A DNA stretch of 64,000 nucleotides, from contig JABHQR010000012.1 of NCBI GenBank assembly GCA_018696395.1, positions 11,841 to 75,840 on the forward strand. The letters are read 5' to 3'. Shown piece after piece: positions 1-64,000 of the stretch (the first letter of the stretch is position 1; the number at the start of each line of letters is the position of its first letter). The notes under the pieces were generated by a model. That model saw only the letters and a list, made by a program, of their open reading frames with translations, was not told the DNA's origin and searched no databases. This DNA is from an archaeon (GTDB taxonomy: Archaea > Nanobdellota > Nanobdellia > Woesearchaeales > GW2011-AR9). Made by a program: the position numbers and the translations under genes.

Positions 1-151
1 TAATTAACTTGGCCATTTGCTAAATTTAACAAAATAGCCTTTACTGAAAAATAATTTTAAAATTAAATTTGGTAAACAATGTAAATTAGCAAATAAATGG
101 TTTAAGTTAACATAAACTTACTAATTGAGAGAAAATAAATATTATTGAAAA

Positions 152-979
152 ATGGCATATGAAAAACGTTTAGATGGAAGAAAGATAAATGAAACAAGGC
201 CGATGGAAGCTAAAGCTGGAGTAATACCTAATGCTGATGGTTCAGCATTTTTTAAAATAGGTGCAACTGCTGCTTATGCTGCTGTTTATGGTCCTAAAGA
301 AATGGTACCTAGATTTTTACAAGACCCTAAGGAAGGTCAAATTAGGTGTCATTATAACATGTTACCTTTTTCAGGATCAGGAGAAAGAATCCGGCCTGGG
401 AATAAAAGGAGATCACAAGAGATTTCTATGGTATTGAAAGCTGCACTTAAACCTGTTGTTGACTTAACAGATTTTCCTAACAGTGTAGTAGACATTCATG
501 TGGAGTTTCCTCAAACTGATGCTGGGTCAAGGTGTGCGGCTGTATGTGCAGCTTCGATTGCTTTAGCAGATGCAGGAATTCCTATGAAAGATATGATCAG
601 TTCAATAGCGGTTGGTCAAGTTGATGGTACTGTTGTTGCAGACTTAAACTATAATGAAGAAGCTTATGATGCAATTGTTTCAGATATTCCTGTTGCAATG
701 ACTAATAACAGTAAGCAAATAACTTTACTTCAAATGGATGGGGAAATTTCTAAAGAAGATTTAATGACCTCTTTAGAAATGGCTAAGGAAGTTTGTGAAG
801 AGATTTACATTGTTCAGAAAAATGCTTTGAAAGATAAGTACAAATTACCTGAGGGTTTTGTAGCTAAAAAACCTAAAACAAATGTAGAAAAATCAAATGA
901 TAAAGTTACTGAAGAAAAATCTAAACCAGAAACTGAATCATCTAACGAAAAAAGTAAAGAAGATAAAGAGAAACAATAA
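152..979 (+). CDS. rrp41: exosome complex exonuclease Rrp41 (RNase PH fold) with a Lys/Glu-rich C-terminal tail
   Basis: RNase-PH-type sequence (KRLDGR...IRPG, SRCAAVCAASIALADAGIP). Rrp42 follows 30 nt downstream on the same strand, the canonical archaeal exosome arrangement. Confidence 0.85.
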   Translation: MAYEKRLDGRKINETRPMEAKAGVIPNADGSAFFKIGATAAYAAVYGPKEMVPRFLQDPKEGQIRCHYNMLPFSGSGERIRPGNKRRSQEISMVLKAALKPVVDLTDFPNSVVDIHVEFPQTDAGSRCAAVCAASIALADAGIPMKDMISSIAVGQVDGTVVADLNYNEEAYDAIVSDIPVAMTNNSKQITLLQMDGEISKEDLMTSLEMAKEVCEEIYIVQKNALKDKYKLPEGFVAKKPKTNVEKSNDKVTEEKSKPETESSNEKSKEDKEKQ

Positions 980-1009
980 AAATTTTAATTAATTTGGAGT
1001 TTATTAAAA

Positions 1010-1810
1010 ATGATTAATAATACAAAAACAATAATTCAGTTAGCCTCTGAAGGTAAACGTCTAGATAACCGGGGACTTTTAGATTATAGGCAACCTATTA
1101 AAATTGAAACTAGTATTTCTAAATCAGCAGAAGGTTCAGCTAAAGTTACTATTGGTGATACTGTAGTACTTGCTGGGGTTAAAATGAGTTTAGAAAAACC
1201 ATACTCTGATTCTCCTAATGAAGGTGGGATTATGGTCAATGCAGAATTAATTCCATTATCTAGTTCCGAATATGAACCAGGTCCACCTGGGATAAAGGCA
1301 GTTGAATTAGCTAGAGTTACTGACCGTGGAATTAGGGAATCTCATGCAATAGATTTCAAAAAACTTTGTATTGAGAAGGGTGAAAAAGCTTGGTTCGTAA
1401 TTATTGACATTGTTCCTTTGAATGATGCAGGTAATCTTTTTGATGCAGCAGGATTGGCAGCATTAGCAGCTTTAAAAGAAACAAGATTAAGACCTATTGA
1501 TGAAAAAACTGGGGCAGTTGATTACAAGGGTACAACTGACACACCTTTGCCTTTACTAAAAGAGACATTATCAGTAACTGTTGGTAAAGTGGGTAATCAT
1601 TTAATGGTTGACCCAACAGTTGAAGAAGAGAGTTCTTTTAGTGCAAGATTAACTGTAGCTACAGATAAAACTGGAACTATCTCTGCTTTACAGAAGGGTG
1701 GCGATGAACCAATGACTATTGAAGAAGTTGGTCAAATTGTTGATATAGCTCTTGATAAAGCTAAATTTTTAAGGTCAATAATGGACGAATGTTTTAAAAA
1801 TAAAAAATAA
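1010..1810 (+). CDS. rrp42: exosome complex subunit Rrp42 (inactive RNase PH-like)
   Basis: RNase PH-like fold, 266 aa, immediately downstream of rrp41. 'GGR' replaces the catalytic motif, as in Rrp42. Confidence 0.85.
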   Translation: MINNTKTIIQLASEGKRLDNRGLLDYRQPIKIETSISKSAEGSAKVTIGDTVVLAGVKMSLEKPYSDSPNEGGIMVNAELIPLSSSEYEPGPPGIKAVELARVTDRGIRESHAIDFKKLCIEKGEKAWFVIIDIVPLNDAGNLFDAAGLAALAALKETRLRPIDEKTGAVDYKGTTDTPLPLLKETLSVTVGKVGNHLMVDPTVEEESSFSARLTVATDKTGTISALQKGGDEPMTIEEVGQIVDIALDKAKFLRSIMDECFKNKK

Positions 1811-1844
1811 TACTGGTAATAAATAAACTAGGGAGTGATCTTTA

Positions 1845-2096
1845 ATGGCAAAAAAATCTGATAAAATAATTGAATTAAAAAAATCTGATCTTAAAGATTA
1901 TACTAAGTATGAGAAAGCTAGAATGGTTGGTTCTCGAGCTTTACAATTGTCAATGGGCGCACCTTTCCTTTTGAAAATATCTAAAAAAGAGTTAGAAAAG
2001 GTAAGTTATAATCCAATTCAAGTTGCATTAAAAGAATTTGAAGCGGGGGTTATCCCAATAACAGTAAAGAGACCTGCACCTGGTGAAAAGAAGTAA
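1845..2096 (+). CDS. rpoK: DNA-directed RNA polymerase subunit K (Rpo6/RpoK)
   Basis: 83 aa with [20 protein letters not shown], matching the Rpo6 signature (ARIIGARALQI). It sits at the exosome superoperon position. An SD-like GGGAGTG lies upstream. Confidence 0.7.
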
Positions 2097-2273
2097 CAAG
2101 AAAAGCAGTAGGCCTTTCTTTATATTTTTTCTTTTTCTTTAAATTTATATTTTTTAATTCCACTTTTTAAGTGTTAAATCGATTCTAACCAATAGTTTTT
2201 AATATTCTTTGTTTTTTAATAAGACATTATCTTATTTTAATTAAAAATAAATTAAATAATACTGGTTAACAAA

Positions 2274-2648
2274 ATGGAAAAAGAAATTTATCTTGAAAAA
2301 TTGGAAAAATATTTCTCAGTAACTAAAGAAGCTTTAGAAAAAGCTTCTGTTGCACTCGATGAAAGAAGGATGGCTGATGCTAAAGATTTTTTTAATATGA
2401 TTCAATGTTATTACAATGATGCTAAACATTTCTTTAACAAAGGGGATTATGTTAATGCATTTGCTGCTTTGAACTATGCTCATGGTTGGTTAGATGCTGG
2501 TGCTAGGATAAGGTTGTTTAAAGTTGACGATAGTAGGTTGTTTACTGTTGATAAAGAACATGCAATTGAAAAAGATTGTTGTTGTAGTGGGTGTCACGAA
2601 TCTTGCTCTGATGGGCATGTTGATGATTTTAAAATTCAAAAAGATTAA
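2274..2648 (+). CDS. hypothetical alpha-helical protein with Cys/His-rich C-terminus (CCCSGCHESCSDGH); possible metal binding
   Basis: Clean 124-aa ORF in an intergenic-free context. No family recognised. Confidence 0.45.
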   Translation: MEKEIYLEKLEKYFSVTKEALEKASVALDERRMADAKDFFNMIQCYYNDAKHFFNKGDYVNAFAALNYAHGWLDAGARIRLFKVDDSRLFTVDKEHAIEKDCCCSGCHESCSDGHVDDFKIQKD

Positions 2649-2807
2649 TCTCATGGGAAAACTTGCCTAAAATAAGCTTATTTTACTTATTTTGATTTGA
2701 TACTACTCTTTAGTAAAAAAAGAAACGAAACATTTATAAAGGAATTGAATTCTTAATCTTCTAACAAGTTTTAATCAATACAAGAGAGGTCTGAGTGATG
2801 TGTTTTT

Positions 2808-2841
2808 ATGCATAAAAATATTGAAAAGATATTTTTGGCAT
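2808..2841. promoter_or_regulatory. imperfect palindrome ATGCATAAAAATAT-N7-ATATTTTTGGCAT upstream of the trmB-family regulator; candidate operator
   Basis: Inverted repeat read directly from the sequence, ~50 nt upstream of the 2890 start codon. Confidence 0.3.
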
Positions 2842-2889
2842 CTTAAAAATCGGGTTGACTTGATTTTTATGATATAGGAGGATATTACA

Positions 2890-3675
2890 ATGATTGTACA
2901 AAAAGACTTTTTGGCGAAGTTAAAGGATTTTGGCCTAAATTCTTACGAAAGTAAGTTATGGGTAGCACTATTGTCCAGAGGGGTTTCTACTGCTGGGGAA
3001 TTATCTGACATTTCTAATGTTCCTAGGTCTAGGGCTTATGATGTTTTGGAATCTTTAGAAAAGAAAGGGTTTATCGTAGTTAAGATTGGTAAACCAATTA
3101 AATATTTGGCTGTTCATCCTAATGAAGTTGTTGAACGAGTTAAAAAAAGAATTTCTGATGAAGCATCTCAAAAAAGTAAAATTTTAGAAAATTTAAAAGA
3201 GAGTGATATCTTAAAAGAACTTGATACTTTACATTCATCTGGTATAAAGATGGTTGATCCAACTGATAAATCAGCGTCTTTCAGGGGAAGAGAAAAAGTT
3301 TATGATCACTTAAATTTCTTGTTTAAGAGTTCTAAAAAAAGTATTCATTTAATGACTACAAAAGACGGTTTAGATAGAAAAAGTGAAGTTCTAATGAAAC
3401 CTTTGAAAAAAGCAGCTTCTAGGGGAGTTGATATTAAGATTTTTGCTCCTACGAACGCTAATAAAAAAGTAGTTAACAGTTTATCTCAATTTGCAAAAAT
3501 TAAATCAACTAAGGATGTTTCAAGGTTTTGTGTTATTGATAATAAAAGTTTAGTATTATTAATGACTGATGATCAGAAGACACACCCTAGTTATGATAGT
3601 GCAGTTTGGGTAGAAGCACCACATTTTGTAAATTACTTTACCACTTTGTTTGAAAGGGAGTGGAAAAATAGTTAG
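2890..3675 (+). CDS. TrmB-family transcriptional regulator (N-terminal winged HTH plus C-terminal effector domain)
   Basis: N-terminal region (LNSYESKLWVALLSRGVSTAGELSDISNVPRSRAYDVLESLEKKGFIV) matches the TrmB HTH. Length is 261 aa. GGAGGAT sits 7 nt before the ATG. Confidence 0.75.
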   Translation: MIVQKDFLAKLKDFGLNSYESKLWVALLSRGVSTAGELSDISNVPRSRAYDVLESLEKKGFIVVKIGKPIKYLAVHPNEVVERVKKRISDEASQKSKILENLKESDILKELDTLHSSGIKMVDPTDKSASFRGREKVYDHLNFLFKSSKKSIHLMTTKDGLDRKSEVLMKPLKKAASRGVDIKIFAPTNANKKVVNSLSQFAKIKSTKDVSRFCVIDNKSLVLLMTDDQKTHPSYDSAVWVEAPHFVNYFTTLFEREWKNS

Positions 3676-3806
3676 AAAACTGTTTAATATTTTCTTATTT
3701 TTTCTTTATATCTTCTAATTAATTAAAAATATTTTGAATGGTATTTTAACAAATCTAATTTGTTTTAAACAAAACATATTTATATCAAGATATATTCTTT
3801 AATTTT

Positions 3807-4154
3807 ATGTCAAACTTAAAACAAGTTATAATTGTACGTCAAGATCTTAAATTACCTAAGGGTAAAGCTTGTGCTCAGGCATCACACGCATCTGTAGAAG
3901 CAGTTTTAAAGGCTGATGGTGGTTTGGTAAAGAAATGGCGAATGTCAGGTATGGCTAAAATTGTTCTTAAAGTTCAAGATGAAAAAGAGTTAATTAAGTA
4001 TTTTCAATTAGCTAAAGAACAAGGGTTAGCAGTGTCATTGATAACTGACGCAGGAAGAACTGTTATCGCTCCTGGAACTAAGACTGCTGTTGGCATAGGT
4101 CCTGCTGAAGAAGAAGAGGTTGACAAAGTTTGTGGTGATCTGAGTTTGTTATGA
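3807..4154 (+). CDS. pth2: peptidyl-tRNA hydrolase, archaeal type (Pth2)
   Basis: 115 aa, KQVIIVRQDLKLPKGKACAQASHAS...AKIVLKV...GPAEEEEVDKVCGDL, a typical Pth2 sequence. Confidence 0.85.
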   Translation: MSNLKQVIIVRQDLKLPKGKACAQASHASVEAVLKADGGLVKKWRMSGMAKIVLKVQDEKELIKYFQLAKEQGLAVSLITDAGRTVIAPGTKTAVGIGPAEEEEVDKVCGDLSLL

Positions 4155-4305
4155 TCCTGATTAATTTTTTAATTACAATTTTTAACTATGATTCTAATTA
4201 ATGTTAATGGTATTAATTCTTTTCCAATATTGACATTATCTAGTCAAAAACTTTATAAAGGAGTCACTTTCTTAAAGCTTAAATTAAGATTAATTGTGAT
4301 ATAAG

Positions 4306-4614
4306 ATGAAAATTCCAAAAGTAATGAAAAGATTGTGCAAAAAATGTAAAACGCACACAGAACATAAAGTTGCTCAAAATAAAAGGAAGACTGCTAGTTC
4401 ATTAAGTAAAGGTTCTAAAGTTAGAGCACGAGACAGAGGATTAGCAAGAGGTACAGGCAACTTAGGAAGGTACTCAAAACCGGCTGTAACTAAGTTTAAG
4501 CGGTCTGGAGCAAAGAATACTAAAAAGACTGATTTAAGATACACTTGTCAAAAATGTAAAAAAATCAGTTGTCAAGCTAGTGGTATAAGAGCTAAAAGAG
4601 TAGAATTTGTTTAA
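4306..4614 (+). CDS. rpl44e: 50S ribosomal protein L44e (eL42)
   Basis: Basic protein with zinc-ribbon pairs CKKCK...CQKCKK and GKRRYDRKQSGYGGQTK-like core. Sits upstream of S27e as in the conserved archaeal cluster. Confidence 0.85.
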   Translation: MKIPKVMKRLCKKCKTHTEHKVAQNKRKTASSLSKGSKVRARDRGLARGTGNLGRYSKPAVTKFKRSGAKNTKKTDLRYTCQKCKKISCQASGIRAKRVEFV

Positions 4615-4661
4615 ATTACTTATTTTAAATTATACAACTATATTAATTAAGGTTAAATAAA

Positions 4662-4838
4662 ATGGATAAGACAAAAAGTAAATTTATTAAGGTAAGATGT
4701 CCTAAATGTAAGAACGAACAGATAATTTTTGGCAATTCAAGCAATATTGTAAACTGTTTAGTGTGTGATAAAGAGTTAGTTTATCCTACTGGCGGTAAAT
4801 CTAAAATTTCTGCAAGGGTTCTAGAAATCTTATCTTAA
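4662..4838 (+). CDS. rps27e: 30S ribosomal protein S27e (eS27)
   Basis: Hand-called 58-aa ORF not in the track: MDKTKSKFIKVRCPKCKNEQIIFGNSSNIVNCLVCDKELVYPTGGKSKISARVLEILS. C4 zinc ribbon typical of S27e, between L44e and aIF2alpha. Confidence 0.8.
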   Translation: MDKTKSKFIKVRCPKCKNEQIIFGNSSNIVNCLVCDKELVYPTGGKSKISARVLEILS

Positions 4839-4938
4839 TTTAATTGATTTTATTCAAATTAATTTTATTAATTTAAAATCAATAAATTGAAATTTAACAT
4901 TACAATTTTAGGATACATTAACAGGTGAAATTTTAAAA

Positions 4939-5727
4939 ATGCATTATAAAAGGAAAGGTATACCAGAAGAGGATGAGATTGTCCTTTGTAAGGTAACTAA
5001 AATTTTTCCAAATTCTGTTTTCGCTGATTTATTAGAATATAATGATTCTGGTATGATTCATATCTCTGAAGTATCTCCTGGTAGAATCAGAAACATTAGG
5101 GATTATGTTAGTGTTGGTCGACAAGTTGTTTGTAAAGTTCTAAGAATTGATCGTGAAAAGGGACATATTGATTTATCTTTAAGAAGAGTTAACACTCATC
5201 AAAGAAGAGAAAAATTAGAAGAAATTAAACAAGAACTTAAATCTGAAACTTTGATAAAAAATTTAGCAAAAAAAATTGGGATTCCTGATAAAAAATTGTA
5301 CGATTTAATTAGTAAACCTGTTTTTAATGATTATTCTCATTTACATCTTTTTTTTAGGGGTATTGTTTCTGGTGATGTTAATCCAGAAGAACAAGGTATT
5401 GATAAAAAAATATCAGATGAATTAGTAATTGCAGTAAAAGAAAAATTTAAAGAACCAAAAGTTTTATTTCAAGGTGTAATATATCTACATACTTTTGATG
5501 TTAATGGGCTAGAAAAAGTACAAAAAGTTTTAACTGAAGTTGAAAAAATTTCTAGTAATTTAACAGTAACTTATTTGGGTGCAGGTAAGTATAAATTTAT
5601 TCTTGAAGAAAAAGATTATAAAATTGCTGAAAAATATTTGAAAAATATTCAAGATATACTTGAAACATTCAATGATAAAATTTCAACTTCTGAGTTTACA
5701 CGTAGAAAAGCTGAAATTGAAAATTAA
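4939..5727 (+). CDS. eif2a: translation initiation factor 2 alpha subunit (aIF2alpha)
   Basis: N-terminal S1 domain (EDEIVLCKVTKI...GMIHISEVSPGRIRNIRDYV), 262 aa. Position matches the conserved L44e-S27e-aIF2a-Nop10 cluster. Confidence 0.85.
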   Translation: MHYKRKGIPEEDEIVLCKVTKIFPNSVFADLLEYNDSGMIHISEVSPGRIRNIRDYVSVGRQVVCKVLRIDREKGHIDLSLRRVNTHQRREKLEEIKQELKSETLIKNLAKKIGIPDKKLYDLISKPVFNDYSHLHLFFRGIVSGDVNPEEQGIDKKISDELVIAVKEKFKEPKVLFQGVIYLHTFDVNGLEKVQKVLTEVEKISSNLTVTYLGAGKYKFILEEKDYKIAEKYLKNIQDILETFNDKISTSEFTRRKAEIEN

Positions 5728-5751
5728 CAATAACAACAAACAATTATCAAA

Positions 5752-5928
5752 ATGAAACATATCCTGTTCTGTTCTGAATGTAAGAAATATTCTATGAAAG
5801 AAGAATGTCCTAATTGTAAAAATAGAACTGTTCTTGCCAAACCACCAAAATATTCTTCTAAAGATAAATATGATGGATATCGAAGAAAAGCTAAAGAACA
5901 AGAATTAAAAGAAAAAGGATTGTTGTAA
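5752..5928 (+). CDS. nop10: H/ACA ribonucleoprotein Nop10
   Basis: Hand-called 58-aa ORF: MKHILFCSECKKYSMKEECPNCKNRTVLAKPPKYSSKDKYDGYRRKAKEQ, a Nop10 zinc ribbon plus KYxxKxxRR tail, immediately after aIF2alpha. Confidence 0.75.
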   Translation: MKHILFCSECKKYSMKEECPNCKNRTVLAKPPKYSSKDKYDGYRRKAKEQELKEKGLL

Positions 5929-5941
5929 GAATAATTAAAAA

Positions 5942-6403
5942 TTAAACTTTATAATTGGATGGATCTTCTACAAACGCAATAACTTCATTTAGTATTCTGT
6001 AAGCGTATGTGTGGACATTATTTCTTAAATTGTTTGTTACTTTTGGAAGAAGTTGTAATTCTACTGTATAACCATCTACTCCTACCCATACATTTGAACA
6101 TTCTTCGAATTTAGCTTTATCAGCTTCTTCAACACCCATTATGTTTGGATCATTAAATCCTCTTTGTGTTTGATAATCTACTTCAGAATCCACTAATGAT
6201 GTTTTTTCTTCTAATAATTCAATAAGTTCATCTTTATTTAAATTTGAAATATTTCCAGCATATTTTGCATCAACTAAGTACCTAGAAAAAGTCATTCCAT
6301 CTGGAGCTAAATAATCAACCACTCTGTTAATACCTTCCATTTTCATACATAAAGTCCCTTGTGGTAATTTTCTAATATTTCTTAAAATGTTTTGATTATT
6401 CAT
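5942..6403 (-). CDS. hypothetical protein
   Basis: 153-aa ORF convergent with nop10. No recognisable motif. Confidence 0.4.
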   Translation of the reverse strand: MNNQNILRNIRKLPQGTLCMKMEGINRVVDYLAPDGMTFSRYLVDAKYAGNISNLNKDELIELLEEKTSLVDSEVDYQTQRGFNDPNIMGVEEADKAKFEECSNVWVGVDGYTVELQLLPKVTNNLRNNVHTYAYRILNEVIAFVEDPSNYKV

Positions 6404-6494
6404 ATCTTTAGAAATTAAATCATTTTTTATAAATGTTTTGGTTTGTTTTTACTAGTTAGTAATTAATCTTCAAACAAAAAAGAAAAAGTGAAAC

Positions 6495-7304
6495 CTAACC
6501 AATATAACTTTGTTCACTATTTTTTGGTTTAGCTCCTGCTTGGTTTGATTTTCCTGAATCGACTAACCATTCCTTTGTTTTTTTCATGATCTCATTTTCT
6601 ATCTCTAAAATTTCTTTTCCAAGTCTTTTGATATCAATTTTTAATTTATATTTTTTATTCAGTACTTTAACAATTTCTTTTGCTCCTTTAACTCCTAGGT
6701 ACATCTGATGTCCAAAAGTTTCAGCTAAGAACGCTGCAGAATTAATCTTATACCTTCTAGACATCCCCACTAAAATTCCTGAGACTCCCATGATGGGGCC
6801 CACAACTCCAAATATGTTTGTATGTAATCCTGACTTAGAATTTTTAAGTTCTTTAAGGTATTCTTTACTATTGGCTGTACAATATACTTTTGGTTTGTCG
6901 GGGATATTTTGTAATCCAATGCCCCCTGTGGTAATAATTTCTTTACAATGATATTCTTTAACAAGTTTAATTATAGTTTCACAAAAACTGTAACAACTTG
7001 CTTCATCAATTGGTTGAACATCTCCTGATAAAAGAAGTAAATCTCTTTTCTTTTTATCTTTGAACTTTTTATAATATAATTCTATTTTTGGCATTTCAAC
7101 TAAATTACTTTCATTAACAAAAACTGAATGAGGAAAATGATGGGAATGAAACGTGCAAAGTTTATTCGCTTTTAATTCTTCAATTAAGAAATCTACTGCA
7201 ATTTTACCTACGTTAGCTATTCCTGGTAACCCTTCAATTAAAATAGGGTTGTGTAAATTAACTTTTCTTTTATTTACATGATTGACTTTCCAAAATTTTT
7301 CCAT
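6495..7304 (-). CDS. PAC2 (proteasome assembly chaperone 2)-family protein
   Basis: IEGLPGIANVGKIAVDFLIEEL near the N-terminus, characteristic of the PAC2/COG1938 family. Length 269 aa. Confidence 0.6.
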   Translation of the reverse strand: MEKFWKVNHVNKRKVNLHNPILIEGLPGIANVGKIAVDFLIEELKANKLCTFHSHHFPHSVFVNESNLVEMPKIELYYKKFKDKKKRDLLLLSGDVQPIDEASCYSFCETIIKLVKEYHCKEIITTGGIGLQNIPDKPKVYCTANSKEYLKELKNSKSGLHTNIFGVVGPIMGVSGILVGMSRRYKINSAAFLAETFGHQMYLGVKGAKEIVKVLNKKYKLKIDIKRLGKEILEIENEIMKKTKEWLVDSGKSNQAGAKPKNSEQSYIG

Positions 7305-7364
7305 GGGTTATTAATAGAATTTTAATGTTTATATATTTTGGGGTAAAGGGTATTAAGAAAAATA

Positions 7365-7448
7365 TGCGAAGGAAGGGGTTCGAACCCTCGCACTCACTAA
7401 GAGACTAGCCCCTCAAGCTAGCGCATTTGACCACTCTGCCACCTTCGC
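7365..7448 (-). tRNA. tRNA-Leu (anticodon GAG), class II, no intron
   Basis: Reverse-complement folds by hand: acceptor GCGAAGG/CCTTCGC with discriminator A, D stem GCA/TGC, anticodon stem CTAGC/GCTAG with loop TTGAGGG, 15-nt variable arm, T arm GAGGG-TTCGAAC-CCCTT. CCA is not encoded. Confidence 0.7.
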
Positions 7449-7458
7449 GTAAATTTAT

Positions 7459-7854
7459 TTATTTTAAATTATTAATCACTAATTCTTTGAAACCAGTTTG
7501 ATGATCAAACTCTCTTGAAAAATTAAATTTTTTTAATTCAATTATCACTATCTCGGCTGTTGTATGAATAATACAACCTTTTTTTAGATGTCCCCCAATT
7601 GTATGTCCTAAATTATCTGAAACTGAAATGTGGGTATGGTTTCCATCTTGTGATAAAGTACCAATTAAAGAAACAATTTCAAAATTACCCTTAAATAGTT
7701 TAACTTGTTCGTTAGATAACCTAACTGTTAATTTTTTTAAACTTCCCACGCAAGTTAAAATTGCCCCTGCTTGAATGTTTTTATCTTTAGAAAATTTATT
7801 TAATTCCTCTTTTAAATCTTGGTTGGGTTTTAATCTAATTGCATGAATTTCCAT
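7459..7854 (-). CDS. PPC/DUF296-domain protein (PD1-like DNA-binding fold)
   Basis: 131 aa with EIVSLIGTLSQDGNHTHISVSDNLGHTIGGHLKKGCIIHTTAEIVI, matching the DUF296 His/Gly-rich core. Confidence 0.55.
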   Translation of the reverse strand: MEIHAIRLKPNQDLKEELNKFSKDKNIQAGAILTCVGSLKKLTVRLSNEQVKLFKGNFEIVSLIGTLSQDGNHTHISVSDNLGHTIGGHLKKGCIIHTTAEIVIIELKKFNFSREFDHQTGFKELVINNLK

Positions 7855-7946
7855 AATTAGTTTATTATTAAGATTATTTAAAAATTTTATGACTTATGTT
7901 AAGTTTATTACAAGAAATTAAATGAAAATAAAAAAAGTGTTAGAAA

Positions 7947-8222
7947 TCAAAATGATTCTTCTTCAATCAATGCACAAGCACTTTCCACACACTTTGCTTT
8001 TGCTTGACCACAATCTAATGTGTCAGGTTCGCAGTTAGCTGTACATAGTACTCCATTACAATCCGGTGCATTATCATTGTTAACAACATCAGTTGCATGA
8101 CAACATTGTGCTGCAGTACAATCAGAATCTTCAGTACAAACTTTTTCTGGGGATACATAATTACAAGACGTTATTAAAACTAGTAACATGATTATTCCTA
8201 TTGTAAAAATAATTTTTTTCAT
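7947..8222 (-). CDS. small secreted cysteine-rich protein (Sec signal peptide, lipobox-like ITSC, 12 Cys in ~70 mature residues)
   Basis: N-terminal MKKIIFTIGIIMLLVLITSC signal. Mature part Cys-dense (CTEDSDCTAAQCCH...CNGVLCTANCEPDTLDCG...CVESAC). Confidence 0.5.
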   Translation of the reverse strand: MKKIIFTIGIIMLLVLITSCNYVSPEKVCTEDSDCTAAQCCHATDVVNNDNAPDCNGVLCTANCEPDTLDCGQAKAKCVESACALIEEESF

Positions 8223-8233
8223 TTTATCTTCCT

Positions 8234-9538
8234 CTATTTTTGAAATTCTTCTTTAAACTTTAATTGTTCATTAATTTCTCCACGCAGATTTGTTGCTAAC
8301 AAACCTTTAACTTCTTCAATTGGGTGATTAGCTAATAACCAAGATAATTTAATGTGTGCAGTTTCGGGTAACATATCTTCACAAAAAATACAACCAATTT
8401 CTGCCAATCTTCTAAGGTTTGTATAAACTGATGGATTTACTCTGCCATACAAGCATTGTGATGTTATACCAACAATTCCACCTCTTTTGATAAATTTTTG
8501 TAATGATTCATGATTTTTCAGATTTTCTCCTACGTTAGTTGGCGCATGTCCTAATCCAGTACCTTCAATGATTATTCCTCTGAAACTTTTAGTAAAAAAT
8601 TCGAACACTTTAGGATTCATATTAGTATGTGTTTTTAATAATCCTACTTCAGTTGAAAATTTATCTTTTAATAATATTAAATCTTGACTTTTCTTGCTTT
8701 TACTTTCTATTTTTTTATGATAATCTTTTTTCAAAAACTCTACTTTTTTAGTTTTGTAATCAACTAAAGCAATTGGGTTATCATTAATTGGTTTGAAAGC
8801 ATCTCTTCTACTAGTGTGCATTTTCCTACTTTTAGTTGCAGACAGAATTGCACATTTATTATCATCTGCGGTATTATGCATACAGATGGCAATTCCTGCA
8901 AAATCAGATCTAGAAATAAATTCGGAAGCACAAATTAAATTCATTGCTGCATCAGAACTTCCTCTGTCAGATGATCTTTGTGAACCAACAATCAAAATAG
9001 GTATGTTAATCTTTTCAAACATAAATGCTAATGCTGTTGCAGTATGCGTTAATGTGTCTGTACCATGCCCTAAGATAATTCCATCAACACCCTTCTTTGC
9101 ATATTTTTGAATAGCTTTTGCAATCTTTTGATAATCTGTGAAAAACATGTCTTCTGACATCATATTGGAAATTAGTTCAGTTTCGAAATTTGCAATTTCT
9201 GATAATTCCGGGACCATCTTTAACAAATCTGAAGCAGAAAACTTTGCACTAACTCCTCCTGATTCATAATCCACTTTTGATGCTATTGTTCCACCTGTGT
9301 GTAATACTGCGATTGTTTGAAGTTTAGAATTAATTTTTTGTTTGATGATTTTTTCATGTTTATTAACTTTCTTTTCCAAAACTTTCATTTCAATTATTTT
9401 TTTCTTATCAAATCCAATATTGTATCCATTTGATTCTAATTTGATTATTACAACACCTTCTTCAAAGCTAGGCATTAAAATACCCTCTTCAGTAGCTTGT
9501 TTTGTTTTAATTATAACTTTATCACCTGTGTTTGCCAT
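8234..9538 (-). CDS. gatD: Glu-tRNA(Gln) amidotransferase subunit D (GatD)
   Basis: 434 aa. Asparaginase-type motifs LHTGGTIAS and ILGHGTDTL, plus the ~90-aa N-terminal extension typical of GatD. Confidence 0.8.
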   Translation of the reverse strand: MANTGDKVIIKTKQATEEGILMPSFEEGVVIIKLESNGYNIGFDKKKIIEMKVLEKKVNKHEKIIKQKINSKLQTIAVLHTGGTIASKVDYESGGVSAKFSASDLLKMVPELSEIANFETELISNMMSEDMFFTDYQKIAKAIQKYAKKGVDGIILGHGTDTLTHTATALAFMFEKINIPILIVGSQRSSDRGSSDAAMNLICASEFISRSDFAGIAICMHNTADDNKCAILSATKSRKMHTSRRDAFKPINDNPIALVDYKTKKVEFLKKDYHKKIESKSKKSQDLILLKDKFSTEVGLLKTHTNMNPKVFEFFTKSFRGIIIEGTGLGHAPTNVGENLKNHESLQKFIKRGGIVGITSQCLYGRVNPSVYTNLRRLAEIGCIFCEDMLPETAHIKLSWLLANHPIEEVKGLLATNLRGEINEQLKFKEEFQK

Positions 9539-9643
9539 ATAGAAGTAAAATTCATAAAAGTTTATATATATTATGGGTGGATAAGTGAAATTAAGTTAAA
9601 TTTAAGCTAAAAATATTAATTAATAAGGGGTTTTTGAGGAAAA

Positions 9644-11077
9644 ATGGAAATGAATACAAACGAAGAAGTGCAATTTAAAGATTATAAGGTTAAGGATATT
9701 TCTTTGGCTGAATGGGGAAGAAAAGAAATTCTTATCGCAGAAAAAGAAATGCCTGGTTTGATGGCAATTCGTGAAAAATTTAAATGTCAAAAACCTTTAC
9801 AAGGTACAAGAATTATGGGTTCTTTACATATGACAATTCAAACTGCAGTTTTGATCGAAACTTTGGTTGAATTAGGTGCTCAAGTAAGATGGGCATCATG
9901 TAATATTTTTTCAACTCAAGACCATGCAGCAGCAGCAATTGCTAAAACAGGAGTTCCGGTGTTTGCTTGGAAAGGTGAAACTTTGAAAGAATATTGGTGG
10001 TGTGCAGATAAAGCTTTAGATTTTGGTAATGGTTTGGGTCCAAACTTAATTGTTGATGATGGTGGTGATGCAACTTTGATGATTCATAAAGGTGTTGATA
10101 TTGAAAAAGACCCCTCTTTATTAGAACAGGATTATAGTGGTGAAGGGGAAGATTTTAGGGAGTTAATGGTTTGTTTAAAAAATCTTTATTCGTCCAACAA
10201 AGATAGATGGACTAAAATTGCTAATGAAATAAAAGGAGTTTCTGAAGAAACTACTACTGGTGTACATAGGCTGTACCAGATGATGAAAGAGGGAAAGTTA
10301 TTATTTCCTGCAATTAATGTTAATGATTCTGTAACTAAATCTAAATTTGACAATTTGTATGGTTGTCGAGAATCTTTAGTTGATGGTATTAAACGAGCAA
10401 CTGATGTTATGCTGGCTGGTAAGGTTGCAATTGTGGCTGGTTATGGTGATGTGGGTAAAGGTTGTGCTCAATCTTTGAAAGGATATGGTTGTCGAGTAAT
10501 TGTAACTGAGATAGATCCTATTAATGCATTACAAGCAGTTATGGAAGGATTTGAAGTTAAGAAAATGGTTGATGCAGTTAAGGAAGGTGATGTGTTCGTA
10601 ACCACTACTGGAAATTATAATATTATCACCGCAGAAGATTTCTTAGCAATGAAAGATCAAGCAATTGTATGTAACATTGGTCATTTTGATAATGAAATTG
10701 ATATGGCTTGGCTGAATGAACAGTCTGGTGCAACAAGGGATCAAATCAAACCACAATATGATAAATACACTTTCCCTGGTGGAAAAGAGATTTATGTTTT
10801 AGCAGAAGGTAGGCTTGTAAATTTAGGTTGTGCAACTGGCCATCCTAGTTTTGTAATGAGTGCAAGTTTCACTAACCAAGTTTTGGCTCAGATTGAGTTA
10901 TGGAAAAAGAATTATGAACTTGGTGTTTATATGTTACCAAAAATACTTGATGAAGAAGTTGCAAGATTACATTTAAGTAAATTAGGTGTTGAGATTGATG
11001 TTTTAACAGATAAGCAAGCTAAGTATTTAGATATTAATAAAGAAGGGCCTTACAAACCAGAACATTACCGGTATTAA
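9644..11077 (+). CDS. ahcY: S-adenosyl-L-homocysteine hydrolase
   Basis: 477 aa. NAD-binding [38 protein letters not shown] and the C-terminal [14 protein letters not shown], both classic SAHH. Confidence 0.9.
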
Positions 11078-11136
11078 AGTTTGTTTTTTTAATTATATTA
11101 ATTTTTATTTTTACATTTTTTTAAAAAGAGATTTAG

Positions 11137-11598
11137 TTGTTGGGGGTTAAAATGGACATTGTTGAAATGTTATATAAAAAAGCTGATCAAATATCAATTG
11201 ATGCATCTATAAAAGTTCAATTTATTAAAAATCTTGCAGGAAATATACATTCTATCAGAAAATTAGATGATGAAACTTTAAATTTATTATCAAATAATGA
11301 ACCTATTTTTGGTAAAAAGACAGGTTATTTGATTTTTTCTGCAAGGAGTGATATTTTGGATGTAGCGGAACATTATAGTGTAGTTCATAATCTCTCTGAG
11401 TGTGGTGACCCTTTATGTCAAAAAATTATTAATAACCTACATAATGATGAGTCGGTTGGTATTTTTGATATATTAATAAATTCTCCAATACCTTCTCAAA
11501 TGATATTAAGGACAATGCCTGGGGAGGATTATGATTCTTATCTTAACGGTGAAAAATCAATAACTGGTCCCGGAACAAAAGAATATTTTTTAAAATAA
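11137..11598 (+). CDS. hypothetical protein
   Basis: 153-aa ORF with an SD-like GGGGGT upstream. No family recognised. Confidence 0.4.
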   Translation: MLGVKMDIVEMLYKKADQISIDASIKVQFIKNLAGNIHSIRKLDDETLNLLSNNEPIFGKKTGYLIFSARSDILDVAEHYSVVHNLSECGDPLCQKIINNLHNDESVGIFDILINSPIPSQMILRTMPGEDYDSYLNGEKSITGPGTKEYFLK

Positions 11599-11632
11599 AT
11601 TTTAACTAATTGCAAAAAAAGAGGTATGATAA

Positions 11633-12715
11633 ATGGAAACAGAACAAGAAAATAATATCCCAGAAAATCAAGAGATCAAAAAAGAATTAACTTCAATGCA
11701 AATCACTGAAGAAATTGTTTCTGAATTGATTAAACCTAATGCTTATAATCATGAAATTAATATGCCTGTAAAAGTTATCAGAACTGCAGTATCAATAGTA
11801 TTTCTTACCGGTAGTTATGCTTACAAGATTTGTAAACCAGTAAATTTTGGATATTTAGATTTTTCTACTTTAGAGAAAAGAAAAAAATCTTGCACTGATG
11901 AATTAGAATTAAACAAATTAATTTCTCCTGAATTATATGTAAATATAATTACAATTAATAAGGCTGAAAATGGTGAATTATTTGTCAATGGTGAAGGAGA
12001 AATTGTTGAATATGCAATCAAGATGAAACAGGTGGATAATAATCAAATAATGTCCAGCTTGTTAAGTAAAGATGAAGTTACTTCTGAACATGTTAAAAAA
12101 TTAGCAAATATTATTTACGATTATCATAAAGTTGCTAAAACTAGCCCAGAAATTTCTGAATATGGTTCTTTGAGTGGTGTAAAACTAAACTGTGATGAAA
12201 ATTTTGAACAAACTGATAAATATAAAGAAAAAATTATTAGTTATGAAGATTTCAATGTTATCAAAGAAAAAGTTAACAAATTTATTTCTGAAAATAAAGA
12301 ACTGTTTGAAAAAAGAGTTATTGAAAATAAAATCAAACATTGTCATGGTGATTTTCATTCGGGAAATGTATTTATTGTAAATGGTGAACCAATCATTTTT
12401 GATGCAATTGTGTTCAATAAAAGATTTCCTTGCTCAGACATTATTGCGGAAATTGCTTTCATGGCAATGGACTTAGATTATCATGGTAAACATAACTTGG
12501 CAGAAGAGTTTATTGCAACATATTGTCATTTAAGTCAGGATGAAGATATTTACAAATTGTTAAATTTCTATCTTTCTTATCGTGCTTATGTTAGGGGTAA
12601 AGTAAATTGTTTCATTTCGGATGATTCTAAACTTGACGAGAACACTAGGAATGATATTCTCTTTGGTGCAAAGAAATATTTTAATTTAGCTAAAAAATAT
12701 GCCGAGAAGTTTTGA
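11633..12715 (+). CDS. aminoglycoside-phosphotransferase-fold (APH/ChoK/MtnK-like) small-molecule kinase
   Basis: Catalytic-loop motif HCHGDFHSGNVFI and downstream DAIVFNKRFPCSDIIAEIAFMAMDLDY (metal-binding D...D). Lies next to SAH hydrolase, so a methylthioribose-kinase-like role is conceivable but unproven. Confidence 0.55.
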   Translation: METEQENNIPENQEIKKELTSMQITEEIVSELIKPNAYNHEINMPVKVIRTAVSIVFLTGSYAYKICKPVNFGYLDFSTLEKRKKSCTDELELNKLISPELYVNIITINKAENGELFVNGEGEIVEYAIKMKQVDNNQIMSSLLSKDEVTSEHVKKLANIIYDYHKVAKTSPEISEYGSLSGVKLNCDENFEQTDKYKEKIISYEDFNVIKEKVNKFISENKELFEKRVIENKIKHCHGDFHSGNVFIVNGEPIIFDAIVFNKRFPCSDIIAEIAFMAMDLDYHGKHNLAEEFIATYCHLSQDEDIYKLLNFYLSYRAYVRGKVNCFISDDSKLDENTRNDILFGAKKYFNLAKKYAEKF

Positions 12716-12728
12716 ATTATTATGTTCT

Positions 12729-13547
12729 TTATTTTTTTGTAAATATATATCTGCGTGTCATTCCCATTGAGAATGGGGCGTAGAATAATTTATCTTGTTC
12801 AGAAAAAATACAAGTGTAGTTTCTTTTTTTCATTTCTTCATTTAATTCATTATTGTCTTCAGATGGATTTATAATAATAATTGAACAAAAATTCAATTCT
12901 TCATTAAAATATCTTGTTTCTAAAAAATCAGTAACACTATGGCCCCCCTTTATAATTAAGGTATAATCATCTTTATTAAAGTCATTATCTTGTCGAGTTA
13001 TATTTGCGTCTCCATTTATTATTTGAATTTTTTGCTTATAATTATCACTTAAAATTTCTGCTTTATGCAAAGTTGAAAATATTTTATTAATTTTTTCTTC
13101 TTGATAACTACAACTTCCCCACCACATATTTTTAACAAAATCTTGATTATAACTAATATCCTCAAAAATAATTTCATCAAAGATCTTTGTCCAGTAAAAA
13201 TCTGTTCCTGCAAAAGGATAATAAGCTTTCTTTTGGCATTTTTCAGGTAAATTTAATTTAATTTTTTCTAATTGTTCTGATAAATATTTCATAGCCGGGA
13301 ATCCTTCTTGGGTTTCAAGTTTTTCTAGTTGGCTATAAGCAGATAAATATTTTTTCCAAGAAGGTAAATCACGCCATTGAATTGCTACATATTCATCCAC
13401 TTCACCTTTTTTGACCATAGAAATAAGAGCAAAAAAGCCATTAATTGGGTGTTTAACACACCATCTCAATGCTTCAATTTGGGATTTTTTGTGAGCTGAT
13501 TGAATAATCTCTTCTAATGCAATTCTTTTATCTGATTTTTTAAACAT
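12729..13547 (-). CDS. hypothetical protein, last gene of the HIT-DHH gene string
   Basis: 272-aa ORF, 8 nt downstream of the DHH gene on the same strand. No known motif. Confidence 0.45.
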   Translation of the reverse strand: MFKKSDKRIALEEIIQSAHKKSQIEALRWCVKHPINGFFALISMVKKGEVDEYVAIQWRDLPSWKKYLSAYSQLEKLETQEGFPAMKYLSEQLEKIKLNLPEKCQKKAYYPFAGTDFYWTKIFDEIIFEDISYNQDFVKNMWWGSCSYQEEKINKIFSTLHKAEILSDNYKQKIQIINGDANITRQDNDFNKDDYTLIIKGGHSVTDFLETRYFNEELNFCSIIIINPSEDNNELNEEMKKRNYTCIFSEQDKLFYAPFSMGMTRRYIFTKK

Positions 13548-13555
13548 ATTAATAC

Positions 13556-14599
13556 CTACTTTTTAATAATGTGCTTTCTGACTTTTTCAATAAACAATTC
13601 TTTCTCTTGTTGATAATTCTCTAAATTAGTATCTTGACTTGTGGGGAATCCTCCAAAATCGACTCTTCCTCCTCCATTTTGTGAACTAAGAAAATTTAGT
13701 ATATCAAATTTTTCTTGATCTCCTTTATACAATAACCATATATTATTTACTGGTTTTCCAAAAACTAAAACGTAAATGTCTTGATTTTTGTCCCCTGTTA
13801 AATTAGTCATATTTCTTATGGTTGTTTTTTGAGGAAGAATGGGATCTGCATAACTTACTAATATTTTTAATCCTTGTGCTTGATACTGTTCTAAATTTTG
13901 TTCAATATATTGTAATGCTTTTTTTTCTTTTAGTTGATATGACTCCAAAGACATTACTAAATCTCTTGATATTTTTTCATCAATAAACCAACTTTCTTTT
14001 TTACCTAACTTTTTTGCAAGTATCTCTAATGAATTATTGTCCATATTACTATTGTGTAAAGATATAATTTTAGTTAATTGTTGGGAAATTAACTGGTCTT
14101 TTTCTGTTGCTTTTGTTTTTTTATAATCATCAATCTGTGCTAAGTGACTTAACCAATTAGCATAATCATTTCCATGTAAAAAATGTTGATAAACTAATCT
14201 TGATGTGCATAATTCTTCTCCATTATCATCTATTAAATTAGTTCCAAATGTAACCACTTTTTCTTTTAAATTTAATGTTCTTTGGTGGTGATCAATCCAT
14301 GTTGAGCTTATTGGTTGTTCCAATAACTTTCTTATTACTCTTTCGCCTTCTTTGTTTCTATGGTTATAAATCAAATCACTAAGGGCTAAATCCAATATAT
14401 AGGTATGCTTAGAATTGAGGTTTGGTTGATCACTAATTTGTTCTAATAAATTTAATTTATTATCGTGGGTAAAAAATAAAATTTCTCTATCTTGGTCTTC
14501 CAATTGTTTTAACATCAATGCACCAGAAACAATGCCATCTATATCTTCCCCGTGTGTTATGATTATGGATTTTTTAGGTTGAATTATTGCTGGCGCCAC
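13556..14599 (-). CDS. DHH-superfamily phosphoesterase (NrnA/RecJ-like catalytic core)
   Basis: Motifs ITHGEDIDGIVSGAL (DxD...S) and WIDHHQRT (DHH) read directly. Length 347 aa. Confidence 0.65.
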   Translation of the reverse strand: MAPAIIQPKKSIIITHGEDIDGIVSGALMLKQLEDQDREILFFTHDNKLNLLEQISDQPNLNSKHTYILDLALSDLIYNHRNKEGERVIRKLLEQPISSTWIDHHQRTLNLKEKVVTFGTNLIDDNGEELCTSRLVYQHFLHGNDYANWLSHLAQIDDYKKTKATEKDQLISQQLTKIISLHNSNMDNNSLEILAKKLGKKESWFIDEKISRDLVMSLESYQLKEKKALQYIEQNLEQYQAQGLKILVSYADPILPQKTTIRNMTNLTGDKNQDIYVLVFGKPVNNIWLLYKGDQEKFDILNFLSSQNGGGRVDFGGFPTSQDTNLENYQQEKELFIEKVRKHIIKK

Positions 14600-14659
14600 T
14601 AATTAGTCACTTGCCAGTAACTATTATATAAGCCTTTCTAAGAAAAAGGATGATTTATC

Positions 14660-15742
14660 TTATTTTTTTATTTTTTGAAATCTACCAATAGCTCTTTGAA
14701 TCTCTTCTTCAGCTGTTTTTGGTTTTACAGTTTTAGAATCTGTTTTATTTATGCTAGTTGCATTTTGTATTGCAATTGGGGTTTGTACTTTAGGTTCAGA
14801 TTTAACACTTTCCTTCTTCTCTTCAAATTTAACATTCCAAGTTTTATCTTTAATTTTACTAGCAATACTGTCTAAATCATAATCTGGTTGTTTTGGTTGC
14901 CAATTAATACTTTTCAAATTATCATCTTGTTTTCTTGGTAAAATATGAACACATAATTTTCCTTCTGGATTGTCATCAGATTCTCCTGATTTTAAGATTA
15001 TGTTAGTTCCATGAGCTCCAAGCCCTTCAAATACTGCTGTTGCGGCGAAAGAAGCAACATAAAATAAATGTGAAGCAGATTCAATATCTAATTTTTCAAA
15101 ATATTTTTCTTCTTCTTTACTATAAATTTCAATATGTCCTTCAGCAACACAATTTTCATCAATGACTGCTAATGTTTTTTCATCCTCATAAACAATAGTA
15201 CTGTTTTCTTTAATAGATTTTAAAAAATTTGGTATTTCACCAATTCCTTTATGCCAATTTGCTGGATTTCTACCAAAATGATTTTTCATCATTATTGGTA
15301 AATTGTTTGCTATCATGGATTTACTTTTTTCTGAAGTTTGATGTTTTTTCTTAAACAAAAAATTGAAGAAACCATCTCCTTTTTCTCTCGGTAAAAAATG
15401 TATCAAGAAATGGGGTGCTTGTTGACCTGCAACCCCACCATTAGCAACAAATATGTTCATTCCTGTTGTTACCATTGCTTTTTTGATACTAGTGGTAAGT
15501 TGGGCTGTAATACCAAAGAAATGTTTAAATTCGTTTGCTGGGATGTATGGCATTATTGGATAATGTTCTTTTGGTAAGAATATTGTATGGCCTTTTAAAA
15601 TTGGATTGATATCCAACATGGCCATTGTAACTTTATCTTCATAAACTTTTTTTGGAGGGATCTCTCCTTTAATAATTTTACAGAATACACATTGTTTCTT
15701 TTGCTCTTCCAACTGTGCTTTCATTTCTGGAGTGATATTCAT
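14660..15742 (-). CDS. tandem HINT-like (HIT family) domain protein with Lys-rich C-terminal tail
   Basis: N-terminal CVFCKIIKGEIPPKKVYEDKV...GHTIFLPKEH...IFVANGGVAGQQAPHFLIHFLPR is a classic HINT layout. A second, degenerate HIT-like repeat (AVIDENCVAEGHIEIY...GTNIILKSGES...KLCVHILPRK) follows. The first domain has HxLxH in place of the canonical HxHxH triad. Confidence 0.6.
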   Translation of the reverse strand: MNITPEMKAQLEEQKKQCVFCKIIKGEIPPKKVYEDKVTMAMLDINPILKGHTIFLPKEHYPIMPYIPANEFKHFFGITAQLTTSIKKAMVTTGMNIFVANGGVAGQQAPHFLIHFLPREKGDGFFNFLFKKKHQTSEKSKSMIANNLPIMMKNHFGRNPANWHKGIGEIPNFLKSIKENSTIVYEDEKTLAVIDENCVAEGHIEIYSKEEEKYFEKLDIESASHLFYVASFAATAVFEGLGAHGTNIILKSGESDDNPEGKLCVHILPRKQDDNLKSINWQPKQPDYDLDSIASKIKDKTWNVKFEEKKESVKSEPKVQTPIAIQNATSINKTDSKTVKPKTAEEEIQRAIGRFQKIKK

Positions 15743-15771
15743 TTTAAATATAATTTAGAAAATAAAAAAAA

Positions 15772-16692
15772 TTATTTCTTCTTATGTTTTTCAACTTCTT
15801 TTGTTAAGTTAAGTTTCTTAATAAGTTCCTTATACCTATTCCTAATAGTAACTTCGGTAACTCCAGCGACATCTGCAACTTCACGTTGAGTACGTTTTTC
15901 TCCATGAATTAAACTTGCTACGTACAATGCTGCTGCTGCAATCCCCGTTGGACCTCGGCCAGAAGTTAATTCAACTTTTCTTGCCATCTCCAATATCTCT
16001 ACTGATTTAGATTGGGTTTCTGGACTTAATTTTAAAGCAGATGCAAACCTTGGGATATAATCACTAGGGTTACTTGGTCTGATGCTGATTTCAAGTTCTC
16101 TAGTAATGAATCTGTAAGTTCTTCCAATTTCTTTCTTTTCAATACCTGAAGCTTCTCCCATCTCATCTAATGTTCTTGGAACTTCGTGACGTCTACACGC
16201 GGCGTACAATGCTCCTGCAACTACTGATTCCATACTTCTTCCACGAACAAGTCCCCGTTGTACTGCTAATCTATATATTCTTGCAGCTTCTTCTTCAACT
16301 TGTTTAGGTAATTTTAAGAACGAACTTACTCTTTTAAGTTCTGCTAAAGCAACTTTTAAGTTTCTTTCAATGGCAGTACTAATTCTATATTGCCATTTTC
16401 TTAATCTGAAAAATTTATCTTTGTCTTTCCCACCTAATTTATAATAATCAGATGAACTTCCAATCTCTGTTCCAAGGCCTTGGTCGTATGATGTATGTGA
16501 ACTTGGGGCTCCTGTTCTTCTTTTTGATGGACCTGTGTCATCGTCAAATTCTCTCCATTCTTGTGAGAAGTCAACCATTCGATCTTCAATGACTAGTCCG
16601 CACTCTCTACATACAGTTTCTCCCTTTTCTCGATTATGAAAAATATTTTTACTGCCGCAATCTGGGCATTCTTTAAGCTTTTTCTTTAGCAT
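15772..16692 (-). CDS. tfb: transcription initiation factor IIB (TFB)
   Basis: N-terminal zinc ribbon CPDCGSKNI...CRECGLV, two cyclin-like repeats, 306 aa. Confidence 0.9.
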   Translation of the reverse strand: MLKKKLKECPDCGSKNIFHNREKGETVCRECGLVIEDRMVDFSQEWREFDDDTGPSKRRTGAPSSHTSYDQGLGTEIGSSSDYYKLGGKDKDKFFRLRKWQYRISTAIERNLKVALAELKRVSSFLKLPKQVEEEAARIYRLAVQRGLVRGRSMESVVAGALYAACRRHEVPRTLDEMGEASGIEKKEIGRTYRFITRELEISIRPSNPSDYIPRFASALKLSPETQSKSVEILEMARKVELTSGRGPTGIAAAALYVASLIHGEKRTQREVADVAGVTEVTIRNRYKELIKKLNLTKEVEKHKKK

Positions 16693-16931
16693 TTTAGTAT
16701 ACCTTTGTTTATTATTGGTTTATATCCAGAACCTCTTAATAGTTAAATTTAAATACCTTTAACACTCATCATATATAAATGTTTTGTACATTTACCTTTA
16801 AAACTGGTCTTTTTTAAATAAATTCTAATCAATCTGTAATGTTATGTTGTTTGGGAACAATCAAATAAGAATATGTTCTCTATACAAAACCGCAACCTTT
16901 AAAAATAAGTGTATTTGAATCGCCTGCTACA

Positions 16932-17504
16932 ATGACGAGAATTAAAAAATCAGCTAGACAAAAAGAATTATCAGATGTAATCAGGTCAGAAGTGATTGAA
17001 AGATTCAACCTGCGTGATGTTACTGTTAAGTCTGCTCGTTATGAAATTTCATTCCCTTACTTATTATGTAAAAGTTCGGGTGGTCCAGGTAATGTCCAAC
17101 TTAATTTAGATTTTTATTGTGGACCTGCTTTAAGTCAAAATGGTAGGATTACAAAACGCTATGGTTCTTTAATCTCTTATGATGTTCTTGAAAAACCTAT
17201 TTTTAATCATCCACTGGGTAAAGATGTTTCAAGAAGAGTTTACCTTAATGTTATTGATCCTATGTATGTTAAAATTGGTCCTTCATTTGCTTTAGATTAT
17301 CAAGGTGGAGAAAGAAAAGAACCGACTTTAAAACCTAAAATGACTACCTCTCCTGAAAGGTTTGTTAGTGAAGTTACAAAGTATCTTGATACGATTGGTA
17401 TCCCTCCAAAAGCATTTAGAAGGTGTTTAAAAAATTATTTTCATAGTGTTAACGAAGGAGATTCCACTGAACTGTTTTATCGTGATCAGTTTAATGTGGC
17501 TTGA
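16932..17504 (+). CDS. hypothetical protein
   Basis: 190-aa ORF with no recognisable family. Confidence 0.4.
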   Translation: MTRIKKSARQKELSDVIRSEVIERFNLRDVTVKSARYEISFPYLLCKSSGGPGNVQLNLDFYCGPALSQNGRITKRYGSLISYDVLEKPIFNHPLGKDVSRRVYLNVIDPMYVKIGPSFALDYQGGERKEPTLKPKMTTSPERFVSEVTKYLDTIGIPPKAFRRCLKNYFHSVNEGDSTELFYRDQFNVA

Positions 17505-17589
17505 TTCTTTAATAACCTCTTATTATATTCTGCAATTTCAATTGTATTAACAAAAAGTTTTAAATACACTAAATATTTCTTTTATTATA

Positions 17590-17742
17590 ATGAAATTCAC
17601 AAAAAAAGCTCAATTAGGCATAATTGAAATGAAGTTCTTCTTTTTTGGATTAATATTTGGTTTAATCCTTGGAGTTGTACTTGTTGCTTTAATGAATGCT
17701 GGAGTAATTCCATTTAGTTTGCCTTTCATAAGTTGTGGGTAA
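17590..17742 (+). CDS. possible small single-TM membrane peptide (50 aa)
   Basis: Hand-called: MKFTKKAQLGIIEMKFFFFGLIFGLILGVVLVALMNAGVIPFSLPFISCG. Hydrophobic core only, no other support. Confidence 0.2.
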   Translation: MKFTKKAQLGIIEMKFFFFGLIFGLILGVVLVALMNAGVIPFSLPFISCG

Positions 17743-17906
17743 AACAATTTAAGGTGATGGATTTGTATTTTTTTTCTTTACTATTTTTTCTTTAAAATAT
17801 TAATTTTTAATTATTTTTTTTACCTCAACCAATACTATATTTAGCAGAATAGAAAACAATATAAGAGATTATTGAAACATTTAATTTAATTAAGAGGTGG
17901 TTTTAA

Positions 17907-18455
17907 ATGGACATTGAAAGAATTCAAAAAATTAACAATTTAGCACTTGACTTAATGAGGCAAGGTTTAGCAAAAGATAAGGACGATGCTATCACTCAAG
18001 CAGAAAAAATATTTCGGCATGATCCAGACGATTATAATTCAGTTTCTCGTGATATGCACAGTAATAGTTTACAAGTAAAACAAGGTCAAGAAGAAAGTAA
18101 TGTATCTGAAAATTCTGACAAAGGTAAAGGATCAAAAGAACAATCTGAATTAACACAGGAAAAGATTGAATCTATTCTTGAACGGAACACTAAATATGTA
18201 GTAACAAAATTAAAAGAGTTTAATGATAAGGTTGAAAAATTGGAATCTGAAATGACTAGTTTGAAAATGGAAGTTAATAGGTGTAGGAGTTCAATGACTT
18301 CAATGCAACAAAGACCCGTTCAGCAACAGCAGCCAGTACAACAACCAACTCAACAATCGGCTAAACAAAATTCTAACAGTTCTCATCCAAGATCTGGTGG
18401 TTATGAGGAACAAGATGTTTCAATAGAAAAGTTTTTTTATGCTGGGAGTAAGTAA
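17907..18455 (+). CDS. hypothetical coiled-coil protein with Gln/Pro-rich C-terminal segment
   Basis: 182 aa with a heptad-like region (KLKEFNDKVEKLESEMTSLKMEVNR) and a QQRPVQQQQPVQQPTQQ stretch. SD GAGGTGG upstream. Confidence 0.45.
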   Translation: MDIERIQKINNLALDLMRQGLAKDKDDAITQAEKIFRHDPDDYNSVSRDMHSNSLQVKQGQEESNVSENSDKGKGSKEQSELTQEKIESILERNTKYVVTKLKEFNDKVEKLESEMTSLKMEVNRCRSSMTSMQQRPVQQQQPVQQPTQQSAKQNSNSSHPRSGGYEEQDVSIEKFFYAGSK

Positions 18456-18624
18456 TTTTTTATTTTATTTCTTATTATCTCTTTTATTAACTTAATTATT
18501 TTTCATTATAATAAATCACTTTATATCCCTCACTACCTAAATATTTATATATAAATTTTTTTAGTTATTAACTACTTTACAATTAAAATCGATGTGTTAA
18601 ATATAGCACGTTGGGGGTAGGCAT

Positions 18625-20103
18625 ATGAATCTAAAATATTTTTCAATAATTTTACTAATAACATCTATCTTTTTTGTTAGTTCAGTATTAGCTGATGTAA
18701 CTGTTTCAGATGATGATCTTATTTTTGAAGTGGATTATTCTGAGCTAGAAGATAATGATGATGAAATTATAATAACTCATTCAATTAATTTTGAAAATAA
18801 TGGGTCTTCTATGGAATCTGTAACTTTAACATTATTTGCTGAAGATAATGATTACGAAGTTAGTTTTGTGGACACTAATGATGATAATTTTGATTTAGAA
18901 AGTGGCAGCAGTAAAACTGTTGAATTAGAAATAATTAAGCAAGTTGAAGGCGCAGATCAAGGTTCAGATGAAAATGTTGTTTCAATTTTAATAGAAACAA
19001 CTTCTGGTCAAAGTGAAGAAATCTTGTTAGATGCAGATATTTTAATGATGTTTGAGTTAAAATCTATCGATTTTTATGTTAATAGTTATTCAATTGAAAC
19101 CATGGACGAAGATGATAGTGATGATGATGATAAAGATTTAGAAATTCAACCTAACGATTTTGTTGAACTTGGGTTTGAAATTGAAAATTTGTTTGATTCT
19201 AATTTTGATGAAGGAGATTTAGATTTTACAGTTACTATCACTTTGGAAGATAACGATTTTGGTGAAGATGTTGATGACGATATTGATTTTACAATTGATG
19301 CTGATGACAGTATTGATGTTGATGACGATGAATATTTTATTGGTTTTGAAGTTCCCTCTTTTGCAGAACCAAACGAGGAGTACATTTTAAACATTTTAGT
19401 TGAAGCAGAAGATGGTAATAATGTTGCGTATTCAGTGGAGTGGGAAGCTCAATTAGAACTAGATCGGGAAGATGATGATTTAAGAATTGAAGAAGTAACT
19501 TCTAATAATGATGATGTTTCATGTTATAGGTCAATAAGATTAACTATTGATGTTCTTAATTATGGGACAGATAGTCAGAAATATGGTATTTTAACAATTA
19601 ATAATAATGAATTAAGTATTGGTTTGGAACAAGAATTTGAAATTGGTGAAGGCCTAGATGAAAGTGGTAACTCAATTACTTTACAAGAAACTTTTGAAAT
19701 TTCAAGTGATGTAGGGGCAGGAACTTATGAACTTGACATTGATGTGTATTATAACAATGATGATTTTAGTGATACTGAAACTTTTGAAATAATTATCACT
19801 GATTGCGATACAGGTGATTCTGATGAAGATGGCACTTCAACTGGAACAGAAGAAGAAATTTCAACTGAAGATAATGATACTGGGAGTTCAGATGAAGATG
19901 GTGGGACCACTACTGTCACTAACAATGAAGATGAAGAAGAATCTGGTAATTCTGTGACTAGTGATGATGAATTTAGTCCTGTTAACACAGTTGAAGAATC
20001 TTACTTAAAAGACCAATACGTTTTTGCTGCTGTAATTGTTGGGTCAGTATTAATATTGGCAATATTTGTGATGATTATTACAATGATAGCAACAAGGAAG
20101 TAA
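18625..20103 (+). CDS. highly acidic cell-surface protein (signal peptide, D/E-rich ectodomain, C-terminal TM anchor plus basic stop-transfer TRK)
   Basis: N-terminal MNLKYFSIILLITSIFFVSSVLA. More than 25% Asp+Glu. C-terminus YVFAAVIVGSVLILAIFVMIITMIATRK. No PGF motif. Confidence 0.6.
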   Translation: MNLKYFSIILLITSIFFVSSVLADVTVSDDDLIFEVDYSELEDNDDEIIITHSINFENNGSSMESVTLTLFAEDNDYEVSFVDTNDDNFDLESGSSKTVELEIIKQVEGADQGSDENVVSILIETTSGQSEEILLDADILMMFELKSIDFYVNSYSIETMDEDDSDDDDKDLEIQPNDFVELGFEIENLFDSNFDEGDLDFTVTITLEDNDFGEDVDDDIDFTIDADDSIDVDDDEYFIGFEVPSFAEPNEEYILNILVEAEDGNNVAYSVEWEAQLELDREDDDLRIEEVTSNNDDVSCYRSIRLTIDVLNYGTDSQKYGILTINNNELSIGLEQEFEIGEGLDESGNSITLQETFEISSDVGAGTYELDIDVYYNNDDFSDTETFEIIITDCDTGDSDEDGTSTGTEEEISTEDNDTGSSDEDGGTTTVTNNEDEEESGNSVTSDDEFSPVNTVEESYLKDQYVFAAVIVGSVLILAIFVMIITMIATRK

Positions 20104-20129
20104 ATAATTAAATTTTTTTATTTTTATTT

Positions 20130-20669
20130 TTACCTACTCCAAGAAGTTAATTCTATCTCTCTACTCATTAATTGGTTAATCCTTTTTTCTACTTTTCTTT
20201 GATCTTCCTCATCAAGTGAATCTATTTTTAAACTTCTAGTTAATTGTTGGTCTAAAGTCCCATAAACATTACACTCATTTGATAATAATATGCTAATTGT
20301 TGGATTTTCATTAAATTTGAAAGAATAAATTTCTCTACAAGACCCACCGTTATGTATGAATTTAAACAAATCTTGTTCAGCAAAGTAAGTTACAATGTCT
20401 CCTTTTGGATTATGTACTGTCATACCTCTTGAATTATAATATCCTCTGCCATATTTTCCATCTAAATACCAAGCATTTCCTGTTCTTGAATACATTAATA
20501 CTTTCTTAGAATGTTTTGTTCTTACATTTTCTGTCATGTCCCAAAATAAAGCTACTTGGTCAATGTCTTGTGTTTGATAAGCTTTTTCTACTTTGTGCAT
20601 ACAACTTGTAAGTGGCATACTTCCCATAGTAAGTAATGCTCCCAATGTGGTTAATTGTGATTTATTCAT
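20130..20669 (-). CDS. hypothetical protein
   Basis: 179-aa ORF with no recognisable family. Confidence 0.4.
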   Translation of the reverse strand: MNKSQLTTLGALLTMGSMPLTSCMHKVEKAYQTQDIDQVALFWDMTENVRTKHSKKVLMYSRTGNAWYLDGKYGRGYYNSRGMTVHNPKGDIVTYFAEQDLFKFIHNGGSCREIYSFKFNENPTISILLSNECNVYGTLDQQLTRSLKIDSLDEEDQRKVEKRINQLMSREIELTSWSR

Positions 20670-20817
20670 TTTAATCTAAAAAATTGAGATGTGCTTTAAA
20701 AAAATATATGTTTTTTAGAATAACTTTAATAATTTATAATCTGAATTTACTATCATTAATCTTATTATCACAAACCTTTTAAAATATCTTCATTTTTCTC
20801 TATCTGTGAATTAAAAT

Positions 20818-21561
20818 ATGGTTAAAGATAAATCTGTTAAAAAAATATTAATCTCTGCGAAAGGCAAAAAGAAATATTATGTGACTCAACTCAATGAAGA
20901 TTTTATCACTACAGAAGGTGTTGTTAAGAGTTTAGATTTAAGTTCTGAAAAAGAATTTATTGAAACTGATAAAGGAAATAAATTCCATTTGATAAATCCT
21001 TCAATTATTGATCTGATGGAAAAATTGAATCGTGGTCCACAAATAATTCAACCAAAAGATATTGGCTTAATTATGTCAAAAACTGGCATTAACAAGAACT
21101 CTTTAGTTGTTGATGCTGGGGTTGGTTCTGGTACTTTATCTTTGGCATTAGCTAACATTTGTAAACAAGTTACTGCTTATGAAATTAATAATAAACATTT
21201 GAATATTGCACAGAAAAATAAAGAGTTATTTGGGGCAGAAAATCTTGAAATTAAAAAAGGTGATGTAGCTGAAGAAATGACTGAAACAAATCTTGATTTA
21301 ATAACTTTGGATTTACCGCACCCTTGGGAAGTTGTTCCAAAAGCAGAATTAGCATTAAAATTAGGGTCTTATCTTGTTGTATATTTACCTAACATTTTAC
21401 AAATGAAAAAGTTTGTTGAATCATTGAAAGGAAGTAAAATTAAACTTTTAGAAGTAATTGAACTTATTGAACGTAAATGGAAAGTTGAAGAGAGAATTGT
21501 TCGTCCAGAAACTGCAGAATTGTCTCACACTGCATTTATGGCATTTTGTAGAAAAATGTGA
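20818..21561 (+). CDS. trmI: tRNA (adenine57/58-N1)-methyltransferase TrmI (GCD14 family)
   Basis: SAM motif VVDAGVGSGTLSLALA and the family-specific LITLDLPHPWEVV. Confidence 0.75.
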   Translation: MVKDKSVKKILISAKGKKKYYVTQLNEDFITTEGVVKSLDLSSEKEFIETDKGNKFHLINPSIIDLMEKLNRGPQIIQPKDIGLIMSKTGINKNSLVVDAGVGSGTLSLALANICKQVTAYEINNKHLNIAQKNKELFGAENLEIKKGDVAEEMTETNLDLITLDLPHPWEVVPKAELALKLGSYLVVYLPNILQMKKFVESLKGSKIKLLEVIELIERKWKVEERIVRPETAELSHTAFMAFCRKM

Positions 21562-21587
21562 TTTTTTTAAAAACAATAAATTAAGGG

Positions 21588-22022
21588 GTGGTGAAAATGA
21601 AAGTTAAAATAAAGAGATTAAATTCTGAAGTGAAGTTACCCAATTATGCAAATCCTGGTGATGCTGGGATGGACTTTTTTTCTGCAGAAAATGTTATAAT
21701 TAATTCAGGTGAAAGAAAGACTGTAAAAACTGGAATTAGCATGGCAATTCCAGTGGGTTTTGTGGGTTTATTTTGGGACAAAAGTGGTTTAGCTTCTAAG
21801 AAAGGAATTAAAACTATGGCAGGTGTTATTGATTCTGGATTTCGTGGTGAGATTGGTATTGTATTAAAAAATTTAGGGGATGATGAGTTTGTTATTGAAA
21901 AGAATATGAAAATTGCTCAAATGCTAATTCAACCTATATACTCACCTGAATTAGAAGAAGTAGAATCTCTTGAAGAAACTGAACGAGGTCAAGGTGGATT
22001 TGGTAGTACTGGTCAATTCTGA
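21588..22022 (+). CDS. dut: dUTP diphosphatase (trimeric dUTPase)
   Basis: Motifs NPGDAGMDF, AGVIDSGFRGEIGIVLKNLG and C-terminal RGQGGFGSTG. Confidence 0.85.
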   Translation: MVKMKVKIKRLNSEVKLPNYANPGDAGMDFFSAENVIINSGERKTVKTGISMAIPVGFVGLFWDKSGLASKKGIKTMAGVIDSGFRGEIGIVLKNLGDDEFVIEKNMKIAQMLIQPIYSPELEEVESLEETERGQGGFGSTGQF

Positions 22023-22074
22023 GATTGATTATAGAAATTTTTATAAATAGGTACTTGATTTGACTTTACATTAT

Positions 22075-22165
22075 GCCTCAGTGGCTTAGCGGTTAGAGCA
22101 TGCGAGAATTCAATTCCATGAAGCTGTTAACCGCAGGGTCGTAGGTTCAATTCCTACCTGAGGCG
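22075..22165 (+). tRNA. tRNA-Asn (anticodon GTT) with an 18-nt intron inside the anticodon stem (~position 30/31; intron 22105..22122)
   Basis: Hand fold: acceptor GCCTCAG/CTGAGGC plus G73, D arm GCTT-AGCGGTTA-GAGC, T arm GTAGG-TTCAATT-CCTAC. The only splice that restores a 5-bp anticodon stem (TGCGG/CCGCA) and a canonical loop gives CTGTTAA. Confidence 0.6.
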
Positions 22166-22953
22166 CTTAGGGGGAATTCAATTCCCCTATCTTTTAATAT
22201 TTTTATTCTTTCATTAACATCTGTTCCAACTGGCAAACTGCCTGTTTCTTTCCATATCTCATAACGGGTTAAGGTATTGTAATTTGAAAATCCAATATCT
22301 TTCATCCATTGATTTAGTTTTTTCTTTCCATTAATTTCAACAATATAAGCAATTATTTTTGTTTTTTTTCTTTCCCTTTCTAATGTTGTTGAGTAAAAAT
22401 AAAAACCAAGTTCTTTTAATAATTCCTTAACTGATTCATGTAATGTTTTGCTGTATGTCCAGAAATTAATTACTGGTTTTCTACCTTGATTTTTGAAAAC
22501 TAAACTGAAATCTGTATCTGCTAATCCTCTCAAGAAACTTTGTTTTGTTATTTTATTGGAATTTTTAATTATATCTGGGACCTTAATCTTAATCTTTGGG
22601 CTAAATGGAATTTCACAACATTTATTTAAAAATAAAACAATTGCCTTTGATCTAAAAGAAATCATAACTGTTTTGTTACCCTTTCTAACATTAACCTCTT
22701 TATTAAATAATTGTTTAATTAATGATTTTAAGAATTCTTCATAGAATTTCCTTTCATTAACTTCATGGCCATTATAATCTACTCTATAATCTATCTTGTT
22801 TTTTCTTCTTTCAATTTTCATATAACCATCCCCTATATGAAAACCTAAAAAATAAGCTAATTCTGGTGTGATAATTTCGGGAACTTTAATTCCTAATCTA
22901 ATGTCATTTTTACTAAATTCTACATGTGATAAATCAAATTTCACACATTTCAT
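22147..22953 (-). CDS. free-standing double-motif LAGLIDADG homing endonuclease
   Basis: Motif 1 ELAYFLGFHIGDGYM and motif 2 FLRGLADTDFSL. 268 aa. Its last 19 nt, including the stop, overlap the tRNA-Asn T arm on the opposite strand. Confidence 0.75.
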   Translation of the reverse strand: MKCVKFDLSHVEFSKNDIRLGIKVPEIITPELAYFLGFHIGDGYMKIERRKNKIDYRVDYNGHEVNERKFYEEFLKSLIKQLFNKEVNVRKGNKTVMISFRSKAIVLFLNKCCEIPFSPKIKIKVPDIIKNSNKITKQSFLRGLADTDFSLVFKNQGRKPVINFWTYSKTLHESVKELLKELGFYFYSTTLERERKKTKIIAYIVEINGKKKLNQWMKDIGFSNYNTLTRYEIWKETGSLPVGTDVNERIKILKDRGIEFPLSASGRN

Positions 22954-23164
22954 TATATATCACCTTCAAGTTTTTGTGGATTTAAACTTGGTTTTTTGAG
23001 GAAAAAAGTTAATTTAGTGTAACTCATTAAATTTCTTTTTGATATTTTCAAAAGAATTTTATTAAGAGTTTTGCATTAGTTCTTTTTCTATATCTTCCTA
23101 TTTTGTTGCTATATAAAACTTATGTAGGCTTGTCCAGTGGGTAAGTGGCATGAGTGTCTTCTTC

Positions 23165-23434
23165 TTAATTTTCCAATCCGACAGAATAAATTTTTTCAGC
23201 AATTTTTTCCATTAAATCGTGATCTTCACAATTTTTGAACATAAGTTCACCATGACCATGACAAATTATTTCTACATTTTCAATTTCAAGAACAAGTAAA
23301 ATTTTAGTTTCCATAATAACTTTAAACTTTTTATTAATATTTTCTAAATTGATTTTTCTAGGTCGTTTAAGTTTAGCAGAATATGCTGCTTTTGTTTTAC
23401 ACTTACTTAAAATATATTGCTCTTTGACATTCAT
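23165..23434 (-). CDS. hypothetical small protein
   Basis: 89-aa ORF only, no further support. Confidence 0.3.
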   Translation of the reverse strand: MNVKEQYILSKCKTKAAYSAKLKRPRKINLENINKKFKVIMETKILLVLEIENVEIICHGHGELMFKNCEDHDLMEKIAEKIYSVGLEN

Positions 23435-23559
23435 AAACTACTTAATTTATTAATTTTTTATTAATTTATGCTTTATTTTAGCTTAGTCTGACCGAACAAT
23501 TTATATATCCAATCTATTTATTTAAACCATTATATTATATAATAAGATTTCAATAAGAG

Positions 23560-23982
23560 GTGATTATAATGGCTAAAAAATCTAAAAAATCTAAGGTGCA
23601 ACCTTTAAAGCAACTTCTTTCTGACACTGGTAAGAAAGAATTACACCAATTAGCTCACTACTCTTTTTTTGCAGGAGTTATTGTAGCAATTTTGGCAGGC
23701 TGGTTAAATGTGGCATTTCCAGGATTATTAAGTTCAACAGTTTTAATGACAACTTTAGTAATTTTAGGTACGTTAGTTGGTTTATTTAATTTAACTACAA
23801 AAGAAACAACTCCTTTCTTAGCTGCAGCTATAGCTTTAATGTTAGCGGGTATTGTTAATTTAGGTTTAGTTTGGGGTATTGGTCTTTACTTAAGGTCAAT
23901 GTTAAGTAACATTGTTGTTTTTGTTGTACCTGGTGCAATTATCGTTGCAATGAAAAGTATCTGGAAGTTAGCATCTAACTAA
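23560..23982 (+). CDS. hypothetical membrane protein (4 predicted TM helices)
   Basis: Hydrophobic segments throughout. SD AAGAGGTGA upstream. Confidence 0.45.
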   Translation: MIIMAKKSKKSKVQPLKQLLSDTGKKELHQLAHYSFFAGVIVAILAGWLNVAFPGLLSSTVLMTTLVILGTLVGLFNLTTKETTPFLAAAIALMLAGIVNLGLVWGIGLYLRSMLSNIVVFVVPGAIIVAMKSIWKLASN

Positions 23983-24037
23983 TTTCTTAATTTTTTCTTT
24001 TATATTTTATTAAACAAATTAAAGTGGGGTAGTTAGA

Positions 24038-24511
24038 ATGAAATTAAAATATTTAATCTTCTTAACATTTATTTTATCTTTACTATTAATTTCTGGTTGT
24101 GGTGAAGAAGAAGTTATTTTTACTAATAGCACTTTAGAAATTAATGGTAATACTATTAATATTGAAATTGCTAATGAAAGTGCTCAATGGATGCAAGGAT
24201 TATCTAATCGTGAGGAGTTATGTTACAATTGTGGTATGTTGTTTGTGTTTGAGAACACTAAGGTGTATGATTTTTGGATGAAAGACACTTATATCTCTTT
24301 GGACATAATTTATATTGATGAATCTGGTATGATTGTTAACATTGTTCAAGCAGAACCATGTATTGAAGAAACATGTGAAGGTGAACTTTGTGAAGAATTG
24401 GTTTGTGAAGAATTTTCTTCAAATTTTCCGGTTAAATATGTTCTTGAAGTAAACAAAGGTTATACTGAAGAGTTAGGTATTGCTAAATGGGATAAAATTA
24501 TTATCTCTTAA
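24038..24511 (+). CDS. DUF192-family secreted/lipoprotein
   Basis: Signal plus lipobox LISGC. Core WMQGLSNRE...CGMLFVF...FWMKDTYISLDIIYIDESGMIV matches the DUF192 (COG1430) consensus. Confidence 0.6.
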   Translation: MKLKYLIFLTFILSLLLISGCGEEEVIFTNSTLEINGNTINIEIANESAQWMQGLSNREELCYNCGMLFVFENTKVYDFWMKDTYISLDIIYIDESGMIVNIVQAEPCIEETCEGELCEELVCEEFSSNFPVKYVLEVNKGYTEELGIAKWDKIIIS

Positions 24512-24513
24512 TT

Positions 24514-25041
24514 TTATATTTCTATTTTTTTAATGTAACGAAAACTATTATTTTTTGGATATGCTTTTGTAATTAGTCCAGATAATTCTAAAACAACTTC
24601 TTTCTGATCTGTATCTGAAATTTCAAGAACATACGTTGGGAAACTATCTCCTTTGGCAGTTTCCATTTCGCAAAAATATCCTTTTGCTTTACGAAAACTG
24701 GTGTTTTTATCTAATAAAAAAGGAACTGCTGCTCTTTTACATTCTTCTTCAAAAAATTTATTTAATTGTATGTTATGTCCTTTATTTGACATAAATATTG
24801 TTCTTTTAGGAAATTCAATATCTTTTGGAATGTAAAAGAAGTCTGATTGAACTATTGAGTTATTCCTCCTTAAATAAATGTTTGTTTTAACTGAAGTAAT
24901 CACTCCTTCAAAAATGGGGTAATAAAGTTTTTTTGATAGTTCTTTGATCAAATCCGTTTCTGTAGTTTTTTTTTGTTTTAGGAAATTATCTAAGTAAATT
25001 ATATTTTCTAAAGAATCTTCCTGGTCTGTCATTTTTAACAA
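24514..25041 (-). CDS. hypothetical protein
   Basis: 175-aa ORF, no recognisable family. Confidence 0.4.
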   Translation of the reverse strand: MLKMTDQEDSLENIIYLDNFLKQKKTTETDLIKELSKKLYYPIFEGVITSVKTNIYLRRNNSIVQSDFFYIPKDIEFPKRTIFMSNKGHNIQLNKFFEEECKRAAVPFLLDKNTSFRKAKGYFCEMETAKGDSFPTYVLEISDTDQKEVVLELSGLITKAYPKNNSFRYIKKIEI

Positions 25042-25150
25042 TTGACATGTTAGTTTTTATAAAAATTATTGTGATTTCATCCTTATATCAAACTCATTAT
25101 CTTCCCATGCAGAGAAAGATTTATATTATTCAATTTTGTACTAATAATTA

Positions 25151-25948
25151 ATGGCTGAAGAGATTTCTGAAGAACAAAGGAAACAGATGGAAGAAAAGTT
25201 GAAAAACATGTCTCCTGAAGAGATTGCAGAACTTCAGAAACAGCAATGTATTTTCTGCCAAATTATATCTGGCCAAATACCATCTAAAAAAGTTTATGAA
25301 GATAATGTGTGTATTGTGGTATTAGATATTAACCCTGCGTCATCTGGGCATTGTTTAATACTTCCTAACCAACATTATGCTATCATGCCACAAGTTCCAG
25401 AAACTGAACTAAACCATATGTTTAAAGTTTCTAAAGCAATGTCTCAAATTCTTTTGAAAAGTATGAGGGCAAAAGGAACAAATATTTTTGTAGCTAATGG
25501 CGCTGCTGCTGGTCAAAAAGCACCTCATTTTATGATACATTTAATCCCTCGTAAAGATGATGATGGTTTATTTAATTATGAAACAAAAATAATTGAATCT
25601 GAAATTAGGGAAAAGATTGGACAAGCTGTTAAAATGAAATTTAATCAGCTGATGGGGATCAAAGTTGAAACTCAAACTGAATTGCCTGAACATCAAGAAG
25701 AAGTTTCTGGGGATGAACCAGATAAAATTGAAAAGTTAGATGATTTGGCTGGTCCTTCTGAAAATCAAGAAGATGTTGATAATAAAGAATCTGATGATAA
25801 TGATGATGATTCAGATAGTGAAGATGAAGATTCAGAAGGATCTGATCAAGAAGAAAATGATTCTAAAGATGTGGGAGATGATGAACCTGAACCACTTAAA
25901 GATGATGTTGATGCAAGTTTAGATGATATTGCTAACTTGTTCAAATAA
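25151..25948 (+). CDS. HINT-like HIT-family protein with long acidic C-terminal tail
   Basis: CIFCQIISGQIPSKKVYEDNV...GHCLILPNQH...IFVANGAAAGQKAPHFMIHLIPR, then a tail of ~90 residues rich in D/E/S. Triad reads HxMxH. Confidence 0.7.
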   Translation: MAEEISEEQRKQMEEKLKNMSPEEIAELQKQQCIFCQIISGQIPSKKVYEDNVCIVVLDINPASSGHCLILPNQHYAIMPQVPETELNHMFKVSKAMSQILLKSMRAKGTNIFVANGAAAGQKAPHFMIHLIPRKDDDGLFNYETKIIESEIREKIGQAVKMKFNQLMGIKVETQTELPEHQEEVSGDEPDKIEKLDDLAGPSENQEDVDNKESDDNDDDSDSEDEDSEGSDQEENDSKDVGDDEPEPLKDDVDASLDDIANLFK

Positions 25949-25969
25949 TATAAATAAAAAACAAATAAA

Positions 25970-26512
25970 ATGAATTGTGAATATTGTGAAATAATCTCTG
26001 GAAATCAAAAAGCTAACATTATTTATCAAGATGATGAAATATTAGCTTTTGTTAAAGAAGAAGTTATTTCTCCAGGTCAGATAACTGTGATCCCTATTGA
26101 ACATTTAACTATTCTTGAAATGGTTCCTGGAAAAATTTTAGACAAAATGTTTACTGTTGCTAACAAACTAAGTATGGCCATATTTGAAACTATGGGATGT
26201 CATGGGACAAACATTTTTGTTGAAAATGGTCTTGGTGGTGGTCAAACTGTACCTCACTTTTCATTACATGTCATTCCTAGGTATGAAAATGATAATTTGA
26301 AACTTAACTGGGTGCCTCAACAAGTTCTTCCTGAAGATTTGGAAAATGATTTCATTCAAATACAAATGAATGCTGAAGGGTTAACTATTTCTGATGAAAT
26401 TCCCTCTGAAGAAAGTGAAGATATCGTTGTTGATGAAGGTGACACTGAAGTTGTTCTGAAAAAGCAAGATGATGAAAATTATTTACTTAAGTCACTTAGA
26501 AGGCGGGCTTGA
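25970..26512 (+). CDS. HINT-like HIT-family protein
   Basis: CEYCEIISGNQKANIIYQDDEILAF...IPIEH...IFVENGLGGGQTVPHFSLHVIPR. Triad reads HxSxH. 21 nt after the preceding HINT gene. Confidence 0.65.
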   Translation: MNCEYCEIISGNQKANIIYQDDEILAFVKEEVISPGQITVIPIEHLTILEMVPGKILDKMFTVANKLSMAIFETMGCHGTNIFVENGLGGGQTVPHFSLHVIPRYENDNLKLNWVPQQVLPEDLENDFIQIQMNAEGLTISDEIPSEESEDIVVDEGDTEVVLKKQDDENYLLKSLRRRA

Positions 26513-26584
26513 GGTTTTTAATTTTTCTTTAAATAATTTTACTCACAAAATCTTTATATAAATTACCCTCTCTGACCTATTACA

Positions 26585-29071
26585 ATGGAAATTAAGTTTT
26601 ATCCTTACGATTTTGAGTACAAAGTTAAAGAAGAAAAGACTTATGTTTACATATATGCTAAATTAGATACAAGTAAAAAAGTTTGTGTGATCTACCCATA
26701 TGTCCCTTATTTTTATGCAGATATCAAAAACATTGACACTAAAGAGCTTAAAGAAAGGTTGAACAAACTTGATTTAAATGTTTATGGAAAAAAAATTAAA
26801 GTACTTTATTGGGAAGAAGTAGAAAAAGAACTTCTTGGTGAAAAAAAGAAATTCTGGAAAATATCAGTCAATTTTCCTCAATCAGTTCCAGTGTTAAGCA
26901 AAGAGTTAGAAAGTTGGGGTGTAGAAACTTTTGAAAAAGATATTCCTTTTATTCATCGATTCTTAAGAGATCACCAAATTAGTCCTTTAACTTTACTTAG
27001 GGCTAAAGGTGAACAAGTAGATGATAAAACTATGCGTGTTCCAGTATTCTTAGCAACAGAAATAAAAACATTTAGTAAAGAAATAACTAACAAACTAAAA
27101 TATTTGGCTGTTGATATTGAAACATATTCCAAAACTAGGTCCATTAATCTTCATAAAAACCCCATTTTAATGATTGCTTTTTATGGTGAAGATGAAGAAG
27201 GTAAAGTTTTCAAAAAAGTAATTACTTGGAAAAAAATCAATCATGATTTAAAATATCTTGAAATTGTTAGTGATGAATCTGTTTTAATTGAAAGATTTAG
27301 AGAAATCATTTTTGATTATGATCCAGACATTATCACTGGATATTTTTCAGATGGGTTTGATTTTCCATACCTTAAAATTAGGGGTGATAAATTTAAAATT
27401 AAATTAGATATTGGTTTAGACCGATCTGAGATGTTTACTGGAAGGAAAACTGGTCTTAAAAATAGTGAATCTAAAATTAAAGGAATTCTTCATTTAGATA
27501 TGTTTAAATTTGTTAGATACATATTTGGTGGTAATTTGAAAACTGATTCATATTCATTAGATTCTGTATCAAATGAATTGTTAGGATTAAGAAAACATGA
27601 TGTTGACATATCTAAACTTTATCTCCATTGGGATAAGAATAATTCAAAAGAACTGGAAGAATATTGTAAATATAATCTTCAAGATGCTGAAATAACTTTA
27701 CAACTTTGCAAAAAATTATTTTTTGATATGGTGGAATTTTCAAAAATTATTAGTTTACCCCTTTTTGATGTTACCAGGATGAGGTTTAGTAGATTAGTAG
27801 AAAATTATATCTTAAATAGAAGTAAAGAATACAATGTTATTGCTCCTAATCGACCAAAAAATAACGAAATTGAAAAACGTTATGAAGAAACTTATCAAGG
27901 TGCATTTGTTTATGAACCTACTCCTGGTCTGTACGATGACATTTTAGTTTTTGATTTTCGTTCACTTTACCCCACTATTATTACTGCACATAATATTGGG
28001 CCAGAATCTTTATATTGCAAATGCTGTGAAGAAGATAAAAGTGCAAGGGTTGAAGAAAGGGAAGAATATTGGTTTTGTAAAAAAAATAAAAAATTTATCC
28101 CTGAAGTTTTAGAAAGAATAGTGTTAATGAGGATTGATCTGAAAAGGTTGATCAAAGAATTAAAATCTAAAAAAGCAGATGAAAAAGAAATTAAAATATT
28201 AGAATCAAGATCTTATGCATTAAAAATTTTAGCTAACAGTTTTTATGGGTATTTAGGTTTTTTTGGAGCAAGGTGGTATTGTGTAGAATGTGCTAGGTCA
28301 ACTGCTGCTTATGCTCGTTATTATATCAAAAGAACTATCAAGAAAGCTGAAGAAAAAGGATTTAAAGTTATTTATGGTGATACTGACTCTTTGTTTTTGT
28401 TAAAAGGTGATAAGGACATTTCTCAAGCAAAAGAATTCATGAACGAGATTAATTTTGATCTCCCAGGTTATATGGAATTAGAATTTGAAGGACATTTTCC
28501 TCGAGGTATTTTTGTTGCTATTAAAGGTACTAATAAAGGTGCCAAAAAGAAGTATGCAATGATTAATGGTCAAGGAGACATTACAATTAAAGGTTTTGAA
28601 ACTGTTAGAAGGAACTGGAGTTTTATCGCTAAAGAAGTTCAAGAAAAAGTGTTGGGTTTAGTCTTATCTGGGAAAGAAGATGAAGCATTACCTTACTTAA
28701 AAGATGTGATTGATAAACTTAACAAAGGTAAAATCTCAGTAGATAAATTGATTATTAAAACTCAAATCACTAAAGATCTTTCTAGTTATACTTCTATTGG
28801 ACCTCATGTTGCTGTTGCAAAAAAAATGAAAGAGATGGGGGATGATATTGGGCCAGGAACTATCATTGAATATGTGATCTCTAAAGGGTCTGGTTTGATT
28901 AGGGATAAAGCTAAATTACCTGATGAAATTAAGGACGGTGAATATGATCCAAATTATTATCTTAAGAACCAATTAATCCCTGCAGTGGCAAGTATCTTTT
29001 TAGTAATGGGGATTAAAGAAGAAGATTTCTTCAAAGCAAATGAACAGACTAGCTTAGGAAAGTTTGGTTAA
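26585..29071 (+). CDS. polB: family-B DNA polymerase
   Basis: Motif A DFRSLYPTII, motif C YGDTDS, N-terminal 3'-5' exonuclease region. 828 aa. Confidence 0.9.
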   Translation: MEIKFYPYDFEYKVKEEKTYVYIYAKLDTSKKVCVIYPYVPYFYADIKNIDTKELKERLNKLDLNVYGKKIKVLYWEEVEKELLGEKKKFWKISVNFPQSVPVLSKELESWGVETFEKDIPFIHRFLRDHQISPLTLLRAKGEQVDDKTMRVPVFLATEIKTFSKEITNKLKYLAVDIETYSKTRSINLHKNPILMIAFYGEDEEGKVFKKVITWKKINHDLKYLEIVSDESVLIERFREIIFDYDPDIITGYFSDGFDFPYLKIRGDKFKIKLDIGLDRSEMFTGRKTGLKNSESKIKGILHLDMFKFVRYIFGGNLKTDSYSLDSVSNELLGLRKHDVDISKLYLHWDKNNSKELEEYCKYNLQDAEITLQLCKKLFFDMVEFSKIISLPLFDVTRMRFSRLVENYILNRSKEYNVIAPNRPKNNEIEKRYEETYQGAFVYEPTPGLYDDILVFDFRSLYPTIITAHNIGPESLYCKCCEEDKSARVEEREEYWFCKKNKKFIPEVLERIVLMRIDLKRLIKELKSKKADEKEIKILESRSYALKILANSFYGYLGFFGARWYCVECARSTAAYARYYIKRTIKKAEEKGFKVIYGDTDSLFLLKGDKDISQAKEFMNEINFDLPGYMELEFEGHFPRGIFVAIKGTNKGAKKKYAMINGQGDITIKGFETVRRNWSFIAKEVQEKVLGLVLSGKEDEALPYLKDVIDKLNKGKISVDKLIIKTQITKDLSSYTSIGPHVAVAKKMKEMGDDIGPGTIIEYVISKGSGLIRDKAKLPDEIKDGEYDPNYYLKNQLIPAVASIFLVMGIKEEDFFKANEQTSLGKFG

Positions 29072-29256
29072 GTTATTAATTTTCTTGTTTTTACTTAAAT
29101 AGTTAATAAATCCAGTTAATATTATCTTCTAAACATATGTCCTTTAATCGGTATTTCATATAATGATTAAACTTAAAAATAGTTTGAAATGAGTCTGTTC
29201 TTTAATGGATTTTTAATATCAAGAATCTATAAAAGGCTAAATGCTCTAACTATCTG

Positions 29257-30111
29257 TTGGAAGGTGATACATTGGTAAATCTTAACAAAAAAAGTTCTAA
29301 TAAGAAAAAATTAAATTTTGACAGAAAGAAAATTTATATGTATGTTATGGTGGTTTTGTCAATTGTTTTATTTTCTACCTCATTAGTTTTATTTGTTAAA
29401 GAAGGTGTTGGTAGTTCTTTAACAAGTGCTGTGATTAAAAACAGTTCTGGTTTAGATACTAATGAAGCTAGCACAAAAACTGAATTAGAACTAAATAATG
29501 ATTTAAGTTCTGAAAGTGAAACTGTTATATCTGATTCATTTAATCAAGATGAAGAAAATAGTATCAATTATTTTGATGAACAAAGGGTTGAATTTAGTTT
29601 AGATTTAAATCAAGTGATTAATATTGATGCTGAAATAAATTCAGAGAATGTCTTGATTATTTTTGATGGTAATGGTGAAGAATTAATTATTAATGGTGAA
29701 TTGGTTGAATTTGGTGAGATGGCTGATGTGGAATTGGAGCTGGAAAATTTTAATGGGCATATTGATTTGAATAATTTTGCAGTTTCATTGAATGGTTATG
29801 TTGATAAAGTTTTTCTGAATGAGTTTTCAATTTCTTCTTCAAATAATATTGAAATCTATTTCGAAAGAGCACATGATAATTATGTTCAAATTTTAGGATT
29901 TTCAATAGAACAATTAACTCTTCCTGCTGGTAGTGGGGGATTGCAAGCATCAGATAAATTAACTTATGAATTAGATGAAGAAACTGTTACAATTGGTGAT
30001 TTTGAAGGTGATTTAGTTGTAATTAAAAAAGAAGAAACAAGTTCATTATTAATTGGAAAATCTAATTCATTAAGTTTAGATGGTGATTTATTAGCGTTTG
30101 ACTTATGGTGA
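29257..30111 (+). CDS. membrane-anchored surface protein, paralog of 35664..36536 (true start probably the TTG at ~29272)
   Basis: Basic N-terminus, one TM helix, acidic/Asn-rich ectodomain. Clear block similarity to ORF 35664 (IIFDGNGEELIINGELVEF.. versus IIFEGYGEKIEINGDWVEL..; both have [TI]LP[AS]GSGG). Confidence 0.5.
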   Translation: MEGDTLVNLNKKSSNKKKLNFDRKKIYMYVMVVLSIVLFSTSLVLFVKEGVGSSLTSAVIKNSSGLDTNEASTKTELELNNDLSSESETVISDSFNQDEENSINYFDEQRVEFSLDLNQVINIDAEINSENVLIIFDGNGEELIINGELVEFGEMADVELELENFNGHIDLNNFAVSLNGYVDKVFLNEFSISSSNNIEIYFERAHDNYVQILGFSIEQLTLPAGSGGLQASDKLTYELDEETVTIGDFEGDLVVIKKEETSSLLIGKSNSLSLDGDLLAFDLW

Positions 30112-30295
30112 AGATATATCAACGATTAAATGAGAACCAAATAGATCTTAAATAGGTATCAAATTTACTTTCACTTGTGATGCAATAGTTACTTTATAAA
30201 ATAAATTTGGGATTACAACAATATTTAAATAATGTTTTAATCCTTAAGTGGTAAAAACAACAAAAAATTAAACTAATGAAGGTGAAATTATAATA

Positions 30296-30946
30296 ATGGT
30301 AAAAAGAAATTATGAAATCAGAAGAAGAAGAATTTTGGCAGCAGATGACGAAACAGATTTACAAGAAATGTTAGAGTGGACTGCAAATGAAAAAGGAAAT
30401 TTCTCAAGTAAAACCCCAAATGGCCCAAGTTATGTATTTGAAGTTATACGTTTAGATGTAACTAAATTAATGAATGGTAGTTGGCCTCATTTCACTGTTA
30501 ATGAAGAATATTTGAATGAAATGGGGCTGTGGGAGGGTGAAGACGACATTTTATTACTTGACCTTAACTTTAAAGGGGATTACTCTGGTAAAATTTTTAT
30601 GAATGCATTAAGTGAAATAAGATATAAATGTGGTGATGAAGTTGAAACTGTGGACATGGAAATTATTGATGCAGATTCAAGTCTTTATGAAACACCTCAT
30701 CAAAATGCTAAAGTTCAAACAGTGCCTTATCGACCAAAAATTGTAGTTTCAACAAGTTTAGAACAAGAAGTAGACCCTGATCATGTTGACCCAGACATTG
30801 CTTTTGTAGAAAATTACGATGTTTTTGGACATAACAAAGCAAAAAATCAACATACTAGAACTTTAGATTATGGGAGATATGCTATCAATGTATTTGAAAA
30901 ATTAGTGGATGTTTATGATGGGAAAGTTGAGCCATTGAATAGATAA
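30296..30946 (+). CDS. hypothetical protein
   Basis: 216-aa ORF, no recognisable family. Confidence 0.4.
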   Translation: MVKRNYEIRRRRILAADDETDLQEMLEWTANEKGNFSSKTPNGPSYVFEVIRLDVTKLMNGSWPHFTVNEEYLNEMGLWEGEDDILLLDLNFKGDYSGKIFMNALSEIRYKCGDEVETVDMEIIDADSSLYETPHQNAKVQTVPYRPKIVVSTSLEQEVDPDHVDPDIAFVENYDVFGHNKAKNQHTRTLDYGRYAINVFEKLVDVYDGKVEPLNR

Positions 30947-31057
30947 TTTGAACTTTTTTTAAATTTTATTATTTTTTTAAAAATTAAACTATTTCTTCTT
31001 AATTTATTTTTAGAAATTTTTTACTTTGTTAAATATTCAAAATTTTAATGATGAAGA

Positions 31058-33079
31058 TCATAATCTTATATTAATTCTTGCACCATTATCTCCTAAACTT
31101 TTGTAATTAATACTTCCTCTGTGTGGCCCAGTAATGATGTTATAACTTGCATCTGCACCAACAGCATTCCCATCTTCTTTGGTACTATCAACATGTTTGC
31201 CTTGACTTAAATTAATTGCATATTCTGGTGGTAAATGTCCTGTTTGAGAAATGTCAATTAATGTGAATAATCTATTTGCTCTTTTAGCATTTCTTGCTTT
31301 AATTATTACTTGCCCTTCTGGAAAAGAAGCTTCTGCTGCATTATCTATCAAATTTGTAAATGCTGCTCTTAAAAGTCTTTTATCTCCTTCAACTTGAATG
31401 TTTTTTGAAGGTTGGTATAATACTGTTACATTTGGATGTCTTTTAGATACATAATCTAATGCTGGTTCAATAACTTCATATAATGTGAGTTTTTCAATCT
31501 TAACTGGAACTCCTCCACCCCTCATAATCATTATGCTATTTTCTTCAGTTTTTGAAGACCTATTTAACATTTCTAAATACCTTTTAGTTTTTAAAATTAA
31601 TTTTTTTGGTGCTGTATTAACATTAATTATTTTACTTTCTAAACCTTCAAATAATGATGTCTCGGTATCGCTTAAAGCAGAATGATATATCTCAATCCAA
31701 CTAGGAAAATGATTTTCAAGATATTCTTTATAATCAGTATTGATATCTGATTGTTGTGCAATTTCAAAATTTTTATTATCATGAGCTAATGTTCTGATCT
31801 GACCGAACTGTTGGTTTACTTTGCTTACTTGTTCTTCAAATGCTAACTTTAATTCTGCTTCACTTGCTCTTGCTTCAGCTTCATTAGCTTTTGCTTCTAA
31901 TGTTTCTTCTCTTGCTTCTGCTGCTTCTGCTCTTGCGATTGCTTTATCCACTTCTGCATTTTGAGCTATAGCTAAAGAATCAGTCATGATTGCTTCTGGT
32001 GACATTCTTACTAATATCTTATAATCTTGTTCATTGTTCTCTTCAATCATAAAATTAAAGTATTTTTTTGCAATTTCTGATTTTTTGAATTCTTTAAAAA
32101 TTTCTGTCTGGTTGATTTTTCTCTTACCCATTCGATTAATTTCTTTCAATGTAAACCAAAACCTTCTAACAAAGTCAGTGTAAGGAATATCTAATTCATA
32201 TCTGTTACATGGAGAACCATACCTTACTCCTTTCGGAAATATTAAGTCTCCATCAATTTCAAAGTCTTCTAATATTTTGACTGGTCTAAATTCATTTAGA
32301 TTTTTAATTAAATATTCTTTTGAAGGAGAATATCCCAATGCTTTTTCAATTCCCTGTGTTAAATCAATTCTTCTACCAATTATTTTTCCATTAACTAAAA
32401 TGTCTTCTTCATTTTCTTCATAATCTAGCCCTAGGTATGCATAATCGCTTTTAATTAATTCATCTAATGGGATTTGGATGTCTGTTATTTTTGTTTCTCC
32501 ATGAATTGGTAATCCCCATAATCTTGGCATTGCTTCACTATAACCTAACGAAGCTGTAACCATTTCTAAGTATGGTGATTCAACACTGGGGAGCATGTAA
32601 TGTTGAATAATGGCTTCAACTTTACCAGAAATACTTTTTTCATTTTTTTCAATTACAATCTCTTGATCATTATTAAGATTCCTACAATACCCCGGACTAC
32701 TCATGATAGCTAGTTTTGGATTTGCTGCTGTTGAAACTAAGGTGGTTATTCCATCTTGTATAGTGGGGATAACTCTTCCTAATTCGTGATAATGGAATGG
32801 GTTCCATATCCCGCTAATCTCTTTGAAACACCTTAAAATTATCTTAAAATCATTTTGAGGCATATGTTCACTAGCTTTAAATAACATCTCTTCTGTATAA
32901 TTTGGCAATTTTTCTTTTATTTTTGCAATGAACTCTTCATAGAAAGGCTTTTTAGATGCAAAATCTCTTAATTTCTTATTTCGTGAGGTTTTAAGAAGTT
33001 GTGGCCTTTCAGCATGAGCTATTAAATAACGTAATGTGATCTTTTTCAAAGTAGGTTCAGTCACCAGTTTCTCAATCAT
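31058..33079 (-). CDS. GHKL/HATPase_c-domain protein with large unknown N-terminal region and Ala/Glu-rich coiled coil
   Basis: C-terminal N-box-like FTNLIDNAAEAS, then degenerate G1/G2 regions (LIDISQTGH.., GNAVGAD). Central AIARAEAAEAREETLEAKANEAEARASEAELK. 673 aa. Confidence 0.5.
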   Translation of the reverse strand: MIEKLVTEPTLKKITLRYLIAHAERPQLLKTSRNKKLRDFASKKPFYEEFIAKIKEKLPNYTEEMLFKASEHMPQNDFKIILRCFKEISGIWNPFHYHELGRVIPTIQDGITTLVSTAANPKLAIMSSPGYCRNLNNDQEIVIEKNEKSISGKVEAIIQHYMLPSVESPYLEMVTASLGYSEAMPRLWGLPIHGETKITDIQIPLDELIKSDYAYLGLDYEENEEDILVNGKIIGRRIDLTQGIEKALGYSPSKEYLIKNLNEFRPVKILEDFEIDGDLIFPKGVRYGSPCNRYELDIPYTDFVRRFWFTLKEINRMGKRKINQTEIFKEFKKSEIAKKYFNFMIEENNEQDYKILVRMSPEAIMTDSLAIAQNAEVDKAIARAEAAEAREETLEAKANEAEARASEAELKLAFEEQVSKVNQQFGQIRTLAHDNKNFEIAQQSDINTDYKEYLENHFPSWIEIYHSALSDTETSLFEGLESKIINVNTAPKKLILKTKRYLEMLNRSSKTEENSIMIMRGGGVPVKIEKLTLYEVIEPALDYVSKRHPNVTVLYQPSKNIQVEGDKRLLRAAFTNLIDNAAEASFPEGQVIIKARNAKRANRLFTLIDISQTGHLPPEYAINLSQGKHVDSTKEDGNAVGADASYNIITGPHRGSINYKSLGDNGARINIRL

Positions 33080-33182
33080 AACTACTTATTAATAGTAATC
33101 ATTATTTAAACGTATCTGTTCTTTAGGATACATTTAAATAATATTATTGTACTGTAATTAGAATTAATAAGAGGTAAATTAT

Positions 33183-34703
33183 ATGGCAAAATGGTATTAT
33201 GATGTTTTTCCAACGTTGTTTATAGATAAATTAAGCAATAAAATTTCAAATTATAATATGACTTATAATTTCTTGAAATCAGTTGATCCAGAACTATTAG
33301 AATCAATTAGCGAAAAGAAAGTTATGAAAGTTTTCAAAGATTCTGTTAAACATATACCTGCTTACACAAAATTTCTTAATAAGCATGGTATTAAGGGAAA
33401 AGATATTAAAAATATTAGGATGTTTGATTCTATTATTCCAGTAACTGATAAACATAATTATGTGTTCAAATATTCTCTTTTAGATAGGACTAGGAATAAA
33501 ACTTTGCCAAAACAGTCTTTAATTGTTGAAAGTTCAGGTTCCAGTACTAAACTACCAACTAATTGGTTTAGAACTTTAGAAGAAGAAGAAGATGTTCAAA
33601 AAGATATTGAATTTGAAAGTAAATATCTTTTTAAGGAGAAAGAATATATTGTAATAAGTTCTTGGTCTTTAGGTGCATGGACTACTAGTTTATCTTTTTG
33701 TTATCATTTTGAAAAATTGGGGGTTGTTAAAAATATTGGCCCAGATGTTAATCAAATAGTTCAAACTTTGAAGATGATGGGTCCAAAATTTAATTATATT
33801 ATCGGTGGTTATCCTCCTTTTGTTAAACATTTAATTGATGTTGGAAAATTAAATTGGAAGAAGTATAATATTGATCTTATTGTTGGTGGTGAAAGTTTTG
33901 TACCTGGTTGGAGAAAATACATGAAGGGCAAATTAAAAAGAGGGTCTAAAATAGTCTCAGTTTATGGTGCTTCTGATTTAGAACCTGGTTTGGCTGTAGA
34001 AACTCCTTTATCTCAATATGTTAGGGAACTTTTTATTAAAAATCCTAAAAAAGTTAATGAACTTTTTGGTACTGATGAACTTCCATTATTTTTTCAATAT
34101 AACCCTTTAAGATTTTATATTAAAAATATTACTGAAACAAAAGAATTTCACACTACTGTTTTAACTAAAGGTCACGTGGGTTGTAAGGTGAAGTATAATG
34201 TGAAGGATCTTGGGGGGAGATTGAAATACAATGATTTGATTGAAATGATGAGTGTTAATTTTAAAGAGTTTAATAAAAAATATCATCAAAAATTTAAAGA
34301 TATTTCTATCAAATTGCCTTTTTTATGGGTGGCGGGAAGAAGTGATTCTGTAATATCATTAGATGGTGTTAATATGTTTCCTCAACAGATTGAAATGGCT
34401 TTATTGAAGAATAAAAAAGTTTACAATAATATTCAGAGTTTTCAAACATCTAAAGTTTTTTATCACGATGGAGGTCATCACTTTCAAATAAGTATAGAGT
34501 TACAAGATGGTTTTAAGCCTAATAAAAATTTTGCTAAAGAAGTTAAAGAAACAGTAAAGGTGAATCTTGGTAAGATTAATAAAGCATATAAATTGGGATT
34601 AAAAGATTTTCCTGCTTGTTATGAACCTTACGTTAAGTTGTATGAATTTAGGAAAGGTCCTTTCAATAATAAGAAAATAAAAAATAAATACTTGACTAAT
34701 TAA
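33183..34703 (+). CDS. adenylate-forming enzyme of the PaaK/CapK/F390-synthetase family
   Basis: P-loop-like VESSGSSTKLPTNW, a YGASDLEPG block and AGRSDSVISLDGVNMFPQQIEMAL, which closely resembles the PaaK GRSDDMLIIRGVNVFPSQIE motif. Confidence 0.6.
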   Translation: MAKWYYDVFPTLFIDKLSNKISNYNMTYNFLKSVDPELLESISEKKVMKVFKDSVKHIPAYTKFLNKHGIKGKDIKNIRMFDSIIPVTDKHNYVFKYSLLDRTRNKTLPKQSLIVESSGSSTKLPTNWFRTLEEEEDVQKDIEFESKYLFKEKEYIVISSWSLGAWTTSLSFCYHFEKLGVVKNIGPDVNQIVQTLKMMGPKFNYIIGGYPPFVKHLIDVGKLNWKKYNIDLIVGGESFVPGWRKYMKGKLKRGSKIVSVYGASDLEPGLAVETPLSQYVRELFIKNPKKVNELFGTDELPLFFQYNPLRFYIKNITETKEFHTTVLTKGHVGCKVKYNVKDLGGRLKYNDLIEMMSVNFKEFNKKYHQKFKDISIKLPFLWVAGRSDSVISLDGVNMFPQQIEMALLKNKKVYNNIQSFQTSKVFYHDGGHHFQISIELQDGFKPNKNFAKEVKETVKVNLGKINKAYKLGLKDFPACYEPYVKLYEFRKGPFNNKKIKNKYLTN

Positions 34704-34711
34704 TTTTTTTT

Positions 34712-35548
34712 TTAAATTATATATTTTTCAATAATTCTTGTTACTTCTTCTGGTTTTTCTACAGGTGCCCTGTGTCCACAATCTTTTAATAAATAATATT
34801 TGGCATCTTTCTTTTCTTTTTTAGTTAGGTGTACATATTCTGGTAATATCACTTGATCTTTCTCACCAGCAATAATTATTGTAGGGATTGTTAATTCTCT
34901 TAATGTCTTACTTAGTTTATTTTTATTTTTAAACATATATTCTTCTAAATAATCTAATATGTTAACCATTGTTTTGATAGGTGTTATGTGCAATATATAA
35001 GATATCATGTGTATGTTACCTTTGATTCCTTCTTCAGTTAAGTCAATATCTTTCAAATTTATGAAATGTTCTTTTTTTGTTATTTCATGGGCAGCTATAA
35101 ATCTCATGAGGTGTGTAACGTAACGGTTCATGTTAAGTAATCTATTATGGTCAAAAGGGTAGACATTAGACCCTTCTACAAGGATAACTTGTTTTGGCAT
35201 TCTTCTTTTTTTATTCATACAATAAGTTACTACGATGCCTGCGCCAAAACTGTGCCCTATCAATGCAAAATTTTTAATTTTTTCTTTCTTAAAAATTTCC
35301 ATTAAATCCTTAGAAAAGTTATTTAATTTATATCTCTCAATGGGTTCTGGAACATCTGATAATCCATGCCCTCTTAAATCTGGTGCAATGATAGAATATC
35401 CTTGTTCTACAAAATAATTAATCTCTTTTTTCCAAATTGTCCAATTTCCACCTACTCCATGTAAGAAAACTAACGTTTTATCTTTATTTCCTTTGAAATG
35501 TTTGTAAAAAATTTTGATCCCATCAAATGAAGTTAAATATTTGTCCAT
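34712..35548 (-). CDS. alpha/beta-fold hydrolase
   Basis: HGVGGN oxyanion region and nucleophile elbow GHSFGAG. 278 aa. Confidence 0.75.
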   Translation of the reverse strand: MDKYLTSFDGIKIFYKHFKGNKDKTLVFLHGVGGNWTIWKKEINYFVEQGYSIIAPDLRGHGLSDVPEPIERYKLNNFSKDLMEIFKKEKIKNFALIGHSFGAGIVVTYCMNKKRRMPKQVILVEGSNVYPFDHNRLLNMNRYVTHLMRFIAAHEITKKEHFINLKDIDLTEEGIKGNIHMISYILHITPIKTMVNILDYLEEYMFKNKNKLSKTLRELTIPTIIIAGEKDQVILPEYVHLTKKEKKDAKYYLLKDCGHRAPVEKPEEVTRIIEKYII

Positions 35549-35663
35549 AGCAAAACAAATGAATTTTTAAGCTTATTTAAACCTTATGTTAAAACAACCA
35601 AACCATAAATATTAAATATCCATTAATCAATCCTATGAACTAGATGTTTAAAAAGAGGTATTT

Positions 35664-36536
35664 ATGATGAAAAAATTTAACAAATTAGATTCTACTAAGA
35701 AAAAAAAATTAGTTCCAGTTTATATGACTCTTGCAATTTTAGTATTGGGCGGGATGGCCATGCTTTGGTTTATGGATGATGGGAATTCTTCTGACCATTT
35801 TTTAAGTGGTGCAATAGTTAGTGATGAATTAGAAACTGCAACTAGCCAAGAAATTGATCCTGAATTAGAAACATCATCAAAAACAGGGTTAGGGATTAGT
35901 TCTGGTGGGTCATCTGATGAAAATTCAGGTAGCACTTCTGGAAGTGGGAGTTCTTCTGTAACTGATGGTAATACTCTTAACGATGCAAAATATTTTGATA
36001 AAGAAGTTGATGTTGAAGTTAATTTAAACAAAGCACCTAGTTTTGAAGATTTTTTAGAATCTGAACAGATTGACATAATCTTTGAAGGTTATGGTGAAAA
36101 AATTGAAATTAATGGTGATTGGGTAGAACTTAGCGCTTCAGGAGATGCTGAACTTAGGTTGATTGATTTTACTGGTAAAATAGGTGTAGATAACTTTGAT
36201 ATCTCTTTGTCAGGTAATGCTGATAAAGTGTATTTAAATGGAATTAGTTTATACTCCTCAAATGATGGTGCAACTGAAATAGTATTAAATACCGTTTCTT
36301 ATTCTACCTTAAGTTTACTTAACATTGAATTTGAAGAAATTATTTTACCATCTGGGTCTGGTGAAGTTAAAGTAGCTAACAAAATGACTTATACTTTGGA
36401 AGATGAATCTTCAGCTTTGTATTACTTTATCGGTGATTTTAGTTTAAGTAAAGATAGCGGAACTGAATTGATTATGGAAGGAAACGTTCAGGGTTTGAGT
36501 GTGAGTGGTGATTACCTTGGATTAGATTTAAGTTAG
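35664..36536 (+). CDS. membrane-anchored surface protein, paralog of 29257..30111
   Basis: Same architecture and conserved blocks as ORF 29257. Has a Gly/Ser-rich linker (GSSDENSGSTSGSGSSS). Confidence 0.5.
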   Translation: MMKKFNKLDSTKKKKLVPVYMTLAILVLGGMAMLWFMDDGNSSDHFLSGAIVSDELETATSQEIDPELETSSKTGLGISSGGSSDENSGSTSGSGSSSVTDGNTLNDAKYFDKEVDVEVNLNKAPSFEDFLESEQIDIIFEGYGEKIEINGDWVELSASGDAELRLIDFTGKIGVDNFDISLSGNADKVYLNGISLYSSNDGATEIVLNTVSYSTLSLLNIEFEEIILPSGSGEVKVANKMTYTLEDESSALYYFIGDFSLSKDSGTELIMEGNVQGLSVSGDYLGLDLS

Positions 36537-36617
36537 TTATTTCTTTTTTTAATTATTTTTTTTTAATCTGAAAATTGATCGTAAATTTTTATAAATATAC
36601 ATTAAATTAAAGTAAAA

Positions 36618-37085
36618 ATGTCTTTAGAAGCTAAAATAAAAATAAGGGTTGAAGAAACAAATTCTGAGTTATTAAGTAAAGCATTTCTTATTTTTTATAA
36701 ATCATATTCTATACTTGCAACTTCTTCTAAAAAAGATGAAATTCCAATTGTGGCAGTTTCCTATGCGGGGACAAGATATATTAATGGTGGGGGTAAGAAA
36801 GTTATTGAAATTTGTTGTCCAAATAGGTCTAAGTTACATCATATCTCTCAAAGAAATTCTGTGTTCAATTTATCTCATTCTGGATATATTGCAGGTAGGA
36901 GGGTTGTTCCTAAATCTTCAACATATCGAAAAATGCCTTTAATTGAGTTTCTGACTGATGATTATCTTTACAAAATATATCTTGGAACTTATAAGTTATC
37001 TGCAGCTAGGAGTTCAAGATTAAAATCCAAGTTAGAGGACATCCATAATTATAATCAAAATAAAAATTCTCCGATAAGTTTTTAA
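36618..37085 (+). CDS. hypothetical protein
   Basis: 155-aa ORF, no recognisable family. Confidence 0.4.
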   Translation: MSLEAKIKIRVEETNSELLSKAFLIFYKSYSILATSSKKDEIPIVAVSYAGTRYINGGGKKVIEICCPNRSKLHHISQRNSVFNLSHSGYIAGRRVVPKSSTYRKMPLIEFLTDDYLYKIYLGTYKLSAARSSRLKSKLEDIHNYNQNKNSPISF

Positions 37086-37159
37086 TATTTAGCTTTTGGT
37101 AATGGATATATTAACTAATTTTAATACAAATTAAATTAATACCCTTAAAAAAATATAAA

Positions 37160-37987
37160 ATGAAAGTTGGCGGTCAAGCAGTAATTGAAGGAGTAATGAT
37201 GCGTAACAAAGAAAAGTTCGCAGTTGCTGTTAGGCTGGAAAATGGAAATATTAAACTTATGAAAAATAAAAGTTCCAAATTTCCTAAATATTTTAATTTT
37301 CCTTTAATTCGTGGTGTTATTGGTTTGTTCTTTATGTTATACGATGGAATTAAAGCTTTAATTTGGAGTAGTAATCAGCAATTATATGAAGATGAACAAA
37401 TCAGTACAAAAGAGATTATTTTTACTTTACTGATTTCATTTGCATTTAGTATTATCATATTTATTATAGTTCCTTTCTTTATAGCATCAGCAATTCATTC
37501 TGAAGGTTTAATTTTTGACTTATTAGATGGCGTATTTAGGTTAAGCTTATTTTTAATCTATTTGGCAGCTATCTCTTATATGGAAGACATTAATGTATTA
37601 TTTCAATATCATGGTGCTGAACATAAAACTATTAACTGTTATGAATCTAAAGAGAAATTAACTGTGGCTAATGCGCAAAGATATTCTAGGTTCAGTCCGA
37701 GGTGTGGCACTTCATTTTTATTTATTGTATTCATGGTTTCAATATTGTTATTTACTTTTTTACCTGAACAGTTCTGGTTAAAATTGTTAGGTAGGATAGT
37801 GTTAATACCTTTTGTAGCAGGTATCTCTTATGAAATTGTAAAACTTAGTGATAGGTACTCTAATAATGTTTTTGTTAAAATCATTATAGCACCTGGTCTT
37901 TGGTTACAAAGATTAACTACTAGAGAACCATCTGATAGGCAAGTTAAAGTTGCAATAGAATCATTGGACGGTGTGTTGAGACAATAA
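37160..37987 (+). CDS. DUF1385-family membrane protein
   Basis: N-terminal VGGQAVIEGVMMR and the conserved YHGAEHK block, with several TM segments. Confidence 0.6.
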   Translation: MKVGGQAVIEGVMMRNKEKFAVAVRLENGNIKLMKNKSSKFPKYFNFPLIRGVIGLFFMLYDGIKALIWSSNQQLYEDEQISTKEIIFTLLISFAFSIIIFIIVPFFIASAIHSEGLIFDLLDGVFRLSLFLIYLAAISYMEDINVLFQYHGAEHKTINCYESKEKLTVANAQRYSRFSPRCGTSFLFIVFMVSILLFTFLPEQFWLKLLGRIVLIPFVAGISYEIVKLSDRYSNNVFVKIIIAPGLWLQRLTTREPSDRQVKVAIESLDGVLRQ

Positions 37988-38011
37988 GCGATGAGTTTAA
38001 TTTATTAATTC

Positions 38012-39436
38012 TTATAAATATTTAGTTGCATAACCTGCGGCTTCACTTCTTTCTCCAATTGAAAGGAGAACTGTAGAAAAATATTCTTCACCTAAAAGGG
38101 ATTTTGTTAATCCAATTAACCCACAAGTTTCTTCATTTAAGTTTGGGTTATTGATTTGAAACGGATCTCCTACCAGAATTATTTTAGAATTTCCCTCCAA
38201 TCTTGTAATCATTATTTTTAAGTCTCTTCTACTATACTCTTGAGCTTCGTCAATTATGATAAGGCAATCATTAATACTTTCTCCTTTAATATATGTTCCA
38301 GTATCAATCTCCATCATGCCCCTACTAATCAATACATCTAATGGGGATGAATTTGTGTTACCATGCTTATTTTTGTATAATTTTTGAACAGTTTCGTAAA
38401 CCGGTTTAAGAAAAGGTTTTATGGCTTCTTCTTCTGTTTCTTTTTGATAATTTAATTTTTCTCCTAACCCTAATGCTGGCCTTATAACTCTTATTGATTT
38501 ATACCTTTTTTGTTCTACGACCATTGAAAGAGCGGATGCTAATGCAAGGTAAGATTTACCTGTGCCTGCATATCCAATTGCTGTAGCAATTTTAATATTG
38601 TCATCTAACAAAATTTTTGCTAACTGTTCTTGTTGATAATTTTTTGGAATTACTCCAAATAGGTCATTATAAGGTTCTGGGAAATTAAATTCTGTGATGT
38701 CATCTAATTTTGGTTGATCTCCTTGTTTTTTATTGCCATTTGCCCCAAAATATTGCCAATTAACTTTTTTAAGATAAGGTCTCTTTTTCTTAATTAGGAA
38801 CTGTAAATTTAAATTGTCTTTTGTAGAATATAAAAACTGTCCATGATGAAAAATTTCTCTTAATTTTTCAAATTTTCCTTCTAATTTCACTTCATCTTGT
38901 GAAGAAATTATATCAACTAAATCTTGATTTAAATTAATTCTAGTTTTAATTTTAACTAAATTTTCAAGTATGTTTAAATCTTTTTCTGGTCTAGACCTTT
39001 CAGTTTGATTTTGGTAATGTTCAACTTCAATTAAATTAATTTGAGCTAATAAAAACAATGAAATGTTGTCCGTTACAAGTGTTAAGTTATCATCGTAATT
39101 TTTTTTGTCTTTTGCCATGAACTTAAGAATTTTTGACTCTGCTTTTGGCAATTCAGATAAATCTTCAATTCCAGGAGAATGAAATATTAACTTCCCTCCT
39201 AAAGGTAAATCAGAATATAACCTTCCTTTTTCTATTTTTTTCCCAAGTCTGTGAATCTCTCTTAATGCTTCTCTTGCTCTTTGATTTCTAACATCTTCAC
39301 CTTTACTTAGTTTTTGTAATTCTCTGATCACTTCTTGATGTAATATTAAATTATTATCTTCAAAAGAATATATGCAATATGGGTCATTAATGATTACACT
39401 GGTATCTAGAACGTAATTTTTAACATCTTCACCCAT
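38012..39436 (-). CDS. PIN-domain PhoH-like ATPase (PhoH2-type)
   Basis: N-terminal PIN (VLDTSVIIND). C-terminal P-loop AIGYAGTGKSYLALASA and Walker-B-like IIIDEAQ. Confidence 0.8.
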   Translation of the reverse strand: MGEDVKNYVLDTSVIINDPYCIYSFEDNNLILHQEVIRELQKLSKGEDVRNQRAREALREIHRLGKKIEKGRLYSDLPLGGKLIFHSPGIEDLSELPKAESKILKFMAKDKKNYDDNLTLVTDNISLFLLAQINLIEVEHYQNQTERSRPEKDLNILENLVKIKTRINLNQDLVDIISSQDEVKLEGKFEKLREIFHHGQFLYSTKDNLNLQFLIKKKRPYLKKVNWQYFGANGNKKQGDQPKLDDITEFNFPEPYNDLFGVIPKNYQQEQLAKILLDDNIKIATAIGYAGTGKSYLALASALSMVVEQKRYKSIRVIRPALGLGEKLNYQKETEEEAIKPFLKPVYETVQKLYKNKHGNTNSSPLDVLISRGMMEIDTGTYIKGESINDCLIIIDEAQEYSRRDLKIMITRLEGNSKIILVGDPFQINNPNLNEETCGLIGLTKSLLGEEYFSTVLLSIGERSEAAGYATKYL

Positions 39437-39460
39437 TTTTTCAACTATTAAAATTTATGT

Positions 39461-40075
39461 TTAAATAATCTTTTTTAAAGTATCTTGAATTCTATGATAT
39501 TCTAAAAATACTTTGTATCTATCAAATTCTCCTAATCCTTGCCTTTGTTTTTCATCTGAATAAGCTTGTGATCCACTTCTAACTGCTTTTCCAACTTTTG
39601 CAAAATTTAAATTATCACTAACCCAATCTTCAAAGGTTAATTTATCTATAAAGTACTCAATGGAATCTCTTCTTAATTTAACTTCTCTTCCTTCTACTTT
39701 TTCAGTTACTTTTTCAATCTCTAAAAGGTATAGGTTTCTTAATTGAGTTGGATTTTCTCCTAAAACCCTTAGGTCTTCCAAATGAGAATAAAGTTTATAC
39801 CTGCTAAAATCTTGAAATTTTTTCTTAAGATTTTTTTCATGACCAATAGGGCCACCTTCTCTTAATGAACTTAAAATTAGTTCATTTGGTGTTGAAATTG
39901 TTGTTACACAGTATAAAATGCCTAAATCATTATTTGAAGAATCATAATCTATCTGGTTTTGCGCATTTTTTCTATAAAATTCATCAATATCTTTAATTAT
40001 ATTAATCAAATCATAAGTAGAAGCTTTATCCATCATTCTTTTCTCAGCTGCTTTTCTCATATCATTTGGACTCAT
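39461..40075 (-). CDS. hypothetical protein between rad50 and the PIN-PhoH gene
   Basis: 204-aa ORF on the same strand, 24 nt upstream of the PIN-PhoH gene. No phosphoesterase (Mre11) motifs. Confidence 0.4.
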   Translation of the reverse strand: MSPNDMRKAAEKRMMDKASTYDLINIIKDIDEFYRKNAQNQIDYDSSNNDLGILYCVTTISTPNELILSSLREGGPIGHEKNLKKKFQDFSRYKLYSHLEDLRVLGENPTQLRNLYLLEIEKVTEKVEGREVKLRRDSIEYFIDKLTFEDWVSDNLNFAKVGKAVRSGSQAYSDEKQRQGLGEFDRYKVFLEYHRIQDTLKKII

Positions 40076-40185
40076 GTTTTCTTAAATGTTGAAACTTATT
40101 ATTTAATTGTTTCCTTACTTCAAAAGCAAATGAAAAAAAGATATATTCTTATGGTTATAATGTAAAATCTGTTTTATTGTGATAC

Positions 40186-42612
40186 TCAATTAACAATCCT
40201 ACTAATTCCATCTTCCTTTACGATTCTTAACATATTCTCTACGAAACTTTCTACTTTGGCTTCATGTGATACTATAATTACTTGCTTTAATGAGATACTT
40301 TCCAACAAATCTCTTACTTTATCCAATTGTTCTGTACTAAATCCATCAGTTGGTTCGTCTAAAATTAAAATATCATTTGTTTTTATTTCACTAATCACAT
40401 CATTAATAACTTTATTTAAAGATAATCTATAGGCTAAAGATACTGATGTTTTTTCTCCACCACTTAAATCATTGAAAGAAATTTCATAACCATTTTGTTC
40501 CACAATTGGCGTAAATGAATCATCAAGTTTTGCATTAATATTTTCATCTTCCATTAAAATATTAAACCATTCTTTGAAAGTTTGGTTAAAATAATTGTAA
40601 ATGTTACCTAATATCTCTTTTTCTATAGTAAAAGTTAATCTAAAAAAGAAATTGTTTAACCAATTGTAAAGTTCTTTAGTTCTGATTAATTTAGATTTTT
40701 CAGATTTTAAATCTTCAACATTTTTTGTTATATTTAACTTGTCTTTGTTAAGATATTTTAAACTAGCATTTAATTTAGCTTCTTCAAGGGAGATATTACG
40801 TTCTTCTTCTATTAATTTATTTAATTTAATCTCTTGTTGTTCAATTTCTTGTTGTAAAATTTCTAAATCTAACGATTTTTCTAATAAAAATTCAATCTCA
40901 GAAATATTTTTATTTAATAATTCATTTTTATCATTTATTCTTTTAATTTCAATTTCAATTCTTGATTTTTGAAGTTCTAAATTCTCTTTTAAAATTATTT
41001 TTTCTTTCAAATTATTTAATTGCTTTAATCTTTGGTTGATTCTGTCTAAATTAATCTTTTCATTTTCTTGAAGTTTACCTAATCTTGTGGTAAAATTATT
41101 ATTTTCAATAACTAATCTGATTAATTCTTCTTTTCTTAAATCTAATAATTTTTCCTTTTCTTCAATTGATTTAATTTCAAAAGATAATCTTCTTAATTCT
41201 TCATTTAATCTATTATTAAATTCAATACTTTGTTTTGATTGATTAATTTTTAATTTAATCTCTTGTTCTTTTGAGAATAATTCTTGCAAAATTAGTTCTG
41301 ATTTAACGATTTTTTCGTGTTCAGTTTGAGATATGTTCTGTTTATATTCTGAACTTATCTCTTGTAAACAAGTTGGGCATTTTTCTATCTCCACAATCCT
41401 ACTTTTTAATTTATTTGCTTCACTGAGAAGTGTTTGGTTTATGCTGACTAATTCTAAATTTTTCTTTTCTAAATTTAATGATTTTTCATATTCATTAACT
41501 AACTCTTGTTGATCTTTAACATTTGAAATTAATTCATCTGTTTTTTTAATTAGCTCTTTTTTTTGTTCAACTCCTTGTTGAACTGATTTCATTTCTATCT
41601 GTAAGTTGAAAATTCTTTCTTGACAATTTTTGATGTTAGAATTAAGCTGAGTTTTTTCTCTTAAAAATGAAGTTTTTTCATTTTCTAAACTAATAGTCTC
41701 AGTATCAATTGAAACTTTGTTCAATTTTGTATCTATTAAACTAACTTTCAATTTTTCAACAATTTGTTCGTGGTCAATCTTAATATGTTCTAAACGTTCA
41801 TTATTTTCTCTAACTAATGTCTTTTTTTGTTTAAGCTCATTTAATTGAACTTTAATTTCATCTCTGGACTTTATTTTATGTTCCAATTTTTGTTTATCTT
41901 CTTTAACCTTAGAAAGTGCCAATTCTTTTTTAGGGATTAATTCTTCAATTACTTTTTCTTGGTTACTTATTTCTTCTTCAACTTTAACAAGTTTAATTTG
42001 AAAGTCTGCTAATGGTTCTATTCTTGTTTCTAAGATTATAATCTCTTTTCTTTGAATTTTAAGATAAGTTTGAAGGTTATCTCTAATAGTTTTGTATCTG
42101 TCAATATTGAATATTTTTCTAAGAATATCTAACCGGTTTTCAGGAGTTTCTTGTAAAATAAGTTTCATATCTTCTTGAGGGCAGTACACTGTATATCTAA
42201 ATACGTAATTCTTACCTTTTGAAAGTAAATCTTCTGGGTATGATAATAAATTAAGAATCTCTGCTTTAAGTTCAATTGGGGTGAGTTCTTTTTTCACATT
42301 ATTAATTATGACATATCCATTACCTTGATTAACCCCCCTAGATGTTCTCTTTAAAGTTCTTTTAATTATTACTTCTTTTTCTTCGATTACAAAATGAAGT
42401 TCAACTTCTGCAGAATTTTCTCCTTTTCTTAACAATGAATCTCCACTAAGTTCTGTTCTAGAAGTTCCAAAAAGTGCAAATTCTATGGCAAGTAAGATTG
42501 TGGATTTTCCTGAACCAATATCTCCCGATAGTAAAATGCTTCCTTTTGGAAATTGGATCTCTTGATATTCATAAGAACGAATATTACTAATTACCAATTT
42601 TTTCAATAACAT
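40186..42612 (-). CDS. rad50: DNA double-strand break repair ATPase Rad50
   Basis: Walker A LLSGDIGSGKSTIL, long coiled coil with a central zinc hook CPTCLQ, signature LSGGEKTSVSLAYRLSL and Walker B ILILDEPT. Confidence 0.85.
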   Translation of the reverse strand: MLLKKLVISNIRSYEYQEIQFPKGSILLSGDIGSGKSTILLAIEFALFGTSRTELSGDSLLRKGENSAEVELHFVIEEKEVIIKRTLKRTSRGVNQGNGYVIINNVKKELTPIELKAEILNLLSYPEDLLSKGKNYVFRYTVYCPQEDMKLILQETPENRLDILRKIFNIDRYKTIRDNLQTYLKIQRKEIIILETRIEPLADFQIKLVKVEEEISNQEKVIEELIPKKELALSKVKEDKQKLEHKIKSRDEIKVQLNELKQKKTLVRENNERLEHIKIDHEQIVEKLKVSLIDTKLNKVSIDTETISLENEKTSFLREKTQLNSNIKNCQERIFNLQIEMKSVQQGVEQKKELIKKTDELISNVKDQQELVNEYEKSLNLEKKNLELVSINQTLLSEANKLKSRIVEIEKCPTCLQEISSEYKQNISQTEHEKIVKSELILQELFSKEQEIKLKINQSKQSIEFNNRLNEELRRLSFEIKSIEEKEKLLDLRKEELIRLVIENNNFTTRLGKLQENEKINLDRINQRLKQLNNLKEKIILKENLELQKSRIEIEIKRINDKNELLNKNISEIEFLLEKSLDLEILQQEIEQQEIKLNKLIEEERNISLEEAKLNASLKYLNKDKLNITKNVEDLKSEKSKLIRTKELYNWLNNFFFRLTFTIEKEILGNIYNYFNQTFKEWFNILMEDENINAKLDDSFTPIVEQNGYEISFNDLSGGEKTSVSLAYRLSLNKVINDVISEIKTNDILILDEPTDGFSTEQLDKVRDLLESISLKQVIIVSHEAKVESFVENMLRIVKEDGISRIVN

Positions 42613-42804
42613 TAATTTAATTAGATATTCTTTCCTTTATAGCTTTTTGTTTTTTCAAGAAGAGGTATTAATAATTTATATTATTTTATGTACTTCTTAC
42701 TAAATTAAATATTAATCATTTTACTCTTGTTCTGTGATTGCACAACCTACAATATATTTTCTGCTTCAGAAACGCTTATTAATGTTAATTTTTTCTTTTA
42801 GGTT

Positions 42805-43824
42805 ATGGACTTAAGAGAAATAGCTGTTAATGATTTATTAGGGAGGATTATTGCTTTCTTATCAGTTATGAATGGTGGTAAGACTAGGTCGTTAGTTGGG
42901 GAATTAGAACGAGTAAGGCATTCAAGTCTTAATTTTTCTGCTTATAATCCTAAAAAAAATAATCGTGATGGTTCTTATCTCTCAGTTAATGGTGAACCAA
43001 AAATTCTTGCCAAACCAGTGGAGTCAATTCTTGAAATTAAAGAAGATATAATTAAAATTAGAGAAATTCTATCATCCAATCAAGTTAAATATTCTGGAAA
43101 TAATGGTATTATTGAAATTGATGGAATTAAATATCGAAAAAATTGGCCTTTGGCAGCTGTTGGAATTGATGAAATTAATTTGTTTTGTTTAACTGAAAAG
43201 GATACTAAAGATGTTGCAGATTTTTTTAAATGGTCAAAACAAAATGGTTTAGTTTCATATTTAGCTGGTTTAGAAGAAGATTTCAGGCATCGGAATTTTG
43301 GAAATTTTCATTTAATAAAAAATATGGTAAATCATAGTTTATATAAAAAACCAGTTTGTAAAGCTATTAATAGTGGGACTCAATGTAGTAAACCTGCAAT
43401 GCACACTCAAAGATTATGGTCATTAGAATTTGCTAAAGATCTTGGCCTAGAATCAATGTTAGGTGATTTAGAATTGTTTCCTTATGTGGACAAAAATGGG
43501 GATATTAATTCAAAAAATTATTTGGCTGCCCCTTACTTTGATCAAACAGTAAGAATTGAAGCTGAAAAAACTAAACAGATAGTATATCTTCCTGTTTGTG
43601 AAGACTGTGCCCGATTACCTTACAAAAAAGAAGTGTTTGATGTATTTGAAGCAATTAAAGAAAATCAAGATCCAGCAAAAGTTCTTAACAATGATCTTCT
43701 CACTAAATTTATTTTAGAATATCTCTCAAACGATATAGATGGTTTTGTTAAACAAGAGAGGGGACTTTATGTCCCAAAGAGATATGTTCATAATTCTTTA
43801 GGTGGATTTTCAACTATTGAATAA
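42805..43824 (+). CDS. TK1-family thymidine kinase homolog with long insertion/extension
   Basis: P-loop-like LSVMNGGKTRSL, the TK1 block AAVGIDEINLF, and two zinc-ribbon pairs (CKAINSGTQC, CEDCARLPY). At 339 aa it is ~150 aa longer than a typical TK1. Confidence 0.55.
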   Translation: MDLREIAVNDLLGRIIAFLSVMNGGKTRSLVGELERVRHSSLNFSAYNPKKNNRDGSYLSVNGEPKILAKPVESILEIKEDIIKIREILSSNQVKYSGNNGIIEIDGIKYRKNWPLAAVGIDEINLFCLTEKDTKDVADFFKWSKQNGLVSYLAGLEEDFRHRNFGNFHLIKNMVNHSLYKKPVCKAINSGTQCSKPAMHTQRLWSLEFAKDLGLESMLGDLELFPYVDKNGDINSKNYLAAPYFDQTVRIEAEKTKQIVYLPVCEDCARLPYKKEVFDVFEAIKENQDPAKVLNNDLLTKFILEYLSNDIDGFVKQERGLYVPKRYVHNSLGGFSTIE

Positions 43825-43855
43825 ATTCTAAAATGATTTAAATAAGGTTGTGTTA

Positions 43856-43911
<56 letters not shown>

Positions 43912-43912
<1 letters not shown>

Positions 43913-44337
43913 TACTTCTTTTTAGAAATTTTCTTTTTAACTGACTTTTTCTTAACTACTTTTTTCTTGGCAGGAGTTTTCTTTGTAGTTTGTTTCTTAG
44001 TTGGCTTGGAAGATGTACTTTTTTTCTTTACACTACTTTTCTTTACTTCCTTCTTTTCAACTTCCTTTTTTACTATGTCTTTTCTAGCAGAAATGACTCT
44101 TGATTTTTCTTGATTTTTCTCTTCTTTATTCTTTTTTTCTCTTTTAAGGATTAAGTAGATTATTGGTAAGATACCTGCGGTGTTTAATATCAACAATAAT
44201 AAGAACCAAACAAATTCTTTTCTGTTAGCTGATTTCCATAAAGCTAAACCTTTCCAAAATATGCTCCAAAATATTAAAATCACTAATACCAGATTAAAAG
44301 CAAACTGGTTTTGATAAATTGTGTATAAATATGACAT
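43912..44337 (-). CDS. small membrane protein (2 TM) with long Lys-rich C-terminal tail
   Basis: Two hydrophobic helices, then a ~70-residue tail that is about half Lys (KKSSVKKKSTSSKPTKKQTTKKTPAKKK...). Confidence 0.5.
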
Positions 44338-44500
44338 TTTTTTACCTCCATTAATTAAGCTAAATATAATCTAATTACTTTATATATTAACCTTTTTAGT
44401 TTTGAAACTATATAACTAACTTTATAAATATTGAGATTATACCATTTTGAATATATATATTGGTAATTCAACAAATAATTTAATAATAATAAGGTAATAG

Positions 44501-46603
44501 TTGATGGGATGGAAAGAGTTATGGACATATTTAATAACAGATCCAAATAAAGTAAAATCTAAATCTTCTTGCAATAAGAAATCTAAACTATTATCTCTCA
44601 ACTTAACTAAAAAAACTTCTGAAAAAAAATTCAACTTATCGGATTCAACTTCAAAAAGGAAATTAGGAACTGGCGTTCTTTTATTTATATTAATTAATTC
44701 TATATTAGGTAGTTCGTTATTTTACTTGCCAAGTTTAGGTGTGAAAAGTTTTGGAGCGGCAAGTGTTATTTCTTGGTTACTTATTTTCATGGTTGCAGGT
44801 TTTATTATGTTATACATTAGTGAACTGTTAGTTCTTTTTCCATCATCAGGAGGAACTTATTTTTATTGTAAAAAAGCGTATGGGCGATTTATTTCTTTTA
44901 TGGCTGGTTGGATGATCTGGTTGGCAGGAAATATTGGGATGGCATTAAACATTGTAGCTGCAGCAGAATATTTTATTCCTGAAACTGGCAGTGGTGCATT
45001 TGCGTTACGTATCGCTTTTAGTTTAGTTTGGATTATAGCATTAAATTATATGGCTTTTAGGGGTATAGATGCAGGCGTTACTATGTTAGTAGCGTTTGGG
45101 ATATTTTCTATTGTAGTTGTCTCACTTTTGATAATTCCTTCTTTCATTAGTGTTCCTGCTTTACTTGAGGGAAATTTAGTTACTAATTTTGACATTAATA
45201 ATATAACTCCTTTCTTTAGACATTCTGGGGGTTTTGGATTATTGTCCCATTTACTTTTATCTTTACTAATGGTTTCAGAAGCATTTTTTGGGTTTGAAAC
45301 ATTAAGTTATTTATCAAATGAAGCTGAAGATAAAAAGAAATTGCCAAAAATTTTATTTTTATCAATGTTAATTTGTGGTTTAATAATGGGTTTGTATGTG
45401 CTAACTTCTGTGGCAACAGTAAATTATGGTGATTATGTTACTAATGCAAGGCCTTGGGCTGTGCAAGCATTAAATATTTTGGGAGAAACAGGTAAAAGTA
45501 TTATTGTGTTTGGAATGTATCTTACTATCATTGGTGCTGCTGCTGCTTGGCCGATTACTAGTTCTCGGTTAGTACAAGCAATGGCCAAAGATAAATTGTT
45601 TCTGAAACATTTTGCTGCAAAACATCCTAAACACAAATCCCCCTATAAAGCAGTATATTTTCAAACTTTTGCCATAATATTGTTCGCATGGTTAATATTT
45701 AGGGGTTATATGGTGAATTGGAGTGACCCTTACCGGACAATGCACTTAATTTATGTTGTAATAAGTTTAATCTCTTTATCGTTAATACTTTTTACTGTAC
45801 CAATATTACGTAAAAAGTTTGCTAATCTAAAACGAGATTTCAAAGCACCTTTACCTTTACTAGGTCCAATCTTAATAGTATCATTTTTTACATTTTTAAT
45901 CTTTAATTGGGTTTTTATAGAAGGTGCAGTTGCAAAATCAATTATCAATTTAGCATTATCTTTTGTGGTGTTAGGAATCCCTTTATACTTTTTAATAGAA
46001 ATGTTTTATGATCCAAAAGCTATTGTAAGAACTAATGAGTTTCTTTCTTACTTTGTATTGTTAACTGAGAAAATACATTTTCCTTTAAGTATTAGAAATA
46101 AGATTTTGAAAGATTTAGGTGATGTTAAGGGGAAAACTGTGTTAGATTATGGGTGTAGTATTGGTTCATTAACTAAACGTTTAGCAAGAAAGGTTGGTTC
46201 TAACGGGAGGGTTTATGCTACTGACATCTCTTTGCATAATGTTAAGATTACTGATCAAAGAACTAATGAAATCTCTCAAGTTACAGTTCATCATCACCCT
46301 AGTTTGGATAATTTTAGTTTAAAATTATTTCCTAAAGCAGACCTAGTTTTGTCTATTGGAATGATGTCTTATTTACAGAAGCCTCGAAAGATTTTAACTT
46401 CTTTATCAAAACAAGTTAAGAAAAATTCAGAGATTATTTTTGTTGATTATGATAAATTCTTTTATTTTATTCCTAATGTGACTTGGATTGAAGATGATAA
46501 ACAATTGGTTAAATTGTTTAAATTTGCTGGGTTCAAAGTTAAAATTACTAGAAAACAAGGTTTTTTATGGACTTATGTTATTGTTAAAGGGAAAAAGATT
46601 TAA
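44501..46603 (+). CDS. APC-superfamily permease fused to a C-terminal class-I SAM-dependent methyltransferase domain
   Basis: ~12 TM N-terminal region with APC-like GxG and proline patterns. C-terminal 200 aa has MTase motif I VLDYGCSIGSL, post-I acidic YATDIS and motif II DLVLSIGMM. 700 aa. Confidence 0.7.
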   Translation: MMGWKELWTYLITDPNKVKSKSSCNKKSKLLSLNLTKKTSEKKFNLSDSTSKRKLGTGVLLFILINSILGSSLFYLPSLGVKSFGAASVISWLLIFMVAGFIMLYISELLVLFPSSGGTYFYCKKAYGRFISFMAGWMIWLAGNIGMALNIVAAAEYFIPETGSGAFALRIAFSLVWIIALNYMAFRGIDAGVTMLVAFGIFSIVVVSLLIIPSFISVPALLEGNLVTNFDINNITPFFRHSGGFGLLSHLLLSLLMVSEAFFGFETLSYLSNEAEDKKKLPKILFLSMLICGLIMGLYVLTSVATVNYGDYVTNARPWAVQALNILGETGKSIIVFGMYLTIIGAAAAWPITSSRLVQAMAKDKLFLKHFAAKHPKHKSPYKAVYFQTFAIILFAWLIFRGYMVNWSDPYRTMHLIYVVISLISLSLILFTVPILRKKFANLKRDFKAPLPLLGPILIVSFFTFLIFNWVFIEGAVAKSIINLALSFVVLGIPLYFLIEMFYDPKAIVRTNEFLSYFVLLTEKIHFPLSIRNKILKDLGDVKGKTVLDYGCSIGSLTKRLARKVGSNGRVYATDISLHNVKITDQRTNEISQVTVHHHPSLDNFSLKLFPKADLVLSIGMMSYLQKPRKILTSLSKQVKKNSEIIFVDYDKFFYFIPNVTWIEDDKQLVKLFKFAGFKVKITRKQGFLWTYVIVKGKKI

Positions 46604-46609
46604 TCTTGA

Positions 46610-47386
46610 TTATAATCCCTTTACATAAGCTTCTAGTTCAGCTAATCTATTCATGTTTGGATTATTTATGAACTCTTCAATATCATCAAAAAAATCATCA
46701 CTTAAACCATATGTTGCCCTTTTGCTTTTAAGTAAAGGTAATGCTTTTTTCATCTTATTTATTTGGTGTATATGGCTAAAATTTTTTAAATAATTTTTTA
46801 ATCTTTCCTTAGCAATTTCAAATTTAAGTGCACTAAAATTATTTGGCATTAATTGTGAAAATTCATTATATACCTTTTTCCAAATAATTGCTTTTTGGTA
46901 TGTTTTGTGGCATGTTAAAGTACAAGGTACCCATTCTATCTCTTTACCAAATTTAAGGTATTCTTTAAGCTTTAAATTATATTTTTGATCTTTATCTATA
47001 ACAATTCTTTTTAAGATGTGATAAGCGCTTAGGCTGAAAGTATTTAACGTAGTCCCTTCTTCACAATATTTTGGATAACCTAAGTAATGTGATGCAAATT
47101 TATTTTTGTGGATATAATATCTAAAACCATTCCAAGATTTGTATGATTTTTTGTCAAAAGTAACATAACCTTGATGTTTAAAAGAAACATAAAATCCTAA
47201 TTCCTTTAACAAGGGAACAATTTCTCTTTTGAAAACTTTTTTCTCATGAGGGTAATAATATTGTACTAAAAAACCTGGCTTTACCCTTTCATAAACTAAC
47301 ATTAATTGAAAAAAATTATCAGCATCACCATATTTGTTAAGAATCATTACTAATTTATTGATGATTTTTATTTTATCTTCTCTCAC
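46610..47386 (-). CDS. hypothetical protein
   Basis: 258-aa ORF with no recognisable motif. Lies between the first permease-MTase gene and the K+ channel. Confidence 0.4.
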   Translation of the reverse strand: MREDKIKIINKLVMILNKYGDADNFFQLMLVYERVKPGFLVQYYYPHEKKVFKREIVPLLKELGFYVSFKHQGYVTFDKKSYKSWNGFRYYIHKNKFASHYLGYPKYCEEGTTLNTFSLSAYHILKRIVIDKDQKYNLKLKEYLKFGKEIEWVPCTLTCHKTYQKAIIWKKVYNEFSQLMPNNFSALKFEIAKERLKNYLKNFSHIHQINKMKKALPLLKSKRATYGLSDDFFDDIEEFINNPNMNRLAELEAYVKGL

Positions 47387-47455
47387 AATAATAAAGATAA
47401 TAAAGTCAATTTAAATAACTTACCCTTAAAATTAAAATGTACTTAAGAAATCACT

Positions 47456-48436
47456 TTATTTTACATGGCTCTTTCTTAACTTAGTTCCACAATTTTTACA
47501 ATATAATGCATCTAAATCATGTTCCTCTAAATGACAGTTTGGACATTTAATTTTTGTTTTTGTAACTTCCATCATTAAGACTTTTATTAACTTACCTAAC
47601 TGCCAAGGTATTAATGCTATCCCTGACAATATGGTTGCTACTGTTAAGAACTTTCCTAGTCCTGAAATTGGCGTAATATCTCCATAACCTACTGTAGTTA
47701 CAGTTACAATAACAAAATAAATCGCTTCCCATATATTACTAAATTGTCCTGGGTTGACACTATTTTCTACAGTCCAGATCAAACCAGATGATATCAAAAT
47801 AATTGTAAATATAGTTAATATTATCCTAATAATGATTAGTTCACTTTCATTTAATTTACCAAATAATGTGTCTTTAGATTTGAAAATTCTTTGGAATCTA
47901 AGTACCCTTAACATCCTAAATAATCTTAAAATTCTAAATACTCTGAAAAATGTCAAATCTGCAAAATGTACAATTATAGGCAAAATTGATGCTAAATCAA
48001 TCAAACTGTATGGGTTAAAGAAATGTTTCATTTTTTTCTTTGCTACCCACATTCTGCCAATATATTCCATTAAAAATATGCTAACTAAAAAAACTTCTGC
48101 ACCTCCAATAATGAAATTAATAGTATCACTGAATTGATAAGTGCTAAGTATGAACAATGCTACTGCTAAAAAATTTAAGAAAAATAATGTCCCTTCAATT
48201 CTTCTTCCATGTAATGATTCATAATTATCAAGGTGTAAATGTAAAAATGATCTTATATCATTAATAATGCTATTTTCAATCTTAGCTTCTTCTTTGATGA
48301 TTTTTGAATCAATAGAATCTTCATTATTTGCTTTACCATAACTGTTTTTAATCTTAGTTGTTAGTTTAATTTTAGATTTAAGTTTAATCGGTTTCTTTTT
48401 GTTTACAGTTTTAATGCTTTTTTTTTTAGTTGCCAA
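47456..48436 (-). CDS. voltage-gated K+ channel (KvAP-like, 6TM) with C-terminal C4 zinc ribbon
   Basis: S4 RVFRILRLFRMLRVLRFQRIFK (Arg every third residue), selectivity filter TVTTVGYGD, C-terminal CPNC...CKNC, Lys-rich N-terminus. Confidence 0.8.
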   Translation of the reverse strand: MATKKKSIKTVNKKKPIKLKSKIKLTTKIKNSYGKANNEDSIDSKIIKEEAKIENSIINDIRSFLHLHLDNYESLHGRRIEGTLFFLNFLAVALFILSTYQFSDTINFIIGGAEVFLVSIFLMEYIGRMWVAKKKMKHFFNPYSLIDLASILPIIVHFADLTFFRVFRILRLFRMLRVLRFQRIFKSKDTLFGKLNESELIIIRIILTIFTIILISSGLIWTVENSVNPGQFSNIWEAIYFVIVTVTTVGYGDITPISGLGKFLTVATILSGIALIPWQLGKLIKVLMMEVTKTKIKCPNCHLEEHDLDALYCKNCGTKLRKSHVK

Positions 48437-48476
48437 GGTTATTTATTTCATTAATAATATGATTTCAGTTTATTAA

Positions 48477-49100
48477 TTATCTCTTTTTATTTTTATTATG
48501 TTTTTTTATTTTGATTTTAGTAAAAAATCTTGATTTTGTTAAAACTCTTGTTGATCTAGCGCCTAACTTCAAAAATTCTGCTAATCTTCCTGTTCTTGAA
48601 GCAATTGCAACGCCTTTACGTATCTCTAGGCTTTCATGAAGGATCGCTTGACCTACTCCTAAATCTTTTGAAACTGTTAATGCTAACTTTAATCCTTCCA
48701 TGAATTTTAATGCTAGCATAAATGGAAATACTGCTAAAATGTCTAACCAATAATTTTTGAAAAAATATTTTTTTGAATCACATTTTTTTGCTATAAAAAT
48801 TAAATCAATTACAAATATTGAAATTACTAAATAATCCAGAAATAAAATTATATTGTGTACAATGTGATTTTCTATATGAAAAAATATTTCGATAATAATA
48901 ATTAATGTAAGTGCAATCAAAGCGTAGGGAATCAGTTTGGCATTACATTTTTCAATTCTTTCCCAGAATTCATTATATTTAGTTTTAGTTTTTTTATAAT
49001 GGTTGTAATGTTTAGATCTTGTTTTAGATTTTTTAAGTTTAGACTTACTTTTTATCAATTTAACTTTAACTCTGCCTACACTCTTTTTACTTAACACCAT
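48477..49100 (-). CDS. stand-alone voltage-sensor-domain (S1-S4) protein, no pore domain
   Basis: Four TM segments. S2-S3 region (IDLIFIAKK..KKYFFKNYWLDILAVFPF) parallels the neighbouring channel (EYIGRMWVAKKKMKHFFNPYSLIDLASILP). S4-like RTGRLAEFLKLGARSTRVLTKSRFF. The protein ends about 25 residues after S4. Confidence 0.5.
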   Translation of the reverse strand: MVLSKKSVGRVKVKLIKSKSKLKKSKTRSKHYNHYKKTKTKYNEFWERIEKCNAKLIPYALIALTLIIIIEIFFHIENHIVHNIILFLDYLVISIFVIDLIFIAKKCDSKKYFFKNYWLDILAVFPFMLALKFMEGLKLALTVSKDLGVGQAILHESLEIRKGVAIASRTGRLAEFLKLGARSTRVLTKSRFFTKIKIKKHNKNKKR

Positions 49101-49236
49101 CTTTTAACTAATTTAGAATTATTTTTTGATATAAAAATGCTTTGTTTTTATATCTTTTAACATATATGTAAATTAATACGTTCCCATTACTTTTATATAC
49201 CTAAAAAAATTACTTAAATCCTATTAAAGGAGTTAT

Positions 49237-51126
49237 GTGATGGCTGAACTTAAGAAAGTACTTGGTTTTAAGACGATTTTACTTATTACAATTAACTCTA
49301 TTATGGGTACTGGGATATTTTTTCTTCCAGCGGTTGGTGCAGGTAAGTCTGGCCCAGCATCTTTAATTTCTTGGGCAATTTTATCAGTGGTTTCAATTTA
49401 TATTGCAATGTGTTTTGGAGAATTATCTTCAATGTTCCCAAAATCTGGTGGGATTTATGAATTCTGTAAACAAGCTTATGGTAGGTTTTTTTCATTCTTG
49501 ATTGGTTGGATGACAATCATTGCAGGAAATGTTACTATTGCTATGTTGGTGGTAGGTGCAATACAATATTTAATGCCAGTTGGTTCAATTTGGTTAAAGA
49601 TAGGTGCATCGTTAATATTTATATTCGTATTCAATTACATTGCATTTAAAGGGATGCAAACTTCTGCTGTTATGTTAATTGCTTTTTCAATTATAACTTT
49701 ATTTACAGTAATATCTTTAATTATACCTGGTTTGATTAAATTTAATGTGAGTAATTTTACTCCTTTTTTTGTTTTCCCGGTATCTTCCATCGCATTAACA
49801 ATTTTTTTAGTGGCAGAAACTTTTTTTGGTTGGGAAACTGCAACTTTCTTGGCTGAAGAGACTAAAGATGGCCAGAAAGTTATGCCTAAAGCTTTAATTT
49901 ATGGTACCATTATTATCGCAGTAATTTGTTTACTTTCAGTAATCTCTTCTATGAGTGCTATTAATTGGCAAATATTTGGTTCTTCTAGTGCACCTTTAGC
50001 GGATTTAGCGGTGGAACATTTTGGACCACAATCTTCCGGTGTTTACACCATTTTAGTTTATCTTGCAATAATTGGTTCTGTTGCGGGTTGGATTGTTTCA
50101 GCTCCAAGATTATTATTGGCAATGGCTGAAGATAAATTATTTCCTGCCCAATTTGCAAAGATTCATCCTAAGAACGGTACGCCGTATTTAGCAATAATAT
50201 TTCAAACAGTTTTGTCTACAATTTTAGTAATTGTTGGTGCTGGTTCTTATACCACTTTATTGGAACTTCTTTTACCAATAGTTCTTATCATGTATTCTTT
50301 TGTATTAATTAGTGTAGTTGTACTAAGATATAAAAAACCAAATCTTAAAAGATATTACACTGCGCCTTTTGGTAAAGTGGGCCCTATACTTGTTACATTA
50401 TTCATTTTTTTCTTAATAGGGATGTGGTTACATGAATCTCATGGTGCATTTGATCTGTTGAGTATTGCAGTATCATTATTGATTTTGGGGATTCCAGTAT
50501 ATTTCTTGATAGAAATGTATTATGATTCAGAAGCAATTAGGAAAGTTAATGAAAAATTACCTTATCTATTATTATTTTCAGAAAATTTCTTATTTCCTTT
50601 AGATGTTAGAAGAAAAATATTTCTTATGGTTGGAAATTTGAAAGGTAAAAAAGTATTGGAATTTGGTTGTGGTGTTGGAACATTAACAAGAAGGTTAGCA
50701 AACAAAGTTTTACCTGGTGGGAAAATTTATGCATTTGATTTTGCTAAACATAATGTTAACCTTGTTTCTAAAAACATGAAAAAAAATAATCATAATCATG
50801 TTTCTGTTTTTCATCATGAATATTTAGACCATTTTAAAACTAAGAATAAATTTCCTAAATGTGACATTTTAATATCTACTGGTACATTTAGTTATGTTCA
50901 AAACCCTGAAAAAGTAGTTAAACATTTGAGTAATAACTTGAGAAAAGGTGCTCGAATTGTTATAATGGACTATGACAATTTCTTTCATTTAATGCCTAAT
51001 GTAGAATGGATCTCTGATCATAAAAGATTAAATCAAATGTTTACCCAGGCCGGATTTAAAATTGAAATAATTAGAAAAAGAAGTTTATTATGGACACACA
51101 TATTTATTGTTGGTGAAAAAAAATAA
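49237..51126 (+). CDS. APC-superfamily permease fused to a C-terminal class-I SAM-dependent methyltransferase domain (paralog of 44501..46603)
   Basis: Same architecture. MTase motif I VLEFGCGVGTL, post-I YAFDFA. 629 aa. SD AAGGAG upstream. Confidence 0.7.
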   Translation: MMAELKKVLGFKTILLITINSIMGTGIFFLPAVGAGKSGPASLISWAILSVVSIYIAMCFGELSSMFPKSGGIYEFCKQAYGRFFSFLIGWMTIIAGNVTIAMLVVGAIQYLMPVGSIWLKIGASLIFIFVFNYIAFKGMQTSAVMLIAFSIITLFTVISLIIPGLIKFNVSNFTPFFVFPVSSIALTIFLVAETFFGWETATFLAEETKDGQKVMPKALIYGTIIIAVICLLSVISSMSAINWQIFGSSSAPLADLAVEHFGPQSSGVYTILVYLAIIGSVAGWIVSAPRLLLAMAEDKLFPAQFAKIHPKNGTPYLAIIFQTVLSTILVIVGAGSYTTLLELLLPIVLIMYSFVLISVVVLRYKKPNLKRYYTAPFGKVGPILVTLFIFFLIGMWLHESHGAFDLLSIAVSLLILGIPVYFLIEMYYDSEAIRKVNEKLPYLLLFSENFLFPLDVRRKIFLMVGNLKGKKVLEFGCGVGTLTRRLANKVLPGGKIYAFDFAKHNVNLVSKNMKKNNHNHVSVFHHEYLDHFKTKNKFPKCDILISTGTFSYVQNPEKVVKHLSNNLRKGARIVIMDYDNFFHLMPNVEWISDHKRLNQMFTQAGFKIEIIRKRSLLWTHIFIVGEKK

Positions 51127-51187
51127 TTTATTCAACTGAAATTTAATTAAATTTAACAGAATAAATATTAAAAAAATAATTTAAAAG

Positions 51188-52249
51188 TTACTTTTTTTTA
51201 TTAACTTTCTTTTTCAATGTTTTTTTCTTAACTGATTTTTTCACAATTTTATTTTTAGTTAATCTTTTATTAACCAGTTTTTTCTTAATTACTTTCTTTT
51301 TTGCAGTTACTTTTTTCTTGACTACCTTTTCTTTTTTAGGTTTTTTCTTAGCAACTTGTTTAGTAATTTCTTTTTTCTCTTTCTTAATAGATTTTTTAAC
51401 ATTAGCTTCTAATTCTTTTAAATCTTTGAGTATATCTGAAGCAATGAAACAATATCCTTTCTTATTTTTTAACTGTAAATCACCAAAATATCCATTAATG
51501 TATGCTGCTGCTGCTGCACTTTTGAAAAGATCTTTTGTTTTAGCAAGGAATCCTACTGCTAAACCAGCTAGCACATCTCCAGTACCTGCTTTTGTCATCC
51601 CTTGATTTCCTGTTCTATTAAAGTAAATCTTATTTTTTGAAATGATGATGTCAGTTGCTCCTTTAACTACAATGACATTATCATTTTGTAAAAAATACCT
51701 TAAATTTCCTTGTAAAATGTCTGCTTTTTCTTTAGCATTAGAAATTTTTAGTTTAGGTAATAAAAATTCTTTTCCACTATTAATTAACATTATTTCAAGT
51801 TCTTTTTCATGTGGTGTTATAATTGAATTTTTAAAATCTCTAAATGATGCAGATTTTAATGCATCTGCGTCAATAACTTTTAAACCTTGAAATTTTTTGA
51901 TAAATGTTTGACAAAATTTATCTGAAGCTCTAGTCATACCATTTCCAACTAATACTGCATCAAACCGGTCTGCAAATTTAGCTAGTTCCTTAGCATTTTT
52001 TATATTTAAAGAATTTCCAATAACTTTATGGGTTATCAAATCTAATGATATTTGATTAATTGTCCAAGCAATTTTTTCAGGAGCTGCAACTGTAACTGAA
52101 TCACAACCTGATCTTAAAGCCGCTAAACCAGATAATGCTGGTGCGGTGACATATTCCTCTGATCCGCCTACAATGAGAGCGTAACCATTTTCACCTTTAT
52201 GGGAAGTTTTTCTCCTTTCCATTAATTTTTTAACTTGATTAAGGTTCAT
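51188..52249 (-). CDS. ADP/ATP-dependent NAD(P)H-hydrate dehydratase (YjeF C-terminal/carbohydrate-kinase-like domain) with Lys-rich C-terminal tail
   Basis: GENGYALIVGGS...AVLVGNGM...KAGTGDVLAGLAVGFLA, all YjeF_C hallmarks. The C-terminal ~70 aa are K-rich. Confidence 0.75.
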   Translation of the reverse strand: MNLNQVKKLMERRKTSHKGENGYALIVGGSEEYVTAPALSGLAALRSGCDSVTVAAPEKIAWTINQISLDLITHKVIGNSLNIKNAKELAKFADRFDAVLVGNGMTRASDKFCQTFIKKFQGLKVIDADALKSASFRDFKNSIITPHEKELEIMLINSGKEFLLPKLKISNAKEKADILQGNLRYFLQNDNVIVVKGATDIIISKNKIYFNRTGNQGMTKAGTGDVLAGLAVGFLAKTKDLFKSAAAAAYINGYFGDLQLKNKKGYCFIASDILKDLKELEANVKKSIKKEKKEITKQVAKKKPKKEKVVKKKVTAKKKVIKKKLVNKRLTKNKIVKKSVKKKTLKKKVNKKK

Positions 52250-52478
52250 TTTTAACTAACCTGGCCCTTTTTCTTATGAAAAATTTTTAACGTTTTTTTA
52301 ATAATCTGTGGTTTATTTATAAAGTAGGACTACTTTTAAGGTTTATATAGTTTTGTTATAATCCTTGAGTAAGTAAAATTAACTAATTTTAAATCAAATT
52401 TACATTTACCTTATAATTTCTGATTTAAATTCTTATTGAGAAAATCTTTTAAATGGAAGCACGATTGTTAAATTAATT

Positions 52479-52626
52479 GGTCCTGTAGCTTAGCCTGGTG
52501 GAGCGCTGCTCTTATATGGGTACGTTTCAATCATGAATGTACCAGAAGTTAAGCAGAGGTCCCGGGTTCAAATTTTTTTTACAGAAAAACATTTTTGTGA
52601 AAATTATGAAAGTCCCGGCAGGACCA
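52479..52626 (+). tRNA. tRNA-Ile (anticodon TAT) with two introns: canonical 37/38 (~52517..52550, 34 nt) and T-loop ~59/60 (~52574..52613, 40 nt)
   Basis: Hand fold: acceptor GGTCCTG...CAGGACC plus A, D arm GCTT/GAGC, anticodon stem CTGCT/AGCAG with loop CTTATA|A. The T arm CCGGG-TTCAAAT is interrupted before its 3' strand CCCGG. The first intron contains a GGTAC/GTACC hairpin. Confidence 0.55.
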
Positions 52627-52634
52627 TTTTTTTC
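52627..52634 (+). terminator. oligo-T tract directly after tRNA-Ile (archaeal-type termination signal)
   Basis: TTTTTTT immediately 3' of the discriminator base. Confidence 0.35.
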
Positions 52635-52684
52635 TTAAATTTTTAATTTAAAATATTAAAAAGAAAAAAATAAAGGTTTTAACA

Positions 52685-53371
52685 TTATACTGCCTCTGCA
52701 GTAAATTGAACAAATACTGTTTTTGTTCCAGTTGGTGCTTCTTGTGGAATCCCAAATTTGTAATATGTTATTAACTCGTCATTACTGTCAACTGGCATTA
52801 ATACTGGGCACAATAGAACTGTTGTTTGGTTATTATATCCCATTAAAGATGTCCATTCATTTTGTTCGCCAGCACCAATGCATGAATTGGATTCTGGTCC
52901 TTCTAATGCTTTAACATCTAAGAATGCATTATCCCCTGGACAACTACTTCCTCCAGCATCATTACATAACCAATGTTCTGCATTAGTATGGCTTGTAACT
53001 TGAATTGTGACATTTACTGGTGAAGAACCAGTATTGTTTAATGTATGTCCAACATTATTTATTACTGGTGTTTGACCTGTAGAATTTAACCAATTGTTTG
53101 CTCCAGCTAATGTGTCAATTGAACCTAATATTGCACTTGAATTAACATAACCAGAACCTAAATCCATCTCTGAATCATGTACTTGTAATCCTACATTAGA
53201 CAAAATTTCTAAGGTGGTATTTCCTGTACTAGTTGCATTTGATGTCACTGCGCCACCTATTACCATCCATTGTCCTCTAATATTACTGATCTCACTTACA
53301 CTAATGATTGTTCCAGTTAAAGAAACTATCAATGCTAACCCTAGTAAAGCAACAATTTTTTTATTATTCAT
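52685..53371 (-). CDS. secreted Asn/Thr/Ser-rich protein with many N-glycosylation sequons
   Basis: Sec signal MNNKKIVALLGLALIVSLTG. At least 9 N-x-S/T sequons. 228 aa. Confidence 0.5.
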   Translation of the reverse strand: MNNKKIVALLGLALIVSLTGTIISVSEISNIRGQWMVIGGAVTSNATSTGNTTLEILSNVGLQVHDSEMDLGSGYVNSSAILGSIDTLAGANNWLNSTGQTPVINNVGHTLNNTGSSPVNVTIQVTSHTNAEHWLCNDAGGSSCPGDNAFLDVKALEGPESNSCIGAGEQNEWTSLMGYNNQTTVLLCPVLMPVDSNDELITYYKFGIPQEAPTGTKTVFVQFTAEAV

Positions 53372-53468
53372 TTTCTATCTGCCCTCTTTAATTAAAATAA
53401 TAGGTTAAAAAGAAAGTAATTTTGATTTATAAGTTTTTCGTGATTCTGAATTTGTTCTTTTTTTAAAA

Positions 53469-55085
53469 TTAAGAATTTATTTTTTCATTACCTAAAATCA
53501 CATCATCAATTCTAAGTATCATTTCTGCAACTTCTGTCGCACTACTTAATGCTTGAGTTTTAATTTTCAAAGGTTCAATAATCCCCTCTTCCCAAGCATT
53601 AATATTTTTTCCAGAAAATACATTTATCCCTATCCATTTTTCTCCTTGGTTGTGTGACGTTCTTAATTGAGTTATGACATCTATTGGGTCAAGACCAGCA
53701 TTTTCTGCTAATGTTCTTGGGATGATTTCCATAGTTTCTGCAAATGCTAACACTGCTAATTGTTCTCTGCCATTTAAGCTATTAGCAAAATATCTTAATT
53801 TTTTAGCAAGTTCCATCTCAACTGCTGCTGCACCGGCAACAATTTTTCCATTACTTAAAGCTGAAGATAAATCTCCAATGGCATCTATCACTGCCCTTTT
53901 TATTTCTTCAGCAACATGTTCAGTCCCACCTTTAACAAGTAATGTAATGGCTTTGGGATTTTTACATTTTTCAATGAAAGTAATATTTTCATCATTAATC
54001 TTTTCAGTTTTGACTTGGCCTGCATAACCTAAGTCTTTTTCTTCTAATTCTTTCCAACTGCTAACAATCTTAGCTCCAGTAGCTTGAGATATTTTTTCTA
54101 AATCACTTCTTTTAACTCTTCTAAATGCCATGATATCCTCTTTAGCTAAGAAATGTTGTGCTACATCGTCAATACCTTTTTGACATAGAAGAACATTAGC
54201 ATTTGTAGATTTAATCTTTGTTACCATCTCTTTCAAACTTTGTTCTTCTTGGGCTAAGAAAGCGTTCAATTGTTGAGGGTCAGTAATTTGTATTTTAGCA
54301 TCAATTTCTGTATTTTTGATCTCTAAAGGGGAATCTAGTAATGCCACTTTCGCATTTTCTATTTTGTTAGGCATTGAAGGATGAACTTTTTCTTTATCAA
54401 TAACTATACCTTCAATTAGTTCACTTTTGTCTGATGTGTATCCTACTACTTTTTCAACTTTAATGTTATCTTTATTTACTTTAGTTTGGCTAGTCAATTG
54501 GTTTGTTTGATTGTTTAAGATTGGTTTTGTTTCAGAAACAAACTTAATTGCTTTAACAATAATTTCTGCTAATTTTTCTTTATTACTTTCTGCACCTTTA
54601 CCAGTCATGGCAGTTATTGCTAATTGTTTTAATTTAATTTCATCTTTAATACTTATGTCTTCTGCAATTTGGTTAAGAATATTTTGTGCTTCTTGTTCTG
54701 CTATCCGATATCCTCTTGCTACAATTGTGGGATGGATATTTTGATCCAGAAGGTCTTCTGCTTTTTTCAACAATTCTCCAGCAATGATAACTGCAGTTGT
54801 TGTTCCATCACCTACCGTATCTTCTTGAGTTTTGGCAATTTCCACTACCATTTTGGCAGCTGGATGTTCAATTTGCATCTCTCTGAGAATTGTAACTCCA
54901 TCATTAGTTATGATAACTTCATCAGTAGAATCAACTATCATTTTGTCCATGCCTTTTGGTCCTAATGTTGTTCTAATCGTTTGTGCTACTGCTTTGGCTG
55001 CAGCAATATTGTTACGCTGAGCATCCCTTCCAGTACTACGTTGGGTATTTTCTGACATTATATGGTTTGACATTTGATTTGACAT
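53469..55085 (-). CDS. ths: thermosome subunit (group II chaperonin)
   Basis: [16 protein letters not shown], the ATP-binding [16 protein letters not shown] and the C-terminal GGGAxE-like region. 538 aa. Confidence 0.9.
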
Positions 55086-55261
55086 AAAATTACTTCTGAA
55101 CTTAGAATTTTATAAGGATTATTGGTTTTGAGTGGTGTTAATCTTTGTAATTTTAATTTTTATGATTAATTAACACTAAACATATGCCCATTTAAAATTA
55201 ACAAAGTTTTTAAAAGAATAATTCTTAATTTAATCATTAAATCTAAACAGAGGTGTCTTAA

Positions 55262-55474
55262 ATGTTCGGATCAAATGGGAGAATAAAAAAAATATTAATT
55301 CGCGCTTTAAAGGAAGCTGAAGATCTTAAAGGGTCAAAAAATGGTGTTAAATGTAAAGTCAATAAGGGTGGTGCTGAAGCTCTTTATAACTTAGTTTATG
55401 ACCTAAATAAAGTAATTGCTGCTGAAGAAGCCATTGAAAAAGCAGTTAAAGAAATGGAGCATAGTATAAAATAA
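55262..55474 (+). CDS. hypothetical small protein
   Basis: 70-aa ORF with SD-like AGAGGTG upstream. No other support. Confidence 0.3.
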   Translation: MFGSNGRIKKILIRALKEAEDLKGSKNGVKCKVNKGGAEALYNLVYDLNKVIAAEEAIEKAVKEMEHSIK

Positions 55475-55495
55475 ATTTTAATTTTTCATTTTAAT

Positions 55496-56266
55496 TTACC
55501 ATCTTCTTTTTATTATTCCTTTCCTAGTATGAATCTGTAATTCTCTATGTTCTGGAATTATTAAGATTTGTCTTGAACAAACATTATCATTTGTTTTGAA
55601 CATTTCTATGATATTAACATTATGATTATTACAACATTTAATTAAGTCACTGTTATAGGTATCTTCAAATTCTAAAAGATAAGCTTTAACCTTTCCTTGA
55701 AAATGACTTAATATATAATTCATAAATTGATTAATATTTGCATTAGGTGGCATATGACTTAATCCTACAATATTATTCTGAACTAAAATGAAAGCTCTGC
55801 ATTTATAATATCCATATGAATATAGTGGTTTGTTTGAAACAATGGCATCTGTTTGGTTAACTGTTGATCCTGCGGTAACTAGTGTTGCATCATAATTATT
55901 TTTGACATAAGCTATAAAATTGTTTCTTTCTGAAATTTCTATCTCATGATTAAAACCTTTTAATTCAACTGGATTTTTTTTTGATAACTTGATAAGTTCT
56001 CCAATATAACCTTTACATTTATCTGGTTCTTGTTTATATCTGTCGATACTTCTAATTTCTACAGCTATGAATTTTGTTCTTTTTACAATCTCTTTTTCTT
56101 TCTCTCTTTTTGCTTTTCTATACAATTTTAAATTTTGTTTTTTTAAATCAACTATTAACTTTTTTACTCTCTCTTGATTATTGTCTTCTAAGGCTTGTTT
56201 TAACAAAATAGAACGTGATTTAATATAACTTAACATATCTTTGGCAGTGTTTTCCATATTATTCAT
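55496..56266 (-). CDS. hypothetical protein
   Basis: 256-aa ORF, no recognisable family. Confidence 0.4.
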   Translation of the reverse strand: MNNMENTAKDMLSYIKSRSILLKQALEDNNQERVKKLIVDLKKQNLKLYRKAKREKEKEIVKRTKFIAVEIRSIDRYKQEPDKCKGYIGELIKLSKKNPVELKGFNHEIEISERNNFIAYVKNNYDATLVTAGSTVNQTDAIVSNKPLYSYGYYKCRAFILVQNNIVGLSHMPPNANINQFMNYILSHFQGKVKAYLLEFEDTYNSDLIKCCNNHNVNIIEMFKTNDNVCSRQILIIPEHRELQIHTRKGIIKRRW

Positions 56267-56449
56267 AAGGGGGAAGCAATGAGTTAGGTTATTTAAAATT
56301 AATTAAAATTAATTTTTATTATCTTCTTTCTTATCCACTCCAATATGACTTTTACTGAACTAATTATTCTAGAACAACAATATTTATAACTTCTAATAAT
56401 GAAGTTTTCCTTATACTTATATAGGGTGAGCTATAAACAACAAATTCAA

Positions 56450-57256
56450 ATGGCAAGAATAATCTTCTTAGGAACTGCAGGAAGTAACTCTGTATTAGCA
56501 AGAAATTTACGTTCTTCTGGAGGGATTATTGTTCAACTTGACGAACTCCAATTACATCTTGATCCTGGACCTGGGGCATTATCTCAAGCTGCAAAGTATG
56601 GTGTGAATTTAAGAAATAATACTGCTGTGCTTGTTACTCATAAACATTTGAATCATTGTAATGACCTTAATTTAGTTGTTGAAACAATGAGTTATTCTGG
56701 TTTAGAAAGAAGGGGTGTATTACTTGCTTCAAAATCTGTAGTAAGAAACGTTGAAGAGGAACATCCTTTCTTAACAAGATATCATCAAAATTTCTTAGAA
56801 AAAATTATTGTTATGGAAAAAGGTAGTAAAGTTGGTGTTGAACTTGTAGAAATCAATTCTTTACCAGTTGAACATAAAGATCCTCATGCAATTGGGTTTA
56901 AATTATTTTTCCCAAAATTTGTGTTAAGTTATACAGGCGATACTGCTTACAATGAAGAGCTTGTTGATGAACTTGCTGGTACTGATATTTTAATTTTAAA
57001 TGTTCCTTACCCTGGTAAAGAAGGTAAAGGATTAAACCTTGATACTGAATCTGCAATAAAAATCATATCTAAAGTAAGGCCTAAACTGGTTGTATTAACG
57101 CATTTCGGTTTAGAGATGTTAAAAGCAGATCCAATTCAAGAAGTTCGTGAAATTCAAAGAGTTACTGGTGTTCAAACAGTTGCTGCAAAAGATGGATTAA
57201 CGCTTGTCCCAGGTTCTTATAATATGAGTCATTCTCCTGTAAAAGGTTATTATTAG
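56450..57256 (+). CDS. metallo-beta-lactamase-fold hydrolase (start probably the internal ATG at 56450; ORF opens at 56399)
   Basis: MARIIFLGTAGS N-terminus, His-rich VLVTHKHLNHCNDL block, later TGDTAY and VVLTHFG, all consistent with the MBL fold. Confidence 0.55.
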   Translation: MARIIFLGTAGSNSVLARNLRSSGGIIVQLDELQLHLDPGPGALSQAAKYGVNLRNNTAVLVTHKHLNHCNDLNLVVETMSYSGLERRGVLLASKSVVRNVEEEHPFLTRYHQNFLEKIIVMEKGSKVGVELVEINSLPVEHKDPHAIGFKLFFPKFVLSYTGDTAYNEELVDELAGTDILILNVPYPGKEGKGLNLDTESAIKIISKVRPKLVVLTHFGLEMLKADPIQEVREIQRVTGVQTVAAKDGLTLVPGSYNMSHSPVKGYY

Positions 57257-57263
57257 AAATAAC

Positions 57264-58007
57264 TTATTTCTTTGCTTCTTTCCACATTTGATTGAAAAAT
57301 TCTCTATAAGAATCACTTAATTGTTTAGATGTTATTATTACTGCAACAGGTTCTGGTTTTAATGTGAAATTTAAAATGTTATCTCCTAAAATTATTACTC
57401 CAATTGGGGCAGCTGGAACAAATTTAAATTTTGGTGTTTCAAACTTAGAATAATATCTATATTTGTTAACTTGTTTTCTGAACTTTTCATTAACTATAAA
57501 CTTAACTTTATATCTCTTAATGGCTCTTTTTTTCTGTAGTTCTCTGAAAAATAGTTTTGTTTCATTAGAATCATCTTTTTCATAACCTGGTGGGAAACCG
57601 ATATAATCTGAACCTTTAGGTAAATTGTCCATACAGTAATTGAACGCATTGTATAATCCTTTCCATCCTTTGAATACTTGTGCTTCTTGTTTTTGTTCAA
57701 CTTGAACTCTTCTTTCAATCAGTTTTGGAACCAGTTCTTCAACTTTTTCTTTTTTATCTTGGATGAACTGGATAAGATTTTTTGGATCAGTTGTTGAAAA
57801 ATATTTTCTTTTACCTTTCTGAATGTATGTCACTAATCCATGCTTAATTAATTTGTTTAAAGCATTGTAAACTACTGAATTTTGTAACTCTGACTTTTTG
57901 ATTAAAGGTCCTGAAGTGGTTTCTCCCAATTCTAATAAGGATATATAAATTTTAATCTGGCCATTAGTTAATCCAATGTCTTTTAGGACTGATGTGTCGA
58001 TTTGCAT
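57264..58007 (-). CDS. TrmB-like transcriptional regulator
   Basis: N-terminal HTH LTNGQIKIYISLLELGETTSGPLIKKSELQNSVVYNALNKLIKHGLV. 247 aa. Confidence 0.6.
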   Translation of the reverse strand: MQIDTSVLKDIGLTNGQIKIYISLLELGETTSGPLIKKSELQNSVVYNALNKLIKHGLVTYIQKGKRKYFSTTDPKNLIQFIQDKKEKVEELVPKLIERRVQVEQKQEAQVFKGWKGLYNAFNYCMDNLPKGSDYIGFPPGYEKDDSNETKLFFRELQKKRAIKRYKVKFIVNEKFRKQVNKYRYYSKFETPKFKFVPAAPIGVIILGDNILNFTLKPEPVAVIITSKQLSDSYREFFNQMWKEAKK

Positions 58008-58040
58008 GTTATTATCTTATCTCTCATGTTATTTAAACTT

Positions 58041-58058
58041 TTCTCCTAAAAAGGAGAA
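58041..58058. promoter_or_regulatory. perfect inverted repeat TTCTCC-TAAAAA-GGAGAA in the divergent intergenic region between the TrmB-like gene and the 58129 operon; candidate operator
   Basis: Palindrome read directly. Lies between divergently oriented genes. Confidence 0.3.
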
Positions 58059-58128
58059 TAAATATTTATATGGCCCGTCAGTTACTACTTATTCATAACA
58101 AAAACATAATGAAAGGGGTAAGGGAAAA

Positions 58129-58677
58129 ATGGAGAATTTAGAAGAACAAATCAGAAAATTTAGGAGTATTGTTGATACAAGAAAAAATGAACATATTGCT
58201 AATGAGAATAAACTAGCTCCTAAAATTGACAATGCAATAATTTTGGGAACGGAAGCAATGGCTTGGTTAAGAGATTATGAATCTCAAATGTATGATACTG
58301 TAAGGGATGCTTTAGCAGTAGATAACTATGGGGGTGGATTAAGTATATATTCACCAAAACCAGATTGTAATGGTATGTGCTATTGGAAGTTAGTTTTATG
58401 TCCAGAATTAAAAGTTTTTTCATATGATAAATTTACAAGATGTGGGCCATTTGATTTGACTAATAAAGGTACCTCTGATGTGATTGTACATCCTAACAGA
58501 AAGCAGACTTTGTATTTAGGTTTAGAGGTAGAAACTTATGGCATGGAAGGATTTCAAGAGAGGGTTATAAGATTTACAGGTCATAATTTAAGGGACTTAA
58601 AAAGAAAAGGTCGTGAAGATTTTTCTACTTTTTTAAAGTCAAAAGGTGTGTTAAATTCACCTTATAATATTAGGTGA
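58129..58677 (+). CDS. hypothetical protein, first gene of the repeat-family operon
   Basis: 182-aa ORF with SD GAAAGGGGTAAGGG upstream. Its stop overlaps the next start (ATGA). Confidence 0.4.
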   Translation: MENLEEQIRKFRSIVDTRKNEHIANENKLAPKIDNAIILGTEAMAWLRDYESQMYDTVRDALAVDNYGGGLSIYSPKPDCNGMCYWKLVLCPELKVFSYDKFTRCGPFDLTNKGTSDVIVHPNRKQTLYLGLEVETYGMEGFQERVIRFTGHNLRDLKRKGREDFSTFLKSKGVLNSPYNIR

Positions 58678-58937
58678 TCAAAATGAATAAAGGGATGTAT
58701 TTTGCAGGAATAATGGCTGGAACAATGTTTGGACATGTTTTGTTTGATCATGTTAGAAAGAATGATTGTTTGGAGGGGAAGGTTGAAACTCAGGAAATTT
58801 ATCAACCACAAATCTCTCAGCCATATGACTCTCAATCACAAGGAGGGTTTGAGATTCATAGTTTAGAATCAGATTATGATATTGGGATTCATACTGGTGA
58901 AAATCAAATACCAGTAATTATGATTTACGAGGAATAG
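58674..58937 (+). CDS. small protein with one N-terminal TM helix
   Basis: 87 aa, start overlaps the upstream stop. Hydrophobic GMYFAGIMAGTMFGHVLF. Confidence 0.35.
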   Translation: MIKMNKGMYFAGIMAGTMFGHVLFDHVRKNDCLEGKVETQEIYQPQISQPYDSQSQGGFEIHSLESDYDIGIHTGENQIPVIMIYEE

Positions 58938-58940
58938 AAA

Positions 58941-59747
58941 ATGGAACAAGAAAAATTAGAAAACAAATTATTTTACTCAGTTGTAGAATCTTTAGGATAT
59001 AATCCTAGCAAAAGAGAAGTACTTCATGCTTATCAAACCGGTATTAATGAAGCTCAGGCTATTGCAGATAAAGGATTTAATGCAACTTGTGAGGATTATA
59101 GTTATGGGATTAAGAATATCCTGGAAGAGAATGAATTATGGTATCAAGCTTTCATTAAAGGTTACCAGCATTTTGCAAATCAAGGGGTAAACGAGGACTT
59201 AAGTATTTTATTTTCAAATGTTATGTGTCTACTTCATGATAGAAATGATAGACTTAAGTCTGAATCAAATGGTGTATACTCTCAGGATTCTTGGTTTGGA
59301 CAAGATCTAAGACAAAAGGAAAGAAGAAATGTTGATTTTTATCAATCTATTTTAGATTTAGGAAATAATCCAACTAAAAGAGAAGTTCACAATACTTTCA
59401 GTAGTTGGTGTAGGGAAGCGGATAGTATGGTTGATGAATTTTTACAAGTAGATCTACAAGATCAATTCAGTGAATATGTTCATGAAACTGTAAGATGGCG
59501 TCATGCTTTTATTATGAGGTATTCTCATTTTGTAAAATATGACCTGAATAAAGAAGTTTCAAATTTATTTTCTAAGACTCTTGCCTTATTAGGAAGTAAA
59601 AAAGGAATAGTTTGTTATGGGGATCGTGACTCTGATAATCTCCCAAGAAAAAGAAGAAAGAATTTTGATCGAGAAACAAATTATCGAAGAGAAATAATGG
59701 CTCTTGGTGAAAAATGGAGGTTACAAAATGAAATCGCAAAAGAATGA
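58941..59747 (+). CDS. protein with two copies of an uncharacterised ~100-aa alpha-helical repeat (family member 1)
   Basis: Copies begin KLFYSVVESLGYNPSKREV... and VDFYQSILDLGNNPTKREV..., each ending in a HF[AV][NK]Y.LN.[DE][LV]S block. Confidence 0.5.
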   Translation: MEQEKLENKLFYSVVESLGYNPSKREVLHAYQTGINEAQAIADKGFNATCEDYSYGIKNILEENELWYQAFIKGYQHFANQGVNEDLSILFSNVMCLLHDRNDRLKSESNGVYSQDSWFGQDLRQKERRNVDFYQSILDLGNNPTKREVHNTFSSWCREADSMVDEFLQVDLQDQFSEYVHETVRWRHAFIMRYSHFVKYDLNKEVSNLFSKTLALLGSKKGIVCYGDRDSDNLPRKRRKNFDRETNYRREIMALGEKWRLQNEIAKE

Positions 59748-60480
59748 TTTTTATCAATCAGTATTAGAAATGAACTTGAATCCTACTAAAAGAAATGTTT
59801 ATACTGCTGTTGATGTGGGATTAAAAGAAGCACAGTATATGGCAGAAGATTGTTATTGGTCTGATTTCTTAAATCCTTTAGAAGAAATGTTAGGGCAGTG
59901 TATAACTTTTCGACATGGAATTATTACTGGTTATGAACATTTTGTAAAATATAACCTTAATGAAGATTTAAGCAATTTGGTTTTAAACACAGAACTAATG
60001 TTGGGTCTTAAACATGATTCAATTACTAGTTCTCGTTTAGATGATTTTTTTGATCGTGAATCTCATCCTAAAATGTCATCTATTTTTGAACCAAAAAGAG
60101 CTAAGTTAGAAGATAGTTTATTCTATCAATCTGTTTTAGGTTTAGGTCCTAATCCTGACAAAAATGATGTTGCAAAATCTTATCTTATAGGGATTAATGA
60201 AGCTCAATGTCTAATTAATGGGATTTACTCCGCAGAAGAAGATTCTGAATTTAGGTCTTTACTTAAAGATTTGATCAACTGGCGTTATGCACATATCAAC
60301 GGATATCAACATTTCATGAAATATGGTCTTAATAATAATCTTGGTGTTGTTGTATCTGGTACTAAGGCTCTGTTACAAAATCAAAAAAAGAAAGTTCGTG
60401 ATCGTAAATTTGATGAAATGATGGTAAAAAAATGGAAACAAGAAGAGGAGGATGAAGAAAATGAAATCGCAAGAAAATGA
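59704..60480 (+). CDS. protein with two copies of the same repeat (family member 2; likely start at the MKSQ codon ~59728)
   Basis: Copies begin NDFYQSVLEMNLNPTKRNV... and SLFYQSVLGLGPNPDKNDV.... The start overlaps the upstream gene's ..NEIAKE stop in another frame. Confidence 0.5.
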   Translation: MVKNGGYKMKSQKNDFYQSVLEMNLNPTKRNVYTAVDVGLKEAQYMAEDCYWSDFLNPLEEMLGQCITFRHGIITGYEHFVKYNLNEDLSNLVLNTELMLGLKHDSITSSRLDDFFDRESHPKMSSIFEPKRAKLEDSLFYQSVLGLGPNPDKNDVAKSYLIGINEAQCLINGIYSAEEDSEFRSLLKDLINWRYAHINGYQHFMKYGLNNNLGVVVSGTKALLQNQKKKVRDRKFDEMMVKKWKQEEEDEENEIARK

Positions 60481-60871
60481 TTTTTATCAAACTGTTTTGG
60501 AATTAGGACACAATCCAGGAAGAAGGAGTGTGATCAACGCATATCGTGTGGGAATAAGGGAAGCACAAAGTATAGCAGATAAAGTGTGTGATGCTTATTC
60601 TACTGATGACTTTATTGATTTAAAGAAAGAGTATATTACTTTGAGAAGAGCTTATGTTGCTGGATTAAGTTATTTTGTTAAGTATGGTGTTCAAAAAGAT
60701 TTAGATATATTAATGTTAAATACTGTTAGTATGATACATATGAGGAGTGGCTTAATCAGGAATGAAGAATTTTATAAGGGTATTCAAAGTATTGCTGAAT
60801 CTGAAAAAAAAAGAAAGCAAGAAGAATCAAAAGATGAAGAACTGGATACCGAAAGTAATTTGGTAAATTGA
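60452..60871 (+). CDS. single-repeat member of the same family (family member 3; likely start ~60461)
   Basis: MKSQENDFYQTVLELGHNPGRRSV...SYFVKYGVQKDLDIL. Overlaps the previous gene's ..ENEIARK stop exactly as at the preceding junction. Confidence 0.5.
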   Translation: MKKMKSQENDFYQTVLELGHNPGRRSVINAYRVGIREAQSIADKVCDAYSTDDFIDLKKEYITLRRAYVAGLSYFVKYGVQKDLDILMLNTVSMIHMRSGLIRNEEFYKGIQSIAESEKKRKQEESKDEELDTESNLVN

Positions 60872-60913
60872 ATAATAACAGAAATGTAAAAAAGATGAAT
60901 GAAAATAAAAAAA

Positions 60914-61819
60914 TTAAATGAACATTCCAACTAACCAAACTAACCCTAGCCCTACAAAACACCCTGCAGAAACGAAAGGCATTGCTGGGTAGTATTTATC
61001 TTTTTTAGCTAATCTGAACAAGATGTACAAGGATAAGGTTGTTGCTAATGATACAAGTAAACTTAGTTTCATTCCGAAATCAATCATTACAACTCCAGTA
61101 AACATTAATGGGAAAGCTATGTCTCCTCCACCTAATATTGCGGTAGATGTTTTTACTGGAACTTTTTTGTCGTGGATTTCACTTGTGTGCTTAACTACAC
61201 TTTTTCCTTTTTTCTTATCTTCACTTCTAATGTAAGGAATAGCAATTCCAGCAAATAAATTCATCTTAGATTGCGCTTTAGCCATCTTAACCATATGTTT
61301 GGATTGCCAAACTGCATAAGCATCATAAATTGAAATGGCAACTAATAAAATGGAAATTGAAGTTAGGTTAAATACTGGTATCAAAATTACTGCAATCCCT
61401 GGATAAATTAATATTTCAGTTACGTTGTGTACTATTGGATTGCTTTTGAATATTTTCCAAACACCTAAAATTGTTGCAACAATAATGCTAATTGCCTGGT
61501 TAAAGAATGCTCCTATTGATGCACTTATGGCCAATATTGATGCCATTAAAAATGCAAATTTCCAAAATATGAATAGTTTGAATTTTATTACTAAAAAGAA
61601 TATTGCAGTACCCAAAAATACCATTAATAATATCGGAATGTAAGAACTGTTTTGTTCAAAGTCTGGGCTTTCTCCGATCGGAAGTGCGTTCATTACTAAC
61701 ATTCCTTCAAGTTCTGTTTGTTCATAATTAATATACTCATTCAGTATAACTAATCCCAATAATTGTGTTACTAAAAACAGTCCTAATAATAGAAAAGTGA
61801 TTGTTTGATTGTGTTTCAT
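60914..61819 (-). CDS. presenilin/signal-peptide-peptidase-family intramembrane aspartyl protease (A22)
   Basis: Multi-TM protein with YD (AISIYDAYAVW), GxGD (ILGGGDIAFPLMF) and PAL-like (PAMPF) motifs in the correct order. Confidence 0.7.
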   Translation of the reverse strand: MKHNQTITFLLLGLFLVTQLLGLVILNEYINYEQTELEGMLVMNALPIGESPDFEQNSSYIPILLMVFLGTAIFFLVIKFKLFIFWKFAFLMASILAISASIGAFFNQAISIIVATILGVWKIFKSNPIVHNVTEILIYPGIAVILIPVFNLTSISILLVAISIYDAYAVWQSKHMVKMAKAQSKMNLFAGIAIPYIRSEDKKKGKSVVKHTSEIHDKKVPVKTSTAILGGGDIAFPLMFTGVVMIDFGMKLSLLVSLATTLSLYILFRLAKKDKYYPAMPFVSAGCFVGLGLVWLVGMFI

Positions 61820-61903
61820 TAATATTTCACCTCAACTTATCTTTAACAATTAAATAATATTATCATGATTTTAAATAAAAAATAAAATCATTTGTTAAGG
61901 TAA

Positions 61904-62986
61904 TTAGCTTGCCTTTAAAAATTCTTTCAAATCTTTATGGCTTGGCATTTCTCCTAAGAACGTTTCAATGATTACTGCAGTTAATGATAATACCATTGGC
62001 CCAATAATAACTCCTAATGGTCCAAAAAAATATACTCCTCCAAAAATACCTATTAGTACTAATAGTGGGTGAACTTTAGCTTTATCTCCAATTATTTTTG
62101 GTCTTAATATATTGTCCATTCCACTAACAATTACTGTTCCATAAACTATCAAGATAATCCCTTTGATAATCAATCCTGTGCTGTCTTGCATCATCCCATC
62201 TATTATCAAGTAAGCTGCTGCTGGGCCCCATACTAAACCGGTACCTAGGTATGGTACCATTGCTAAGAAACCCATGACGATTCCCCAAAAGAAAGGGGAT
62301 GGTATCCCCAATACTAAGAAACCTAACGCTCCTAAAACTCCTTGTAAAAATGCTACTAAAACATATCCATAAGTAATTCCATAAGTAATATCTTTCAATC
62401 TAGAAATTATTTTTACATACTCTTTTTTCTTTACACACAGATAATATCCTACTCTGTCAACTAGTTTAGCACCATCTCTTAAAAAATAAAATAGTGCAAA
62501 TAAAGTGATCATTAAATTTATGATTAAAGTTGGTATAGCAACTAATGCGTCTGACCCTTTTACTATAATGTACCTTGTAATGTCTTGTGATGCTTTTTCT
62601 ATGTGGAACGAAATTTGTGGGTTAGAAAGAATGCCTTTTGCAGATTCACATAACTGTGTATTGCAATTTTGTAAAAAATCTTGGCCAATAATATCTTTAC
62701 TAACATTATAAATTGAATAAGACTCTTGAATTAAAACTTTAAGAAAATATGCAGATGGGGCAATAATTAATACCAAAACAAAAACGCAGACCAAAAACGC
62801 ACTGACATTTTCTTTTTTAGTTTTTTTAACAAGCCATTGATATAATGGATTAAATATGTAAGCTACCAAACTTGCAAGAAATATTGCTATTAGAAATGGT
62901 TTAACTACTAAATATGATAATATAATTAATATTGAAAATAAAGCTATTGGAAGTAATGTTCTAAATCTAGCTTTTTGTCCTACCAT
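61904..62986 (-). CDS. AI-2E family transporter (PerM/UPF0118)
   Basis: 8 TM segments and the conserved C-terminal GMDNILRPKIIG block. 360 aa. Confidence 0.7.
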   Translation of the reverse strand: MVGQKARFRTLLPIALFSILIILSYLVVKPFLIAIFLASLVAYIFNPLYQWLVKKTKKENVSAFLVCVFVLVLIIAPSAYFLKVLIQESYSIYNVSKDIIGQDFLQNCNTQLCESAKGILSNPQISFHIEKASQDITRYIIVKGSDALVAIPTLIINLMITLFALFYFLRDGAKLVDRVGYYLCVKKKEYVKIISRLKDITYGITYGYVLVAFLQGVLGALGFLVLGIPSPFFWGIVMGFLAMVPYLGTGLVWGPAAAYLIIDGMMQDSTGLIIKGIILIVYGTVIVSGMDNILRPKIIGDKAKVHPLLVLIGIFGGVYFFGPLGVIIGPMVLSLTAVIIETFLGEMPSHKDLKEFLKAS

Positions 62987-63128
62987 TTTTATTTTTCATC
63001 CTTAAATATTTATTATATCCTTATTACATTGTTTTATAGTATATAAATTTTTGTGAGTAGTTTGTAAACTTTATTTCCTAACTTTAACAAAAAGTTTAAA
63101 TAAGCTTTACCAAAATTTAATTTCATTA

Positions 63129-63239
63129 TGCTCAGATCGCATAATTTGGTATTGCGCTGGACTGCTATATCTTTCATAAGCAATCTTTGCAGCCATCCAG
63201 TTTCCTTTTGGATATCTGGGTTCAAATCCCAGTCTGAGC
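63129..63239 (+). tRNA. tRNA-Ser (anticodon GCT), class II, with a 27-nt canonical 37/38 intron (~63166..63192)
   Basis: Hand fold: acceptor GCTCAGA/TCTGAGC plus G, anticodon stem CTGGA/TCCAG with loop CTGCTA|A, 15-nt variable arm, T arm CTGGG-TTCAAAT-CCCAG. Confidence 0.6.
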
Positions 63240-63297
63240 GTATTACCTTTTTTTCTTTACCCAAAACTTAATATACATCGATTCTCTTCTTTTAGTT

Positions 63298-63750
63298 ATG
63301 GCTTTTAAGGAAGTAACTCAAGAAAATCCTGATTTTTATTTATGTTATAGTTCTAATGGTAAATTGGGTGCGGTGTTCCCTGCTAAGCCAGAAATTGCTG
63401 CTGCTTTTGCAAGAGCTGGTTTTACTAAAATGACACCAATTTTATTTTGGGTCCATAACACCAATAAAAAAATGAGGTATCGAGAGGGGGGTTGTGATGA
63501 GTTATTATTTATTTGGGCAGAGATTCAAGCAATGTTCAGGGATTTTACATTTTCAGATAATCAGTTAATTGCATTTGGTTGGTGGTTAAGTCATACTCAC
63601 ACTGAGAACAATAATTTTCATAACCATTTTTTACCATATTACTCGCATAATAATTATCATATTTCAAAAGCCCATGCAATTAACATTGAAGCTGTCCTTC
63701 ATGAATTAAAACCTGCAAAAGGTTTTTTTGAAAGGGTCTTGGGGATTTAA
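63298..63750 (+). CDS. hypothetical protein (paralogous N-terminus with the next gene)
   Basis: 150-aa ORF. N-terminal ..ENPDFYLCYSSNGKLGAVFPAKPE.. parallels the downstream ORF's ..NNPDFYMHADSRNNISAFYPLKED... Confidence 0.4.
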   Translation: MAFKEVTQENPDFYLCYSSNGKLGAVFPAKPEIAAAFARAGFTKMTPILFWVHNTNKKMRYREGGCDELLFIWAEIQAMFRDFTFSDNQLIAFGWWLSHTHTENNNFHNHFLPYYSHNNYHISKAHAINIEAVLHELKPAKGFFERVLGI

Positions 63751-63825
63751 TATTGAACTAAATTGGCCAATTTTTAGAAAATTAAATAAACAAAAAAATT
63801 ATATACAATACATTGAGGTGATTAA

Positions 63826-64000
63826 TTTGACATTTAATGAAGATAATAATAATCCTGATTTTTACATGCATGCAGATTCTAGAAATAATATCTCTGCGTT
63901 TTATCCTTTGAAAGAAGATTTAATACATGAAATGAATAAATTGGGCATAGTTCCTGGAACCCCTATCGGCTGTAATAAAGAAGGGGTTTATGTTTTGAAT
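63826..64000 (+). CDS. hypothetical protein, 5' partial at window end (TTG start after SD GAGGTG)
   Basis: Open frame to the window edge. N-terminal similarity to ORF 63298. Confidence 0.3.

Follow-up and report, generated by a model that had tools for sequence, protein, structure and literature searches.

A nucleophile-less tandem HIT protein and a neighbouring DHH/DHHA1 phosphoesterase gene in a Woesearchaeales genome

What is known about the proteins that most resemble those encoded at this archaeal locus? Tandem HIT-like half-domains occur naturally within one chain in galactose-1-phosphate uridylyltransferase (GalT), where only one of the halves carries the active-site motif and the nucleophilic His (HxHxQ) is kept. 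Other HIT-fold proteins act without hydrolysis, via a ligand-bound state or by partnering in a dimer, as seen for avian ASW/HINTW and the signalling-competent FHIT H96N mutant. HIT proteins form obligate dimers, and both annotation and interpretation normally treat them as nucleotide hydrolases. The second His of their HxHxHxx motif is the nucleophile and forms a nucleotidyl-His intermediate; in Hint-type proteins, a CxxC motif, the His of a GH motif and the first His of the triad make up a Zn site (PMC6354057). For the DHH phosphoesterases, the closest described systems are the stand-alone DHH/DHHA1 enzymes NrnA, TM1595, Borrelia DhhP, Rv2837c and the PAP phosphatase of M. thermolithotrophicus (8a8k), which share with the protein described here a two-domain architecture and a size of about 320-350 aa. 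On tandem or catalytically dead archaeal HIT proteins, our search of the literature found nothing specific.

The features discussed here are collected in Table 1; the window is the whole stretch of 64,000 nucleotides that was analysed. Three minus-strand ORFs, encoding the tandem HIT protein (HIT-HIT), the DHH protein and a 272-aa protein, follow one another with gaps of 60 and 8 nt, as the preliminary description of this locus had it, and the public gene calls on the source contig agree with all three. Omitted from that description was a fourth co-directional gene, tfb, which lies 29 nt upstream of HIT-HIT.

Table 1. Features of the locus, with positions counted from the first nucleotide of the window
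Feature	Position	Strand	Remarks
tfb (transcription factor B, 306 aa)	15772..16692	-	NF001658 match, 3e-124
tfb to HIT-HIT spacer	15743..15771	-	T8 run 15764-15771 right after tfb stop; remainder A+T-rich
HIT-HIT gene	14660..15742	-	360 aa; tandem Hint-branch HIT domains
HIT domain 1 (residues 17-125)	15368..15694	-	Zn site and pocket residues kept; triad H111-F-L113-I-H115
HIT domain 2 (residues about 180-272)	14927..15205	-	HIT fold by profile; motif K262-L-C264-V-H266
HIT-HIT to DHH spacer	14600..14659	-	T5 run 14643-14647; TATA-like 'cttatataa' 14624-14632
DHH/DHHA1 phosphoesterase gene, stand-alone	13556..14599	-	347 aa, GTG start
272-aa protein gene	12729..13547	-	Start 8 nt past DHH stop codon; AGGT precedes
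Split HIT paralogous pair HITa and HITb	25151..26512	+	About 10 kb from HIT-HIT

Each half of HIT-HIT, when scanned alone, exceeds the PF01230 gathering score of 21.5, the N-terminal half with 60.0 and the C-terminal half with 33.8 bits. We found 486 homologues at E<=1e-3, the best 120 of which are full length and 51-100% identical; all source-named homologues among these 120 are assigned to Woesearchaeota, Nanoarchaeota or 'archaeon', and HIT-HIT is a widespread Woesearchaeota protein. Besides the two HIT domains it has two linkers, a conserved one between the domains and a variable one of low complexity, and its C-terminal helix (E347-I348-x-x-A351-I352) is conserved as well. Peptides at the N-terminus, between the domains and at the C-terminus are conserved, and these segments are extra with respect to Hint-branch HIT proteins. 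As all PDB matches are of the Hint or Fhit type, no relation to GalT beyond the superfamily level was seen.

Domain 1 can be aligned over its entire length to Hint-branch proteins, namely B. subtilis Hit (1y23), 3imi of B. anthracis and human HINT1 (E 3e-28 with the family profile). Common to all are the Zn site of CxxC and two His residues, the D-I contact to the ribose, the G-Q loop and the third triad His. Among the best 120 of the 486 homologues, the Zn ligands, as identified by sequence, are present in 119 (C18, C21) or all 120 (H52, H111), the ribose-binding Asp44 is invariant, and G106, Q107, H111 and H115 are likewise invariant or nearly so. The domain departs from the Hint branch, however, at two places, with Leu or Met instead of the middle His and Gln at the equivalent of Ser107. 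In the alignment to 1y23 and 3imi, it is L113 that stands opposite the middle His; across the same 120 homologues this position is L in 90, M in 17, S and G in 4 each and Y and I in 1 each, and never His, and 109 of them carry Gln or Arg at the Ser107 equivalent.

Domain 2 has diverged further, and of the Hint-branch features it has lost the Zn site, the first two His of the triad and, in most homologues, the ribose Asp. It lacks the CxxC motif and carries K or R at the position of the first His, the ribose Asp is replaced by Pro in 93 of the 120 homologues, and the nucleophile position is Cys in 57, V, S, E, I or A in the other 63 and His in none. The fusion itself and the HIT-like nature of its second, degenerate half thus stand as the preliminary description had them. 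Its implied contrast to an intact first copy does not, since in all 120 homologues neither half has the nucleophilic His, and the phosphoramidate or adenylate hydrolysis of HINT enzymes cannot be carried over to this protein. Judged by these residues, HIT-HIT is not a Hint member in the enzymatic sense. ASW/HINTW and FHIT H96N are eukaryotic single-domain proteins, whereas here the loss of the nucleophile is fixed throughout a large family of archaea, and in the two halves of a fusion alike.

The same loss is shared by a split paralogous pair near polB. HITa (265 aa, triad HFMIH) is 52% identical to domain 1 of HIT-HIT, and domain 2 finds its best match in HITb (180 aa, triad HFSLH); 21 nt separate the two genes, and the pair ends 72 nt upstream of polB (26585-29071). 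By their triads, both proteins are of the same nucleophile-less HIT type as HIT-HIT. When genome and metagenome contigs were scanned with the HIT-HIT alignment, the search patterns coincided with the widespread CxFCK motif, so that bacterial HIT genes of the canonical single-domain type made up most of the matches listed; these served as a control set. A few true relatives and the split pairs were also among the matches listed.

What could such a protein do? With the middle nucleophilic His missing from both halves, HIT-HIT is probably a binder and not a hydrolase; as the Zn site and the ribose-binding Asp44 are kept and the nucleophile is gone, it looks competent for binding, without canonical hydrolysis. 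We envisage a covalently fused HIT pseudo-dimer, which would reproduce in one chain the dimer that other HIT proteins form. The N-terminal half keeps the structural Zn site and the nucleoside-holding residues of Hint, with Leu or Met at the nucleophile and Gln at the Ser107 equivalent, and the C-terminal half retains only the fold. Most probably, a nucleotide or nucleotidyl conjugate, of the AMP-X or ApnA type, would then be bound in the one pocket without turnover, in a sensor or adaptor role for which the conserved terminal peptides would provide docking sites. The integrity of the pocket is read here from aligned residues, and the side chain of L113 or Met could occupy the phosphate site, which would count against ligand binding.

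If this hydrophobic residue does fill the phosphate site, HIT-HIT may bind no ligand at all and be purely structural, with the HIT fold as an interaction platform. The complete degeneration of domain 2 and the resemblance of the conserved N-terminal, inter-domain and C-terminal peptides to docking motifs fit such a scaffold; however, D44-I45, G106-Q107 and H115, the residues lining the nucleotide pocket of Hint, are invariant, and as this is hard to explain without a ligand, we regard a pure scaffold as unlikely. Less probable again is an enzyme of non-canonical type, in which H115 or H111 would activate water, or Cys264 would act as nucleophile at a composite site. The very high overall conservation of HIT-HIT, the near-invariance of H111, H115, D44, G106 and Q107 and the frequent Cys at the nucleophile position of domain 2 would agree with this, but that position is occupied by other residues in more than half of the homologues, H111 is already accounted for as a Zn ligand (PMC6354057), residue 113 is hydrophobic, most homologues carry Gln or Arg at the Ser107 equivalent, and domain 2 of most members is without the ribose-binding Asp. 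The non-catalytic binder is thus the reading of HIT-HIT that we retain.

The 347-aa protein has its metal-binding motifs in place. Its Pfam scores are sub-threshold, at 25.3 for DHH (gathering 28.1) and 13.3 for DHHA1 (gathering 25.9). Its AF2 model (pLDDT 95.3, pTM 0.92), however, matches DHH/DHHA1 structures over the full length in Foldseek, with a probability of 1.00 and E-values down to 2.9e-12, the matches including NrnA, TM1595, DhhP and PAP phosphatase. Relatives were found by an exhaustive HMMER search, a word-index homology search having returned the protein alone, and 44 of 60 relatives match Pfam DHH at E<=0.01. With residue roles taken from NrnA (PMC5593865), DHH motifs I-IV are intact: H16, D19, D70, D103-H104-H105 and D158 are invariant in the 60 relatives and D21 is kept by at least 90% of them, so that all two-metal motif residues of the stand-alone enzymes are kept at an identity to these of just 10-18%.

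The DHHA1 domain, in contrast, deviates from these enzymes. The GGGH motif is absent, with G309-G-G-R312...G316-G-F in its stead; G309 is invariant, G310, G311 and R312 are found in at least 90% of the 60 relatives, and R312 is aligned with the His of the GGGH motif of 6mtz. The substrate-contacting His is thus replaced by Arg (GGGR) throughout the subfamily, and an RxRxR motif is not evident. From its modelled structure and its invariant motifs, we take the protein to be a true member of the DHH/DHHA1 two-domain phosphoesterase family, in agreement with the assignment made in the preliminary description. It is a predicted active two-metal phosphoesterase of the NrnA, pApA phosphodiesterase or pAp phosphatase type, which would act on short 5'-phosphorylated nucleotides.

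The 272-aa protein, left unassigned in that description, has no Pfam, NCBIfam or PDB sequence match. In its low-confidence model (pLDDT 66, from 4 input sequences), a helical domain at the N-terminus (about residues 1-100) is followed by a C-terminal alpha/beta domain with class I methyltransferase-like topology, and a motif, YYPFAGTD(F/M)YW, is invariant. A SAM-binding methyltransferase-like fold is therefore probable, if weakly supported. Compared with class I SAM-dependent methyltransferases such as the m1A22 tRNA methyltransferase TrmK, however, motif I reads Y-Y-P-F-A-G-T-D and not GxGxG, there is no profile match, and the helical domain of about 100 aa is extra. Homology to the methyltransferases which adjoin HIT-HIT in two relatives (L003, L004) was considered and rejected, the hhalign probability being below 10% and not significant.

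Do these genes belong together? In the synteny count, for which 11 relatives were informative, the only conserved neighbour is tfb, which in 10 of the 11 lies on the same strand and upstream of HIT-HIT. This adjacency is part of a larger conserved block, U492-U182-tfb-HIT-HIT...SAHH-GatD, and in several relatives other ORFs are interposed between tfb and HIT-HIT. A DHH relative adjoins HIT-HIT in only 1 of 11, the closest well-sampled relative (L001/L002), where it lies upstream, between tfb and HIT-HIT, and thus on the opposite side to here; it is 27% identical and of the same GGGR subfamily, so that some association between DHH and HIT-HIT is possible. The best DHH homologue lies on a 1.6-kb contig with an unrelated gene as sole neighbour and gives no context information. 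The 272-aa gene is next to HIT-HIT in none of the 11, its 3 homologues all being in other contexts. As the neighbours differ in relatives, co-directionality and short gaps are here not evidence of a conserved operon, and the operon that the preliminary description had drawn from them is not conserved.

The spacers are in line with this. The TATA-like box in the 60-nt gap is located at -33..-25 from the GTG start of the DHH gene, and TATA-like octamers before ORF starts in the window are enriched at -35..-26 (12 of 40 matches in 2 of 20 bins). Together with the T5 run it points, albeit weakly in a genome of 29% G+C, to separate transcription of HIT-HIT and DHH. The spacer between tfb and HIT-HIT, with its T8 run, may act as a terminator or promoter, all such promoter and terminator assignments being weak where the genome is this rich in A+T. 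DHH and the 272-aa gene alone, with AGGT in the short gap between them, look co-transcribed.

With a confidence slightly better than even, we therefore favour two unrelated units, a non-catalytic HIT-HIT binder and a separate DHH/272-aa insert. HIT-HIT would be a backbone gene of Woesearchaeota-type DPANN, placed downstream of tfb in the larger syntenic block; DHH and the 272-aa gene would form a lineage-specific insert, a two-gene unit transcribed from a promoter of its own and situated at a variable site that separates HIT-HIT from the gene for SAH hydrolase. Could this insert be a horizontally acquired mobile or defence cassette, such as a signal-nucleotide-degrading or anti-virus module? 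Its patchy distribution in singleton clusters, its position in a variable region with two further lineage-specific ORFs and a weak PHROG match of DHH (3e-6) would suit this origin. PADLOC, however, has no match for DHH, the 272-aa protein or the adjacent ORFs, a scan of viral contigs gave no relative of the 272-aa protein, and no compositional anomaly, integrase or repeats were seen. For the HIT proteins PADLOC returns just a generic HIT (ThsC) match, and PHROGs contain only generic HIT and DHH families. With matches that are generic or missing altogether, a defence system is unsupported, and we consider an acquired cassette very unlikely. Least probable of all is the original proposal of a single operon, a nucleotide or nucleic-acid end-processing module of an active HINT-type hydrolase, a DHH esterase and a third protein, for which speak the short gaps between co-directional genes, the same-subfamily DHH relative beside HIT-HIT in L001/L002 and the nucleoside-salvage genes (PfkB, PNP-PRT fusions, SAHH) that recur nearby in relatives, but against which stand the missing nucleophile of both HIT halves, the synteny of DHH in a single case on the other side and of the 272-aa gene in none, and the T-run and TATA-like box inside the 60-nt gap.

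Returning to the two-unit scenario, its HIT-HIT part has consequences for how such proteins are viewed. A large and strongly conserved archaeal family is annotated 'HIT family protein', COG0537, yet is without the residue that does the chemistry, and metabolic reconstructions of such genomes should not score the gene as a phosphoramidase. If HIT-HIT binds without hydrolysis, it would offer a natural model for the long-debated signalling by ligand-bound FHIT and HINT1, and DPANN archaea, whose regulatory repertoire is very small, would gain a candidate regulator. As an improbable conjecture, which we rank below the non-canonical enzyme and above the acquired cassette, the nucleophile-less HIT proteins of Woesearchaeota, HIT-HIT behind tfb and HITa/HITb before polB, might sense nucleotides or adenylates without catalysis and dock onto the core information-processing machinery, the tail of HITa copying the hydrophobic spacing of the C-terminus of ribosomal stalk aP1, a binder of aEF1A and aEF2. 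If true, archaea would have an equivalent of what has been proposed for FHIT and HINT1, namely signalling that does not depend on hydrolysis. The GGGR subfamily of DHH proteins, for its part, is a candidate for the missing nanoRNA- or pAp-degrading enzyme of such reduced genomes.

The tandem HIT protein of the window (HIT-HIT) belongs to a family in which the catalytic histidine is missing from both halves. Pfam HIT matches the protein in two stretches, and each half is recognized separately, residues 1-140 at 60.0 bits and residues 141-311 at 33.8 bits, against a gathering score of 21.5; the tandem arrangement proposed in the preliminary description is thus real, its degenerate C-terminal copy included. 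In Hint enzymes, the second histidine forms the covalent nucleotidyl-His intermediate, and a structural zinc is bound by the first histidine, a CxxC motif and the histidine of the GH motif (PMC6354057). Aligned to 1y23, 3imi and 3l7x, HIT-HIT places APHFLIHFLPR opposite VFHYHMHIIPR, with the domain 1 triad at H111-F-L113-I-H115 and leucine at the middle-histidine position, an assignment found again with the family profile. Among the best 120 homologues, which are 51-100% identical over their full length and, where named, come from Woesearchaeota, Nanoarchaeota or an 'archaeon', position 113 is never histidine (0/120; L in 90, M in 17, S and G in 4 each, Y and I once each). Retained are the zinc-site residues (C18 and C21 in 119/120, H52 and H111 in 120/120) as well as D44 (120/120), I45 (118/120), G106 (118/120), Q107 (120/120) and H115 (119/120); at the position of HINT1 Ser107, 109/120 have Gln or Arg. 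Domain 2, with the motif K262-L-C264-V-H266, has K or R at the first triad position in 89 of these homologues, C (57), V (23), S (13), E (12), I (5) or A (5) at the nucleophile position, a third histidine in 108 and Pro at the ribose-Asp position in 93; CxxC is absent from this domain in the alignment of 120.

Judged from sequence, neither half of HIT-HIT has the catalytic histidine, and the protein is under strong purifying selection. The phosphoramidate or adenylate hydrolysis previously attributed to it by analogy with HINT is therefore not transferable. Of 181 HIT domains in loci retrieved with the same patterns, which serve as a control, 150 carry canonical HxHxH and the others all belong to the HIT-HIT family or its split paralogues; ordinary HIT proteins are also encoded by the relatives, such as HVHVH in a 143-aa gene of locus L004. 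As the 120 homologues lack the nucleophile and the controls are canonical, the loss is ancient, fixed and clade-specific.

A second nucleophile-less HIT set, split into two genes (HITa and HITb) 21 nt apart, lies about 10 kb from HIT-HIT, upstream of polB. HITa and domain 1 share 52% identity, the N-terminal peptide included, and domain 2 finds its best match in HITb (32%, E 3e-20), with which it has the 'NW-P-Q' segment in common. Further archaeal contigs (L096, L097, L012 and L095) likewise encode HITa and HITb side by side, with HxMxH in HITa (HxLxH in L095) and HxSxN, HxMxN or more degenerate triads in HITb. HIT-HIT thus joins covalently a heterodimer that is elsewhere encoded by two genes; the split pairs support a pseudo-dimer reading of HIT-HIT and show that nucleophile loss predates fusion or fission. 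Near polB, L098 and L100 carry a canonical HIT within a few kb and L104 a non-canonical one (HVRID). HITa ends in an acidic linker of ~110 aa followed by L-D-D-I-A-N-L-F-K (window 25900-25948), and the orthologous tails read ...LDSISRLFGK, ...FNKIGDMFK and ...FDKIKKMFD (L096 at ~7570-7612; ORFs of L097 and L012). The tail hydrophobics, counted from Phe (Phe, then -1, -4 and -7), have the spacing of L100, L103, L106 and F107 in the tail of the ribosomal stalk protein aP1, where L103, L106 and F107 bind aEF1A and aEF2 (PMC4267659), and HITa may carry a mimic of this tail. In HITb orthologues, a charged linker leads to a conserved C-terminal peptide, E-(E/D)-N-Y-L-(L/V)-(K/R)-(S/Q)-L-(R/K)-R-x-(P/A) (window 26470-26512; L096, L012, L095).

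Coordinates of features in the window and in loci from relatives (L numbers)
Feature	Locus	Positions	Strand	Remarks
360-aa and 153-aa ORFs	window	11137-12715	+	convergent on 272-aa gene
272-aa protein	window	12729-13547	-	ORF
DHH protein	window	13556-14599	-	347 aa, GTG start
HIT-HIT	window	14660-15742	-	360 aa
tfb (transcription factor B)	window	15772-16692	-	306 aa; NF001658 match at 3e-124
U182	window	17907-18455	+	182 aa, Q-rich coiled-coil
U492	window	18625-20103	+	492 aa, extremely acidic (D/E-rich); N-terminal signal-like segment, C-terminal hydrophobic anchor
Trm61-like methyltransferase and dUTPase	window	20818-22022	+	adjacent; conserved in relatives
LAGLIDADG_3 homing-endonuclease-like ORF	window	22147-22953	-	268 aa, E 6e-9; free-standing
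HITa	window	25151-25948	+	265 aa, triad HFMIH
HITb	window	25970-26512	+	180 aa, triad HFSLH
polB	window	26585-29071		HITb ends 72 nt upstream
tfb/HIT-HIT spacer with insert	L001	4369-5975		
tfb/HIT-HIT spacer with insert	L003	5819-5986		
tfb/HIT-HIT spacer with insert	L004	5371-5940		
tfb/HIT-HIT spacer with insert	L170	6666-6962		
tfb/HIT-HIT spacer with insert	L172	6492-6956		
Salvage genes beside HIT-HIT	L001	7621-10017		
Salvage genes beside HIT-HIT	L004	7055-8365		
Salvage genes beside HIT-HIT	L173	8737-10113		
Salvage genes beside HIT-HIT	L172	9460-11067		

ORF calling yields four co-directional ORFs on the minus strand (12729-16692), and the same genes are called on a 252-kb JGI metagenome contig identical to the window; G+C is 27-31% throughout, without a compositional break across the region. 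The successive gaps along the string tfb, HIT-HIT, DHH and 272-aa gene are 29, 60 and 8 nt, in agreement with the coordinates and spacing originally given for the last three genes. The tfb stop codon is followed by a T8 run, 21 A+T-rich bases and the HIT-HIT ATG. Within the 60-nt gap are a T5 run and, at -33..-25 relative to the DHH start, the sequence 'cttatataa'. The window has an excess of TATA-like octamers at -35..-26 relative to ORF starts (12/40 matches), which is compatible with short-leader archaeal promoters, though weak evidence in an A+T-rich genome. AGGT precedes the start of the 272-aa gene, 8 nt past the DHH stop codon. Most economically, HIT-HIT would be a unit by itself and DHH and the 272-aa gene a bicistron.

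Gene context was compared for HIT-HIT orthologues of 47-70% identity, with loci searched by tblastn with the window proteins. In 10 of 11 informative relatives (L001/2, L003, L004/5, L090, L092, L094, L170-173), all but L009, the tfb gene (83-94% identical) precedes HIT-HIT on the same strand, with 0-2 unrelated ORFs (55-340 aa) or unannotated spacers as long as 1.6 kb in between. This spacer is an insertion hot spot, with unrelated ORFs that differ between relatives. Both genes belong to a larger conserved block of U492, U182, tfb, HIT-HIT, a variable region, SAH hydrolase and GatD, in which U492 and U182 are syntenic with tfb across relatives at 26-47% identity; the link between HIT-HIT and tfb is positional only. 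Downstream of the Trm61-like and dUTPase genes lies a homing-endonuclease-like ORF.

The 272-aa gene is next to HIT-HIT in none of the 11 informative relatives, and a DHH relative adjoins HIT-HIT in one (L001/L002), upstream, in the tfb spacer, which in L001 also holds a 160-aa orphan. This relative is 27% identical and of the same subfamily, with H-x-x-D-x-D-G, DHH and GGGR. Three-gene synteny is essentially absent. The end-processing module formerly read into HIT-HIT, DHH and the 272-aa gene is unsupported. Between HIT-HIT and SAH hydrolase, the window has a lineage-specific region of ~3.5 kb with DHH, the 272-aa gene, a 360-aa kinase-like ORF and a 153-aa ORF; no relative has any of the four there, and the fetched loci lack them elsewhere too, apart from the DHH relative of L001/L002. 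For the 360-aa ORF, the aminoglycoside/choline-kinase-like (APH) match is weak, with E 0.011 in Pfam and 5.5e-4 in NCBIfam; the 153-aa ORF has no match, and the 272-aa protein has three detectable homologues (35-50% identical) on unrelated short contigs. Relatives carry fused nucleoside-salvage genes beside HIT-HIT (PfkB + PNP_UDP_1 + Pribosyltran in a 798-aa ORF; PNP + PRT, 436-458 aa; Cyclase + PfkB, 535 aa), with none at the equivalent window position.

The DHH protein scores 25.3 bits with Pfam DHH, below the gathering score of 28.1, and is marginal for DHHA1. A word-index search finds only the protein itself; an exhaustive search finds 149 cluster representatives at E<=1e-3 (74 at E<=1e-10), mostly of 320-350 aa and mostly metagenome singletons, the two named ones being from a Woesearchaeota MAG and an unclassified 'bacterium' MAG. 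In 60 aligned relatives, H16, D19, G22, D70, D103, H104, H105, D158 and G309 are invariant and D21, G310, G311, R312, G316, G317 and F318 at least 90% conserved, in correspondence with the two-metal site of NrnA (H20, D24, D26, D80, H103, H104, D156; PMC5593865). The DHHA1 GGGH motif, whose histidine contacts the substrate backbone in NrnA (PMC5593865), is GGGR in this subfamily, R312 lying opposite the histidine of 6mtz. An excellent AF2 model (pLDDT 95.3, pTM 0.92) is matched by Foldseek over the full length (E 3e-12 to 1e-9, 10-18% identity) with 6mtz of H. pylori, DhhP of Borrelia, the PAP phosphatase of M. thermolithotrophicus, the pApA phosphodiesterase TM1595 of T. maritima, NrnA, Rv2837c and archaeal RecJ/Cdc45. 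Motifs and model thus bear out the DHH assignment and define a divergent stand-alone DHH/DHHA1 phosphoesterase, predicted to be catalytically intact; by analogy, its substrate is most probably a short 5'-phosphorylated nucleotide (pAp, pNpN or nanoRNA). The 272-aa protein, as first described, is of no recognized family, without a match in Pfam, NCBIfam, PDB, PADLOC or PHROG. Its four family sequences have an invariant Y-Y-P-F-A-G-T-D-(F/M)-Y-W motif, then F/L-E-D where the following strand ends, and G-D/N later in the sequence. The AF2 model is of low confidence (pLDDT 66); its C-terminal 170 residues show the strand/helix order of class I methyltransferases, which tips the balance modestly towards a SAM-binding methyltransferase-like fold. 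DHH and the 272-aa gene would constitute an independent accessory cassette, whose role is probably to turn over and modify nucleotides or short RNA.

Beyond its HIT domains, HIT-HIT conserves an N-terminal peptide, M-x-(L/I)-(T/S)-P-E-x-x-x-Q-L-x-x-Q-K-K-x-C, an inter-domain segment, N147-x-P-x-x-M152-x-N-H155-F156-x-x-x-P160-x-x-W163-H164, and a segment past domain 2, W281-x-P-x-x-P-x-Y-D-L-D-S-I-x-x-K-I-K-D-x-x-W302, and ends in a variable low-complexity linker and a terminal helix, E347-I348-x-x-A351-I352. The conserved peptides look like putative docking elements. The fold assignments, the missing catalytic residues, the conservation and the synteny are established here; beyond them, we infer that HIT-HIT forms a HIT dimer within one chain, in which domain 1 would provide a single Zn-stabilized pocket, nucleotide-shaped yet non-catalytic, supported by the degenerate domain 2. 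The protein would bind, rather than hydrolyse, a nucleotide or nucleotidyl conjugate, and the conserved peptides could pass the binding signal to some partner. FHIT H96N and avian ASW are precedents for hydrolysis-independent HIT functions. Public annotation of the homologues reads 'HIT family protein', and no tandem or nucleophile-less archaeal HIT family is described in the searched literature. HIT-HIT is a variant within the known HIT superfamily and not a new kind of system. Its mechanism is one we infer; to a HIT specialist, the notable point is the family-wide loss of the nucleophile from both halves.

Follow-up and report, generated by a model that had tools for sequence, protein, structure and literature searches.

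A free-standing LAGLIDADG endonuclease gene overlapping an interrupted tRNA-Asn belongs to a family associated with tRNA genes in DPANN archaea

The archaeal DNA we have analyzed, a stretch of 64,000 nucleotides (the window), contains a free-standing gene for a LAGLIDADG endonuclease, which overlaps the end of an interrupted tRNA-Asn gene. Endonucleases of this family adjoin tRNA genes far more often than expected by chance, so the arrangement is not a local accident, and each endonuclease clade is tied to one tRNA species. We lean towards considering them as free-standing homing endonucleases specialised on the flanks of tRNA genes in DPANN archaea, placed here in the slot between tRNA-Asn and a conserved gene, c5. 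Both free-standing homing endonucleases and archaeal tRNA introns are already known, and a literature search gave no prior description of a large cellular endonuclease family in which every lineage keeps to the flank of a single tRNA species. The family is apparently large and undescribed, it is found in tiny DPANN archaea and appears to come and go like selfish mobile genes.

The endonuclease gene and its tRNA neighbor

The main features of the region are given in Table 1.

Table 1. Features of the tRNA-Asn/endonuclease region, in window coordinates.
Feature	Position	Strand	Basis and remarks
TATA box (tttataaata) of the tRNA-Asn gene, -35 to -26	22040..22049	plus	Sequence reading; putative function
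tRNA-Asn(GUU) gene, interrupted	22075..22165	plus	Rfam RF00005, 50.4 bits; anticodon by hand
18-nt BHB intron, between tRNA positions 30 and 31	22105..22122	plus	Excision restores a perfect UGCGG/CCGCA stem
12-mer GAATTCAATTCC inside the intron; second copy at 22174-22185, in the trailer hairpin	22106..22117	plus	Sequence comparison
Free-standing two-domain LAGLIDADG endonuclease gene	22147..22953	minus	268 aa, ATG start; ORF, Pfam, AF2 and Foldseek
Hairpin directly after the tRNA 3' end (uaGGGGGAAuucaaUUCCCCua)	22168..22189		MFE -11.3 kcal/mol, z=-5
LAGLIDADG motif 2 (FLRGLADTDFS, residues 140-150, catalytic D148, also D146)	22504..22536	minus	Family alignment
LAGLIDADG motif 1 (LAYFLGFHIGDGY, residues 32-44, catalytic D42)	22822..22860	minus	Family alignment
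Putative GGTGA ribosome-binding site (22960-22964) and TTTAAAT box (22980-22988)	22960..22988	minus	Sequence reading; putative function
c5, conserved neighbor, 89 aa, without Pfam family; other edge of the insertion slot	23165..23434	minus	Synteny c2-c5-endonuclease-tRNA-Asn

The first-pass annotation had described a free-standing enzyme with two LAGLIDADG motifs, encoded opposite to the tRNA and ending within its T loop. Our analysis agrees. The ORF stops at TGA, complementary to 22147-22149, the T loop corresponds to 22146-22152, and the ORF and the tRNA share 19 nt (22147-22165). Translation can begin at a start codon of its own, preceded by a putative GGTGA ribosome-binding site and, further upstream, by a TTTAAAT box which reads as TATA-like. 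Pfam LAGLIDADG_3 matches residues 138-213 of the 268 aa ORF (E=6e-9), with weak matches to LAGLIDADG_1/2 in the N-terminal half. Together with the alignment, this places two LAGLIDADG motifs in one chain, as in monomeric LAGLIDADG homing endonucleases.

The AF2 model (pLDDT 94.8, pTM 0.92) agrees with the pseudo-symmetric double alpha-beta-beta-alpha-beta-beta-alpha LAGLIDADG fold; the whole chain folds as an endonuclease with short extensions. Foldseek matches this model with probability 1.0 to I-DmoI, PI-PfuI, I-AniI, I-OnuI and the endonuclease domain of TliVMA, and the bI3 maturase is found, like I-AniI, among the fold matches. An acidic catalytic residue is present at the C-terminal end of each motif, as in homing endonucleases: The annotation had considered that the enzyme would be inactive if these aspartates were missing, and they are invariant across the family. 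All 59 full-length members have D42, and all 61 sequences have D148. Motif 2 is invariant in the alignment, a conservation which is partly built in for the genome loci, as the pattern used to search for them contained ADTD. The endonuclease is under strong purifying selection (dN/dS of 0.09-0.12 in six pairs of relatives), and endonuclease activity is plausible. Internal stop codons are found in 7 of the 55 family copies.

The enzyme has the monomeric two-motif fold, the acidic residue in each motif and the archaeal host in common with I-DmoI, I-PorI and I-ApeI. Compared with I-DmoI, the target-normalised TM-score given by Foldseek is about 0.8, with about 20% identity. On the other hand, I-DmoI-type enzymes are encoded in the sense strand inside BHB introns of rRNA genes, while this gene is external to the tRNA and runs antisense to it. 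Its product is also about 80 aa longer, with 30 additional N-terminal amino acids and a three-helix extension at the C-terminus, and motif 2 ends in DTDF, instead of the G found in the I-DmoI type. The best sequence and fold matches include intein endonucleases of the same LAGLIDADG_3 type (PI-PfuI, TliVMA, PI-TkoII; RtcB and V-ATPase inteins); the archaeal intein domains are as near as I-DmoI. Unlike inteins, the gene has no host extein and carries its own start codon and ribosome-binding site. Pfam and sequence searches gave no Hint or intein domain in the ORF, intein models align over the endonuclease domain only, and no splicing blocks flank it.

The Rfam match to the tRNA has a 27-nt insertion in the anticodon region. 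Drawn by hand, the mature tRNA has an anticodon stem UGCGG/CCGCA and a loop CUGUUAA, which identify it as Asn(GUU). ARAGORN labels the same gene (22075-22166) as Glu(ttc), which puts A, not U, before the anticodon. We have rejected this label, since the sequence read as tRNA-Asn interrupted at 30/31 forms a perfect stem and a canonical loop, together with a BHB motif. The intron size given in the annotation, 18 nt, is correct. The hand-drawn structure is a 3-4-3 bulge-helix-bulge with bulges CGA and AAG and a central helix CAUG(22099-22102)/CAUG(22117-22120), both splice sites lie between bulge nucleotides 2 and 3. It corresponds to an archaeal BHB tRNA intron in a relaxed form, with an outer helix of only about 2 bp. 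The RNAfold MFE structure recovers the helix-bulge-helix in a slightly shifted register, and the 37-nt intron region folded alone has no significant structure. The motif is short, and the case for a BHB rests on the splice-site positions. Introns at 30/31 of tRNA-Asn are also found in loci L085 and L057. The TATA box of the window recurs, as a aaatatttataaat element, upstream of tRNA-Asn in all related loci.

The strand opposite to the trailer hairpin codes for the C-terminal tail of the endonuclease, RGIEFPL. Similar hairpins are found in many trailers which carry the endonuclease, but not in those without it: The median trailer MFE is -6.7 and -1.1 kcal/mol, respectively (Mann-Whitney P=2e-4). 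The hairpin may serve as a terminator or as a barrier between convergent transcripts. The 12-mer which it shares with the intron was noticed post hoc; at least 12 nt in common between intron and flanks are found in 23 of 20,000 shuffled introns.

Association with tRNA genes across the family

More than 100 homologues of the 268 aa protein, with 35-65% identity, are found in DPANN archaea, and the family contains at least 568 clusters at 50% identity. A tRNA which passes the Rfam threshold is located between -97 and +31 nt of the ORF stop in 27 of 55 related loci. About 0.7 loci (about 1% per locus) would be expected by chance (Poisson P<1e-30), according to our own arithmetic from the density of other tRNAs in the same DNA. 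When Rfam, ARAGORN and reading by eye are combined, the ORF 3' end lies no more than roughly 100 nt from a tRNA gene in about 47 of the 55 loci. The association with tRNA, whose absence in relatives would have told against the first-pass annotation, holds across them. Whichever way the tRNA is oriented, the ORF ends within a few nt of its boundary, and about 36 of the 45 tRNA-linked members are antisense to the tRNA.

A neighbor-joining tree of the endonucleases contains clades Asn-1, Asn-2, Thr, Tyr, Cys and Ile(UAU). A homologous tRNA-Asn adjoins a homologous endonuclease in L001-L006, L008-L013, L016 and others. Some genomes have two or three copies, each at a different tRNA. On the other hand, L042, L045 and L046 form a small clade without any tRNA neighbor. 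No further family members or remnants were detected in the whole window at E<10, and its other tRNAs, Leu (7365-7448) and Ser-GCU (63130-63240), have no remnant beside them. Viral contigs gave one distant relative only, which is no evidence for a viral vector. A conserved tRNA-Tyr intron (L043) gave no match in an Rfam search.

The annotation had also suggested an excised or escaped intron ORF. We have rejected this idea: None of more than 55 relatives lies inside an intron, most are antisense to the tRNA, which is not expected of an intron ORF, and the closest domains are of intein type as much as of I-DmoI type. In the window, the ORF lies outside the tRNA, in the opposite strand, and the intron has only 18 nt.

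Some known systems resemble this one in part. Phage T4 SegB is a free-standing GIY-YIG homing endonuclease found in a tRNA gene cluster. It probably cuts in the tRNA region when a genome lacks it, and spreads by co-conversion. SegB and tRNA genes also appear in PMC13096335. The likeness is that of a free-standing homing endonuclease among tRNA genes; SegB differs in belonging to another nuclease superfamily and to a phage instead of a cell, at a single locus without tRNA-specific clades or BHB introns. In organelle genomes, free-standing LAGLIDADG ORFs are found in intergenic slots by conserved genes, with presence/absence polymorphism (PMC4524492, PMC5630911). These are also stand-alone, slot-dwelling and polymorphic, but no systematic clade-specific tRNA linkage has been reported for them.

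Gain, loss and replacement at the tRNA-Asn slot

We have compared the tRNA-Asn locus in relatives, as the annotation had suggested, and the gene may be present, absent or swapped for a distant family member. The context c2-c5-[slot]-tRNA-Asn-c4, found in 80 metagenome loci, contains alleles of type HE1, alleles of type HE2 (about 34% identity to HE1) and empty alleles, and the three states are interleaved on a tree of the host marker c4. A spacer of about 140 nt upstream of the ORF is conserved between HE1-type and HE2-type loci. In alleles without endonuclease, the c5 stop codon is 6-250 nt from the tRNA 3' end. Among the loci, many belong to shared projects, the Ga0209541 and Ga0209542 series.

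The breakpoints coincide with the tRNA 3' end or fall within the T arm. L065 and L073 differ by a 953-nt versus 60-nt indel which ends exactly at the endonuclease stop codon/tRNA 3' end. Only the ORF is swapped between L061 and L056, while between L062 and L063 the swap reaches into the T arm, which gives a mosaic tRNA. Presence or absence at a fixed site, precise breakpoints and a mosaic T arm are features of mobile genes, and gene conversion is the process we infer from them. Integration of a larger element at the tRNA, such as a virus or plasmid, has been rejected: The indel comprises only the ORF and its upstream spacer of about 140 nt, and no integrase or direct repeats were found at the indel when alleles with and without the gene were compared.

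If these are homing endonucleases specialised on tRNA flanks, the mobile unit would be a cassette formed by its own promoter, ribosome-binding site, ORF and often a terminal hairpin, next to a tRNA gene and ending within a few nt of the mature tRNA 3' end. Because this end would be so close, the ORF extends over 19 nt of the tRNA, into the T arm, before its stop: With such tight packing, the overlap would be a by-product and not a functional fusion. In alleles without the gene, the enzyme would cut the cognate tRNA gene in its 3' part (T arm, acceptor, trailer) or immediately beside it. Repair of the double-strand break from a carrier would copy the cassette in, at times co-converting the adjacent T arm. 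The carrier allele would be protected mainly by the cassette, which replaces the trailer half of the site, so an intron would not be needed. The oligo-T just after the tRNA is kept in carrier alleles, so this protection is not evident from the sequence.

If the enzymes do cut tRNA genes, they would be new natural meganucleases, with targets which may be predicted because tRNA sequences are known. They would also provide a tractable account of particular DPANN tRNA genes as hot spots of allele replacement, and an experimental handle on why archaeal tRNA genes gain non-canonical introns or become split. Ready-made substrates for cleavage are available in the HE1, HE2 and empty alleles of one gene context.

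tRNA introns and other explanations

Collaborative or trans homing, in which a free-standing endonuclease adjoins an intron-containing target gene, is found in cyanophage F-CphI with the psbA intron. Another case is T4 MobE with the I-TevIII intron (PMC2790892). The proposal in the first-pass annotation that the endonuclease would be aimed at the intron-less allele follows this model. As an arms race, the enzyme would recognise an uninterrupted tRNA gene, BHB introns would confer immunity by splitting the site, and endonuclease and introns would spread together. Targeted tRNAs would then gain introns, and the adjacent tRNAs are in fact unusually broken up, with up to 3-4 introns in a 73-nt tRNA (L008, L021, L012, L013, L016). 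By our count, introns are present in 20 of the 27 endonuclease-adjacent tRNAs and in about 7 of 18 non-adjacent tRNAs from the same loci. In the tRNA-Asn set, 9 of the 15 alleles which carry the endonuclease have the 53/54 intron in the T arm, compared with 2 of the 18 alleles which lack it, uncorrected for relatedness; this is the only intron with such an excess. The specificity of each clade for one tRNA also argues that the tRNA sequence is recognised.

Other observations do not fit. The endonuclease adjoins an intron-containing gene in the window, but introns and endonuclease do not co-occur in tRNA-Asn alleles as they should in collaborative homing. Intact endonucleases are found beside intron-less tRNAs (L001, L063, L019, L022, L023, L024, L029), and tRNA-Asn alleles without the gene have about as many introns as those with it, with a mean of about 1.1 and 1.2, respectively. 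Introns are thus neither needed for carrying the gene nor dependent on it, and no strict correlation was found in the controlled tRNA-Asn/c4 data set. Elsewhere in family-linked tRNAs, introns are found in the D loop, at 37/38, at 53/54 in the T arm and in the T loop, and their positions vary within a clade. The counts are small and come from phylogenetically non-independent sequences. In the MobE and F-CphI systems, the cleavage site is split by the intron, which travels with the endonuclease; here there is no allele-by-allele correlation and the introns are of the protein-spliced BHB type. The proposal of an enzyme aimed at the intron-less allele is therefore weakened, and we regard an arms race of this kind as unlikely.

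A related suggestion, which we consider doubtful, is that DPANN archaea could owe the extreme fragmentation of their tRNA genes to selection by tRNA-directed homing endonucleases. Repeated cutting would favor alleles whose recognition site is broken by spliceable BHB insertions. These might arise as filler DNA during break repair (the intron and the trailer hairpin of the window have 12 nt in common) and could lead over time to tRNAs with 2-4 introns, perhaps to split tRNA genes. According to the hypothesis of Randau and Soll, as cited in PMC4090602, tRNA introns and split tRNA genes protect from mobile elements, which would supply a selective logic for intron-rich tRNAs beside endonucleases. 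The hypothesis dealt with viruses and plasmids which integrate, and a tRNA-directed homing endonuclease is not known to have been proposed as the agent. Such an endonuclease might be the agent; if the suggestion were true, it would give the hypothesis of protection a concrete molecular culprit.

The protein might also be domesticated, a sequence-specific DNA-binding or nicking protein derived from LAGLIDADG enzymes. The host would keep it for a task at the adjacent tRNA gene, for instance to regulate it, to terminate its transcription or to protect it from integrating elements. The low dN/dS, about 0.1, would agree with this, as would the conserved hairpin at the junction and the synteny kept within clades. 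In the nearest clade, the divergence of the endonuclease tracks that of its neighbors c2, c5 and c4, so much of its history has been vertical, which also fits a host function. On the other hand, close relatives with identical context differ by presence, absence or type of endonuclease, the distribution of the family is patchy and pseudogenised copies exist. A separate paralogue for each tRNA species is also hard to square with a housekeeping role, and the catalytic residues are kept. Domestication thus seems rather improbable.

Another explanation is that the tRNA 3' flank is simply permissive and recombinogenic, so that any accessory gene would gather there, with the endonuclease as one passenger among others without any specific relation to the tRNA. 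The slot between c5 and tRNA-Asn contains unrelated ORFs in other loci: L057 and L059 have an unknown protein of about 200 aa there, L076, L068 and L087 have other ORFs, and L003 an extra RelA/SpoT-like ORF. The tRNA flank may therefore be a general insertion hot spot. A passive hot spot is nevertheless very unlikely to explain the linkage of some 47 of 55 members against about 1% expected per locus, the ORF ends placed within a few nt of the tRNA boundary in either orientation, clades specific for one tRNA identity and the presence at one site of two independent lineages, HE1 and HE2.

Finally, some LAGLIDADG proteins are splicing factors, and two of them, I-AniI and the bI3 maturase, are among the fold matches, while many linked tRNAs have non-canonical introns whose BHB competes with the cloverleaf; a maturase-like RNA chaperone which would promote splicing by helping BHB motifs to form in the neighboring multi-intron pre-tRNA is hardly credible, as we know of no precedent for protein-assisted BHB splicing beyond EndA, the catalytic aspartates are invariant and some members are found beside intron-less tRNAs.

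The endonuclease gene and its tRNA-Asn neighbour

The window contains an intact LAGLIDADG endonuclease gene that has expression signals of its own and lies tight against an interrupted tRNA gene on the opposite strand. The Rfam match to the tRNA has a 27-nt insertion in the anticodon region. When 18 nt (22105–22122) are removed, a perfect UGCGG/CCGCA anticodon stem and a CUGUUAA loop are obtained. This identifies the gene as tRNA-Asn(GUU), its intron lying at 30/31. ARAGORN calls Glu(ttc) at 22075–22166, which we have rejected because U33 is absent in that reading. A 3-4-3 bulge-helix-bulge (BHB) can be formed around the intron: The helix is CAUG (22099–22102)/CAUG (22117–22120), the bulges are CGA and AAG, and each splice site lies between bulge nucleotides 2 and 3. 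The minimum-energy structure of the pre-tRNA (RNAfold) shows this helix-bulge-helix too, its register slightly shifted. In genomes of this kind, automated annotation will misidentify or overlook tRNAs whose introns are non-canonical.

Features of the window around tRNA-Asn, with a second interrupted tRNA
Feature	Position	Strand	Details
GCD14/TrmI-type tRNA methyltransferase gene	20818–21561	+	upstream of tRNA-Asn
dUTPase gene	21588–22022	+	upstream of tRNA-Asn, where relatives have metallophosphoesterase c4
Interrupted tRNA (Asn)	22075–22165	+	Rfam, 50.4 bits
Hairpin directly 3' of tRNA-Asn	22168–22189		-11.3 kcal/mol
LAGLIDADG endonuclease ORF	22147–22953	-	268 aa, ATG start
LAGLIDADG motif 1	residues 32–44		LAYFLGFHIGDGY
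LAGLIDADG motif 2	residues 140–150		FLRGLADTDFS
c5 (conserved neighbour gene)	23165–23434
c2 (conserved neighbour gene)	23560–23982
Interrupted tRNA, Ser(GCU) by hand	63130–63240	+	Rfam, 46.9 bits; missed by ARAGORN

The endonuclease TGA is the complement of 22147–22149, within the T loop, and the ORF overlaps tRNA-Asn by 19 nt. The first-pass annotation was correct on all these points: the ORF, its strand, the T-loop stop, the overlap and the 18-nt intron. The last three residues have a pLDDT below 50 (AlphaFold2), and conservation declines across the last ~10 residues in a 32-sequence alignment; the overlap is thus best read as the ORF running on to the first stop. Several homologues extend further, with tails which are antisense translations of the tRNA; one of them (...RVGFEPTTARLTASR) spells the GUU anticodon loop.

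The product is a real, intact endonuclease-type protein. Pfam places LAGLIDADG_3 at residues 138–213 (E=6e-9), with weak LAGLIDADG_1/2 matches in the N-terminal half. NCBIfam matches are confined to the endonuclease part of the intein-containing models for RtcB, V-ATPase, DnaB and GyrA. The AlphaFold2 model (pLDDT 94.8, pTM 0.92) matches the TliVMA, PI-PfuI and PI-TkoII intein endonuclease domains and I-DmoI (target-normalised TM-score ~0.8), each at a Foldseek probability of 1.0. By fold and motifs, it belongs to the monomeric LAGLIDADG endonucleases. Six orthologous pairs give dN/dS values of 0.09–0.12. G43, D146 and D148 are invariant in the 32-sequence alignment, and D42 nearly so. Loss of the catalytic Asp residues, considered in the first-pass annotation, is not seen: of the 61 locus-derived sequences 59 are full-length, and every one of these has D42. 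The pattern used to retrieve these 61 sequences included D146/D148, so the 32-sequence alignment is the sole independent evidence for their conservation.

More than 100 homologues (35–65% identity, 230–300 aa) were found; those with a named host are from Woesearchaeota, Nanoarchaeota and Micrarchaeota. Searched with a profile, 1.84 billion cluster representatives yield 568 clusters at E<=1e-30, and 3329 if the cut-off is E<=1e-10. Intron-encoded and intein-associated status were each tested for the window gene and rejected. The interpretation in the first-pass annotation is supported in part: The idea of a free-standing enzyme is maintained, and its tRNA link extends to the whole family, but an origin as an escaped intron ORF lacks support.

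Linkage to tRNA genes across the family

Scanning a single genome for each GTDB species gave 55 family loci. In 27 of them Rfam, at the gathering threshold, places a tRNA at -97 to +31 nt of the ORF stop; if the loci's other 19 tRNAs, spread over 310 kb, set the background rate, about 0.7 adjacent tRNAs would be expected by chance. Once multi-intron tRNAs missed by Rfam are added (intron-tolerant ARAGORN and direct reading), ~47 of the 55 loci are linked. Relatives with no tRNA association, which had been proposed as a possible refutation, are clearly not the rule. Most pairs are convergent, including that of the window. About nine are co-directional, the ORF either stopping 3–70 nt short of the tRNA 5' end or running into the tRNA, and in loci L037 and L040 the tRNA is upstream of the ORF.

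The family comprises tRNA-specific lineages. In a neighbour-joining protein tree each clade pairs with one tRNA: Asn-1 (which includes the window enzyme), Asn-2 (L048, L053, L056, L063, L085), Thr(UGU), Tyr(GUA), Cys(GCA) and Ile(UAU). Single members lie beside Ile(GAU), Arg(UCU), Phe and probably Lys. Some genomes have two or three copies at different tRNAs. In a small clade (L042, L045, L046), what follows the endonuclease is an RNase HII-like gene, and no tRNA is adjacent; this lineage may have switched target or been domesticated. A single odd overlap becomes in this way a family-wide, testable link of homing endonucleases to specific tRNA genes, and natural alleles with and without the endonuclease exist as substrates for testing it.

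The only relative on a viral contig (L136, IMG/VR, 429–1146, 30% identity) has a bacterial-type tRNA-Ser(GGA) with an encoded CCA end 25 nt downstream, co-directional; tRNA adjacency may therefore reach beyond archaea. Several contigs with archaeal BHB-intron tRNAs and the endonuclease gene (L001, L003, L004, L008 and others) bear the label 'Candidatus Nomurabacteria bacterium' or 'uncultured Methanosarcinales archaeon', probably by mis-binning or generic labelling of DPANN contigs.

Alleles of the tRNA-Asn locus

The genes of the nearest clade are arranged as c2(-) c5(+) endonuclease(+) tRNA-Asn(-) c4(+). The window has a dUTPase gene in place of c4: The tRNA and endonuclease have stayed together while one flank changed. 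A search of metagenome contigs with c4 as bait found many loci with the same context, in four groups. The slot between c5 and tRNA-Asn may contain the window-type enzyme, HE1 (L061, L062, L065, L067, L070, L078), a ~34% identical family member, HE2 (L056, L063, L085), or an unrelated ORF (L057, L059/L060, L068, L076, L079, L087), or be empty, with the c5 stop 6–250 nt from the tRNA 3' end (L058, L064, L066, L069, L071, L072, L073, L077, L093). The comparison of loci with and without the gene, suggested in the first-pass annotation, thus finds HE1, HE2 and empty alleles in one context. The tRNA-Asn flank is a small variable islet. The slot ORFs of L057, L059, L068, L076 and L087 include one of ~200 aa (unknown protein) that L057 and L059 have in common, an aspartyl-protease-like and a 364-aa ORF, and L003 has a RelA/SpoT-like ORF (1615–2757).

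Slot states are interleaved on the tree of the host marker c4, where L093 (empty) is sister to L003 (HE1), L062 (HE1) to L063 (HE2), and L076 (no endonuclease) to L005/L006 (HE1). Endonuclease presence and type are polymorphic, and the breakpoints fall within the 3' region of the tRNA or at its edge. Between L065 and L073 (blastn), 953 nt correspond to 60 nt, and homology returns precisely at the endonuclease stop codon and the 3' end of the tRNA. Only the ORF is swapped between L061 and L056, the upstream spacer and the tRNA with its T-arm intron being homologous. Between L062 and L063 the swapped segment extends into the tRNA: In L063 the 5' two-thirds are like its neighbours, and the T arm (CACCAG/CUGGU) is like L057 and L053. 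This is what one expects of a homing endonuclease gene whose co-conversion tracts vary in length. Internal stop codons in 7 of 55 family copies fit a cycle of gain, decay and loss, with MAG sequencing errors as a possible alternative cause. Endonuclease identities parallel those of c2, c5 and c4 (L001–L006 and the window), so much of the history within the clade is vertical, which counts against rampant transfer. In L059 and L060 a fragment from the 5' part of another tRNA-Asn allele (gcctcagtagcttagcgg...) stands on its own ~100 nt upstream of the intact gene; it looks like an allele-replacement footprint.

Many endonuclease-carrying alleles have a stable hairpin directly after the tRNA 3' end; in the window its opposite strand codes for the C-terminal RGIxFP tail, which is conserved. 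Hairpins of other sequence are seen in the Tyr, Thr and HE2 clades too. Trailers without endonuclease lack such hairpins (median MFE -6.7 kcal/mol with, -1.1 without, P=2e-4). We infer that the hairpin is part of the endonuclease cassette, probably as a terminator or barrier between convergent transcripts. A 12-mer of the window intron, GAATTCAATTCC (22106–22117), recurs exactly in the hairpin (22174–22185), with a third copy at 2741–2752 (-). An equal intron-flank match is found in only 23 of 20000 shuffled introns, for a 12-mer noticed post hoc. The intron sequence may have been copied from the flank.

Proposed homing, introns and related systems

The endonuclease would cut alleles without the gene, in or beside the T-arm/acceptor/trailer of its cognate tRNA gene. 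Break repair from a carrier would copy the cassette, at times with the adjacent T arm, and the carrier would be protected mainly by the cassette replacing the trailer half of the site.

Immunity conferred by introns (collaborative homing) would be an unlikely alternative. Linked tRNAs are interrupted to a striking degree, their intron sites being the D loop, 30/31, 37/38, 45/46, T-arm 53/54 and the T loop. In a controlled tRNA-Asn set, the comparison proposed in the first-pass annotation found no difference of note: a mean of ~1.2 introns with endonuclease and ~1.1 without. Intact endonuclease genes are also found beside intron-less tRNAs (L001, L063, several Cys- and Thr-clade loci). As a rule, therefore, intron immunity lacks support. 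Of the alleles with endonuclease, 9/15 have a 53/54 T-arm intron, against 2/18 of those without, and for T-loop introns the figures are 0/15 and 6/18, kinship being ignored in both counts; these tendencies are suggestive, and a looser endonuclease-intron arms race may exist. Domestication of the endonuclease for a host function is somewhat less probable still, there is little to expect from the tRNA flank as a passive hot spot, and a maturase is hardly credible. Homing into alleles without the gene is the reading we prefer.

By analogy of function, the window gene most resembles other free-standing homing endonuclease genes: SegB of the T4 tRNA cluster, MobE (PMC2790892) and LAGLIDADG ORFs of organelles. 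What distinguishes it is a large cellular family, in which clades keep to single tRNA species, and archaeal hosts whose tRNA genes are rich in BHB introns. We have found no description of a tRNA-dedicated LAGLIDADG family in the searchable literature. In reviews of archaeal tRNA introns, the candidates named for a selective agent are limited to viruses and integrating elements (PMC4090602).

Some linked tRNA-Asn genes have ~four introns (L008, L021) or three (L012, L013, L016), separate and short, at sites in the D loop, 30/31, 37/38, 45/46 and the T arm, and most of these genes fall below the Rfam threshold. To our knowledge, they are among the most fragmented tRNA genes. The tRNA-Ser(GCU) of the window has a long variable arm and a ~29-nt intron at the canonical 37/38 site; no LAGLIDADG gene or remnant was found beside it in the window. 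The tRNA-Tyr(GUA) genes just after the endonuclease stop in L034, L039, L043 (3717–3879) and L049 have large introns (~75–90 nt). These introns, from four genomes, have in common a ~60-nt conserved stretch, caaagatgcgcu..gaccuuaug..aaggaaugauagagagccagccaa, with no match in Rfam; it may be an intron-borne small RNA.

Follow-up and report, generated by a model that had tools for sequence, protein, structure and literature searches.

Permease–methyltransferase fusion paralogs and a divergent voltage-sensor homolog in a woesearchaeal genome

Two permease–methyltransferase fusion genes

Within the window, a 64,000-nucleotide stretch of archaeal DNA (Woesearchaeales; contig JABHQR010000012.1), five genes lie between those for a DUF5652 membrane protein and an NAD(P)HX dehydratase (Table 1). 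An earlier note on this DNA had described two plus-strand fusions of a permease with a methyltransferase (MTase), here called P1 and P2, that bracket three minus-strand genes, and the coordinates and strands of all five open reading frames, together with Pfam matches to both halves of each fusion, bear this out. The P1 reading frame (44501-46603, plus strand, 700 aa) opens at TTG 44501 and that of P2 (49237-51126, plus strand, 629 aa) at GTG 49237; public gene calls start one codon downstream, at ATG 44504 (699 aa) and ATG 49240 (628 aa). The two proteins are 40% identical (E = 4e-168) in a full-length alignment that includes the linker and the MTase domain.

Table 1. Features of the fusion-gene locus and its flanks, with nucleotide positions counted in the window.
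Feature	Nucleotides	Strand	Protein length or residues	Remarks
DUF5652 membrane protein	43912..44337	-		left syntenic anchor of permease cluster in close clade (14 loci)
P1	44504..46603	+	699 aa from ATG	paralog "type C", permease–MTase fusion
P1 N-terminal extension			aa 1-50	Lys/Ser-rich
P1 APC permease			aa ~52-500	
P1 linker and class I MTase	46001-46600		aa 501-700	
P1 motif I	46139-46165			VLDYGCSIG
Orphan protein	46610..47386	-	258 aa	no family assignment
Voltage-gated K+ channel (Kv)	47456..48436	-	326 aa	six TM segments; S4 FRVFRILRLFRMLRVLRFQR; TVGYGD filter
Pore-less VSD-like protein	48477..49100	-	207 aa	S1-S3 kept; head-to-head with P2
Divergent intergenic region	49101..49236	.		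136 bp, AT-rich; between VSD-like gene and P2
P2	49240..51126	+	628 aa from ATG	paralog "type A", permease–MTase fusion
P2 APC permease			aa 1-426	12 TM segments
P2 conserved linker	50515-50646		aa 427-470	
P2 MTase core	50647-51123		aa 471-629	
P2 motif I	50653-50679			VLEFGCGVG
P2 post-I residue	50737-50739		D501	
P2 invariant P587-N588	50995-51000		aa 587-588	
NAD(P)HX dehydratase (Carb_kinase)	51188..52249	-		right syntenic anchor of permease cluster in close clade (12 loci)

The permease half matches AA_permease_2 (PF13520) with 124 bits in P1 and 170 bits in P2 against a Pfam gathering score of 27 (E = 1e-35 and 9e-50), and its closest solved structures by PDB sequence comparison are BasC (7e-34), xCT, AdiC, LAT2 and GkApcT. 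Substrate-site motifs are present in TM1 (GTGIFF) and TM6 (FFGWETATFLAEE), so that P1 and P2 have in common with BasC (PDB 6f2g), AdiC, LAT1/2 and GkApcT the TM1 GTG and TM6 F-x-G-W-E elements as well as the 12-TM LeuT fold; the hydropathy profile of P2 has 12 peaks, corresponding to 12 TM segments. Sequence comparison thus identifies P1 and P2 as LAT/BasC-like 12-TM APC amino-acid carriers. Both permease termini are probably cytoplasmic, the orientation being that of the family, and the 12 segments of P2 would place the MTase domain on the cytoplasmic side. Unlike P1 and P2, none of the solved relatives matched (BasC/LAT/APA-type carriers) has an MTase-fold domain. Within the fusion, conservation is highest in the permease half (68% versus 50% pairwise identity). 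No substrate-specific equivalog reaches its NCBIfam cutoff for P1 or P2 (the best is TIGR00909, at 201 versus 557 bits), and the permease substrate is therefore not assigned.

For the C-terminal half, the assignment to class I MTases was confirmed both by Pfam profiles and by predicted fold. Methyltransf_31, 23, 12, 25 and 11 all exceed their gathering scores in P1 and P2 (Methyltransf_31, E = 2e-12 and 6.5e-15, respectively), and the AF2 model of the domain (pLDDT 91.3, pTM 0.88) has the seven-strand Rossmann order. Foldseek returned 1283 PDB matches to this model at E <= 1e-3, the best 50 of which are either class I MTases or proteins with an MTase fold; the matches are to class I small-molecule MTases, reaching 4e-14 with a TM-score of about 0.7. 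In a profile search the best PDB sequence matches were phosphoethanolamine N-MTases (1.6e-11). Motif I (E/D-x-G-x-G-x-G) and the acidic post-I residue can be read in both proteins, as the earlier note had said. Across the type A alignment E475 is acidic in 100% of sequences, G477 and G481 do not vary, and an acidic residue stands at position 501 in 98/116 (84%), with the post-I Asp missing in 17/116.

The search for the closest MTase family was answered in part: class I small-molecule MTases are nearest (Methyltransf_11/25/31; 3dh0, plant and nematode phosphoethanolamine N-MTases, UbiG, TehB, ArsM) and share fold, motif I and post-I acid with the P1/P2 domain, but no acceptor-specific family was matched in NCBIfam, PDB sequences or Foldseek beyond the generic Rossmann core. 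The likeness is restricted to the SAM-binding core, whereas DYD, PN, W591 and W619 are particular to the fusion family. Conservation in the paralog types of the window is stricter for D578-Y579-D580, W591, W619, E449 and H521, which lie at the acceptor side, than for the post-I Asp; such an acidic and aromatic set would suit an amine substrate, making a true active site plausible. In contrast to its relatives, this MTase clade is almost confined to permease fusions, occurring in an exhaustive search almost only as the C-terminus of proteins of ~550-860 aa; the closest standalone MTases give generic matches only, at about 1e-8. A conserved helical linker of about 45 residues, running on from the last helix, tethers the domain to TM12.

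The P1/P2 family is vertically inherited, belongs to the core genome and is found in Woesearchaeota/Nanoarchaeota, to which the lineage-named GTDB genomes with the fusion belong. More than 100 protein clusters contain full-length fusions, as do 80/80 GTDB species loci returned (152 confirmed), and the 120/120 homologs listed (55-77% identity) have both domains and are nearly all full length. The locus itself is found in identical form on 23 contigs, among them a JGI metagenome and an NCBI MAG. In most loci examined the fusion is apparently single-copy at a conserved core-genome position, and its conserved neighbours are housekeeping genes, with no methylation pathway among them.

Voltage-sensor-like proteins in the window and in related genomes

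The 326-aa protein is, as the earlier note had proposed, a Kv channel, canonical and six-TM like those of the KvAP and MVP type. It carries the TVGYGD filter, S4 arginines at every third position and matches to Ion_trans (66 bits) and Ion_trans_2 (60 bits); its best NCBIfam match, an MVP-like model, lies below that model's cutoff, and its C-terminus holds a CxxC...CxxC zinc ribbon. The 258-aa protein, previously listed as unknown, remains without family assignment, its one faint match being to DUF483 (E = 0.007).

The 207-aa protein had been called a pore-less voltage sensor, and this description stands in part. It has no pore, its tails are Lys-rich, and it retains the S2/S3 charge-transfer centre (F95-x-x-D98, D119, P125), whose four named residues do not vary among 89 sequences. 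However, its match to Pfam Ion_trans (23 bits, cutoff 25) falls short and covers S1-S3 only, and S4 retains basic residues only in its inner part (R181, R184, K188), 'GQAILHESLE' taking the place of its outer half. Within its family 60/89 members match Ion_trans at E < 0.01; the family profile found no match among PDB sequences, and fold searches with the protein were not significant. Aligned with the N-terminal voltage-sensor domain (VSD) of the triple fusions described below, the family gives an hhalign probability of 99.5% (E = 6e-23), and this profile comparison makes the 207-aa protein a true homolog of the canonical S1-S4 voltage sensor. It shares S1-S3 hallmarks with KvAP/MVP channels and VSD-only proteins (Hv1, the Ci-VSP sensor) and lacks a pore. 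Unlike them, the family is without outer S4 gating charges and has the conserved 'GQAILHESLE' insert; it also differs from Ci-VSP in having no enzyme domain, and from Hv1 in having no demonstrated proton path.

The intergenic region that separates this gene from P2 contains, by eye only, TATA-like elements in both directions. The head-to-head layout of sensor and fusion recurs in L005, L009, L014, L018 and L019, and 6/6 standalone sensor genes in the close clade are so arranged. Elsewhere, the 4/4 standalone sensor homologs examined have no permease nearby and lie beside a CCA-adding enzyme.

A third permease paralog, represented in related genomes by at least 120 clusters, has an N-terminal S1-S4 VSD fused to it, and a single 777-aa open reading frame with the order VSD-permease-MTase was read directly at L005:9925-12258. 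Against the PDB, the VSD profile of these triple fusions matches voltage-gated channels only (KvAP, HCN, Kv sensors), with KvAP best at 7.5e-6; the sensor has a long S4 and is joined to TM1 by a linker of about 20 residues. SAM motifs are lost in 66/101 members of this VSD-fused family, although the domain is still full length, with P587/N588, F576, F602 and G626 conserved and 45% pairwise identity. Among the remaining 35, whose SAM motifs are intact, no acceptor-side pocket is strongly conserved.

A sensor and a carrier in one polypeptide thus occur in related genomes and not in the window. Since a sensor homolog is covalently fused to the third paralog, a voltage-sensor link to the carrier family exists; of the voltage-linked transport suggested earlier for this locus, it is this family-level link, through a homolog of the 207-aa protein, that holds, and not the five-gene module considered below. 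The sperm Na+/H+ exchanger SLC9C1 has been described as the only known VSD-regulated transporter (PMC10620092, PMC6052114). The carrier of the triple fusions is likewise covalently bound to an S4-type sensor. In SLC9C1, however, the carrier has the NHE rather than the APC/LeuT fold and the sensor is C-terminal, with a CNBD, whereas the triple fusions are archaeal and their sensor is N-terminal. The window differs further in that its sensor homolog is divergent and separately encoded.

The role of the methyltransferase-fold domain

We propose, tentatively and with somewhat less than even confidence in the reading as a whole, that the MTase-fold domain is mainly a SAM- (or SAH-) responsive cytoplasmic module of a regulated amino-acid carrier. 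Docked against the cytoplasmic face of the carrier, the domain would tune amino-acid uptake to the methionine/SAM status of the cell. The family would have collected regulatory modules: once the third paralog had acquired an N-terminal S1-S4 sensor connected to TM1, SAM binding may have become dispensable in most of its copies. In the window the sensor would be the separate, divergent 207-aa homolog head-to-head with P2, which may act in trans on the permease, although its S4 is atypical; such a role is suggested by adjacency within one narrow clade, so that the loci are not independent.

As between substrate methylation and SAM sensing, the evidence leans slightly to sensing or regulation, with methylation a close rival. 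It does so because the VSD-fused paralogs keep the domain after SAM-motif loss, because the SAM-motif keepers among them have no strongly conserved acceptor pocket, and because there is no acceptor-specific family match and the neighbours are housekeeping genes. SAM-motif loss in the VSD-fused family does not establish the role of intact domains in the other paralogs. SAMTOR, which acts upstream of mTORC1, senses SAM through an MTase fold, and carriers with C-terminal ligand-binding domains include those with USP, TrkA-C, CBS and STAS domains; the likeness would be one of principle, a cytoplasmic ligand-binding domain that reports metabolite status. We know of no sequence relationship between SAMTOR and the P1/P2 domain, and in contrast to SAMTOR the P1/P2 copies, for which SAM binding is predicted, may be true enzymes.

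It is also possible, though we consider it somewhat less likely, that the domain is an N-methyltransferase acting on the incoming solute (metabolic trapping, or 'group translocation by methylation') or making a counter-substrate for an exchanger. SAM motifs are intact in P1, P2 and most type A sequences, and the type A/C-specific invariant DYD, W591, W619 and E449 fall at class I acceptor sites (the end of strand 5, the next loop and the strand 6-7 turn). Small-molecule amine MTases head the PDB sequence matches, and a rigid, conserved tether joins the domain to TM12. Yet the acceptor-specific match is absent, some type A sequences have lost the post-I Asp, two thirds of the sensor-bearing paralogs drop SAM binding while keeping the domain, and the genomic context offers no pathway for a methylated product; spending SAM on each imported molecule would presumably be costly for an organism with a reduced genome.

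A broader view, which we regard as improbable, would make the carrier family a prokaryotic platform for regulated amino-acid transport, in which the S1-S4-fused relatives are voltage-gated carriers (the second kind, SLC9C1 being the other, and the first in archaea), the 207-aa protein serves P2 or P1 as a detachable sensing subunit, and the intact MTase adds SAM control or methylates an imported amine. More doubtful still is an MTase acting on some other target, such as a partner protein, the carrier itself or the head group of a membrane lipid, with the permease mainly a membrane anchor. The short conserved linker keeps the domain at the membrane surface, JGI automatic names include 'phospholipid N-methyltransferase', and fold matches include lipid and quinone MTases such as UbiG and cyclopropane synthase-like proteins; but the automatic names are generic profile labels, and the permease, being the best conserved part and keeping canonical substrate-site motifs, is not a mere anchor.

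The earlier note had also seen in the five genes a membrane-potential-linked, operon-like module, in which the Kv channel would set the voltage, the sensor read it and the permeases respond. VSD-containing genes do recur in the DUF5652-CarbK slot of the close clade (Kv in 4 loci, a standalone sensor in 5, a fused sensor in 7), and fused VSD-permease paralogs are known in related genomes. In the closest relative (77% identity), however, the paralogs are directly adjacent with nothing between them. The Kv gene is present in 4/84 related loci and the sensor-like gene in 8/84, all within one narrow clade, and the orphan gene is absent from all 84 and thus far unique to the window's genome; the fusion proved widespread, but none of 66 more distant loci has a Kv or VSD gene within 8 kb. 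Standalone sensors elsewhere adjoin the CCA-adding enzyme, not permeases, and the five genes lie on opposite strands. A conserved five-gene unit, very improbable in our estimate, is largely refuted, and the Kv channel and the orphan are best explained as lineage-specific passengers; the slot they occupy, flanked by the genes for DUF5652 and NAD(P)HX dehydratase, is variable. A frameshift or misassembly that joined a permease to an adjacent MTase gene found no supporting evidence and can be set aside almost entirely, given two paralogs of the same architecture, 23 contigs, more than 100 clusters, 80 species genomes and standalone MTases at only ~1e-8.

Implications for the carrier family

Our literature search found no paper on the permease–MTase or VSD–permease architecture, and databases hold hundreds of copies of the fusion labelled only 'amino acid permease', in keeping with the earlier view that the permease–MTase architecture was undescribed.

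The genomes of Woesearchaeota and related DPANN archaea are reduced, and these organisms are believed to rely on amino-acid import; the apparently single-copy, core-genome position of the fusion in most loci examined suggests that it may be a main nutrient gate. If the MTase-fold domain does sense SAM, prokaryotes would have their own counterpart to SAM-based nutrient sensing, placed inside the carrier itself; if the domain is catalytic, the fusion would represent modify-on-import transport of a new form. The triple fusions would challenge the published view of SLC9C1 as the only VSD-controlled transporter, and would offer a small, simple system in which to study how an S4 sensor drives a LeuT-fold carrier.

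The fused carrier and its methyltransferase domain

The fusion of an APC permease to a class I methyltransferase (MTase) is genuine and conserved. In both window paralogs, P1 and P2, matches to Pfam AA_permease_2 and to five class I methyltransferase models score above the curated cutoffs, which confirms the two domain assignments of the earlier note. The two proteins can be aligned along their entire length, linker and MTase domain included (40% identity, E = 4e-168). The ORF list reproduces exactly the five-gene layout proposed for 44501-51126: P1 and P2 enclose ORFs of 258, 326 and 207 aa on the minus strand (see table). In public annotations of the identical locus both fusion genes begin at an ATG one codon later, so that P1 has 699 and P2 628 aa. 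Copies of this locus are present on 23 contigs, one from a JGI metagenome and one from an NCBI MAG among them. A homolog search at E < 1e-10 returned 1102 proteins, and the best 120 all carry both domains, nearly all with 99-100% query coverage and lengths of 620-660 aa. With each GTDB species represented by a single genome, a scan confirmed 152 relatives, and the 80 listed span essentially the whole 629-residue query, save three that end at a contig edge. Fusion homologs bear the labels Woesearchaeota or Nanoarchaeota; many GTDB-scan records titled 'uncultured Methanosarcinales' are syntenic with Woesearchaeota MAGs and 50-69% identical to them. The P1-P2 alignment, the 23 contigs and the widespread full-length homologs rule out a frameshift or misassembly that merged adjacent genes, the artefact that the earlier note had itself set against its reading. 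Its statement that such a coupling is undescribed is borne out as far as our literature search reached, nothing relevant being found on either this architecture or the sensor-carrier fusion considered below.

In the permease half, twelve hydropathy peaks in P2, matching the canonical APC number of transmembrane (TM) segments, place the C-terminal domain in the cytoplasm, where SAM is available. The nearest permease structure is the bacterial LAT homolog BasC (6f2g, 7e-34), followed by xCT, AdiC, LAT2, GkApcT and LAT1, and the substrate-site motifs are retained (GTGIFF in TM1, FFGWETATFLAEE in TM6). Because no NCBIfam equivalog cutoff was approached, the substrate call stops at 'amino acid or amine'.

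The C-terminal domain, modeled from a 30-sequence alignment (pLDDT 91.3, pTM 0.88), adopts a seven-strand Rossmann fold after four short helices. Motif I and the acidic post-I residue, previously read from the window paralogs, were checked across the family: over 116 sequences, in P2 numbering, E475 of motif I is D/E in 100%, G477 and G481 are invariant, the middle glycine position G479 is S, G or N, and the post-I residue D501 is D/E in 98 and N/S/G in 17. Family-specific positions (E449, P454, D578-Y579-D580, P587-N588, W591, F602, W619 and G626) are ~83% to 100% conserved in the same set. Judged by its motifs, the domain plausibly binds SAM. The search for its closest family succeeded at the level of class I MTase profiles, but not at that of the acceptor: NCBIfam, PDB profile and Foldseek searches pointed to no specific family, only to generic small-molecule class I MTases (3dh0, Rv2258c, UbiG, TehB, ArsM and phosphoethanolamine N-MTases), with alignments to known structures confined to the SAM-binding core. 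Searched exhaustively with HMMER against 1.84 billion representatives, the linker plus MTase region gave 963 matches. Most strong matches form the C-terminus of proteins of ~550-860 aa, and standalone MTases appear only at about 1e-8; this MTase clade is essentially fusion-specific. Four relatives of 827-858 aa (P0370, P0380, P0410 and P0417) carry ~230 extra residues beyond the MTase domain, which may be yet another accessory module; Pfam gave no informative match to this extension, with DUF3108 in one.

Genomic setting of the fusion

The earlier note had hinted that P1, P2 and the three genes between them, which include a Kv channel and a pore-less voltage-sensor (VSD)-like protein, form a membrane-potential-linked transport module. 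As a conserved five-gene unit this is rejected. In the closest relative (77% identity) the paralogs are directly adjacent with nothing inserted, and DUF5652 and NAD(P)HX-dehydratase genes flank them as they do in the window. When the window proteins were run by tblastn against 84 related loci, the Kv channel was found in 4 and the 207-aa protein in 8, all within the 18 closest loci, and neither in the 66 more distant ones; the 258-aa orphan was found nowhere among the 84 and is peculiar to the locus as it stands in this genome. The arrangement is thus lineage-specific. Mobile insertion of the three minus-strand genes was also considered and rejected, no bounding repeats being found.

Around the distant loci the fusion is single-copy amid housekeeping genes (uS7, uS12, Dph2-like diphthamide synthase, aIF-1A and SppA), and is therefore a core, vertically inherited gene. 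At loci L021-L086 it usually adjoins the Dph2-like gene and the uS12/uS7 genes; Dph2 itself consumes SAM, and the adjacency may be plain synteny. Close-clade neighbors are DUF5652, RimK, RimB-like and CarbK genes, with a pair encoding a RimB-like aspartic protease and a RimK-type ATP-grasp ligase lying just upstream of the permease cluster in L004, L005 and ~10 other close loci.

The window has a G+C content of ~29% and also encodes Rad50, a thermosome subunit and NAD(P)HX dehydratase; together with the labels of the fusion homologs, this makes the host a low-GC DPANN archaeon. Several features of the window are recorded in the table. The Kv channel ends in a zinc-ribbon-like motif, conserved in the L007 homolog, that to our knowledge is unusual for such channels. 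Long, low-complexity Lys-rich tails occur on several unrelated proteins and appear to be a general trait of proteins encoded by this AT-rich genome. An Rfam search of the window for riboswitches found none, three tRNAs being the sole matches, and the longer tRNA genes probably contain archaeal introns.

Features of the window and of related loci (L numbers)
Feature	Position	Strand	Remarks
tRNA gene	7365-7448	-	84 nt
tRNA gene	22075-22165	+	91 nt
tRNA gene	63130-63240	+	111 nt
339-aa protein	42805-43824	+	Partial weak thymidine-kinase match, no stretch passing alone; L003 counterpart 396 aa; may be a divergent TK-like protein
DUF5652 protein	43912-44337	-	Lys-rich tail
P1, permease-MTase fusion	44501-46603	+	700 aa
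P1 N-terminus	44501-44650	+	Lys-rich tail
258-aa orphan	46610-47386	-	Faint DUF483 match (E = 0.007); no NCBIfam or PHROGs match
Kv channel C-terminus	47474-47545	-	CPNC-x14-CKNC; RCKRC...CKNC in L007 homolog
207-aa protein, both ends	48477-49100	-	Lys-rich tails
P2, permease-MTase fusion	49237-51126	+	629 aa
NAD(P)HX dehydratase C-terminus	51188-51400	-	Lys-rich tail
RimB-like/RimK pair	L004:6175-7607		
RimB-like/RimK pair	L005:6487-7934		
Triple fusion	L005:9925-12258	+	Single 777-aa ORF
PALP (PLP-dependent) enzyme gene	L091:6598-7893		Same strand as triple fusion
PALP (PLP-dependent) enzyme gene	L092:3415-4710		Same strand as triple fusion

Voltage-sensor homologs, fused and standalone

Although a five-gene module is rejected, the idea of a voltage link survives through a third permease paralog in related genomes, type B, which is absent from the window. 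Directly 5′ of this paralog, in seven close loci, is a same-strand segment similar to the 207-aa protein, as part of single ORFs of ~777 aa (L005, L009, L011, L014, L016, L017 and L019). The L005 ORF encodes S1-S4, with RALRGVRIIARIVKFARFARYGRLLRLLRF as S4, joined by a basic linker of ~20 residues to an APC permease and an MTase-like domain. The architecture comprises at least 120 clusters; all 120 listed are relatives at 60-100% identity, and ~110 of them have 745-800 aa and 97-100% query coverage. Sensor hallmarks scarcely vary among 101 sequences (E28 in S1; D45 and F52-x-x-D55 in S2; D76 and P82 in S3), and S4 carries up to thirteen basic residues, mostly spaced by three. The Pfam Ion_trans model misses this domain at E ≤ 0.01, and precomputed domain lists agree, which is why the architecture is annotated just 'amino acid permease'. 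Against all PDB sequences, the sensor profile matched voltage-gated channels only, with KvAP best (7.5e-6 over S1-S4), then the isolated KvAP sensor, HCN1/4, Kv4, Kv1.2-2.1 and hERG. Published work describes SLC9C1 as the sole VSD-regulated transporter known (PMC10620092, PMC6052114), and our literature search found no voltage sensor joined to an amino-acid permease. At L091 and L092 a PALP enzyme gene lies immediately upstream of the triple-fusion gene, a possible link to amino-acid metabolism.

The 207-aa protein we call a divergent, pore-less VSD homolog, on the strength of a profile-profile match between its family and the type B sensor (99.5% probability, E = 6e-23, 135 columns). The family has at least 120 clusters, whose standalone members are mostly 160-210 aa long and with few exceptions lack annotation; F95-x-x-D98, D119 and P125 are invariant, R181, R184 and K188 nearly so, and 60 of 89 members individually match Ion_trans at E < 0.01. 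Fold searches with the model of the window protein gave no significant match, the family profile found nothing among PDB sequences, and PHROGs returned just a weak match to a family of unknown function (E = 1.2e-4). The pore-less voltage sensor of the earlier note is partly confirmed: a conserved 'GQAILHESLE' segment replaces the outer half of S4, and voltage sensing is only putative. In this clade all six standalone copies, the window's included, lie head-to-head with a fusion gene over a short intergenic region; elsewhere, none of four standalone homologs on long contigs has a permease within 5 kb. At three of these four loci a gene for the CCA-adding tRNA nucleotidyltransferase adjoins the standalone homolog convergently, a conserved pairing (P0165, P0196 and P0134 at L087, L088 and L090), and one MAG carries two family genes in tandem (HYT55_01265 and HYT55_01270).

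Role of the methyltransferase domain

The earlier note left two roles open for the MTase domain, SAM-sensing regulation and methylation of the transported substrate. We lean, tentatively, towards a SAM-responsive module for regulation or sensing, a reading suggested by what type B has lost and kept. SAM-type motifs (LDYDCGVGGFTR, IYAVDKA) are retained in 35 of 101 type B sequences and lost in the other 66 (VYNSPMGAF, IANQS), yet the domain remains at full length, and P587/N588, F576, F602, G626, S547 and D543 are conserved throughout all 217 C-terminal domains. The degenerate domain has 45% pairwise identity where the permease has 81%, an MTase-to-permease ratio of 0.56 as against 0.70-0.73 with motifs intact. 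Retention of a full-length, still-conserved domain despite motif loss argues that the fold does something that needs no SAM, most simply docking to the carrier or gating it, and that SAM binding could be dispensed with after a voltage sensor had been gained. In addition, the 35 type B sequences with intact motifs show no strongly conserved pocket on the acceptor side, which, together with the motif loss, tips the balance towards regulation.

That the fused domain methylates the carried substrate is a close rival, though somewhat less likely to us, since type B discards the SAM motifs in most sequences while keeping the domain. What speaks for it is an invariant acidic/aromatic set (DYD, W591, W619 and E449) in the window's own paralog types. 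It occupies the acceptor-holding region of class I MTases, made up of the end of strand 5, the loop after it and the turn between strands 6 and 7; these residues may form either a genuine amine-binding active site or the interface with the carrier. Action on another acceptor is quite improbable. The distant-locus neighborhoods, with housekeeping synteny only, hold no clue to a methyl acceptor.

What is new is the accessory domains on an APC carrier, and their significance comes mainly from two things, the family's core status among DPANN archaea and the fusions of sensor and carrier uncovered in relatives.
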